A stretch of 51,504 nucleotides of DNA from Parasitella parasitica NRRL 2501 (taxonomy: Eukaryota > Fungi > Mucoromycota), in assembly GCA_025201805.1 (NCBI GenBank), contig MU619358.1, positions 46,032-97,535 on the forward strand, read 5' to 3'. A model generated the notes under the pieces. The model did not search any database, had not been told where the DNA came from, and worked only from the letters and a program-made list of their open reading frames with translations. Numbering within the stretch: the first letter of the stretch is position 1; each line of letters opens with the position of its first letter. This document shows positions 1-51,504 of the stretch, one piece after another. A program made the translations under genes and the position numbers.

Positions 1-149
1 AAAAAAAAAAAAAATTGAATTATATATTATCACATAGCAGCATTGAAAGATATAGGGAAGAAAGGGATTCAAATTTATTATTACTATATATATGAAAAAT
101 AAAGCGTGGCTCTGAGAGCATTTACCACATTTCCAGCCTTCGCTTCGGC

Positions 150-500
150 AACATTTTGATTTTTGGACAACCTTCAGGGTCATTTTTGTGTACATCTTTG
201 GAGTCTAACATCGAAGGTAAAGATGTATCCTAGTATTGTTACCTTAGCTTTAGCCCCATTACGTTGTCCTTTTTCTTCTGTGTCTGATATCGCGAAAACG
301 AGATTTCGCTGATTTCACAGTAGATGCGCTTATAGCAAGGTATAAAATTTCGCAAGTAAGGCTCACCCAAGTGCATCATTAAAGATGTTAAGCAAGTAGT
401 GGTATTTAATGTGTCTTTACCAAGCTGAAATATAACAATTTAGAGTTGCTTTTGCCTTTTTTACAAAAATTTATAAGGCTGTTTCTCAACAAACACTATT
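150..500. repeat. Degenerate AT-rich dispersed repeat, inverted copy of ~23920-24300
   Basis: cttcagggtcattttt (172-187) is the reverse complement of aaaaatgaccctgaag (~24263). ctgtttctcaacaaac (~479) is the reverse complement of gtttgttgagaaacag (~23931). The intervening sequence is loosely colinear. Confidence 0.6.
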
Positions 501-2598
501 AAAATACATCAAGTTGATGAGTGATTATTGATATTTGTCTCTGATTATATTCGCTAGTAATTGTGCAAATTTGAGGTGATGGAAATGAGAGACTGTTTTT
601 TCATTGTCAGAGACGTGATATATAAACTTCCATGGATTTCAAAGAAATAGAAATATCTGGGTAGAAACAAAGAGAAAGTATATTGAGCAATTTTGCTTGA
701 CTAAAAAGAACGATTTTTGACCCACTTTGATTTATCAGAATGAGAAATCATTCGAATAAGACGGTTGTGAATTAATCAGGTAAAGATCTCGTTTATTACA
801 TGGAGAAAATGATGATTTATATACTAGAGTGAATCTAAATGGACTGATGGAGGGATAAGATACAAGTGTGAGACATGGTGTGATTTAGAGAATGGAACAA
901 TAGATTGTATCTACTGTCCATGAACATGTTCTGTTATATTATGAATAAGGAACATGATCCATAGAAACAAGTTCCTGATAGTGTTTAGGATTGACTTTAC
1001 TTAAGTTTGACTGACGGTTGTGAAATTAGCACATCACACTTACAGCAAAAAGCAATATAATATTTATACTAAAATTGAATAAGAATACAGAAGTTTAAAG
1101 ACATTCTGAGATCAATAAAAATTGATCCCGGCTATCTGAGGATTACAACATATTTGTGTATTAAGTTTTGTACAAGAGTAATTTATATTTTAATAATTCG
1201 AAATACTACGTAACTTTTGCAGATAAGAAAGCCTAAAATCATGATTGTAGTAAAAAGTGTAAAAAACAACAATAGATACCATTTAATTCCTTCTTTATTT
1301 CGGCAATAGCGTAACGTGCAAAAAAAGTTAGACATTTCTACTCTATTCATATTCCTTGTTGTAAACGTCTGTCAGTCAGTTATGCCGTAACTGCCAGTCT
1401 AACCAAGTTCAAGTTTGTCTGTATTCGATTTTACTTAATTAGGTACGGTATTCTAATCGCGATATTTCTGACACAATTGTAAATGACATGCTTGAACCAG
1501 TCCTTACATTGGACTATGCGTTCCAAATGTGGTTTGCGGTTCGATTTCTTTTAGTTAATTCTTAATTCATTATGAATGCTTCCTGGTTTCACTGTTGGAT
1601 ATTTAGGTAATCTATTGGTTGGCTTGATTGGGAATCTCTAATAAGGTAACGCCGCAAAAGATGACATTCAATTACTTTTTTTTGTAGAAAGTTCAATCAC
1701 TTCACCACAATCAGGTTTGTGAAATACATTCACCATGATGATCTGCATTCCACTTCTAGATTCATCCAGTTACCTTAAATGATATAAACTACATATGCGC
1801 ACAGATAATAAGNNNNNNNNNNNNNNNNNNNNNNNNNNNNNNNNNNNNNNNNNNNNNNNNNNNNNNNNNNNNNNNNNNNNNNNNNNNNNNNNNNNNNNNN
1901 NNNNNNNNNNNNNNNNNNNNNNNNNNNNNNNNNNNNNNNNNNNNNNNNNNNNNNNNNNNNNNNNNNNNNNNNNNNNNNNNNNNNNNNNNNNNNNNNNNNN
2001 NNNNNNNNNNNNNNNNNNNNNNNNNNNNNNNNNNNNNNNNNNNNNNNNNNNNNNNNNNNNNNNNNNNNNNNNNNNNNNNNNNNNNNNNNNNNNNNNNNNN
2101 NNNNNNNNNNNNNNNNNNNNNNNNNNNNNNNNNNNNNNNNNNNNNNNNNNNNNNNNNNNNNNNNNNNNNNNNNNNNNNNNNNNNNNNNNNNNNNNNNNNN
2201 NNNNNNNNNNNNNNNNNNNNNNNNNNNNNNNNNNNNNNNNNNNNNNNNNNNNNNNNNNNNNNNNNNNNNNNNNNNNNNNNNNNNNNNNNNNNNNNNNNNN
2301 NNNNNNNNNNNNNNNNNNNNNNNNNNNNNNNNNNNNNNNNNNNNNNNNNNNNNNNNNNNNNNNNNNNNNNNNNNNNNNNNNNNNNNNNNNNNNNNNNNNN
2401 NNNNNNNNNNNNNNNNNNNATACACCTGTCGATTTGATAATAAAACCTATACCTTATCAAGTTGACTTTATTGTTTTTTTATTATAATTTTTTTCCGTGA
2501 ATCCCTATAACAATTTATACCGATTCCACAAGGTTAATTACGGAACATAATATCACAATATTCCCAACAGTAACAAAACAACAAATTGTGCTAAAATC

Positions 2599-2900
2599 AC
2601 CGTAGAACCATGATCTAACTTGGAAAACTTGGCGTTGACTCACCTCTATCTGGCAACAACGTTGGCTTCCATGTTTTTATTACTAACCATAAAGTTATCA
2701 CATGATATCACAAATTTACATATCAGAATTGCATATAATCCATCATAGGCTTCGATAAACAGCAAAATAAACACTGTCTTATGCGCCATAAAAGATCAAG
2801 CATGATCATCGCTATCTGAGCATAACTTGGGTTCCACTGGGCAATGCCTCTATCAAAAGTTATCTGCAAAAAACAATTTGAAAATTTTGGTGTCGGAGTT
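2599..2900 (+). repeat. Near-identical ~300-bp repeat, inverted copy of the window end (51205-51504); degenerate similarity continues to ~3980
   Basis: accgtagaaccatgatctaacttgg...ttttggtgtcggagtt matches the reverse complement of 51205-51504 with one small indel and one substitution seen. Weaker matches: ~3195-3220 vs ~50890-50915 and ~3925-3975 vs ~50715-50770. Confidence 0.95.
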
Positions 2901-4489
2901 GGAAATAGTATATCACGTGATATATCTGTGGTTAAATTAAAGAGGAAAGTAAACTTTATATGTGCAATTAAAGACATGTGGATAAAATATTGTCTTGAGG
3001 AAAGCTTTACTTTAATATTTTTAAAAATTATAACCTTGTCAGTGCTCATTTCTACTTTTCAGTTTTACAAATGAACTTGATTAGAGATATTTTCTCACAT
3101 AGTTTAATGATAGCTGAAATCTGTTTGATAAAATGGTCTATTTTACGATGCATTTAGTGGACATTGTAGTCATCATGATGTTTGTTACAAAATCAAACGA
3201 GCTTTTTATGGGGTTTCAGATTCGATATTATTGTTAATCTAGAATTAATCCAGCTGCTACTTCCATGAACAGACGCTTTATCAAATTATTGTTGTATCCA
3301 TAGAATACCATGGTTACCACTATTTCAACTCAGTTGTCATGGCAACCGTTCCTGATCGGATCTAAGGTTAAATGGCATCGATTATTCTATCTAGTAAATA
3401 GAAGTATTCAATAGAATGTCTTGTATAAGAAACCATCTATTTGGGTTCTACTTATTCTAAATTGCGAAGCTCAACTTATCGATGAATGATTCACATTCAT
3501 AACGATTAGCTGATTAAATATAGAAATAGGTCTTGCTCTGACTACTACTGTGTTATAATCATGTTTGACAATTAAATGTCAAACATGACCTGGTTGTATT
3601 TTATAGATTGATTTAGATAGATTAATTCTAATATAAATAGACATCTTCTTGTCAATCAATAAATCAATAGTTTTTGTATCTGGTAAACTAAATCTTTAAT
3701 TACATTCTTATATTTTTATATCACATACAATCACCTGCTGTGTTCATTTTCAAGACCTGGCATAACAATCATGCAATCGAGCAAAATCAAGTATTGCTTA
3801 TTTATAAAAGAGTATCTGAATTGTGATAAATTGTACTTTGTTCAAAAGTTTCATCGCTCAGAGATACTCTGAATATCTAGCGTTACTTTTTTTCTGTGCC
3901 TGGAATTTAATGTGAATATTTTATATAGATTTACTTGGATAATGATTTGACAATAAAAGGTATTGTTTCATTGCAAAAGGTCCCAGACAAATTTTTAAAA
4001 GGCTAGTTTATTTTGCATCAGCTCTAAGTGGTAAAGCTTTGATCTCATGCCAAATGTAATCATAGTAATATCGCATGAAAAATAGGGCCTGTTTAAATTG
4101 TGGAAGAAAAGAAAGTTCAACCGACATTGTCCTCACGGTAAAGAAATGGGAACTAAAAGTATCAATGTTAAGGGTAGTGACAAGATATGACTATTTTAAT
4201 CAACGAGGAGGGGGTGATTCTTACTAGCCTCTACTCGCATGGTTAGTTGCTCCTCACAAGTCTTACGAATACGGTTGTTGCCTCAAAGCATGAATTGAAT
4301 ATCACTAAAACTTGAGCATTTGTTAACACCTGCTAAATTTGTCGCAAAAGTAAAATTTGCCCATGGGTCTGAGTGTCAGTACCGCTATCAATTGGTTCCA
4401 CGGCGCATCAGATTGATGAATGTACTTGAAAGAGTCACAAGAAGACGTGTGAATACACATTTATCTCTTTGTTTTGAATTATTTACAAT

Positions 4490-4774
4490 ATGCTTAGATA
4501 CAGTATTCGTCGTACATACACATCTTTGAACAGACCTGGTCCTTTGCCGCTGGGAAATAAGAAGCAACAACAAGAAATGTTGGATCTCATTCGCAAAAAG
4601 CAATCAAAAGACGCCGCAAGTGATATCAACGATATTCATGATGATGCTATCAAGAAGCCCGCGCCCGAATTTACTGGTGATGTAAATCCAAAAACTGGCG
4701 AAGTAAATGGACCGAAGAACGAGCCTGTCAAGCATAATGATTGGAGTTTTGGTGGAAGAGTAACAGATTTTTAA
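4490..4774 (+). CDS. SDH8: Succinate dehydrogenase assembly factor 4 (DUF1674 family), mitochondrial
   Basis: 94-aa ORF with an Arg-rich presequence-like N-terminus and the C-terminal signature TGEVNGPKNEP..HNDWSFGGRVTDF. Confidence 0.9.
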   Translation: MLRYSIRRTYTSLNRPGPLPLGNKKQQQEMLDLIRKKQSKDAASDINDIHDDAIKKPAPEFTGDVNPKTGEVNGPKNEPVKHNDWSFGGRVTDF

Positions 4775-4823
4775 ATAAACATTTTACGGGTGCTGGGGAG
4801 GAGGGGGTATTTATTGACAATAA

Positions 4824-5500
4824 CTAAGATGATGACTTCAACTTTGCTTGTCTTGCTTTTTTTCTTGAATGGTATTGTCTTCTGTATGATTCGAATCCAT
4901 CCTGGAATTGTTTAGGAATCTTGGTTAAAAAGCTTAGTCTACCCCCTTGTTCTTTGTTAAATTCCAAATTAAATGACGATAATGCAATGTTGCAATGAGG
5001 GATAAATCTAAACGAATGAATAAACCATCTACTGCTATGCAAAATTTACTTACTTTTGTGCGAAAACAATCTTTTCAGAATACATGCCAGACCGATAGAA
5101 GAAGACTAGGCCGCCTGCCACACTTAATAAAGCGATTGTATTCAATAAATGGAACATAAAAACCTTTCGCATCGTATTAATGAAAAACATCCTTCATATA
5201 AGTAGCATACTTACTTTGCTTGGATCGATAAAGACAGCATAAAAAAAATAAGCGAGCGACATAAATAATCCAACCAAAAGAGCTTGATTTGAGATTATGT
5301 TAGCTTATATTGTAAACTGATGTTTACTAGGTAGCCTATTTACTCTCATATTTTCTCTTTCGCTTTAGTAAACGTGTCATGTTTCCCCGTAAACGCTCTT
5401 CAAAAATAACCAAATCCCTATACGTTGCTGTATTGTTGCTGCTATTGCTGTTCGATGGCCTAGGCTGAGGCCTATTGTTGGCATCCTTTTTAGTATCCAT
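4824..5500 (-). CDS. SPO7: Spo7-like regulatory subunit of the Nem1-Spo7 phosphatase (multi-exon)
   Basis: YRDLVIFEERLRGNM...KRKYE signature, then hydrophobic exons and a C-terminal FIPHCNIAL..FNL...IP..F..GFE.YR. GT-AG introns are visible. Confidence 0.85.
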
Positions 5501-6207
5501 CTTCAAATTTGTTATCAAAAAAAGATAGAAAATGGGGTTTCAAATGATTGGAAATAAGCAAATATATTAGAACAGATGTCTGGTTTTGGTCCAGTCAAAA
5601 TATTAGATGCTCATCCCTACTTTAATCAAGTGATGTTTATATTCGCTAATATCAAGGCATTGAGCAAGGCAATTGTTATACCCAAGGAGAAGAATAATAC
5701 TAATATCGCCACATTAATCGACCTTCCCCTGAATAAAAGATCACAAGATTTCGGTACTTGTAGCAAACATTTAAAGTGACAATCAACACAAGTAAATGAG
5801 CTACTCGATATTGACACAATCCGTGGTTCCCTAGACATGGCGTCATTTCATTTTTAGTTATATAATACAATGCTCCATCATGAATTTACAGCTTATCACT
5901 TTAGGGACAAACTACTTCCCAGTTTTGTATCGATGCTATCACCATTTGTGCACTACTACTATTACCTGGTTAGTCCTAATTCCTTACGATCACCGCTGGC
6001 GACTATTATTAAGACCAAACAGGTCGCACAGATGCATTGACAAAGGTATGATGCAGTGGATTGAGACACCGTCCGAATACATTGATCATCATGACATAAC
6101 TGTGCAATTGGTTTATGCAAGGAAAATAAAAGTAAAACATATAAAAGCGCCATTAACGAGTTTTTTTTTTTTTTTTCTCAATTCTCTACAAAATACTAAA
6201 AATCAAA

Positions 6208-6822
6208 ATGTCTTCCATGTTAACAAAAAGCACTCTTTTCGCTGCCATCGGTCGATCTACAGCTACCAAGGTCATCTATGTTCCCGCTGCTTCTTTGCAT
6301 ATGTCATCTGTCATCTACCGGGAAACCATTGTAGAAAAAGCAAAACATGTTGCTGAGGATTTGAATAAAAAGGTTGGAAAAACAATAGGCAATGCAATTG
6401 AAGGCGCTGAAAACGTTGCCCATACTGCTTCAAACAAGTCCGAAGAACTAAAGCAGTCTGCCTCCAATGTCAACAAGCAAGTAGGAAATAAAGTTGATCA
6501 AGGCTTTGAGGCTGCTGAAGAGCTGAAAAGACAAGCTACCAAGAAGTCTGAAGAATTAAAGGACTCTGCTTCCAGTATAAATAAGGATTTGGGTAAAAAA
6601 GCTAGCCAAGGTGTTGAAACTGCCGAGAGCGTTGGTAATGCGGCCTCTAAGAAGGCTGAACAACTAAAGAGCGAAGCATCCCAAACTGCACAAAATCTAA
6701 AGAAAAAGGCCCCTAGTGAAAAGACTATCATTGACTCTGTTAAAGAAGGTGTTTCCGCTGTTGAAAATGTTATTGACAATGCAGCCAATGGAGCCAATGG
6801 AGCCAACAAAAAGTCAAAGTAA
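6208..6822 (+). CDS. LEA-like Ala/Lys/Glu-rich repeat protein, probably mitochondrial
   Basis: 204-aa single-exon ORF with a presequence-like N-terminus and repeated KSEELKxSAS / KKxxQGxExAE amphipathic units. TATA-like catataaaa at ~6138. Confidence 0.75.
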   Translation: MSSMLTKSTLFAAIGRSTATKVIYVPAASLHMSSVIYRETIVEKAKHVAEDLNKKVGKTIGNAIEGAENVAHTASNKSEELKQSASNVNKQVGNKVDQGFEAAEELKRQATKKSEELKDSASSINKDLGKKASQGVETAESVGNAASKKAEQLKSEASQTAQNLKKKAPSEKTIIDSVKEGVSAVENVIDNAANGANGANKKSK

Positions 6823-6878
6823 AACGCTATATTTACGGAATAAATCTGTTACATTTGTACATAAAAAATCAGCTTTAT

Positions 6879-8265
6879 TTAATCTGCCTCGTATTGAACT
6901 AGTATAGTTTCTTCCATATAAGACACATCCTCTATTGCGCCTTGATGGCAATCTTTTTGGCATACAAAAACTAAAATAGTGCCAAATTCCATACCGACAT
7001 TCCAGCTATCTAATACAGTTTTGGTATCTATTTGTTTTACTTGGGCATGAATTGGTTTGGGAGCAGACTCTTTGGAAGCAAATTCAGTTGTGGGTAAAAT
7101 TGATAGAATATTGGGCATCAACTGAAATTCGAATACTCGGGGCCCTTTACAGTATTTACAAGGACTTGTGATGAGTTGTTGGTCTTGAGGTCTCAAGGCA
7201 GAATAAAAGAGGGGCTGGCCGTTGAATTCGTATCGAACACACTGTGAAGGTGCGTGTTCAACCCTCTCTGTAAACCTTTGAAAATGTTTATCAACGCCTT
7301 TGGGTAAATGCTGCTTTTCATAGGTCTCTCCTTGCCATGTTTCTCCACTATTTCCTTCGTCAATATCCATCAACATGTCCTTTTCCATATCCAAATATTC
7401 TTTATAGCGGCTCATGTCAATGTTCATCGAATCGTAGGCGTCTGTCTTTTCTTGATCAATATATAGATATTGTCCAGGAAACTGCGGCAACTTGGCTGTG
7501 TCAACAGGATCCTCGATGCCTAATTCGTTCATTTGCTGCAAAAGATCTTCATGATGGATATCCTTCTTTGCTGATGCTGCTGTTCCAAATGGTGTTGATG
7601 CGACTATGGATGCTGCACTCGTAGTGGATGGCTTCTTCATACCAAATCCGTTTCCCGTAGAGGGGGCCGAGCCAAATGAACCTGGTGAACCTGATGAACT
7701 GCCCCATAAGTCTCCCAATTGAAATCCATTTCCAAATGCTTTTTGTTGCTTGGCAGCCGCTGCCTTTTGCTTCTCCTCCTTTTTTCGTTTTTCCTCGTCT
7801 TTTTGACGCTGTGCTTTTAAATAAGCTTGATCTACAACATGGGCACGAATGGCTGAAAAACTAAAAAGCCATTCGATTGAATAACCAAATTCCATCAGCT
7901 ATAAAATGTTTGATGCCTACTTACCTTCCGGCTTTTCTCATACATGAACGTCGATTACAAGCCCATACATACAAAACTCGATGGTAGGGGGACTCTTGTA
8001 GGGGAACATAGCTTTGGAAAACCAAGTACATGGGTTTGCGACAAATGCGACATTCGCAAACCTTGACAGATGGAGGTTTGCTTGGCTCAAGCCATAGCTA
8101 TAAAAGACATGTCAGCTGCAAATCAAGGGCAATATCTAGATGTTTACGTACAGGTAGCCCACCTAACTTGGTAACATAAGCGTCGTTGTCAGTTTCAATG
8201 TCTCCATCTGGAATACCCAGCAGAATACAGGACTCCTTTTTGGTTTGTTGCTTTTTGTTTGACAT
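6879..8265 (-). CDS. PDCD2-like / Tsr4-like protein (PDCD2_C domain; uS5 chaperone family), multi-exon
   Basis: N-terminal LLGIPDG...TKLGGLP, then CxxC..PMYLVFQ..P...HRVLYVWAC. C-terminal PSQCVRY..GQPL, C..C.GPRVFEFQLMP and MEFGTILVFVC. Confidence 0.85.
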
Positions 8266-8869
8266 GGAGTATATTTTAGAAAGAGGTTTTTTTTCACAAT
8301 CGTTTGTCGTGACTAGGTAAGCATTGTGTGTAGAAAGATGAAGCCACTTTAGGTGACAGGCCAAATCGAGGTTCATGCAAATCGAGGCCTCCATAAAAAT
8401 TTGATGCATCGGGTTATAGCACATTTTAAATCAAGCTGCAATTTCTATCCGAATCAGTATGACAAACCCAAATATTCCTCCAAAGTATTTTACTTTACTG
8501 TACTGAATGTAGATGGTATATACAATATAACATCATCAAATTGATACAATACCTATTCTTCAAATATAAAAGTATTTAATTTCCTTCAATTAAAATTCAA
8601 AAAAGTCGAAAACCTTCCAAATTCAGAAGGTAATAACCGAATATTTCCCTGCATTTGAGACAGTAAAATTAAATCCTGATTTGCCACGAAATCTCGTTAT
8701 TATTAGAGCCCTGAAGTTAGAAATCATGTATGAACCTTCACATTTTCGATTTATTCTATTAAAAAACAATACATATCAACCACTATTTTGCTTGTTAATA
8801 ATGTATCATCTATGTCATTCGCTTTTAATGGTCGCAAAAGACGCCTTATTGCTATTAATGATGAAAAAG

Positions 8870-10168
8870 AACAAATACCAGATCAGTCGTAAGTCTTGCG
8901 GACAAATCAGCACTTGAACAGCCAGTTTACTTTCATGATGCATACACTCAACAACAATCATAACCAAGAAGTTGGGCATAACTTTGACTACAATTCCGTG
9001 TTAAATGCAATGTCTTTTCAGTTACATCTGCAAAATCGATGACTAAAAGCAAGACAGCAACGAGACATAATCCAAACATTGAAAACAAGTCAGCGATTCC
9101 TGAAATTGCAGCTACAGCTTGCTTTGGGAGGCTAGGGATACGGTAGATTGATGAATTGAGAATTTGGACCAACAAAGGTAAAAACTGGTTGCAAATACGA
9201 CATCCCTTCCAAAACTAGCAAGTTTTCTTTTCTTAGCTTTATTGTACGCCTGCCGCCAAACATGAAGTTCAAAAAAAGACAGTTAGAATGTTATGTTGCA
9301 GGCTCAACTATCATCAATCCTCCAGCTTCGTTTCTAAAGCCATCCAGCGGGCTTCGAAGCAAAGTCCAGACATCCAAAGAGAAAACGGATTACTGGAATG
9401 CCCTGTAGTTGCAATTTCGAATCTGTCTTCTACGCTCAATTGTACATTGCAGAAAGAAAAATGGAGACTATGATGGACTGTATTTCTTTTTATTAAAAAT
9501 TACTAGAATACCTAAAGGTGTAGTGCAAGAAGCAAAAGCAAAAATCAAGAGTCTAGGAAAAATCACAATAATGTTAAACACCGTATATACACAGAATACA
9601 AAGGCTGGAAGTCCAAAGAAGAATTATAAATACTGGACAGAATATGCGGAAGCTGATGTTTTCGAACACTCGACTCTACCCCGCGCTCTCACTTTAGGCT
9701 CCAAGCAAATCAATCAAGATACCGGCTTGTCTACTTTTACAAATTCGGCTCTCGCATAAAGTGGCTCAGACGATTTGGTGGGTTCCGGAAACACCAGCTG
9801 CATGGCCGCTATACACCAACGCTGATAACAAATAAGACATAATACGTCGCAAACGTGTGTTTTCTGCTTCCACAAGCTTTGTCATCCTGTGGTTGCTCTC
9901 AATAGCAAAATGCAGCGAACAGCCGGTTCATTTCTTTGCTTAAATCCCGAATGCCCCAATGCCTTCAAGACAATGTGCCGCGACCAAGTCTCAGCACTTG
10001 CAATTGGTCTTGCTGGTCTTGGTTGCCTTTTGTTTGGAGGAGTTTTCCCCTGCTTCGACCCAAACCCCACCACTGCCAAGCGCATACAATTCAACTAGTT
10101 AGCCCTATGTTTTTTGTACAGAAAACAGATACTGGGCTCGCCTTTCGATGGAGGCAATACTTTTTGAA
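8870..10168 (+). pseudogene. Degenerate Fanzor (eukaryotic TnpB-like RuvC/zinc-ribbon) gene remnant
   Basis: Frameshifted translation of 9746-10098 reads GSRIKWLRRFGGFRKHQLHGRYTPTLITN/HNTSQTCVFCFHKL...GSFLCLNPECP...MCRDQVSALAIGLAG. This fits the TnpB/Fanzor E..TSQ.CxxC...C...C...RD pattern. Many stops and apparent deletions lie upstream. The left boundary is approximate. Confidence 0.7.
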
Positions 10169-10487
10169 GGTTAGTAAACAAATATAAAACGTGGAGATAA
10201 CTCAATATTAATGGAGCGCTGCATTTTTGACTTTGACCTTTTAATACTATTGGGTAAGTGACATTACCATTTATAAATTGTTTATAAAAAGTAACCAAAA
10301 TCATCTGTTTCTTCTTTCGGAATTTAGCTTGATATACCGTTACAGTATTAACGCTCTAAAGTTTCGCACTAAAGCTGTGTGCAAAGGTTAAATCAGATAA
10401 AACTAGCTTCAATGACTATTTTTGACAAATTAAAATTATTTATTTAAGTAGCACAAGAAAGTGCAAAGCAATGTGGTTTATACGTTT

Positions 10488-11857
10488 TTAACAAAAGGTA
10501 TTTGTGTAGAGTACGTCAGACTTCCTGAAGCCGTTGAACTGAGACGCAGCACAGATGGTATACGCACCCATGTTTTCATAATAGAGCCAATCTCCTGGCT
10601 CAAGCTTAGGCAGCTGAGTAGACTTATTCAAGCAATCGATGGAGTCACAAGTAGGCCCCCAAACACTACTTTCGTACTGAGCTTCGGGAACATCTTGGCC
10701 AAACATGAACAATTCGTTTTTTGACAAGACTTTTGGGTGTACAACTTGATGATCAAAAATGATACAATTGAAGGACCCATACATACCATCGTTGACGTAG
10801 TACATGTACTCTGGATTGGCAGTAGCCTTGCAAGTCTCCGTAGCTGCATTGGTGGTTCTTCTGCCAATAACGTTGGTGGCAAGAGTGAAGGCAGACGCTA
10901 CATAGTAGCGGCCTGGTTCCGCAATGACACGGACATCCTTTGGAAACAGGTGATCGACAATAGGACCCAATACAGCGGCGACCTTTTCAAAGGTGATGCC
11001 ATTCTTCACATCAGCACCAGGGAAACCGCCTCCAACATCGAGAAACTTGAAGTCATAGCCCATGGATTTAGCTTGGTCGAAAACGTTCTTTGCACGAACC
11101 ACAGCATCACTAAAAGCATTCTCATCAAGACAGCCACTGCCGACATGGAAGCTGACACCAACGACGTTCAAGTCCAAGTCCTTTGCAGTTTGCAGCAAAT
11201 GCTGAACAGTGTGCAAGGGAGCACCAAATTTGAGTCCTAACTGACACAAGGACATGGAGTCATCTGTCAGAATGCGCAAAACGAGTTCGGCATCGGGATA
11301 GTACTTTTTGATTTTTAAGAGCTCCTCAGCGTTATCAAACGTCATACGACAGACGTTTTGTTGAGCAGCATATCGGATAAAAGAGGCTTGCTTACAGGGA
11401 TTAGCGTAAATGATACGACTGGCATCGACACCAACATCCAAAACCTGCTGGATTTCTTGCTTGGAAGCACAATCAAAGCCGCAGCCTAGAGAGGCCAAAA
11501 GCTGGACTACCATAGGATCTGGGTTGCATTTGATTGCTTTTTTTTTGTGTGTGTCGCTGTTAGTTAATCACTGAAAAAGATCTGTGATCACCTAAACTTA
11601 CCGTAAAAAGGTTCGATTCTAGGAAGCAGCGATTTCCAACGAAAGTGTTGTCGAAGAACTTCGCCTAAATCAGCCACGAAGAAGGCATTCTCTTGATCGG
11701 ATTCCCATTTCTGGTTGGTAATGACATCCAGTCTCTGTTGAAAGACTTCGGGGACAGAGCGATTGAAGACATCGATATCCGGAGAAGTAGGAGCGGCTTT
11801 GAAGAAAGCGCCGTTAGAAGGAGGATTGATAATAACAGTTTCGAGTTCAGTGCGCAT
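10488..11857 (-). CDS. SPE1: Ornithine decarboxylase (exons 11857-11602 and 11536-10488)
   Basis: Spliced PLP-lysine motif PFYAIKCN, plus GFDCASK, IIYANPCK, GVSFHVGSG, LDVGGGFPG, IAEPGRYY, WGPTCDSID and NMGAYT...FNGF. Confidence 0.97.
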
Positions 11858-12060
11858 TTTGAGAAAAGAATTTTTCGAATGAAATAAGGTCGTTGTGGGC
11901 TGGTACTTATACGTTTGTGACGAATTCGCTGGCGAGTTTGTCAGGAGAAGGGTTTTGATTTGTTGGTTAATCGATGGTCAGTAAATATGATGTGATGTTG
12001 TCTGATGAACAAAAAATAATTAAGAGTTTTGAAATGCACGAATTTGGTGAGTTAAGAGTT

Positions 12061-12183
12061 TTAAGAAAGCCAAGGAGGAAAGCCTCGCCGGTCAAATAAA
12101 CTGTCTGCAAGTCTTGTTTCTGAGGCCGTGATGGGCAAGGACGGACTGAGTGCTGGCGCAGTCCGATAAAGGGTCAAAACTAT
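12061..12183 (-). promoter_or_regulatory. Non-AUG upstream ORF (uCC-type) in the ODC 5' leader, ending GFPPWLS*
   Basis: The frame is open from 12231 to 12061 with no ATG. Candidate start is ATA (12183-12181) in the context ACT-ATA-G. Peptide: IVLTLYRTAPALSPSLPITASETRLADSLFDRRGFPPWLS*. No ATG occurs on the sense strand from 11858 to ~12270. Confidence 0.8.
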
Positions 12184-12407
12184 AGTAAAAAGGATGATGA
12201 TGTAAAACTGAAAATACTTTATAAAGGAGTATTACAGTATTAGTTAAGAGGTGGGGAAATAAGTGAGTTGTTTATATGCGTGAATGAGGTTCTTTTGCCT
12301 TTGAATTGGAGAAAAAGAAAAAAGTGCGAGAAGGGGCAAAAGACTTGAAAAAGTTTTCATCGCTTTCAATTATGTAGGCGCTTCAAGTTTATTTGTGTTT
12401 CTTGCTG

Positions 12408-13959
12408 CTATGATCTACGCGTCAGCAGCTTTTCCGTAATCTGTACTAGGGCAGATCTAGCGTCAGAAGCTGGTAGCTTGTACAAGGCATCAGTAGATAA
12501 TTTGCAATGAGTCTTTGCGAGATCCAAAGTCTTTTTCAAGCCGTTGCTTTTATAAACCAGGTCTCTTGCCTGTTTCGAAAACAACATGTTGTAAATAATT
12601 AAATATGTATGATATAATATCACCTATCAGGTTACCTTTTCCTCATCCCCTTGGACGGAGAATTTCCTTTTGATCAGCGGCTCCAGCTCTGGATACTCTT
12701 CCCAGGCAAATAAAACCGGTGCTGTAGCTAATCCTAGTTTGAGATCTGCTCCTGCTGGTTTACCTAACTCTGCGGCAGTTACGGTAAAGTCAAGCATATC
12801 ATCCACAAGCTTATATATGAGAAAGTGTTACAAGGGTTGGATCTGTTTTCTTCTTTTTTTTTCTTTTTTTTTTTCGTATTACCTGAAAGGCTAGACCCAA
12901 ATTCTTCCCAAAATCATATGCTATTGTAGCAACTTCCATAGTTGAGCCGCCCAAAATGGCAGATGCTTTGCAGCTCTGTGCAATCAAACTACCCGTCTTC
13001 ATGTACGTTTTCACCATGTAATGATCAAATGTACTCAATTTCTTCGCCTTGCCTTGTTCTCCTTCCTTTGTGTTTCTCAATTGCATAAATTCACCTTCTA
13101 CCAGGTTTGCAATACACGTTGTCATCGCTTCAATGCATTCAGGATTTCGGAGTCTTGCCAGTGCCAATGATGCCCTTGCTAATAAGAAATCGCCACCCAG
13201 CACCGCCATTTTATTACCAAACGATGCGTTGGCTGATGGCAAATTCCTACGTGTCATGGAAGCGTCAATCACATCATCATGTAGTAATGATGCAGTGTGA
13301 ATCATTTCGGATATTTCTGCCAATCGACGTTGTGTAGGCAAAATAATGCACCCTTGGTCTGTTACCGAAGGTGTATAGTGTAATTTGTGGTCAAAAACGT
13401 TGTTGGCCGTGATATTCTCAAGACCGTGCGATATTGGTGTGTCGATGGATTTATAGTCAAAGTCATTGGCAGGCGATTTCTTGTTTGCTATGCTGGTTGC
13501 TTGTGCAATCAACAGCACTAATAGCGGCCGAACATGTTTCCCTTCTCCACTGAAGTAGTGTCTAGCAACAGTATTGAGAAATGGGTGTCCACTGCCCAGT
13601 AATTTGGAAATGTTGTTCTTGATTTCTTTTAAATCGTCTCCAACTAATTTGGCTGGGTCAATTATGCGATCATTGCTATCTTTGACCAGGCTTTGAGCTT
13701 CACTTAGTGCTTGGTTCCAATTAGCTGCTTCGCCAGTGAACGGCGTATCTACGGGCATGGTGATATGACGAAGAGGAGGTGCCGCCAGTACGGTGCTCTT
13801 GAATGAATTGAGTCCATATGCAATCTTTTCAAAGGGTGATGTGTCGGCTTCTTTAGCCGGTGCGGCCAGTAGTATGCGCGTTGTATGTAAACTAGCTCTA
13901 TGGTATATAGGCAATAATGCTTTTGATTGACGTACGATATACATATTCCTATTATGCAA
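12408..13959 (-). CDS. COQ1: Trans-polyprenyl (hexa/decaprenyl) diphosphate synthase for ubiquinone, multi-exon
   Basis: GKHVRP, EMIHTASLLHDDVID (FARM), GNKMAVLGGDFLLARA, KTYMKTGSLIA, GLAFQ/LVDDMLDF (SARM) and GKPAGADLKLGLATAPVLFA. The start may be 13944. Confidence 0.95.
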
Positions 13960-14930
13960 TATGAAAAAGAAAAAGTTGGATTACACCCGGCCTCTCCCCC
14001 CTCCCCTCCCCGCCTTTTTGCAGCCAAATGGACAAGGGCAATTTGCCTTGTTTGGGAGGCTTTGTTTTGCGAAATGTCAAAACGTCACGTAAACCAATGC
14101 ACGGTATCTTGATTTTACATGGTGCTTTGCCGAAGGCTCATTAGAAAAGACGAGAGTGATATAAAGCTGGTAACTGATAGTCTAGATGCTGCTCGATTTA
14201 ATCTGTAATAACCGATGTTTTTGTCTTTAAAAAAAAAGCTTGCACACCAAGACAAACTAGTGATGAGCTTTCAAATTGGGAGCGTCTATACAATCTGATA
14301 GTCGGCATATACCTTCTAATACTGAATAAAAAAGGGGTTTATTTTCGTGTGTTGCATGTTTGTATTTCTCTAGGATTGCAATGTAATATTAGATACACAG
14401 CCACAGCTATCACACAATGTAGCCGACCGTGCAATCATTAGGTGTTTATATGCTCGCAAATTACCCACGAACAGCTTTTATTTCCAAGGTAGACCCTTGA
14501 CCTAATTTATTTTTTTGACAGGCAATACTGAGAAACATTTCAACCGGCAAACACAATAGCATCTTAGAACCCTTACTTCAGTCTGAAGTCTGTATTGTCA
14601 AAACAGGCTGCATATGACATAGGCTAGCGCCCATATCATAGAGCTGATCGAGTGTGATTTTGAAATTAAAAATATTTATTTAAAGTAGTAATATTGTTGG
14701 CAGAGTGAGTTGGTACATTCATTTCCTTTTCTTTTTTTTTTTTTTTTTTTTTTTTTATTTGCAATAACTCCACAATCTACTCACAGATGTTGAATTTTAG
14801 CGACTAAAGCTTTCAGATGATTAGATGTTGCATTAATTTGCTGTAATTGATATCTCTATATATGTTTGTTTTCTTACAGGTAAAAAAAAAAGGTATGTGT
14901 GTGTTGTTGGAATAAGAAGAAGCAGGCCGT

Positions 14931-17900
14931 TTAATGATCTTCCGCTTGATAAGCAATGTTAGGTTGATACGGAGCGGGGTGTTGTGAAAGTAAGACTTGA
15001 GACGAAGAAGCGCCCTCAGTTCCCTGTCTGGGATACTGGGGATAATCATCAAAAGTCTGATCCTTGGCGTTATTCTTGCCATAGACGTTCTCGTCTATTT
15101 TCTCGCTTCTAGGAGCTGCTCCATTCCCAAAGCTGGTGGGTGGAGTGAATCTACCACTGTCGTTTAGGCTACTACTGGATATGACATTATTGTGGTGATT
15201 GCCTATTGAAGCAAGCTGTCCACCACGATTGGCGTCATCTAGAGATCTAAATACTTCATCATCGACATAGTATGCCTTGAACAGCATTTCCAGCATTTGC
15301 ATGCGCTCCTCAACACGAGTGATACGATTAGGATCTGACTCGTCATAGCCCAAATCCTGTGAATTAGCGAAACGATAGTGCACTGGGTGAACGAGGGGAA
15401 TGCCAGATTCGGTGATTTTGAATTTAGATTGAAGACCACGCAACAAAGAGCGTTTCATGTCACCAACAGACCATCGATGAACAACACCCCAAGGAGATCT
15501 GGGGCGATAACCAAAGAGCCATGCTTGGAATGTAATCAATAAACCAAAGACACCGCCTACAAACCCAAGGGCATTGACCAGTGTGTACATTTTAACCTCA
15601 CGCTCGACAATAGTGGAAAAGGCTTCGGGGAACACAGCCAATAAACCAAGATCAAAATGCGTATTGACGTAGTTTGGATTTGCTCCTTCTTGACGGAAAT
15701 TAGTAACGATTTCAGGAGTAGAATTCGAGATGGGCAAGAAGCCGACATAGTTCCATCCGACATCTTGAAGATATCTGTGATCAACCAAGTTGTACGATAA
15801 AGCACTGTAAGTGGAGGGCTGGAGCGTATACACATTGGTAGCTTGAATGTCGTTTCTTTCATTGATTTGCCAATTCAAAACAGCACTTTTAGACATTAAA
15901 CTGCCTATGGTGTCATTGATTCCGTAAACTATGGTATTGGGGTTCATCTGTTTCGGGTAAACAGAGGTATGTACTCGAGCATAATTGATGGTCTGATCTC
16001 CCCAGAAAGTGAAAAGCAATCTTGAGCCGTTGTTGGCACCAGAAGTCGAGCTTAAAACGAAGTCTGTGGTGGATCTGAACATGAAGCAGTTGACGTCGCC
16101 CAAGTTGTCAGTATAGGTTGGTTCAAACACTGACATGTTCAAAGGTTGAATGAATCTTGTGCACGAATAGCCAGTGTCAGTTTGGCATGACACCCCTGGA
16201 GCTCTGCTATCAGTTGCTGGGTACGAAGGATAGCCGTCGAAACAGAATCTCACATCTGTATACAAATAAGTTGGTGTTAACAACTGAGTCATGGTGGGAT
16301 TTAAGGTAGAATATACAAACCTGGAACCTGGACCTCAGCAGCGGCTGTTTTAATGACTTGCGTGACATTTGGACTATCAACTGCCTGGCGAACAACAAAT
16401 GCCAAAAATACGAAGAAAATAAACAGCAAAAAGACTTGGAATACGATACGAGTAGTTTCTGCCCAGATAGGCTCACCAGTACTATAGGCAGCGGATTAGC
16501 CAAAAACTACATATACGGATAGTGCGACTTACCGAGGCTTCCAAATGTCATGATGAATGCGGTTGATAATGTAGCGAATGTAGGCTTGGAATCTCCAGAA
16601 TAGGAACCCAATGGCGACCACTACTGCTACACAGCCGATGGTAACACCAGCAATCACACCACCGGATATGCCAGAATTAGAACCGTTGTTTGTTGTGGCT
16701 GCGAATGATTGAAGCCACTTGTTGGATTCAAGGTCAAAAACGTTGATATCGTTGTAGTATGTGTCACTTGCAGAACCTAATATATAATAGTTGAGTAATC
16801 TATGATCACATGAAGCGCTAATATAAACACTCACCAAAGGCAACAGTCAGGTATTTATTATTGAACAGGCCAGCAGAAGCATAAGAACGTCGGGATGGCA
16901 GGATACCGTCGGCATGAGGTGAAGTCCACTGCCATGTCTTTGTATCCAAGATGCTGATGCTGTTCAGAAAGGCTTTGGTTCTAGGGCCCTCTCCATTGTC
17001 ACCTGTTGACAGAAAAAAGAAAAAAGCTTAATATATACATGAAACTTGCATTTATAGTTCTAAAAATGCCTTACCACCAAAAACGATGATTTTGTCATCC
17101 GAAGCTAATAATAGAAAATGGTGAGGACAACATATACACATGGAGCGCATTGTAAAACTACTTACTGACGATGGCATTATGCACTGATCTAACGGAGGGA
17201 AGAGGGTTGCCATCTGCTGAAGTAGCCACCTTGGTGTCCCACTGGTTTGTTTTTGTATCAAACACACGGATGCTGGCCATCGAAGCTAAGCCAAGTTGGC
17301 CAGTCGTGCGATCTTGACTCACTCCACCAATGACAACGAGCTGGCCGTTGCTAGAGTCTAGTGCGTTAGCACCTGTAAAAATAACAATGACCACACTACA
17401 ATAAATGGGTTACCTTAGCAACGAGGTTGTGTGAGCATAGGTTGAATCCGCAGCTGGTGGTAATTGTGTAAATTGCTGTGTAGTAGTGTCAAATGACCAG
17501 AGATCGTTAAAGACAAGTGTCTGGTTCAATGAGCCACCAAAAATGTAGATCTTATTGCTGGAGCTCTCGTAGTTTGCGCTGAATAACTTTCTATTTGCCG
17601 GTATAGTGATGTTAGAAGACACGTTTGCATTTGTTGTCGCTGCAGTCCATGTGTTGGTGTCAAAAGCGAATCGATAGTATTGCAAGGGAAGTACTCTGTT
17701 TTCGGTTGCATTTGCCATCCCTCCCATGAGATACATCTGGCTCTCGTTGTTTGTCATTACGGCTTGGGCGTAGTAGGTGCCAGGTGGTGTATTTATCTGA
17801 GTTACGGTCTCCCAGGAGAATGTGCTTGAAAGTTGATCCAGTCTATAAAACTCGTTTTTGTAATGATTTGTAGCGTTTTCACCGCCAAACATGTACAATG

Positions 17901-18033
17901 AATTATTTCTTTGTGCGGTCGCCATTCCTCCCTGAAAAGGCAGATGTGACATGAATGTGTCCACATAAAAGTACGCTTCAGTAGGCGTTAGCAATGAAAA
18001 TATTAGTAAACATGTCGACAGTAGTAGCAACAT
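14931..18033 (-). CDS. Signal peptide + Kelch/galactose-oxidase-like propeller + TM + two-TM module with a large extracellular loop (DEG/ENaC- or PAC-like motifs), multi-exon
   Basis: Signal peptide MLLLLSTCLLIFSLL; Kelch blades LYMFGG, MYLMGG, IYIFGG, LVVIGG, IIVFGG; TM GVIAGVTIGCVAVVVAIGFLFW. Spliced in-frame to IVFQVFLLFIFFVFLAFVV-RQAVDSPNVTQVIKTAAAEVQVPDVRFC and later YTLVNALGFVGGVFGLLITFQAWLFG. Confidence 0.8.
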
Positions 18034-18539
18034 TTTTAAGATGTGTCTAGGATAGAGAAAGTAAAGATTAGAAAGAGGAAGAAAAAGAAAAAGAAGGAAA
18101 AATCAAGGAGCATCTCATAAATAGCCAAATTTCTAAATATGATTTCTGCCTGTTTATATTATCTTGAGTCGAGACTCGTCGTGTGAGCATAATAAAATGT
18201 AGTGATGGTTGGATGCCCCGAATTTGTTTCGACATATCCCAAGTTAAAGTGATCAAGTACGCAAATCAGGTCTCCAAAAACAGAACCCAACAACAGCCTC
18301 TAATTGATGCACTATCACCATCAGCGTCAGATGGAATACCTTGGCCTTCAATGTGTGCTCTCTCGGCTACAATAAACAATTAGCCACTGCCACAAGACCG
18401 ACATTCCAGGAATGTTTTTTGATTCCAGAAGCAAGCAGCTAATTAAAGTGACCTCCCTTTCTTACAAAGAAACACTCAAACAATCAAAATTTTGCGACAA
18501 TAAAACCATCTCGTTTTTTACGTACGAAGCTGCAACGCA

Positions 18540-19169
18540 ATGCCAAAAACAAGGAGTCAGCAACGAGAGATTGACAGGAAAGAGCGAGAAGCCAAACAGG
18601 AAAAAGAGTTGTTGCGAAGCGCTATTGAGACTTCTCTTGCTAAATGGCCAGCTTCTTTAGATCGTCTAGAGAAGAACATAAACACCCTTAGTACGAATGA
18701 CGATCTATCATTTAACACTGCACCTCAAAACACAAAATACCATCAAGGCAGGCCTCTTGGCAGAGAGCATACTGATCCTATGAACCAACCTTTCAACACG
18801 GACCGTCCGAGCATTTCTGACACTTCAAATGTTCCTAAATTTACCGCAGCAGCCGTCAAAGCATACCAAGCCCATCGCCGCGAATCCATGTTTAACGCAT
18901 ATGGTAGCGACACCGATCCCTCTGCGGAATCTGCAACATTTATATCCAACTCTTCAGGAGACAGCACCACCGTCCTTTCTTTACCCAGAGATCCATTGAG
19001 CAGCTTGACTGTTAACTCGGAACTTGATGAGTTGAGATTCAGGAACAATAGCAATGATCTTATCCAGATTGTCGAAAGAAGGCAATCCGTCTCTTCTGTG
19101 ACATATCAAACAGATTCTTCCACAACTGAAAACTTTTCAATCTCTGACAGGCCCTCACCTGTCCCCTAA
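18540..19169 (+). CDS. Hypothetical Ser/Thr-rich, probably disordered protein
   Basis: 209-aa intact ATG ORF with a charged N-terminal helix. No recognisable domain. Confidence 0.45.
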   Translation: MPKTRSQQREIDRKEREAKQEKELLRSAIETSLAKWPASLDRLEKNINTLSTNDDLSFNTAPQNTKYHQGRPLGREHTDPMNQPFNTDRPSISDTSNVPKFTAAAVKAYQAHRRESMFNAYGSDTDPSAESATFISNSSGDSTTVLSLPRDPLSSLTVNSELDELRFRNNSNDLIQIVERRQSVSSVTYQTDSSTTENFSISDRPSPVP

Positions 19170-20950
19170 AGCGATATACACATACCTCTATAAACTTGAT
19201 AGATGACAACCCGCCACCTAAGCCTTTTTTTTTTATTTTACAAGAAATACCTTTTTCTTGACGATATAATGCTGCAAAAAATAAAAGGGATTTGTCAAAT
19301 ATACTTGGATGCGCATTTGATTAAAGTAATGTGATGCCTTGAATGTGTGGAGGTTAATAAATAGGGGCCATACCAGAGACATTTAAAAATTTAATTCCTT
19401 TCAATTAACATTCAATTTACACCCATTCATTATTTCGAGATATACATAGGAACAACGAATATGGTCCTATCCATTACAAGTCATTTTGGACTCTACATGA
19501 TGAAACATCCCTCCCCAAAATCCATATCTTTTGCAACTTTGATCCAGTACTTTTTTTTTCTTAAAACAGTAATCCTTGTCAGTTGAATAAGCAGTCTGTT
19601 TTTAGCAAAACATGTTTATTTGGCGCTGTGTGTTACGTGTCGTGAAAACAATGAATCACACCTACAACTTGGCTGAGGAGAGTTGGATATAGTCCTGAAA
19701 ACACTATCCAACTTCACTACCAACATGACATGTCTCTTGATTTTGAGTTTACCAGTCATTTAGACTCTTTGGTCTAACCGTTTCATTCGCAACCTTGCTA
19801 TATTTAGCCTGTACTTGATAGTTTTCCACCAGCCAAGATAGCAAAATCCTCGATTTCAATGTCAAGATAAGTATCTGGACATGGAAATACCATCCACCTG
19901 GAGATACTTAACCATCCTTTTTACAATCAAATGGTCTATTGAAAAACTCCATTGATCACTAATAAAGTTGATATTAATTTGTCTCCTACTAAGGAACGTA
20001 CATGGTTGGCCAGCTTGCTCTGACAATTCGATTCTCTCTGCAGGGATAAAAGATGTGAACGATTTGTTCAGGTTGGCACGAGTTGGGTGTTGTTTAACCC
20101 CGGGACAATGATTTCTGACTTTTTTTTTTTTTTTTTTTTTTTTAATTAATGTCGTGAAAGGAGTTGCTTAATATAAACAAATGATGTCTCTTTCGTTGTC
20201 TATTTCTATAAATAAATAAATCGACAATTATAGCTCTGATTTTGGACCTCAAATTTAATATGTAAAGATGATGATTTCAACAAAACCAAAATGTCAGTAT
20301 CTGACACAACGAGACGCCAAACTTTTGAGTAAGTTTCTCTTAACTCCAGGTGGTACCCTATGATGGATTTTATAAATTTATAACTTCTTCCAGTTGTAAT
20401 CAAGAGGTTTAAATAGACAGGCCTTGGAATTCTCAATATGCTGTAAAAATGTGTAAAGTCTATTTGTAAAAAAGCCCAAGACCTTCCAGTAAATGACTAT
20501 AATGAGAACAAGCCTTTACTTGCGCGAGAAAAATAAGTCTAGTCTTGATAAATCATGGCTATAATAGCTTTCAAGAAATACAAATCAAAGCTATATAAAT
20601 CATGGCTTGGCTACTGGCTGATGGTCTGATCGTGATCATAATCTTGAAATCTGTCCGCAATGGTACTACTATTCATTCCATTATTGTAATAAAGAGCCTA
20701 GCGACAGCAGCTAGTAACAACGCTACAGCAATAACAGTAACTGTCTCCTTCCAGTCATTATTGTTAGTACTGATACGTGCAAGTAGACGTTGTGAAGCTT
20801 ATAGGTTACACATCTTTTTATAGAAATTGATCTCACTGCAGGTTGCATATGATCTTTCTTATGCAAACTTAGCTTTACATACATTCTCTATAGTGTATAT
20901 TTATTTACATTAAATAGAACTAGTTTTTTTTATACGAATTTATTATATCA

Positions 20951-22784
20951 ACAGCTTTTATGGGACGATGTTGGGATGATGGGGAGGGGGAGTAAATGTA
21001 GTATAAATATACATATGGAGGAAATGTTCAAGCTTCTTCGTCAAAGTAAATCTCATAGTTGGAGGCGTACTTTCAAAGACTCCAGCATGACGACTTGGGC
21101 CATTCCTATGCAATATGCCCATGTCAAAAAGGATCATTTTATAGAGGTTCCCATACCTTTGATGTTGACATAACCCGCTCTTTCAAATGAAGCGGAAGAG
21201 CCCACAAATCAAGTATTCAAAAAAAAAAAAAGTTGAAAGAAAAGCTTTTAATATAAAAAAAAAAAAAAATCAAGACCAACGTTGTAGTTAGAGGGCTTGA
21301 GCATACCATCGGGTTGACCAGCTCTGTACACTGCCTTCCACCTAAAAAACAACAAAACGAGCAATAGCAAGGGGCGAGCACCACAGTCTAACAAAAAAAA
21401 AAAAGGTGTGTCAGCGAGTTGTAGGTGAAATCATTACCTGAATGTTCCGCAGAGCAATGTGGCAATGTACCATAGTGGGGATACTATATGTCAGTTGGCC
21501 ATGAAGGAGTCCCTGATTGGCACAAGTACACTAAACCTTCTCTTTTTCCCTCTGACCTTAGGGCAATCATCCTGCCTATGCGTCAGCCCATACTTGAAAG
21601 AAGGACATTGCTTTTTGGAACCAATTGTGTGGATGGGTATTCAAGGGAGAGGACCTCGTAACAATGCGCGGCGTACGGACAGAGCTTAGAAATAACCCAC
21701 GTAAAAGCCTTCCAGTTTCTTTCTGCACCTCATAGCTTCCATCTCCAAGCGAGGGAAGAGATACTCACGGAAGGCCACACAACATCATACTTGGGAAGGA
21801 GAAGATGGAAGAAGAAAATTATTATTTTTAGAGAATCCAGAAAACATACGTCACCCGCTCAAAAAAATGAAGGTTTGTCATTGAATTACAAATGCCTCCC
21901 ATTCCACACGGCTTGCCAGAGTCGTTCAGTATCACTGAAGAAGAATGCGAAACTCTCAATATTCCTTTACTTTTCAGCACACTCACTCTGCAGATGAATG
22001 GACGGATGTTGACAAGGTCGTGGATGAGTTGTGGAAGATGACCAGTTTGCGTGCCAAGGATGCCAAAAAAGGCCAAAGGCATATTTGTTCAATCGATTAA
22101 CGTTGTGGTATCGAATCGAAAGAACTGGTTCCAGTTGGTATCCTACTGCCGCCAGCTGATTGCTTATTATAAATTCAAGGATACTACTTCAGCATTTGAT
22201 GCTGCATGGACTCTGAGGATGCAAAAGCAGCATGCCCTCGATCTAGAACACAATCCCAAGAAGGCCATCTCGCACATTCAGCAAATCAAGACACGCTGTC
22301 TGGACACAGAACGGCTGCTTGCAGCACTGGCTAATTTGATCAAGATTATAGACACCAATGTGTTTCTGCTCAACCCTGATAACAAGGCCCGCGCGAATTC
22401 GGCTATGAACCGCCATGTTGACCCAGAAAATTGCCTTGATGCCAACTCTTGGCTGTTGTTCGCACGACCGACATTTTACGACCCTTCACGAGACCAAATA
22501 TCATTAGCTGTTCTTCCTGCCGGCTTGTTTGGCACTGCAAACACAGCCTCCGTACCATCTGTGCCGTCTTCCCCTCACCGTACCGACCTGGAGCCCGACT
22601 TGGAACCGGACGAATATGGTTGGGTCGCCATGGAGAATGGCTTGTTGTTCTATAACGTTTATGCCGGCATCGCTGCAGATTGCCATCCATTTGACAAAGA
22701 AGCTTGAACATTTCCTCCATATGTATATTTATACTACATTTACTCCCCCTCCCCATCATCCCAACATCGTCCCAAAAAAGCTGT
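20951..22784. mobile_element. 1.83-kb element with 95-bp terminal inverted repeats and a possible 3-bp TSD (TCA); no recognisable transposase
   Basis: 20951-21045 vs the reverse complement of 22690-22784 is 93/95 identical. Flanks are ...tatca|acagc and gctgt|tcaaa. Confidence 0.85.
22051..22707 (+). CDS. Hypothetical ORF inside the TIR element, probably the 3' part of a degraded longer gene
   Basis: 218-codon ORF whose stop lies inside the right TIR. Frameshifted coding-like segments occur upstream (21480-22100). Confidence 0.4.
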   Translation: MPRMPKKAKGIFVQSINVVVSNRKNWFQLVSYCRQLIAYYKFKDTTSAFDAAWTLRMQKQHALDLEHNPKKAISHIQQIKTRCLDTERLLAALANLIKIIDTNVFLLNPDNKARANSAMNRHVDPENCLDANSWLLFARPTFYDPSRDQISLAVLPAGLFGTANTASVPSVPSSPHRTDLEPDLEPDEYGWVAMENGLLFYNVYAGIAADCHPFDKEA

Positions 22785-22935
22785 TCAAATAAATACCATT
22801 TCTCGCTATCAACGATTTTTTTTCCAAAAATTTATTTCGTTCCACTTTACTATTGACACCTCACCAGGATTGCTCAACTGGGAGAAGATATAGTGTATAT
22901 TATAAAATGGACAAACAAACATGCTCTAGTGCTTG

Positions 22936-23160
22936 TCTCTCTATTTCATTATAGTTTCTAAAGTTATTAGAGATTGTAAACTAAGCCTCTAAGCGCGGAA
23001 AAGGTAATATTTCAGATTTGCTAGTATTTATTTCATCCAAAAATGAAGATATATAAACATAGTTTTTTTTTAGATCGTATAATACAGTATCTCAGCTATC
23101 GCTTCATACCAAGAAATGACCAGATTGCTTATGGAGTTCAAGTTTTGCTCCTCAATTGAG
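22936..23160 (+). repeat. Degenerate direct repeat, copy 1 (copy 2 at ~24419-24640)
   Basis: tctctctatttc..atagtttctaaagttattagagattg.aaa.taagcct.taagcg...ttcatccaaaaa.gaagatata...atctcagctatcg.ttcatacc...tttgctcctc is shared by both copies. Confidence 0.8.
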
Positions 23161-24418
23161 AATAAGAGGTAGACTAATTTATAGCAACAAAATAGGCTGT
23201 AAATTGAATCCCAGCAGTGTGTTTCCATTTGGCCCATACCAGATTCGCAGTTTTTTTTGCATAGTTCATTGCTGGATATCTCAAGAAAGTAATAGGTATA
23301 TCCGATATGCTGCGTTCTAAATGTTTTATAACAATAAATAAAAGCTGCATTCAACCATATAAATTACAAGGCTATCGAAACACATTTTCTTATTACCAAT
23401 TTTCAAATATTCAAAAAACGCCCTTTTTGATAGTTTTTGAGTAAAATCAAGCATATTTTGAGCACATTCAACTCTATAGAGTTGACCAAACAAACCATCT
23501 TGTCAATATCTACACGTCAATATTTTGTTCATGACTGTAGCTTTATTATTTCTCCCAAAAATTAAATTTTTGTCTTGACCAAAACCAATCAACATTTTTT
23601 CGTCCCTAGACTTACAGGGCCAAAATGGAGCCATTCAAAAGAGTAAAAAAGTCATACTGTTTTTCGCCATTATCTCGCTCAAAAATTGTCATTTTTTAGC
23701 CAAACAAAAACCATTCCGTAGCTATTTTGTAGCTCTATGTTTGTATTGCTATATCATGGATCTTCAAATACTTTCTTTTGCTTTGAAAGTGATAAAAATA
23801 AATCAAGCCTCTGCTAAAAACATACGAAAAAATATTTTTTTCGACATTTCTATCTAAAAACTTACACATCTAGTAGAGAATTAAGTTTCAAAAAGATTTT
23901 AATAATAACTTAAGCCAAAGTGTCTTAGTGGTTTGTTGAGAAACAGGCAGACCAAATTTACCGTAAAAAGACAAAATTGGTTGAAGCTTGTCGAATTCGA
24001 GCTTGAATACGCCATGTTTGATACCAGTAGGTGTGCCAAATCGTGCTTTATTACATTACTTAGAAACTTGAACATGATTTAATTGAAAAATCTTATACTT
24101 GTTATAAGAACATATGCTGTAAAATCTGCAAAATCTGAAAAATCTGGTTTTGGCAATATCTCTACAGCAAAAATAGATATCGAGAATTGGAAGACGTAGT
24201 GAGGTACAGTTATCGTATTATTATTAGCCTGTATTCTTAGTTTGAACCCCAAATCCGTACCTAAAAATGACCCTGAAGAGCGACCCAAACTTGAAAACTG
24301 AAAATCGAATATGAGTTTGGGGTCCAAACATAGCAAAACCTTAAAAATGGCCAGAGGTGCATAAAACTCGGATATGTTGTAGAATAGTGCAGAAGAAAAA
24401 GATTTTAGCTAAAGGTTA

Positions 24419-24640
24419 TCTCTCTATTTCTTGATAGTTTCTAAAGTTATTAGAGATTGCAAATTAAGCCTTTAAGCGGGGAAAGAAGTAGAGATTTGGT
24501 GGTAATTAGTTCATCCAAAAAACGAAGATATAATGTAAAAATGGTTTTTGAGACCATTATATATAACATCTCAGCTATCGATTCATACCGAGGTATACCC
24601 ATGTTACCTATTTGAATCATGCTTTGCTCCTCTGTTGAAG
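24419..24640 (+). repeat. Degenerate direct repeat, copy 2
   Basis: Colinear with 22936-23160 and ~1.48 kb downstream of it. Confidence 0.8.
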
Positions 24641-25096
24641 ACAGTGACTATACAGAGACTGTAAATCCAATCGCAGCAGTACATACCTTTCTGTTGCATC
24701 GATTCTATTGTAATTAGCTGTTATTAGACTGGTAACATGATAACTCGATGAGACAAATATTAGGCCTTTATTTGGGTGAAGAGAAAAAGTGTCAGACACG
24801 ATAAAAAAGCTCTTGGTAATTCGCTACCGATAATACCCGCATACAAGCAGTGTTCATATACAGCGATATTATCTCACTCGGGTTGCCACAGAAGACCTGA
24901 AGCTACTCTTGGAAAGCATTGTTCGCCAGAGATTCCCTTGCCTTGAAGGAAAATAAAATAAAATAAATTGGCTAGGGTAGCTAATAAGTCGATCGGAGTA
25001 CAAATGTATAAGTTTTTGCTGTGATGACGTGTCTTCAACCGGCTTTTCAAGTTTTTGTGTGGTCATTTTAAGTTTTGTCCTGTTTCAAAATCTACA

Positions 25097-28000
25097 ATGT
25101 TGGAAGAAAAAAAGCGCCTTCGACCTTCATCGTCAGGCGAAAATTTAGGATGTTTATTAATATGTAATAGAAGAATTAATAAAGCAAATGCTATATTGCA
25201 TTCGATCTTTTGATCATTTTTGCAAGCATTGGGAAACAAAAAGGTTGGGATCAGGAACTATGTCCGAAAAGAAAAAAAAGGAAGCAAAAGATATCTCAGA
25301 CCAACAATGACATCTAGGATGGTCAGGGTGGTGGAGGGGATGCATATGGCTATTAAGGAAGGTCAATGACAACATGGATGCCCTCGCATCGTGCATAAAA
25401 AAAAGATTGTAGCAGAGGAGGGACAAACAGAGGAAGCAAATCACAACCGGTTCACCATAGATAAGGAAAGTATTAGGACGCTTGTAAGGCCGGGGAAGCC
25501 CACAATTGTCCAGGCGGAGGATCCGTTGTGTAATCCCCATCGGGATTACAGAGTTGGTCGAAATGCCAAAGAAGAGTACAGAGATCAGTCCACCAGGGTG
25601 GACAGTTGGAGGAGGAGGGAGAGGTCGGCAACAGATTCAGTGCATGGTCGATAATCGTGCCATGAAAGGAATCTGGTAGTGGTGGCAGTGTGACGAGAGC
25701 AAATGAGGTGGCAGGGTGGGACACTCATGGAGATGGCGGCGAGAGGTGTGATCAGTGTTGTAGATGCAAGGTCGAGGTTTACCAGGTAGCCAGCCCATGC
25801 GGTACCGAACAAGTCGGCTACGGCAGCGACCTTCATCGTCAGATGGTAATGAGCCTGCTGGCAGAAATGGTAAGCCCTAGATAAATTAAGTTTTATCTTC
25901 AAGAATCCTTTTTTACTGACAGCATATATACTGTTGAAAGAAAAAAAACGCCTTCAACCTTTATCGTTAGATAATGCTGTGTATGCTGGCCAAAATGGTA
26001 AGCCTTAGATTAAAAGTAATATACCGATACTTAAAGTAAACCAACATAAATAGAATTGGAAAACTACATTGCTTCTACCAAAAAACCGCGTTTTAGCAAC
26101 TTTGTTGTTGAAAACAAACTTTTTTGATCAAGATCAGTTATTTACACTTTGGAAACAAAGATTTGCTTTGGTATTTAGATCATCTGGAAAAGAGATGATG
26201 AAAGACACGTAAGTCGCCAAGATACTTCTTGACATCATGTCAATCTAATCTGGTTTTTTTCATAAAGACTGAAGACAAGTAAGACAGATAAAGAACTACT
26301 ATTCGCGAAACGGTCGCTGCCAAGGTAAGTTCAGAGTTTTGAAACAATTTATACAGGTAATAATGGCGTTCAAATTAGAAAAAAGTACATGACAGATTCA
26401 CTATCGCTGGTCTAAATACTCTGGGAAGCATGAGCCAGATTGTTGAAAGAAGCCAAGCCGACTACATCAAATCACTAGAGAAGCAAATCAGTACTCAGGA
26501 AATCGATGTTAACAATACTCAAGAAGTCGCTGATACCACTACTCAGGAACTTGATGATAAACGCAATGATAGTATTACGCAAGAAGTTAGTGATGAATCT
26601 GATGCTACCACTTATTTCCATTAAGCTCATCGTCTAGCATACATCAAGGTATTAGGAAAATATGTCATGAAACACGTTTCCTGAATTTTAACCATCTTTT
26701 TGCTTCTTAGTTGAACGGGAATACACTGAAAAATGAAGAACTAGCTTCGTTAAATCAACTTATGGTCAACGCACCGGTAAACATCATCACATCTTTAGTC
26801 ACTCTGGGTGTCAAATATCTGAAGCAAGAGACTATCAATACAGAAGAATCCTTAATAACAATGTAAGATAGTGCTCACAATTTTACTGTAGATAGAAACT
26901 TATTCTCCATCCACCGTAGGTTATCTATTTCGGGTATTATTAATCTCTTGGACATCAAAATGATGGATATATACAGAAAATCGCTTACAGAAACACAATG
27001 GCAGCATGTTCTAGATGAAGAAAAAAGCATGATTATTAACAACTATTCTGGCTTAAACGATAAATCGAACAATATCTTGGATCGCCTGTTAGCCTTGAGA
27101 AATACAGATGAGATTTTGGAATATATTGACGAGCAAAAACATGTTCTTTCTAAAAGCAAGCAAAGCAGCCAACAGCCATAAATTATGCTTTTAATAGCTG
27201 AACAAATGTAAGTCGAGAAAGTGGAAAAGTACAATACATGTATATCTAAAAATGCAGTATCCACCTTTGATAGTGTTAGGAATTTCGCACGCTGGTCATC
27301 ATCCAAAGATGAATCTGAACTACCTGTCTACCGAAGATTCGCTGCACTATTTGACATATTACTTGATTCCACAAATATTGAGATGATTGAGTAAGTAGAT
27401 AAAAGCAAATGAGGTCAAACAAACAGATAATTGATGAATATATGGTTATATTTGTAGTGGCGAGAATACTAGTGAGGCAACAAAGGTGTCTATTGATATG
27501 AGCAAATCAATATTTGGGTTGGGTGAACAATCAAGTTCGTATGGTCGCAGAATTGATCTTATTCTTGGTGTAAGTCATTGGAAGAAACGAGTAGAAATTT
27601 CATCAAACGAATGGAAAAGAAACGCCGCTAGCCAAGAAGTTGTACAGAAACAACAATGCAAAAATCTAAGAACCAATGCATGTATTATCCAGCAGATAAT
27701 GACAAGATATAAAATTAATACATCTGTTATGGCTATGGATTTTGTTGGCAGCTGTGGCTGCCTTTACATGATGAAAAAAACTCAAGAACAAGTCTTTATT
27801 GCTAAGCCCGTGGCAAGGTTGGCGACCCCGTATCATGTTGATCATCTTAGTACCTTAAAACCAACATTGAACGCTCTATTTCAGATGAAGGTAAGTCAAC
27901 AATGTCTATTAGTAATTGGTGTATTTCTCTTATTTTTCTATTGCAATTTAGTCTTTTCTCATTGACCAAACAAGAAATATTAATGAAGCAATGTTTGAAC

Positions 28001-28165
28001 TGGATGTTAGCAATACGCTCCCCTCTCTAAGCCTTCCAAGTCTGTCCATTGCCTCTCCCTCAACAATCCCCGCCTCCTATATATTTTGGGAGACCAAGTG
28101 CAAGAATGAGCCTGCTCAAAAATAATGCTACTTTTCAATTCTCTGCATCTTCCGTGATTATGTAA
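25097..28165 (+). pseudogene. Multi-exon PD-(D/E)XK/REase-like gene, disrupted by a LINE insertion and nonsense codons
   Basis: Exon 1 reconstructs as MLEEKKRLRPSSSDGNEPAGRN/gtaagc once 25137-25842 is removed. Later exons include ELENYIAS...LWKQRF and GRRIDLIL...VEISSNEWKR...KNLRTNACI...MDFVG. In-frame TAA codons at 26622-26624 and 27179-27181. The 3' end is approximate. Confidence 0.6.
25137..25826 (-). mobile_element. 5'-truncated non-LTR retrotransposon (LINE-like) fragment with 16-bp target-site duplication
   Basis: Flanked by the exact repeat cgaccttcatcgtcag (25121-25136, 25827-25842). The minus strand encodes RSRLVRYRMGWLPGKPRPCIYNTDHTSRRHLHEC (degenerate CCHC-type ORF2 tail) and IDHALNLLP...WWTDLCTLLWHFDQLCNPDGDY. 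An AATAAA lies near the 3' end. Confidence 0.75.
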
Positions 28166-28518
28166 ATAAAATATCTATAGCTTCTTGTTCAATTCTGTCC
28201 AAATAATATCTGTTTTTTCCGAATCATTAGAGCCTAGTTCATGCATAAATCAACTGGTGTACACTTCATTGTTGCAACGAAGTAAGAGTTTTTGTCTGAA
28301 AAAGATCGTGGTTATTCTCCTCTTGATCCGTGGCTTCACTTTCATCTTTGTCATCTTCTTTGGAAAAACCTTAAGCTCGATGCAGCTGTATTTTTGAGAA
28401 GAGAGTAAACGATTATGGATCTCATGCTTAATAAAGTTTGCGCTTATACGGAACCGGAGGCACTGTAGTACTTGAATAAAAAACGTAGAAGTGCATTCAA
28501 TTTCTTTGATTTTCGCTT

Positions 28519-29907
28519 TTACTTAAAGTTTATTTTCAAAGCGTAACACTGTATTTTCTTATTAATTGAAATGAACAATGTTTTTAATGGTTCACCACGT
28601 AAGCAAATCTCAAAACAATTAGTAGAGTGCTGAACAAATGCTTGGAGGTGCTTAGGAGGAACACCATTACAAGCTTCAGCAATCCGAGTAGCCAAGTCTT
28701 CAGTAGCTTCGAATGAACTTCGGTTGACCTTATTTTTGACAATTGACCAAAACTGCTCTATTGGATTAAGCTCAGGAGAGTAAGGAGGAAGGTACCCTCT
28801 TGCAACTATCATTTTATCAATTTGGCCCGCTGTATGAATGGGTGCATTATCCATTACAATATAATAGCCTTTGAGTTCAGGAAAACAATCCATCTCATCC
28901 ATGGTTTTTTCAAGAAACTTCAGATAGTGACCAGTGACAATACCTTTTGAAGTTGACTTTTTCTTTTGAGCTGGTGCTTTCCTTTCACGATTACTAAAGT
29001 CAATTTAGATTCGTTTTGAGGTTTCTTCTTGGGGATTTCGAAGTTCGATAGAAACAACAAACTTTGCCGTGATAGCACCTAATACAGTATGAGAAACAGC
29101 TCTGCCGGTAGGAGTATCTGTGACAGCTGGCTTTCCTTTCAATGACCATCCACTAGGTGGCCTCCTGTTGATATTAAACCCGGACTCATCGACAAAAACA
29201 CAATTTTCCAAATAGTTCATATCCGTTGCACTCCACTTAGTAACCCAATCCTTGCGATCTTGAATTTTGGTTGGATTATTTCTAGCAGCTGGTTGAGTTG
29301 TCAGCTTTTTGAAGGAAAGATTGCACTCAGTTTTCAAAAAGTTATGGACAGTGCTCTTCTTCACACTAAGATCCGAGAATTTTTGTGTGAGAAAGTTCAT
29401 TGCATCAGCTATTCGTGCTTGTGGCCGGTCGTCGTAAAAATCTAGAAGGTGAAGTTTGTGCCTATCATCTAATTGTGGTTTTGGTCTATTAACCAAATTG
29501 GTTTGCTTCTCAAAAATATTCCAGTCCTTGTCCTCCTTGAGTTTTTTGGCCCATTTTTGTGCTGTTCGATCGTTTATACCGCCTGCGAAGCGCCCGGATT
29601 TTAGCTGCATTGAATAGCTTGATTCTGTTATAATACACAAATAGAAGCTTTTGCTCATTAGAGTAATTATGATAACTCTTTGTTTGTTTTTTAACTATGG
29701 CTATAACATCCTCCATATCAATATCAAATTTTTTAGGTCCTCTTGAAACGATAACTGTTCATCTTCTTGCTTTTCGCAGTACTCTCTTATACGAGTTAAA
29801 GTTTTTAAATGGAAAGGGGTAACTTCCTCAAAGCAATCCATAGCATCATTTCCTTGCTCATCAACCATTCCGCCTTGGCCGTCTTCATAATAAAAACGAG
29901 TAGTCAT
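28519..29907 (-). mobile_element. Tc1/mariner-IS630 DDE transposase pseudogene (frameshifted)
   Basis: HTH-like INDRTAQKW and KSTVHNFL; catalytic motifs CVFVDESGFN, YIVMDNAPIH and YLPPYSPELNPIEQFW, spread over several frames. TIRs not located. Confidence 0.9.
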
Positions 29908-31199
29908 CTTATCTCTTATATATAAAAAAAAAACGAACTTTGAGAATTAAAACCGGCTTTTGAGTGTATGTTTCCATTGAGCCGAAACAGATTTGGAAGG
30001 TTTCATTTGCTAAATATCTCAAGGAAGTAATATATGTATCGAATACATCTAAGAGTTTCCTGACAAAAGAAGAGTCCTGAATCCAACCATAAAAATTACA
30101 AGGCTTTACAAATACACCTTTAAATTGCCAATACTCAAAAAGCACTTTTCTGATAGTTTTTCGTTGAGTAAATGCGAATATATTTGAGCACATCCAATCC
30201 TTTAAACTCAACCAAACCGTTTATAGCGTTAGTATCTTAACATCAATATCCTGTTTAAAGCCATAGATCTGTAATTTTCGCCGAAAATCAAAATCTTGTC
30301 TCGACCATATTGAGCAGGCAATGACTTTTGCCTATGTATACAAGGGATTTGGGACAGCTAATGTTGTAATATATAGAATGGAGATAATAATACCAGAATG
30401 ATCTATAGGTATGTATCTGGTGTATGGTTGTAGCCATGTTGTTCTGTGGGCATAGAATAATATAGGAAAAGGATCAATTGATATGTTTCATACAGCTACA
30501 AAAATACCTGATTTTAAGTTTCTCTACACTTAAATGCGGTGCAATTTGAAGTCGTTGTAGCCATTTCCTTTATAAAACTGATGCCATCATTAGCATATTC
30601 TTCATATACTATTTCACAGTCGATTATAGCTCTGTCTACATACGTTATCGGATAATTGATCTAGCCGCTGGTAATTTGCCTACTCTTATTGATAAAATAT
30701 TATACAGGAACAAAACTATTGTTGTACGAAATCAAGGAAAATGACGGAGCACATGTAAATACCACCTATCATGCTTCCTTTCTTCATTGCTACAGTGCAT
30801 CAAGTGGCATCTTATATGTTAAGCAAAGCCATTGACAGAAGCACGATTTTTCTGTAGTTTGGCAAGTCGCAATCACTGACCACCAGCTACACCAACAAAC
30901 TTCAGCCCATTGCAGAGACAAGCTTTTAGTCGACTTTGTAGCTATTTAATTATTCATTTTTATTGTTTATATACTAGAGGGGAAGATTACGAGACGGCAG
31001 TTGCAACGATAGAGGAACTGATTATCTTGTACCCTATCCGCTCTATGCATACCTTACTAAATAAGATAGACCATCAGGTTATGCTTTTTGATTAAACGAG
31101 TTGCTATACCGGCTGATTTGTCACTGATTGTTTAAATTATGGCCCTTTTTCTTTCTTTTCATGCTTGGTTACGGTCAGGTATCTTTCGTATTTGTAAGT

Positions 31200-31992
31200 T
31201 ACATAAGCTGCATAAATCTATGCTCGTATTAAAAAAAAAAAAAAAAAAAAAGGAGTGTATCAGTATAAAGGCAATTAACGTCCAAGATGCTAGGCTACCT
31301 GCTGCAAATAAATACTCGAGGCTGTAGCTCCTATAAATACAATGATAATGGTGATCATATTATTGAGATTTGCAGGCATATCTAGATTGTCAGGCATGCT
31401 AATCTTGGACCATTCAGATGACGAAGCCCATATGCATTCAATCAATGTCAAAGGCGTACTTAAGATATCAAAGAATAATAGATATTTGTGATACTTGACA
31501 AGCTTGGGAGATTTCTATATACATATTTATCAGTCAATAGTAATATTTCATAAATGACACCTTATGTACCTTGTAGCTTCCAATCATACCAATGATGTAA
31601 GTACTTGCAGAAATAATAGAAAACACATTTATTGGTCCATTGATGTAAGGGATTCTGATATGGAAATATCTATCAGGATAATCCTGTACTAAACGTTGCA
31701 AATTTAGCAAGTTAAATTGCACATTAAACCCAAGTTTTCACTAACCAGGTAAGCTTATGTCTGTTATACCAGCTAATTCTGCATTAGTGGCATTCATAGA
31801 ACTAACATAGTTTGCTGTGGCAAGTTCGATCAAATATGGAAACGTCTACGACAAGGTGAACATTTTAGTATCTTGAATGATAGAATCGTCCAAAGAGATT
31901 ACCAAGGAGCAAAAGGAATTGAGAAAAACGCCAGCCCTTAAGGAGAGGCAACAGTAACATCTGTTGAAACAGGCTAGAATTTCCTTTGACAT
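31200..31992 (-). CDS. Small multi-exon, multi-pass membrane protein
   Basis: Exon 1 is MSKEILACFNRCYCCLSLRAGVFLNSFCSL followed by a GT donor. A later hydrophobic exon reads NVFSIISASTYIIGMIGSYK. The 3' end is uncertain. Confidence 0.45.
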
Positions 31993-32319
31993 ATTGAGAT
32001 GAAAATAAATGCTTATGCAAAGAAGTGGATTTTGTGTTTTTATACCTACCATAGTTTACGCTTGTGTCACTTTGCAAAGACTTTAATTGTGAATAATGTT
32101 CTGTATTCAATCAAGAAGCTCAGTAGTTTGACTCATAAAGTATTTGTGTTTCCCGACTTGATATCACAAAAAAAAAAAAAAATACTAAACTAAACATCAG
32201 ACACTAAACATTTGCACGATGCATTCACTTCTGATGGTAGAGAAAATATTTGGCGTGAGCCCACATCTTGTTTTGTGCAAGGCACGATCAATATGTAATC
32301 AAAATCACAGCGAAATCAA

Positions 32320-34092
32320 GCAAGCAGAATTCCATCTTGAATTTATTCANNNNNNNNNNAAAAAAAAAAAAAAAAAAAAAAAAAAAGAAAAGTTAAAAAT
32401 CTTCATAATCATCTATCAAAATCAACGGATCATGTTAAATCGTACCATTGTTGTTACAAAAAAAAAGTTCCTTACCTTCTATACCATTAATTGCATGCAA
32501 GAAGAACAAGACAATATTCGATGTACATTGCATATTAAAACCATGGTACAAACCTCGCAGGCTCCAATCTGTCAAAATGCTCTTCTTTTGGAACTTTTTA
32601 CTACCCATCTTCTTTCTAAGGTGAGGATGTCCTCCTTCCTCCTTGATGATGCAATAAGCAGCGTTCGCCATGCCTGTGTATGGTACAGTTCGCATAGCTA
32701 CTACAGGCTCAAACCTCTTATTTCCAGGAGTTCTAGTTCTAATTTGACATTGCAGACGTTTGCGAATGGTGTCCAGTGGCAGCGTTATTAACACCTCTAA
32801 TGTGTTCAAACTTAACTCTGCAAGACTATACAGGAATGGTGAATCATTGGCAGAGATGCGAAGTCCACGGTCGATGATTAAAGGTGTGATATTTTGCAAT
32901 AATGGAGTTATGGTATGGAAGACGATGGTCGGTAAGAAATTGTGCGACAAGTAAAGGCCCTTGATGCCTCCTTCTTCCTGAATGATTGTTCGAAGTGCGT
33001 GGAAAGGACCCTTGTACTTTCTCTGTAAAGGTGAAGCAGATTGAACCTGCAGTCTAATGCAAATCAGCTGTTAACTGCTAATCCTTAATTTTCGTTGCTT
33101 TTCGATAAATGTTTACCTTGTTCTAATTAACTCTAAAGGACTAAGCACAAACCCAACAATGAGATTACTAGCCACCAACGTAGCCAAATTGGGGCCGACA
33201 TGATCCAAATGAACAAGAGGAATGGTATCGTCGTACAAGTCAAACATGTCGTTTAAGGTGCCCTCTAACGTGGGTTGCAGAAACAAATGTGAAATTTCGT
33301 AAATCCAGTTTGTGTATTGTCCCTTGAATAATGAGCGCCATCCTTCATGAGGTTGTTTCATCAGCTTTCCAATGCCTTGCCAAACACCGCCATCAAAAGG
33401 CTTCATCTGATGTGGCGGCCTGGTCAAATCATCGTATACACTTTCACGAATTACATATCCACTGGCATCCACAGTAACTTTCTTTTTAAAAGACGGATCA
33501 TCTACATCAATTGTTCCTGAAATTAAAGGATCGTTCCCTGCTGAATAACGTCTTCTACGTCTCGAGCCATCCTCATCATAAAAATCCCCTTCTTCTGAAT
33601 CCTCTGAATCGTACTGTATGGAGAAATCATATATGAGTCAATTTGATTCATATTTCATGTAAAATAAAATAAAATAAAATAAAATTAAAAAAAAGGGCAA
33701 ACTACCGTCTTTTCGTTTTCCAGATCATCTTCGTCTACATCTTCGTCGTCGACAGTTGTCATGGTCCGTGTAATTGAAGTAACCTCTGCGTCTTCTCGAG
33801 GCATATATTGAACTTGCAGCAAAGTTTTCGATACTTCAAATGGACTACTGACAGCAGTTGTTAGATATTTCAAGACAGCGAAATTGATCAGCTCTCTTGC
33901 AGCAGCTTTGGAGTCGATCAAATCGTCAACCTCGCTATTGTTATAATATGAAGAGGCTACAGTTTGAGCATCGGGGACGATAGTGTAGTTTCCATTACCA
34001 AGGCCTGGGGTATAGTAAGGTCTCAACCCATTTCCGCCTTTACCTACTGACGAGGGAAATGTTGCAAAAGGATGGCTTTGGTCCGCAGGCAT
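32320..34092 (-). CDS. UGO1: Mitochondrial fusion protein Ugo1 (degenerate carrier family), multi-exon
   Basis: N-terminal LRPYY, carrier motifs PFEVSKTLLQVQ, PLELIRTR and PLDTIRKRLQ, an acidic loop and EGWRSLFKG. The last exon lies next to an N-gap. Confidence 0.85.
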
Positions 34093-34776
34093 TTTTCAAA
34101 TATATAAAAATCTTAACAAGGGGTGGTGAAGGAATGGCGTAGCGTTTCGTCCTCTCTCGCATCTGTCTGTGTTTCCTTCTATTTTGAATTGTAAATTTGA
34201 CATCGACGTCACCTTCCACTTTCTATTATGGCTCAAACAGCAGAACCAGAACCAAGAAGGAATCCCTATTGGCAATGTCAAATAAATGTATTACACTGCC
34301 TGGTGTTCTCTTCATTTTCCTAAAGAAGAGACGAATTTGATCTAATAGTCATCTTATGCCATCATCGTCTCCATTTGCTAATGGATCTGTTTGTGGTAAA
34401 AGCAAATAAGGCATTTCAGCATCGTCATGATGATTCTGTGATTTTCCATTTTTTTCGTAATAATTACTTGTTTTGCCTTTTGGGTTATTTAAATCATAGT
34501 TTGCGACTATTTCATGCTGTAATGTACTGATGCTAGCAGCATTTAATGGGCTCGACCAATTTGAAGAGCCGGAGAAGTTGCCTTTTGAAGATTAGACTCG
34601 AGGGAATGACATAGAACAATCGTCGATCTTTAACAACGTCATGATGATTCTGAGAATTATGAAATGCATGAAATCATTGTCAAACAAAAGAACAAAAAGT
34701 ATAAATACGCTGCTGATCGACTTCAAACATTATTAAAAATTATTCTTGTATCGAATTTAAAACAAATATATATAAC

Positions 34777-35769
34777 ATGTCTGCCTTCAATAACAATAAC
34801 ACCTCTGTCAACAACGCTGGCGTCGATCCCACTCGTCGTCCCAACGCTGGTCAATTGAATGAAAACCATGGTATTGCTGCTACTGGTTTGAATGAGCCTC
34901 ACACTCATGCTACTGTCCCTGCTACTCAAGGCACCACTGCCGAACGACGCTCTGATCACCTGAACTATTCAGGTGCCCCAATTGCTGCCAACAAGGTTGA
35001 TCAAGCTAGTACTCAACACCCTTCTTCGACCAACTACGCTGCCGGTACTGGTATCCCTCCTGTAAATAATTCCGAACATACAAGAGAAAATGCTATGTCA
35101 GGATCCCATAATGTGCAAAACCCTTCCCCAACCAATCGCACCGCCGCCACTGGCATTCCACCTGTAAATACTGCCGAACATGCAAGAGAAAATGCCTTGT
35201 CAGGATCTCATAATGTGCAAAACCCTTCCTCAACCAATCGCACCGCCGCCACTGGCATTCCACCTGTAAATACTGCCGAACATGCAAGACAAAATGCTGC
35301 TCAAGAAGCTCTTTCAGGACATAACGGTCATCATCATAACGCTGGTACTGGTGTAGGCTCCCATGGTAGTGCCACTGCTGCTGCTGGTGCAGGACATGCT
35401 GCCGCTGACAGACTCTCTGACAACAATCACAGAGATGGCAATCATCACATAGATAGCCATACTTCCGCTGTCAAGGGCGACCACGGTGCATCCCACCACA
35501 CTGATCATCACATTCCCGGTGTTACTGGTACTACTGGAATGAGACATGCTGGCGAACCTCAACATGATGGACTTCTTCCCAACAAGAAACATAACCACTT
35601 GGATGACAATACTACATCGGGCGCCCATCCTGCCACTTCTGATGGTGTTGAAGGCAAGCCCTCTGCTGGTGACAAGATCAAGGGTAATCTTGAGAAGATG
35701 GCTGGCAAGATCTCAGGCAACGAAGCTAAGGTCATCGCTGGAGAGAACAAAGCAGCTGGCCGCACTTAA
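34777..35769 (+). CDS. His/Gly/Ala/Asn-rich hydrophilin (LEA/dehydrin-like) with a CsbD-like C-terminus
   Basis: 330-aa ORF with no hydrophobic core and C-terminal KPSAGDKIKGNLEKMAGKISGN. TATA tataaata at ~34700. Confidence 0.8.
   Translation: MSAFNNNNTSVNNAGVDPTRRPNAGQLNENHGIAATGLNEPHTHATVPATQGTTAERRSDHLNYSGAPIAANKVDQASTQHPSSTNYAAGTGIPPVNNSEHTRENAMSGSHNVQNPSPTNRTAATGIPPVNTAEHARENALSGSHNVQNPSSTNRTAATGIPPVNTAEHARQNAAQEALSGHNGHHHNAGTGVGSHGSATAAAGAGHAAADRLSDNNHRDGNHHIDSHTSAVKGDHGASHHTDHHIPGVTGTTGMRHAGEPQHDGLLPNKKHNHLDDNTTSGAHPATSDGVEGKPSAGDKIKGNLEKMAGKISGNEAKVIAGENKAAGRT
35045..35300 (+). repeat. Intragenic 102-nt (34-aa) tandem repeat, ~2.5 copies
   Basis: ENAxSGSHNVQNPSxTNRTAATGIPPVNTAEHAR is repeated. 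TGIPPVN occurs three times. Confidence 0.9.
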
Positions 35770-36191
35770 ATTACTATATCCACACTTTTTTACTGTATTA
35801 TTTTTCTGTGAATGCCTTGTAAATGAAAACCCCCTTAAAGAAAATCATAAATTTGTAATAAAAAATATTTTTGTCAAACAAAAATTACCTTTTGAACTTG
35901 CTGTAATGAAATGTATCATTTTGGAATGAGGTATATATATCACAGAGTAATAAAAGAGGTATAGAACGCATTTCAATGAGTTCATTGTTTATTACAGCTA
36001 TTGTCTTTGTGTAAATGCTGAAACTGGATGCTTTCAATGTGATTTTTCACCAAAAGTCCAATAACATTTGATGAAATAGCGTAAAGCCATCTGGGAACTC
36101 CATAACTAGCCTGTGCATAAATACATATGGTAGCGCTTCAAGAGGTTTATTTAATAATATACACGGATAAAAACAAAAGATAAATATTGGA

Positions 36192-39100
36192 TTATGATTT
36201 CAAATTATACGCTTCAGACACCCTCCTTGAATGTTTTCCAAAGCCATCATCTGATAATACGGGAGTGGTTGACGCTGCCTTGAGAGAATATACGAGCTGA
36301 ATCATTTGATCCTCGTCTTTATCCAAGTTCATGCCATGTTGCGAAGCATAGCTTTGATCAGCTCGTAAGATGGATCGAATTTGATTCTGACACTTGTCAA
36401 ACACTTGGGCATTATGCTTCGAATTGGATTTATCAGTGACAAATCTATACTTTTCAATCTCATGGCAAAGCGATGCAATGTCATCTAATTTCAAAATAAT
36501 GTTTTCGCTTTCGTGTGCGCCGGAAGACTATCGAAACAATTTTCTATTAGACATCCTATGATTCGTGGGCGGACAGCAGGAAACTTACTAAATCACCCAA
36601 TTCTTCATTCTTTCTGCTTGATACCATGACTAGATCCTCGTTGGTTGTCACACCTAATTCGAGCAATAGAATTTGAGCATCAGGAGAGAGCTTCGTCTTT
36701 GGATGCACAGCATCAATAAAGCCAATAGCCAAAAAGTTATCGACTGCATTCTGGCTGGCTTCGGTGGACAAGACTTCACGGTAGACTGTTCTTCTGCCAG
36801 TAATAAGATGGGCAGCTATCCACTGGGACAGAACGGGTACGATCTTGCGAGGCATGAATGGTAAATCGCGAAGTGCTGACAATGAGCATGATGTGATCCA
36901 GTAAGCATCTAGAGTTGGATATATGAACGAGGCGAGTAAACAAACTCTGGTATATTCAACTTCATTATTCTCAATGGTAACTGCCTTGGTATATTGCCCT
37001 TCTTCATTCACAACAAGCAAATTCTTTTTGACAAACCATTCCAAAAGGAGGTCAAATTTCTATGATACATGTACATGGTTCAGAGTTATATACAAAGCAA
37101 TAGCAAAATATGGACAATACCTCTTTTCTGCTCCAAGGATAGATGAACTCATGCTTGAACAAGCGAACCAAAAACGTGAATTGGGCGAAAAGGTCTTTTT
37201 TGGTGGTTTCCTTGACGCCTGAGAGATAGACTACAGCAAACAGAGCTTCAGGCAAGAAAATTTCAATCAGTTGACTAGCCATGAAGGAGAGATCCATGAC
37301 GTTATCTGCGTGCTCCACAACTCTGACGATGGTTTGATCGCTGATACGCTTGCCATCCATTGTGACATTGCTACGGGCATCTAAAAGATTCATAGAGTAG
37401 GCAACAATGGTAGATACATCTTCGTCAGCTTGCCAGTCAATATTGATGTACTTTTCCAAAAGCTCCTCACGCAGCCAAGAGACATGCTTGTTGATCTTCC
37501 CCATCGAAATACCTCCTGTAGCTCGTCCAAACAAAATTGTCGCAGCAACAAGGGTGACAGGACTTACCACAGCAGCCTCATGTTGGCCTCTCTGTACTTT
37601 GCGGGCAACATAATCTGCTACTGCGTCTTCATCCTTGACGGCCACAGTACTATAATGATATTGCATGAGTTTTTATATATATACGGCACCCGCCCCCGCC
37701 CCCGCCTCCGCCCCCGCCCCCTCAAGTGTCAATGCTGTACCTTAATCGTTTGTTGCTGTTTGTAGGCAAGCTAGCTTCCTTGACAGCCTGTCGAACATCA
37801 ATCACATCACCAAAACCAACAAAAGCACGGCCATATTTGCCTTTTTCAGCCACCCCGTTGTCTTTGGTAGCTGCTCTGTCAGCAACAGAAGCACTAGGAC
37901 GAAGAAAAGAAGATGTCACCGTTAAACTGCGAGGCTTCTGGTCCAAAACCTGGTCGATGAGAGCCCTCAATTCAGGAATCTTTTCGTAGGTAATGTTGAC
38001 TGGAACTAGAACAGTTTCTCTCTCTGTAGAGAGAGAGGAAAAGGACGCAGAAGGCGTGGGCAGTGGCGATAGCTGCTTGGGCATTTCCTCCTGTTGTTGG
38101 TTACGTCCCAAAGTGCCTTCAATAACCATGTTCATTAACCCATCGTGATATGCAGTCTGCAGTCTGCCAGTACGAGAACGAGCTCTTTCAATCACCATGG
38201 ATAATGCTCCGTGCTCTTTCAAGAGAACTTCTGTATAAGCAGCGGCAACAGCAGTATTCAGAGGAGAGCGAGAAGTAAGATCTCGGCGGACAAAGTAAGC
38301 GCCTGAAATTCTTAAAATATCAGAGATGGGGCCAAGCAAAGCAAGAGCTAGAGAGTAGAATAGAATGGGATTAAAACTAGGGCAAATTGCTTCATGAAAA
38401 AAAAAAAAAAAACCAACATACCCTCATCACAGACAATAGCAGGTACAGGCAGATGGTATCTCAGGCAGATGTACCACACTAGCAGTTGATCTATGATAGT
38501 CTTTGATACAGGAACGTAAACCACATTCTTGTCTTGAATTTGTTCCTTCAGCCGTGCAATATCTAGTTCATTGACACGCAAACTGGCAAAGAGACGTTTA
38601 AACAAGGCATTAAGAAAAGCGCCGGCAGACCAAATATAAGGGAGTTGTGTTCTTTCCTTCATTCTCTGAAGGATCTTTAAGGACTCACCCACCACAGTAT
38701 TCTGCGGCACTCCTGAAGTCTCAATAATCTAGTTTTTTATATGAGTTTTTTTTTCTTTCTTTCTGCAAGCTGAATGTATGTTCTCTCAGTTTACCTGTCG
38801 AATACTTTGGCCCACTCTTCTATCGTTGAGGACCTCGATCCTAATATGCTCCTCATGGGATTCAGACTGCTTAGCCCAGTGGCCCAGGTTGACCATATTG
38901 TCCTTGTTCTTTAAGATGTCTGAATCATCATGACACCAGTCATCAAGGCTGGCATCAAAGTCATTCACCCATTCTTCCATCTTTTTCTTGTCTTTGAGCT
39001 CCTGCCCTGGCTTTTCTAGAGACAGCACGAGCTCGTTCAACATGCGCTCTGTTCTTTTTTGGATATCAGACGCGCTAAATACAACAGATTCGATCTGTCT

Positions 39101-40709
39101 GTCGATGATCGAGTGCTGTGCTGCTCCAGGATGCAAATAAAGGGAGCAGGCCCATCCCTCAGGCACAGTGATGTTCCTCAGCTCCAAAGGTGGCGAGGGT
39201 GTGATGTAAGCATGCACACCAAATGCAAAATTGTTCATATATGTGTCCCAGTTCATGTGCTTGAAACGACTCAGGTTGAACTGTGCGTCATTGAGCATAT
39301 CTTGGTCCATCTGTTGTACATTCTGATGATCAAAGACCCAGGAATGACGCAGAAATGGCTGCAAGGACTCGACCACTCGAGAAGCAAGCTCGATTGTTCG
39401 ATTCAACAAGTTAGCATCAGATGCTGCACCAGCTTTCCCACCTATACCACTGCCGTTGCTGATAGCATTGGTCACCGAAGAGAGCGACTGCGGTAAGCTG
39501 TACTTCATGAAAAATTTGGCCTTGAACAAGGATCGATTCGCAACAAAATATTCCTGAGCAGTAGGTAATACTTGTTTGGTATTGCGTAGCCAGTACGAAC
39601 GCACCCCATCATATGCTCTACGCCAAGTTGTTTCATCAAACCCAGATGCTGATACTTGGTAGATATACGGGAAATACTGCATATTGGGCACAATAATGCT
39701 GTTTGCACTGTCACCGTCTGCCAACACCTCGTTGTAGGGCAACAAAAAGCGATAGCCAGGCTGTGTCATGAATGCCGCGCTCCCAAGTACTGTTCTGACG
39801 AGATAATCCACTGGCACAATGTCGGCTACCAATCCACCCATGTCAGGCTGCAATACCTGAATACCTTTCCCCATTAGAAATACTGCCGCATTAGCACCTG
39901 TGACACCATCCACCTACTCAGTAGACAGCAGACAACTGTTAGCTTACCCAGCCAGGGAGTGGCTCGAAAGCGCCAGCGCCCACTTGGGTTGCTCTAACAA
40001 TGGCAACTGGCCACTGCGTTTTCCCGCCCTGCGCTTCCTCAATGCGATTCAAATCAACACGTTTCATGATCAAGTGCTCAGTGAGAGATTTTGTGAATGT
40101 GTAAGTGTTTGGATAGTGCACCAAAATACGTTGAGTCATCTTTGGTATGTCTTGAAGCTCCAGATCAACTATTTCAGTTAATAATTCTTCAGGATCGCCC
40201 ACCTGCATTGGATAGACTCGTTCCTGAATATGGCCATTAGGCAAATTGGGATCGGTGTACGCCAATGACATGTGAATAAACGCCTCTATTACGATAGTGT
40301 GTGTTGAGTATTCGCTGATTTTCCGGCTCCTTTAACGCCTCTATTTACCCATGTGTTTACATTCGTCTGCCAGATCCATCATTCTAAGCGTACCCAAGGT
40401 ATTTGTCTAGGCAAAGGAATAAGCACGCCATCGCAAACACGCCACGGCTGTATATGTAATTGTCTCACCTCTAAAGCTAGATCCAATCTTTCACTATAAT
40501 TCAGTGTGGCTGCGCAATGTATCACAACATTTACATTTTCAGTAATCTTTTCTCTATCCTGTTCAGACATGGATAAATCTGGCGAGATGATATCACCAGA
40601 AATGGGAATGATTTTATTCTTGACGATAGAGTCAAATGTTGCTTTTCCCATCATACGTCGAAGGATCAAGAATGCCTGCATAAAGGAGGTTAAAAAATGA
40701 CCATGCCGT

Positions 40710-40744
<35 letters not shown>

Positions 40745-41353
40745 CTGCATCTCTCAAGTTACCTTGTTGTTAAATACTTCATTTCGTAGCCTCTCTGATG
40801 GTCTGCCAATTTTGCTGCGTTTGATGCTGCCACTGCGGACCAAAATGTAGATGTGCCCCAAATCCTGCCTCAAGGCCTGAATCAACTTCCACAAGATGGC
40901 CTTTCCAACAAAACCAGTTACACCTGTCATTAAAATATTCTTGTTTCGATAGAAATCGATGACTGGGCCTTGGAAATAGGATTCGTCCATGGGCGTTGGC
41001 TTTGTGTCGTCATTGTGCAAGGACTCTGGTGTGAGAGTAGAATGTGATGAGGTGGTGGATGTTTCATCAGGTATGTTGCTTTCGGATATGATGGAGGCAT
41101 CTGTTGGCAGCGGCGTTTGTGGTTCATCCAGTATCAATTCATCACCGTTTATAGCTGATTCAGGAGCTTCCGGCTCATTGTTGATAGTGATTTGGGGCGG
41201 TGAAGGTGGGCTCGGTGCCTCTGGAGCTTCATTAATGTCGTTTTTCTCTTCAGGAACCGCAGTTTCTTGGCTTGTTGTCAAAGCTGGCTTAGCAGCTTCA
41301 ATTTGCTCTTGTTTTTGTTGCTGTGGGCTTTCTTCTTGCTTGATTTCCGACAT
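36192..41353 (-). CDS. Fatty acyl-CoA reductase fused to a GNPAT/GPAT-like acyltransferase domain (FARAT-like), multi-exon
   Basis: FAR: TGVTGFVGK, GDIISPDL, VIHCAAT, YPNTYTFTKSLTE, AFEPLPGW, DIVPVD, sterile-domain NWDTYMNNF. Acyltransferase: VYVPVSKTIID, GAYFVRR, IERARSRTG, LVPVNITYEK, VVSPVTLVAATIL. Only intron-sized GT-AG gaps separate the segments. Confidence 0.85.
37687..37722 (-). repeat. (GGGGCG)~5 G-rich microsatellite in an intron of the FAR-acyltransferase gene
   Basis: The plus strand reads cccgcccccgcccccgcctccgcccccgccccc, inside intron ~37650-37740. Confidence 0.85.
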
Positions 41354-41603
41354 TTCAAGGCTGTAAAATGTTGGTTTGAAAGAGTTTTAAACTAGAAAAC
41401 GACCTGAATTGGTACCTTGAATGTGTATCTAAACTGGACTATAGACGAAAGAAGAAGGTTAGGATATTTAAAAGACTAGCCTCAGCCCACATTGCTTATT
41501 TATATGGTACAACGGAACTTTAATAGATTGTTTGTGCTAAGGGAAGTTTTTTTTTATTTTATTTTTTTGGTCGTTTTTCATCATTGCTTATATCAAAACA
41601 ACC

Positions 41604-42523
41604 ATGCCAGACGTTACAGAGACTAAAGATGTGAGTAAATTCAGCGTAGGGCTTATGTAGAGTTTATTCTAACAACAAGTATCGCAGACTAGTGCTGCTG
41701 CCGCTACTGTGAATTCCAACAACACATCAACAAATGATACAGCCCCAACATCTACTACTACTAAAGCTACAACAACTGCCTCCAACACCACGCCTACCAC
41801 CACTGCTACTGCTACCGCTACTGCCACTACCAATGCCACCAACACTGCCACTACCACTACCACTGCCACTAACACTGCCGCTAACACTGTCACTAACACT
41901 GCCACTGCCACCAATAATAATAAAAATACCACGACACCAAGTACGGAAACGCCAGCTGTGGAGCCACCTCAAGTAACTCGTCAAAAGTACGAAGAAGCCA
42001 AGCTCGAACTACAAGCACTGTTAGCAAGAAAGAAACAGGTGGATACAAATCTGGTAATTGAGGATTCAATCATATATTGGATCCCTGCGAGCTGCTAACT
42101 TTCGCTGGTAATAGATCAACTTGGAAAACGCCATCTATTTGTTCGAGGGATCTTATTTAGAAGATACGCAACAGAATGGCAACATCATCCGTGGTTTTGA
42201 TGGCTACTTGACCAATAGACCTGATCGAAGGAAGCCAAAATTCACTGAATTAGACAGGCTCTTTTCGTTGTCATCATCTACATATCAAAAAGTACGTTGA
42301 CAGTATACCGGCAAGTGCCAAAGTTCTAACTTTTAAGCTTGGTTTATTATAGGCTCTGGCACAAAAGGAGGAGAAAGATCAAGATTCTAGTCAAGATGAT
42401 AGATCCGCTTCGAGTTCATTAGCAGCCAGGAGGGAAAAGAAGCGTAGACTTAAAGCACATGAAGGAATAAGGAAGAAAAAGAGCTCTGCAGGCAGAGATA
42501 CAGAGGATGAGCTAGATGTTTGA
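41604..42523 (+). CDS. EAF6: NuA4 histone acetyltransferase subunit Eaf6, with a Thr/Ala/Asn-rich N-terminal extension, multi-exon
   Basis: [48 protein letters not shown]...[10 protein letters not shown]. Confidence 0.93.
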
Positions 42524-42953
42524 TTTGAATTGAAAATAAAAACTTTGGCATCATGCAAAAAAAAAAAATGGACGTCAATCGTCTCAACGACTCAAACTCT
42601 GTTTTACCTTCGCTCAAGCTAAACACCCTTCTTTAATTCGATCACCAACAAATGCTCAAGTTTTAAAGGGAATAATCGGCTGAATTTACTTTGTAGACAA
42701 TACTAAAGGTTGAGCGCGACACTAAAATTACACAAAGTCGCAATCAACTTGTTGCAATCAAAGAATCAAAGTCTCCATCCAGAAAATATCGATAGAGGAG
42801 AACATCCAGATTTTTAATCTCCCCATAGTCGTCTCTCTTTCGTTTGTCATAATGATTCCCACAGTTGCATTAAGATCTCCTAAACTAGTAGACAAAGTGT
42901 TGAAGGTACAGACAAAGTTGAAAAGAGAAAAGCAAAGCAGATGCACTGATCTA

Positions 42954-43567
42954 ATGAGTTTCCTAAAGAGTTTTATGGCTGCAGGAGGGTACGATTCACT
43001 TGTATTGCCAGGGGTAATGTTCTGAGTGCCGTGTTTACAACCGTAATTTAACAGCAACAGCCTATATTTTAGCTCAAAGTAATCCACAGCGAAGATGGCC
43101 GAGTTTCCGCTGAATTTCGTGTTGAAAAGCAACATTTGGTAAAGATATAGTTGGACATCTTGCAAAAACTTCAAGAATTTTAATGTGATCATGTTTGAAT
43201 GTATAGAATAGACTCGAGTCTGTTCATGGTGGGTTGCTGGCAACAGTCGTAGACGTTGGAGGCTCTCTGGCTATAGCCTCAAAGGGCCTCTTTGCAACTG
43301 GCGTTAGCACAGACATTAATATCAGCTACATTTCGGGCGTTAAGCAAGGAGAAACTATCACTGTAGATGCACGAGTTGACAAATTGGGTAAAACTTTGGC
43401 CTTTACCACTGTAGAAATGTCGAGCAAAGGCCGTTTGGGTAATTACATGGTGAACTCGTTTATTTTGATTACAGCGTGCTAATTCATTGAGTGCAGTTGC
43501 ATTGGGTAGACATAATAAATTCGTCGCGCAGGCTTACAACCACCCAGATAACCTGATTAAAAAATAA
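42954..43567 (+). CDS. PaaI/hotdog-fold acyl-CoA thioesterase (ACOT13/THEM2-like), multi-exon
   Basis: Spliced HL/NRLESVHGGLLATVVDVGGSLA...GVSTDINISY...KLGKTLAFTTV.../VALGRHNKF. The start codon is uncertain. Confidence 0.85.
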
Positions 43568-43696
43568 AATATTCGAGAAACGAGTAACTTTGGCAACCGA
43601 GCCATCACTATATCATTTTTGTTATTGAGGCTAAAAGGTGCCCAGACCTTGTTTAGCACTGAAATCTAATGGTTTCACAAATAATAATGTGTAGTT

Positions 43697-43727
<31 letters not shown>

Positions 43728-43989
43728 NNNNNNNNNNNNNNNNNNNNNNNNNNNNNNNNNNNNNNNNNNNNNNNNNNNNNNNNNNNNNNNNNNNNNNNNN
43801 NNNNNNNNNNNNNNNNNNNNNNNNNNNNNNNNNNNNNNNNNNNNNNNNNNNNNNNNNNNNNNNNNNNNNNNNNNNNNNNNNNNNNNNNNNNNNNNNNNNN
43901 NNNAAAAAAAAAAAAAAAAAAATAGAAACTGAATCAAGGGCACAATGCTATGCGTTAGCTCCTTCTTTTTTTATATAACAAATCACAAA

Positions 43990-44902
43990 ATGTCTTCTAA
44001 TATTTTCAATACCTACAATTCGACAAATCAACATAAAAAATGCAGATACGAATGTGCGGAAAATCTTCAATGTCAATTGCATTCGCAAAATAAATCCGAA
44101 CATCAAGTTGATGTTTCTCAGGTAAAAAGTGCAGCTACATTTTATTTTATTTTTTTCAGGGCATTAATTCCAAATGTTACAGCATTTAAGGTCGCTTAAA
44201 GCTAGACTTGGGTTTGCACGTTTTAAATTAAATCAAGGCTGGGAAAAGTCAACCATTTTTGATGTAGAGCAATTGTGGAGACAAAAGCAAAAAAGGAACA
44301 TCCACAATCTACCCAGGCCAAGGTTCACTCAGAGAGAAATTATTGATAAAAGAATGTATATACCATCTCCTGGTGCAAGACAAGCAAGGGCTAAACGAGA
44401 TGGTCTTGTGCGAACTTTGTCTAATCCAACGGATTGGCCAGAATGCTCGTCAGTACCAAAAAAGAGCCAGAAACAGCTGTATTTTCACCATTATTATCAA
44501 CCCAAAGCTATTGACAATGCAGAATTCGAAATACCATCCTCTAATCAAAGATACGATTCTTCTATCGAAGAGGGCTCCTCAGCAACAGATGATGAAAAGA
44601 TACCTCAGGTTAGAAACTCGTTAGATTATCTGTCTTATGCAATTGCAATGACAGAGAAAAAAGGGAGCAATGATAACAGCAGCAACTCTTTCATGTTTTC
44701 GTCTCTGCCTTTACCCGACATTAGCGAATTAGAGCCCAATCTCATTGACAATGACAAGGAACAAGTAGAAGACCTATCAATAACCAACAAAATTAGCCCT
44801 CCTTTATCTCCTACAACCTCGGCTGCTAATGCTATCATGATGTTTGTAAATAATTGTAACACCTCGTCAGGATTTGATTCAGCAGAAGACCAGCGCAAAT
44901 AA
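43990..44902 (+). CDS. Whi5/Nrm1-like G1/S repressor-motif protein
   Basis: SLKARLGFARFKLNQGWEKSTIFDVEQLW resembles the Whi5/GTB motif. The remainder is disordered with SP sites. One intron at ~44122-44182. Confidence 0.65.
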
Positions 44903-45050
44903 TAAACGTTATCATGGGGGTTTTTTTTATTAGGCACCTTAAACACATTTATTTTGATTTCGGTTGGTTTGAGGTGTGGTTTTTGGTCCTGCAAGTACAA
45001 TACATGGCAGCAAAAGCGCAAATAATATTATTGTTTGGAATATATGAAAA

Positions 45051-48000
45051 TTAAAATGCACCTTCAGGGAATGGTCCATATTGAGCAATATCATCTTTCT
45101 TTTCACCTCCAACCTCATAAGATATACGTAAGCGAAGTTTGACAGTTGTCTATGAATTTGAAGATGAATAAATTTAAAATGAATTCACGCTATTACACCA
45201 TTTACCTGTTGTGGATTATTAATCTTCATCGGTTGTTTTTCGGTGGTGTTTGGCTGGACTGTGTGGCCGCTAGCAGCCATCATCTGTAGTTGTTGACTCT
45301 TTGGTACGGCGGCTTGGAATTGCAGGTTGTTAATTACGCCGCTAGATCCATTATTTGAAAATAAGACTTGAATATTGATAATAGCAGGGTTGGATCGGTC
45401 TCTTGAAGGCAAAAGTCGAATAGTTAGACCGTTTTTTGTGTACGCTTCGTATCCGCCTGCAGCTTGATTTGATTGTATGGGTGTGCCTGGAGACCCCACA
45501 GAGGATGAGAGGGGACTTGATGGTTGCGCCTGTCCTAATCCGGCAAAAGAATCCAAGCCGTAATTTATTGAAGGTGACGATGCAGGTTGAGGCGATGCCG
45601 ATGTCTCTCCACCCAAAAGATCCATAAGACTACTTGATGTAGCTGGAGCAGGAGAGGATGAAGTGTGTTGAGATGAACCTCCTCCAAATAAATCTGCTAA
45701 AAGATCGACATTGGACGCCTTTGGTTGTGCGGGTGATGATGTAGCGGCGGGAGGTTGAGAAACCACGTCTGCCTGCTCAGCCATCCCTCCTCCTCCTCCT
45801 CCGCTAGTACCAACTCCCATAAGATCCAGTAATAAATCTTGGTCGCTGGGGCCAGCTCTAGCACCTGAAGAGGAAACATGGCCAACACTGGGACTATCAG
45901 TAGAAGCACTATGATTAATAATAGCACGGGATTCTGGCACAGGCATACGTTCGAGTACAGCAGGACGAATGGAATCATAAGAAAAGAGATTGGTATACTC
46001 GACAGCACGTTGTTGAATTTCAACTTCCATACTGACAGTGTGTTCGTTTAGTAATTCTTTGATTTTAGCTTGAGCGCTGCTATCGGAAAGGCGGGATGAG
46101 AGCTTCATAAGGGCTGTCATGACATACTCGCGCGTAACTTGGTTTGCATAAGGGCCCAGCAAAATTGACTCTAGTAATTTGACAACCAGGAAATCGGATA
46201 CTTCGATGACAGCGCCCTCTTCCTCTTCAAAGTTGCCATTCCCTACCAAAACATCACCGTATTCACCAATGACCCAAACACTTGCCAAAACTAGACCTTC
46301 CTATAAAAGATGCANNNNNNNNNNAAAAAAAAAAAAAAAAAAAAAAGTTCCCTGTACACAGTGTTTGTTCGTACCTGAGAGATATCCTGCTTGAGTGCTG
46401 CATATAACTTTTGAACGGTATATTGATGCAAATCAGAAGTTTGAGCAACAAGACGGATGAATCCCGCGAGTACTTCCTCACGCACAAAACTACCAGCTAA
46501 TTTCAGCATACGTAACATAGTATCAATATGCCATCTTTGATTAGGTGCAAATCTTTCGGCTGCAAGTGAGATCTTTGTAGTCATGCCTTGTTTGAACTCT
46601 GAATCGGCAACTTCCAAAAATGCGAGCAGTTCTCTGGTAAGAACTCGAACGTTTCCTTCGTTAATCAATGCAAAACTCAATTCCAATGCACGGCGACGAA
46701 TCGAGATATCGCCATCACGGAGACAATCCAGAATAATGTTGCGATGTCTTTGAACAGCCTGCGTCTCAATCCCAACCGTCTTGTTTAAGGTTTCTAATGC
46801 AACATATCTAGATCTAATGTTAGAAGACGTACGCCGAATTGATCCATTTGGTGTTGAAAATACCTAATATTGTTATCTCTATTGCTCAAGAACTTTCCGA
46901 GGATGTTGATAGCCAAAACACGCAAACCTGCTTCACTTTGAATGTCCATGATGGTCAACACAGTCTCGTAAAGGATAGAATTGCCCACATTTTTGTTATT
47001 TTCGGTATTTGTGGCTACCTGGGCGAGGATGTCGTTCATGGCTTCGGATGCATCACGGTCATTCTTAGCAAGTATACGCAAAAGACGCAGGATTTTCACT
47101 TGCAGGAAAGGATCCGTAACTCCGGTAACATCATGTTCAGGGGAAAATCCAGCGCTGGCAAGATTTTTGAGATGTCTTACCAAGAGAGGCACAGCCTATT
47201 AATTTGAATGTTGATTAACAAAAATGTAAAAAAAAAAAAATGTGTAGTAGAGTCGTAACCTTTCTGAAAATATTACTATTTTCAGGATATTGTTGACACA
47301 TCTCGGTGACCAGTGTAATGCCAGTGATCAAAACACCATGGCTGGAATCATTCAGCAGTGATTTCGATCTAGAAATAAAGTTTTCGTGCAATTCGGGCAC
47401 TCGACGAATGATTCTTAAGGCACACAGAGCAGCCTTTTTGCAGATATATGTGTTGGAACTGCGCATCAGCTTTTCAACTTCAGAGCATAAATCGCGAGCC
47501 ATTTCAGACGATGAAATGTTACCCATAGTGCAGAGGGCCAACCCGACGACAAACATGTTGCTGTGGTTCAAATCACTAAATGACACTTAGATTAGCTATC
47601 GTTGACATTCAATTAACAGTTTGCCACATTCATACTTTTTCAAACTGTTAGTAACAAGAGTGAGCACCTCTGTCTTTTCATCAATTAAAAGCATGATGCC
47701 TAAATAACCTAATCGTTTGTCGGCATACTTAGGGCTGGCAACTAATTTCAGACATTCCATCTGACCGAAATGAGCAGGATATCCGAGCATATGGATATAC
47801 AGTAGCTTTGCTACATTGGTATGACGCGTATCAGGATTTTCGTTCTTGAACGCAGTTCTGATATTGGCGCTTTCTTTCTGAATAACTGCTCTCTCTTCTG
47901 CTGCTGTTTTGCAAGCTCGAACCGCTCGAATAAGATCTGAATCCATAATGATTTAGTCAACATCTACCGTTGTCTTGAGCCATATTATTCTGCTTACCCT

Positions 48001-48064
48001 TTAATCGGAATAGAGGAAGCTTTGCAAGAATCTCTTGCGAGATTTTGTTAATTTGGTTCATCAT
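45051..48064 (-). CDS. APL4: AP-1 complex gamma adaptin, multi-exon
   Basis: [79 protein letters not shown], hinge DLLLDL/DLL motifs and ear-domain FQAAVPKS. Confidence 0.96.
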
Positions 48065-48517
48065 TTTGCGCGAGTTTCTTTCTTCTGAATTACAAATAAA
48101 GTTTTTGTTGGTAATTAGTTTCTACTGTGGATAGAACTAAAGGATGTTTGTTATTCTACCCCTTTTCTTAATTTCAAATTTTTTAGAGGCAAAAGAAAAA
48201 GAAAGAGATGAAACGAAGATTGGTTGGGAAAACTTGCGAATTATCAAGTGTTCAGGTTGATTTGTGTAAGCTCGCGACGTCACGAAGGTCTTCTTTGAAC
48301 ATCAGATTGCTAGGCTTTTTTACCTTCAACAGGAGCTGGTTACATTGGCCTCGTCCTGTATACGGCTTGCTTAATGCAAAAGCTCCGGTGCAGCCATAGT
48401 GTCATTTACCCAGGTTCGATCATTTTCAATAATAGAAAATAGCATGGAAATACGTTTGAAAACAAGGTATATCATTGAAAATCTGGCAGAGCATTGTATA
48501 CACAACACTCCAAACCT

Positions 48518-50333
48518 TTAATAAGTATAAATTGATTTGTTTGAAATCCATTTATCAAACATGGCTAACGAAGTTTTAGGCTGATAATAGGGTACCTCAT
48601 GGCCAGCCTCGTATACGCGAATGAAAGTTAATAGGCTTGTGCTTTGGAATTGCCCAACTTCCTTGCCTTGGAATACCCAAGGTCTCAGTGCTTGGTTGTT
48701 AAATTCAACACTGCCATTGAATTTCAAATCAGTTGTGAGCGCATAATTCCCATACTACAGATTTAATCATTAGTATCTTGCACATTTTCCAATCAATTAC
48801 CTACCCAATTGCACAAATAATCTGCATCGCCAACGTAATTTAATACTCGGATACCATGATTTAGCAATGAGCTCAGGTATGGTGCAGAATTGCGCATTCT
48901 AAACAGAGCGTGTTAGACTTGATTCAAAGTAGAAACACTAGGAAATACCCTTCTCCGGCTTCAATCATGGCGATATACTAGCTCGTGAATCAGTAAAAGT
49001 ACTCTAGCTGTAAAGTGAAATAGCTTACAGGAGTATCGGCGCATTCTTGGTATTTCATACGATCAACACCAATTGCTTGTTGAAGGTCAGGGTGGTCTAG
49101 CAGCCGTATAAAATCATCGGGAGGTGTTGTCACTGTACTTGACTGTCTCACATCGTAGACATTTCGTCCTGACAAATAAAAGAGGCCATCGACATTTGCA
49201 TTACAGTAGTTGTCAGCGGCAATACAGTCTCGACGGCTACTAGAAGCATAACAACCTTCGACTACAAAAAAAGGGTAAATATGTTGCATATAAATCATTG
49301 AGCTATGACATTACTTAGCTTGGAACAGTGTTTATAGTTCTCCTTCATTCGATGGCAAATATGTTCAGGCAAAAGTTGACCGTCTGATCGATATACAACG
49401 TAAATCAAAAGAATAATAGTGGTCAAATTTAGCTACATACAATTAGATTCGCACGCCATTTGAGCAGAATATTTTAGTTGAATCAAAGGGTTGATCCAGC
49501 CGTTCCCAATTCCGACTGATTTAATAGGAATGAATCGGGTTGGTGTTTTCAAATTTCTCTGTAAAATGTAATCTGCATAAATAGGAATATAGCGACCAGC
49601 AAATGATTCCCCAAACAAGTGAAAGGGCAATTGGCTGTATTTTGGAAAGGCTTCATAAAATAGTTGTATGGCATCGTAGAACGCAACGGCACTCGATTCC
49701 ACGTTTGTTTCAAGCCTTGATCCGTAAGAGTAACCGACACCACTTGGCTTGATAAGATGTTAATACAGTAATAGAATATTGTAGAAATATATTTTTTTTT
49801 ATATACTTGATCTATGAACAGCATGTTGGAATATCTTGTCCACGTATACGGATTGTACGCAATCTCTGTTCCATTGCCTTGACTTCGGCAGGGCCCGTTT
49901 TCCTGCCACAGTCCACTATGTATTACAAAAATTTTGAGAGTTATACATCGATAAAGTACGCATTGAAGTTTTTTAATATATAGAAACATACATCATGCTT
50001 GAACAACCAGGGCCGCCGTTCAACCAAACAGTTAATGGTTTTTCCTCTGGCTTGCTTTTACTTTCGAAAAACCAGAAAAAGTATTTTTCTGATCCCATTT
50101 CCAAATAACCCGAATGCTATGGTAAAATCAATCAACTGGCTTGGACATGACTGAAATCATTTGTCTACCTGTGTCACATTTGGGTCGCATAATTGAGGGT
50201 TTACGAAACGAACACTATAGTTCAAATTCAGAGCACTAGTAAAGCGCTCATGAGTAATTTCATTTTTTAAGTTAGTGATAGGTGAGCTTGCTACAGCTAC
50301 TGTAAAAAATGCCAGTATGCATGTTGTAAGCAT
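48518..50333 (-). CDS. Secreted/vacuolar serine carboxypeptidase, family S10, multi-exon
   Basis: Signal peptide, [30 protein letters not shown], catalytic [22 protein letters not shown] and [10 protein letters not shown]. Confidence 0.93.
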
Positions 50334-51204
50334 TTTTTTTTTTTTTTTTTAAAAAAAACACGGAGAGCTTATAAATAAAAAATAAAAAAATACACAAAAT
50401 ACACAAAATTCTTCAATAAAGTGTCGCATTTATATCAAGCATATATTACCGAGAAGTGAATAAAATAATAATTTGCGATTATATAGTATTTATGGAAAAA
50501 TCTCCTTGCATAAATATATCTTGTTCATAAAAAATAAAAGAAATCGTACTGTATAAAGCCATTAGTTTGTCATGAAATTGCATGAGGTACCATCAATTCA
50601 TTAATAAGAATTAATAGGACATTTACTGTGATTTTCCAAGTGATGTGTTACTCAAATTGATCTCAATTACAAATATTTGTCATATCTCAACAATATCAAT
50701 GTGTGTTTACTGCTGCAATAAAATATTACCTTTTATTGTCATATCATTACTAACTAAATCGAATTCTACAATAATTGATTAACTCTCACTAAAATCCAAG
50801 CACAAAATGTCAAGCTATATATTATTAAAGTATCTGCTCATAAAAGTTGCTGGCGCATTCATTCGAAATAAAAAATAACTACGAGCATCTCTTGAAATCC
50901 ATAAAAACCTCGGTTGCTCTCAAGACAGAAATGCTGAATAGTACGTCAAAACAATCCAAAATCAACTCGATTATTACATCCAAATCTCAACTGTTATCAT
51001 ATAATGTGAAGACAAAATGTGACTAATAGAAGTTCCTCTTTCAAAATGAAAAAGTGGGCATAACCACTAATAATTAAACTATTATCATACTATTAAAATA
51101 TTTTTCTCCTCAAAGCTATAATTTCTCCACAGTTCTTGAATATGTATCTATTACTGCTTCTTTTAACTTTTAAACACAGACATAACACGTGATTCAATAT
51201 TTCA

Positions 51205-51504
51205 AACTCCGACACCAAAATTTTCAAATTGTTTTTTGCAGATAACTTTTGATAGAGGCATTGCCCAGTGGAACCCAAGTTATGCTCAGATAGCGATGAT
51301 CATGCCTGATCTTATGGCGCATAAGACAGTGTTTATTTTGCTGTTTATCGAAGCCTATGATGGATTATATGCAATTCTGATATGTAAATTTGTGATATCA
51401 TGTGATAACTTTATGGTTAGTAATAAAAACATGGAAGCCAACGTTGTTGCCAGATAGAGGTGAGTCAACGCCAAGTTTTCCAAGTTAGATCATGGTTCTA
51501 CGGT
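51205..51504 (-). repeat. Inverted near-identical copy of 2599-2900, truncated by the window end
   Basis: Direct reverse-complement match. The same translation LQITFDRGIAQWNPSYAQIAMIM appears in both ORF-track entries. Confidence 0.95.

Follow-up and report, generated by a model that had tools for sequence, protein, structure and literature searches.

The window analysed here, a 51,504-nt stretch of the Parasitella parasitica NRRL 2501 genome, encodes a three-pass protein whose two-TM module is probably a very divergent and fungus-specific branch of the ENaC/ASIC/PAC-fold channel superfamily, with a pore, functional as we infer, that would be modulated by a propeller. What is new here is a variant of a known channel fold in a predicted channel. 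DEG/ENaC, P2X and PAC/TMEM206 proteins are trimeric two-TM channels, and the prevailing view of DEG/ENaC channels is that they arose in animals, apart from a few exceptions among protists. We found no literature report of the ENaC/ASIC/PAC fold in fungi, and nothing relevant on fungal PAC/TMEM206 or ASIC-like proteins.

Gene structure and domain order

The coding region lies on the minus strand from 18033 to 14931 in window coordinates and consists of seven exons (18033-17414, 17350-17166, 17104-17075, 17002-16835, 16776-16533, 16481-16321 and 16255-14931). The CDS of 2733 nt corresponds to 910 codons and a stop, and so to a 910-aa protein. Each of the six introns runs from GT to AG and is 51-72 nt long, and per-exon translation with a phase check gave no in-frame stop within the exons. 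A 4023-nt contig from the public run X1, which is RNA only by a guess from the run's record, lacks precisely all six introns. Because all six are spliced out in one contig, the Kelch and two-TM parts share one mRNA, and the single transcript proposed in the original prediction is borne out with the same proviso about the run. Exon 5 alone encodes the last Kelch blade together with TM0, and full-length homologues of 890-1142 aa found by tblastn are collinear with the locus. Two splice junctions had been proposed by hand. The KP-CG|T junction, earlier placed at about 16491, is right and has its exact site at 16533/16481, and the CCA-G|AT junction at 16321/16255 is right as it stood.

The order of the protein is signal peptide, six-bladed Kelch propeller, TM0, conserved cytosolic loop, TM1, ectodomain of ~245 aa, TM2 and conserved tail. 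The structure models cited below are template-free models of the homologues P0020 and P0079, which stand in for the spliced protein of the window. The features are as follows.

14931-18033, minus strand: whole coding region (exon translation and phase, run X1 contig, collinear tblastn of homologues)
17414-18033, minus strand: exon 1, signal-peptide-like N-terminus and first Kelch blades, with 7 N-glycosylation sequons (Pfam Kelch, E 1.8e-23)
18033-17974, minus strand: signal-peptide-like stretch, first ~20 aa, judged by eye alone
17166-17350, minus strand: exon 2, Kelch blade (Pfam Kelch_2/Kelch_1; junctions 17414/17350 and 17166/17104 in the run X1 contig)
17075-17104, minus strand: exon 3, 30-nt micro-exon SDDKIIVFG inside the Kelch propeller (run X1 contig, translation; homologue consensus SDDKIIIFGG)
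16835-17002, minus strand: exon 4, Kelch blade (homologue collinearity, run X1 contig, translation)
16533-16776, minus strand: exon 5, last Kelch blade, TM0 and first half of the cytosolic loop, ending RIHHDIWKPR (57% identity to P0020 residues 1-59)
16663-16595, minus strand: TM0, within exon 5 (long helix in homologue models, P0020 17-57 and P0079 370-393)
16321-16481, minus strand: exon 6, pre-TM1 motif TGEPIWAETTR, TM1 and first ectodomain strand SPNVTQ..VQVP (74% identity to P0020 residues 61-113)
16447-16391, minus strand: TM1 (P0020 model: TM1 helix 65-94, then strand 98-106)
15588-16255, minus strand: first part of exon 7, about 222 of the ~245 aa of the ectodomain (69% identity to P0020; pLDDT >90; ASIC/ENaC/PAC fold matches)
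15507-15587, minus strand: TM2, YTLVNALGFVGGVFGLLITFQAWLFGY, with a Gly-rich face and an invariant Gln, candidate pore-lining helix (hydropathy, conservation, ASIC TM2 profile alignment, trimer-axis contacts)
15432-15506, minus strand: post-TM2 cytosolic motif RPRSPWGVVHRWSxGxxxxSLL, nearly invariant family-wide (alignments)
15240-15323, minus strand: conserved coiled-coil-like cytosolic helix RVEERMQxLExLFKAYYVDDEVFRSL (P0020 model helix 420-459; conservation)
14934-15239, minus strand: C-terminal tail, poorly conserved and probably disordered (pLDDT <50 at the equivalent P0020 residues 462-540; variable alignments)

Hydropathy, sequons, the positive-inside rule and the AF2 helices together indicate that two TM helices flank a large extracellular domain and that the pre-TM1 loop and post-TM2 tail are cytosolic; the topology signals are the seven sequons of exon 1, five in the ectodomain, and basic residues after TM0 and TM2. 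The part of the ectodomain encoded by exon 7 carries four of these sequons, four invariant cysteines and the motifs VRFCFDG, CQTDxGYSC, VNCFxFR, NNGSRLLF and WNYVGF. The coiled-coil-like helix has weak matches to the GCN4 zipper (E about 1).

Kelch Pfam families are above their cut-off on exons 1 and 2, exon 1 reaching 83.5 bits where the cut-off is 50, and exon 5 gives sub-threshold matches only. The P0079 model contains six four-stranded Kelch blades with pLDDT >90, and its propeller matches solved Kelch domains with a Foldseek E of 1.9e-19.

Predicted fold of the two-TM module

For the two-TM module the predicted fold, of high confidence, is that of the animal ENaC/ASIC and PAC channels. 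The prediction comes from the AF2 model of P0020, which is 57-74% identical to exons 5-7 and has pLDDT >90 in the ectodomain. The top matches that Foldseek lists for this model (E 7.5e-11 to 1.5e-8) belong without exception to PAC/ASOR or to ASIC. With VIA-align the highest score was for ASIC1a (Z 13.0, 258 residues aligned, 16-19% identity), and ENaC (Z 12.4), FaNaC (Z 12.2) and PAC (Z 12.1) gave similar values. An additional scan of 48,161 PDB chains that was independent of Foldseek placed ASIC, ENaC, FaNaC, other DEG/ENaC-type NaC or PAC chains in all of the first 11 positions, with Z 10.4-12.8. The palm/beta-ball type of fold suggested in the original prediction is thus borne out on the homologue model, where ASIC/ENaC/FaNaC and PAC are the sole strong structural matches. 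A P2X-like fold was discarded, there being no P2X chain among the structural matches listed.

The best match outside the superfamily in the 48,161-chain scan was Erv41p (Z 7.8, 168 residues aligned), a component of a cargo receptor that also has two TM helices and has part of its beta domain in common with the fungal module. This match, and the fact that all sequence matches are sub-threshold, would suit convergence or a prediction artefact, in which an unrelated beta-rich luminal domain sits between two anchors, as in an Erv41/Erv46-like trafficking protein, and the matches to Pfam ASC merely reflect a Gly-rich helix. We regard such an origin as highly improbable. Erv41p is separated by 2.6 Z units from the 11 superfamily chains, the superfamily matches span TM1, ectodomain and TM2 together (230-258 residues, for ASIC out of 404-451), the models are template-free with pLDDT >90, and the sequence- and structure-based alignments at TM2 agree within about one residue.

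Sequence comparison with DEG/ENaC and PAC

The motifs quoted in the original prediction, DSPNVTQVIKTAAAEVQVP|DVRFC and EREVKMYTLVNALGFVGGVFGLL, are present exactly as quoted. Exon 7 of the window matches Pfam ASC (PF00858) with 9.5 bits and E 0.58, against a gathering cut-off of 23.6 bits. ASC is the most frequent match among Kelch-less members of the family (33/57, best E 3.2e-4); no other non-Kelch match recurs in 77 diverse representatives, of which ASC matches 22 (best E 6e-4), and none of these 57 members and 77 representatives reaches the gathering score. When the ASC model was searched against the whole 32.8-Mb genome, the sole match was a paralog locus at 20 bits. The same type of genome search gave an above-cut-off match in a Thermotoga control, which weakens the sub-threshold ASC matches. 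A profile of the Kelch-less set was used against PDB sequences, the 137-sequence alignment having given mostly Kelch matches, and all eight matches at E<=10 are ASIC1/2, aligned at beta12/TM2. The ASC matches are confined to the pre-TM2/TM2 region, whose Gly-rich helix is matched by unrelated membrane families as well, YqhR among them. The ASC/ASIC parallels drawn in the original prediction hold, though weakly: ASC/ASIC is the top or only match in every profile search, at pre-TM2/TM2, but is never significant. The GAS selectivity belt is absent, as had been noted; in the profile alignment, however, G-A-S aligns with T-F-Q (exon-7 residues 241-243) and not with the I-T-F originally named.

The fungal protein might instead be a PAC/TMEM206-type proton-activated anion channel and not a DEG/ENaC cation channel, perhaps endosomal or vacuolar, and owing its anion selectivity to basic residues at TM2's inner end. 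The ectodomain is PAC-sized, 240 of 278 PAC residues are aligned at the Z of 12.1 given above, a PAC chain (8zlb_A, E 7.5e-11, TM-score by target 0.53) is first in the Foldseek ranking, and the TM-score by target is 0.53-0.57 for PAC versus 0.40 for ASIC. An Atlas feature search listed a TMEM206 cluster at 0.82. An invariant Arg-Pro-Arg directly follows TM2 and may be the counterpart of the selectivity residue of PAC. Against this, PF15122 (TMEM206) matches none of the 57 members at E<=10 and none of the 77 further representatives at E<=1, every match in the profile searches is to ASC/ASIC and none to PAC, and identity over the structural alignment is 9-12% for PAC compared with 16-19% for ASIC. 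On balance we consider a PAC-type channel improbable.

Trimer model and conservation

A homotrimer had been predicted, and one was modelled in silico for the homologue with an ipSAE of 0.60 (runs 0.55-0.65) versus 0.00 for the best control, a score that may reflect the model's memory of solved ASIC and PAC trimers. At least 64% of contacts agree between runs, with a partner pLDDT of 69 or more. The mark used for the trimer was calibrated on dimers, for which it was reached by 21 of 30 same-chain-pair proteins and by none of 23 single-chain proteins. The interface is formed by palm strands and TM2 residues 338-353, with contacts 342:342 and 345:346 and TM2 at the axis.

Conservation is strongest in TM2 and the post-TM2 motif (entropy about 2.0, compared with 2.6-2.8 for Kelch, TM0 and ectodomain). 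The protein might also be a surface receptor or scaffold with the same fold and trimeric form that is not a channel, in which the ectodomain and propeller bind the wall or a ligand, and the cytosolic loop, RPRSPWG motif and coiled-coil tail signal to cytosolic partners. The cytosolic parts are conserved as much as TM2, as would be expected if they bound partners. GAS and HG, with which DEG/ENaC channels select ions and gate, are absent, His-Gly not being conserved in the pre-TM1 consensus W-x-P-R-x-G-E-P-x-W-x-E-x-x-R, and TM0 has weak, sub-threshold Pfam matches to the type-I surface-protein families VSP and Syndecan. Nevertheless, every characterised protein of this fold in the PDB match lists is an ion channel, and the Gly-x-x-Gly-Gly-x-x-Gly face of TM2, which lies at the modelled threefold axis, is kept across at least 137 representatives, whereas the plain anchor TM0 is not conserved in this manner. 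A receptor or scaffold is in our view an unlikely reading, and we favour a channel of the ENaC/ASIC/PAC fold.

Distribution of the family

The family comprises at least 300 clusters at 50% identity, and among the best 150 of 300 matches the named members are all Mucoromycota. Five paralogs are encoded by this genome. Members from Endogonales and Glomeromycotina have neither Kelch propeller nor TM0, and the existence of the two-TM module in this form indicates that the propeller was added to it and is not needed as a gate. Searches from these Kelch-less members recovered only Funneliformis and Jimgerdemannia relatives and one unnamed JGI protein, with nothing outside the Mucoromycota, by a word-limited method that does not show absence.

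Proposed model for a candidate fungal channel and its significance

In the model that we favour, the C-terminal two-thirds of the protein (TM1, the ~245-aa ectodomain and TM2) would be a trimeric ENaC/ASIC/PAC-fold module, which in Mucorales and Umbelopsis would have gained a signal peptide, a six-bladed extracellular Kelch propeller and the extra helix TM0. The palm beta-strands would hold three subunits together about a threefold axis, with a central pore lined by the Gly-rich and highly conserved TM2 helices. Beside the crown of the ectodomain would sit the three propellers, binding a ligand or a wall component. The pore would open when the ectodomain moves, a motion that the propeller and the conserved cytosolic loop and tail would modulate. 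The analysis supports the gene model, the single mRNA, the topology, the fold, a trimer in silico and the range of the family; ion conduction, gating of the pore by the propeller, selectivity, gating stimulus and localisation we infer.

A more far-reaching scenario, which we put forward tentatively and think somewhat doubtful, is that the Mucoromycota hold a deeply divergent DEG/ENaC-PAC branch that predated the animal-fungus split or was transferred very early, and that Mucorales made of it a covalent receptor-channel in which three TM0-tethered Kelch propellers sense ligand or wall strain and gate the pore. A fungal family of the DEG/ENaC fold, if true, would shift the placement of the origin of the superfamily. 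In such a family nature would offer the fold in minimal form, with the size of PAC and a sequence nearer to that of ASIC, and the question whether PAC and DEG/ENaC are homologous might become easier to settle. The fusion to an extracellular propeller would be a new architecture for this channel class, in which tethered or ligand gating could be studied readily. Mucormycosis is caused by Mucorales, which have few drug targets, and a presumably surface-exposed, fungus-specific family of channel-like proteins deserves notice; Mucor and Rhizopus are open to ordinary knockout and expression tests.

Comparison with known systems

Outside animals, members of the superfamily have been described from heterokonts such as Cafeteria and from the filasterean relative Tunicaraptor, and the same two papers report no DEG/ENaC from fungi, a BLAST search of Fungi having given no candidates (PMC10507113, PMC9822975). 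BLAST with animal queries sufficed to find the heterokont and filasterean homologues, which cluster in ASIC/ENaC clades, whereas the fungal family is too divergent for BLAST with animal queries.

The fungal module resembles DEG/ENaC/ASIC in having TM1, a beta-rich ectodomain and TM2 in the same overall fold, and it may share their trimeric assembly, TM2 lying at the axis of the modelled trimer. Its TM2 motif L-G-x-[IV]-G-G-x-x-G-L matches LLGDIGGQMGL of ASIC, a Cys-aromatic-x-Phe strand motif resembles GKCYMFN of ASIC2, and the post-TM1 P-x-V-x-x-C parallels FPAVTLC in ASIC/ENaC. However, the ectodomain is ~245 aa long, compared with ~370 in ASIC, so that a large thumb and finger are probably lacking or present in reduced form. 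The ASIC ectodomain has 14 cysteines, about 14 being conserved in DEG/ENaC; the fungal ectodomain has four invariant cysteines, and the Cys-rich thumb of DEG/ENaC is absent. In place of G-A-S the fungal family has a-x-Q (a-i-Q in the profile, T-F-Q in the window). Because signal peptide, Kelch propeller and TM0 precede TM1, the fungal N-terminus would be extracellular, unlike that of DEG/ENaC, and the tail is long and conserved, with its RPRSPWG motif and coiled coil.

PAC (ASOR/TMEM206, PF15122) has been described mainly from vertebrates, and in human PAC Lys319 at the inner end of TM2 gives anion selectivity. The fungal module is like PAC in being a minimal form of the fold, with near end-to-end alignment, an ectodomain of similar size and few cysteines, and the basic residues that it has at TM2's inner end may correspond to Lys319. 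It is unlike PAC in that sequence similarity is undetectable (9-12% structural identity, no Pfam match) and that Kelch and TM0 are added.

We found no literature report of a Kelch propeller, a TM helix and a two-TM channel-like module in one polypeptide. A six-bladed propeller followed by one TM helix is the arrangement of the extracellular Kelch single-pass proteins (attractin/LZTR1-type PF24981 and KLHDC2-type PF24681), and the fungal propeller matches plant specifier proteins, LZTR1 and KLHDC with a Foldseek E of about 1e-19. In contrast to those single-pass proteins, in the fungal protein the helix is followed by a full channel-like two-TM module in the same polypeptide.

Gene structure and transcript

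Kelch motifs and a 453-aa ORF lie in minus-strand open frames from 18033 to 14931, an interval that exon-by-exon placement resolves into seven exons.

Exons and protein features of the Kelch/two-TM gene
18033-17414, minus strand, exon 1
17350-17166, minus strand, exon 2
17104-17075, minus strand, exon 3
17002-16835, minus strand, exon 4
16776-16533, minus strand, exon 5
16481-16321, minus strand, exon 6
16255-14931, minus strand, exon 7
16663-16595, minus strand, TM0
16447-16391, minus strand, TM1
16390-16321 and 16255-15588, minus strand, ectodomain
15587-15507, minus strand, TM2
15506-15432, minus strand, nearly invariant RPRSPWGVVHRW motif
15323-15240, minus strand, conserved helix

Each of the six introns has GT..AG ends and measures 51-72 nt; the exons join in compatible phase, contain no in-frame stops and sum to 2733 nt (910 codons plus stop). 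Full-length homologues in Radiomyces, Apophysomyces and Pilobolus (890-1142 aa) align collinearly with the locus. Searches were run on individual exons, and structures were predicted for natural homologues. Both hand-made junctions of the original prediction were right, at 16321/16255 and at 16533/16481, the acceptor of the latter having been put at about 16491.

The only public sequencing run that contains the stretch, X1, is stored as Logan contigs, and its record merely guesses that it is RNA. A single 4023-nt contig from 14878 to past 18300 is missing precisely the six modelled introns, with gaps that have CT..AC ends on the plus strand. It must come from spliced RNA, because introns would remain in genomic DNA. 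Exon 5 encodes the last Kelch blade together with TM0 and is spliced to the exon carrying TM1; therefore the propeller and the two-TM module share one mRNA, and the proposed single transcript passes the RNA junction check. The same contig runs about 970 nt further upstream of the start codon (18034-18300 and on, to about 19270), which would span a Ser-rich ORF of 209 aa at 18540-19169, divergently oriented on the plus strand. The extension could reflect transcripts that overlap, a long 5' UTR or contig merging during assembly.

Protein architecture and conservation

Exon 1 begins with a hydrophobic stretch that by eye resembles a signal peptide. Kelch Pfam families score above cut-off on exons 1 and 2 (maximum 83.5 bits) and only below threshold on exon 5. 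The AF2 model of P0079, the 890-aa Radiomyces homologue (pLDDT 82.3, pTM 0.75), runs from six four-stranded blades through TM0 and a short helix on the cytosolic side to TM1, a beta-rich ectodomain and TM2, and Kelch domains of known structure match the propeller at E ~1e-19. Seven N-glycosylation sequons in exon 1, five more in the TM1-TM2 loop, and clusters of basic residues after TM0 and after TM2 fit a predicted topology with Kelch outside, linking loop inside, ectodomain outside and tail inside.

Across 137 representatives, TM2 and the motif following it are the most conserved (mean column entropy 1.95-2.03), with TM0, Kelch and ectodomain at 2.6-2.8. The pattern agrees with a functional TM2 that probably lines a pore, and would fit TM0 as a plain anchor.

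Predicted fold and trimer

P0020, a natural JGI fragment extending from TM0 to the C-terminus (57%, 74% and 69% identical to window exons 5, 6 and 7), was folded with a 59-sequence alignment and no templates, giving an ectodomain pLDDT >90. The top Foldseek matches listed against the PDB were all PAC/ASOR/TMEM206 or ASIC (E 7.5e-11 to 1.5e-8). VIA-align found 92 chains at Z>=8, among them ASIC1a (Z 13.0, 258 aligned, 16% identity; other ASIC1 chains up to 19-20%), ENaC (Z 12.4), FaNaC (Z 12.2) and PAC (Z 12.1, 240/278 residues, 10% identity). A full, Foldseek-independent scan of 48,161 representative chains placed ASIC, ENaC, FaNaC, other DEG/ENaC-type NaC channels or PAC at ranks 1-11 (Z 10.4-12.8), followed by a gap, Erv41p, and then trivial helical hairpins. 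The superfamily matches cover TM1, ectodomain and TM2 jointly. On this modelling, the ASIC/PAC-like fold originally proposed for the two-TM part is very probably correct. For P0020 98-333 (window ~16380-15590), the best match outside the superfamily is yeast Erv41p (luminal domain, 3zlc_B, Z 7.8, 168 residues), which likewise has two TM segments and a large loop rich in beta structure.

Prediction of three copies of P0020 56-388 gave an ipSAE of 0.60 (runs 0.55, 0.60 and 0.65); of three controls, the best scored 0.00. The runs share at least 64% of contacts and partner pLDDT is at least 69, which supports the suggested trimer at the level of a model. The calibration mark for ipSAE, reached by 21/30 same-chain-pair structures and 0/23 single-chain structures, refers to two copies rather than three, and the predictor may have scored well by reproducing ASIC/PAC trimers of known structure. 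The modelled interface comprises palm strands and TM2 residues 338-353, and its axis contacts (342:342 and 345:346) are glycines of the conserved G-x-x-G-G-x-x-G face. The interface in the model is as expected for the ENaC/ASIC/PAC superfamily.

Sequence relationship to DEG/ENaC and PAC

The Pfam ASC profile (PF00858) aligns positions 403-442 with residues 201-240 of exon 7 at E 0.58. ASC is the most frequent match in 57 Kelch-less members (33 matches, best E 3.2e-4) and the sole recurrent non-Kelch match in 77 diverse representatives (22/77). In a six-frame search of the 32.8-Mb genome, it hit a single place, a paralog of the gene (20 bits versus a cut-off of 23.6). The model also scored above cut-off in the control genome of Thermotoga maritima, which calls for caution with sub-threshold ASC matches. 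That bacterium is not known to have a DEG/ENaC, and the match may be a six-frame false positive or an unexplored bacterial match.

Family profiles searched against all PDB sequences ranked ASIC2 or ASIC1 first at E ~1, and all eight matches of the Kelch-less profile at E<=10 are ASICs. The profile alignment sets the family LG-x-[IV]-GG-x-x-GL opposite ASIC LLGDIGGQMGL and agrees with the structural alignment of TM2 to within about one residue; a second, non-scoring segment sets V-x-C-[FY]-L-F-R opposite ASIC2 GKCYMFN. The TM2 parallel of the original prediction thus stands as a motif alignment and fails as a statistically significant one; at the level of sequence, the link to DEG/ENaC is consistent, never significant. 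The GAS belt is indeed missing, an invariant Gln standing opposite its Ser.

Family range and paralogs

A last-exon search returned 77 proteins, and all those with an organism name belong to Mucoromycota, the nine genera named being Choanephora, Pilaira, Mucor, Zychaea, Lichtheimia, Chlamydoabsidia, Umbelopsis, Rhizopus and Phycomyces; NCBI models of ~590-770 aa among them possess both Kelch and module. Profile search of 1.84 billion representatives gave at least 300 clusters at E<=1e-3, 135 of them at E<=1e-30. The genome encodes five paralogs. Over the module, identity to the other four is 67%, 39%, 38% and 38% (contigs C117, C40, C96 and C7), and at least three of them have Kelch-like exons upstream. 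A short fragment with an in-frame TAG on contig C91 is possibly what remains of a pseudogene.

In Jimgerdemannia (Endogonales) and Funneliformis (Glomeromycotina), members are without Kelch and TM0; they start some 25 residues ahead of TM1, opening with a related motif, R-x-S-E-P. The older form was probably a stand-alone two-TM module, the Kelch-TM0 addition being a trait of Mucorales and Umbelopsis. One 727-aa gene model from Funneliformis geosporum, P0214, holds two Kelch-less modules in tandem, either a real fusion or an annotator's merger of adjacent genes.

No Pfam family covered the module in the window exons, the 57 Kelch-less members or the 77 representatives, in a Pfam copy that may lack PF27811. 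In Atlas protein-language-model searches with P0020 56-392 and window 14934-16253, ciliate and plant PF27811 'Y80K_N' clusters (scores 0.83-0.86, 167-174 shared features) followed the family's own Mucoromycota clusters, and a TMEM206/PAC cluster scored 0.82. Such clusters may represent additional eukaryotic families whose two-TM fold is related.

Comparison with known channels

Two phylogenetic studies report DEG/ENaC as absent outside animals save for heterokonts and filasterean relatives (PMC10507113, PMC9822975), and one of them included a BLAST search of Fungi and listed no candidates. Our literature searches on fungal proteins of the PAC/TMEM206 or ASIC-like type brought up no relevant report. 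The gene joining Kelch to a two-TM module is as first described, and its reading gains support as to the fold, the modelled trimer and the single transcript. We infer ion conduction, selectivity, gating stimulus, propeller role and cellular location, and we lean modestly toward the full explanation as a channel.

None of the defining DEG/ENaC motifs (GAS, HG, Cys-rich thumb) occurs in the family, and Pfam scans and profile searches gave no PAC sequence signal; the family is therefore placed in neither Pfam family. Its ectodomain is similar in size to that of PAC, so the large thumb and finger regions of the ASIC type are, judging from the model, probably reduced. Within the ENaC/ASIC/PAC fold, we class the family as a third branch, a fungal one.
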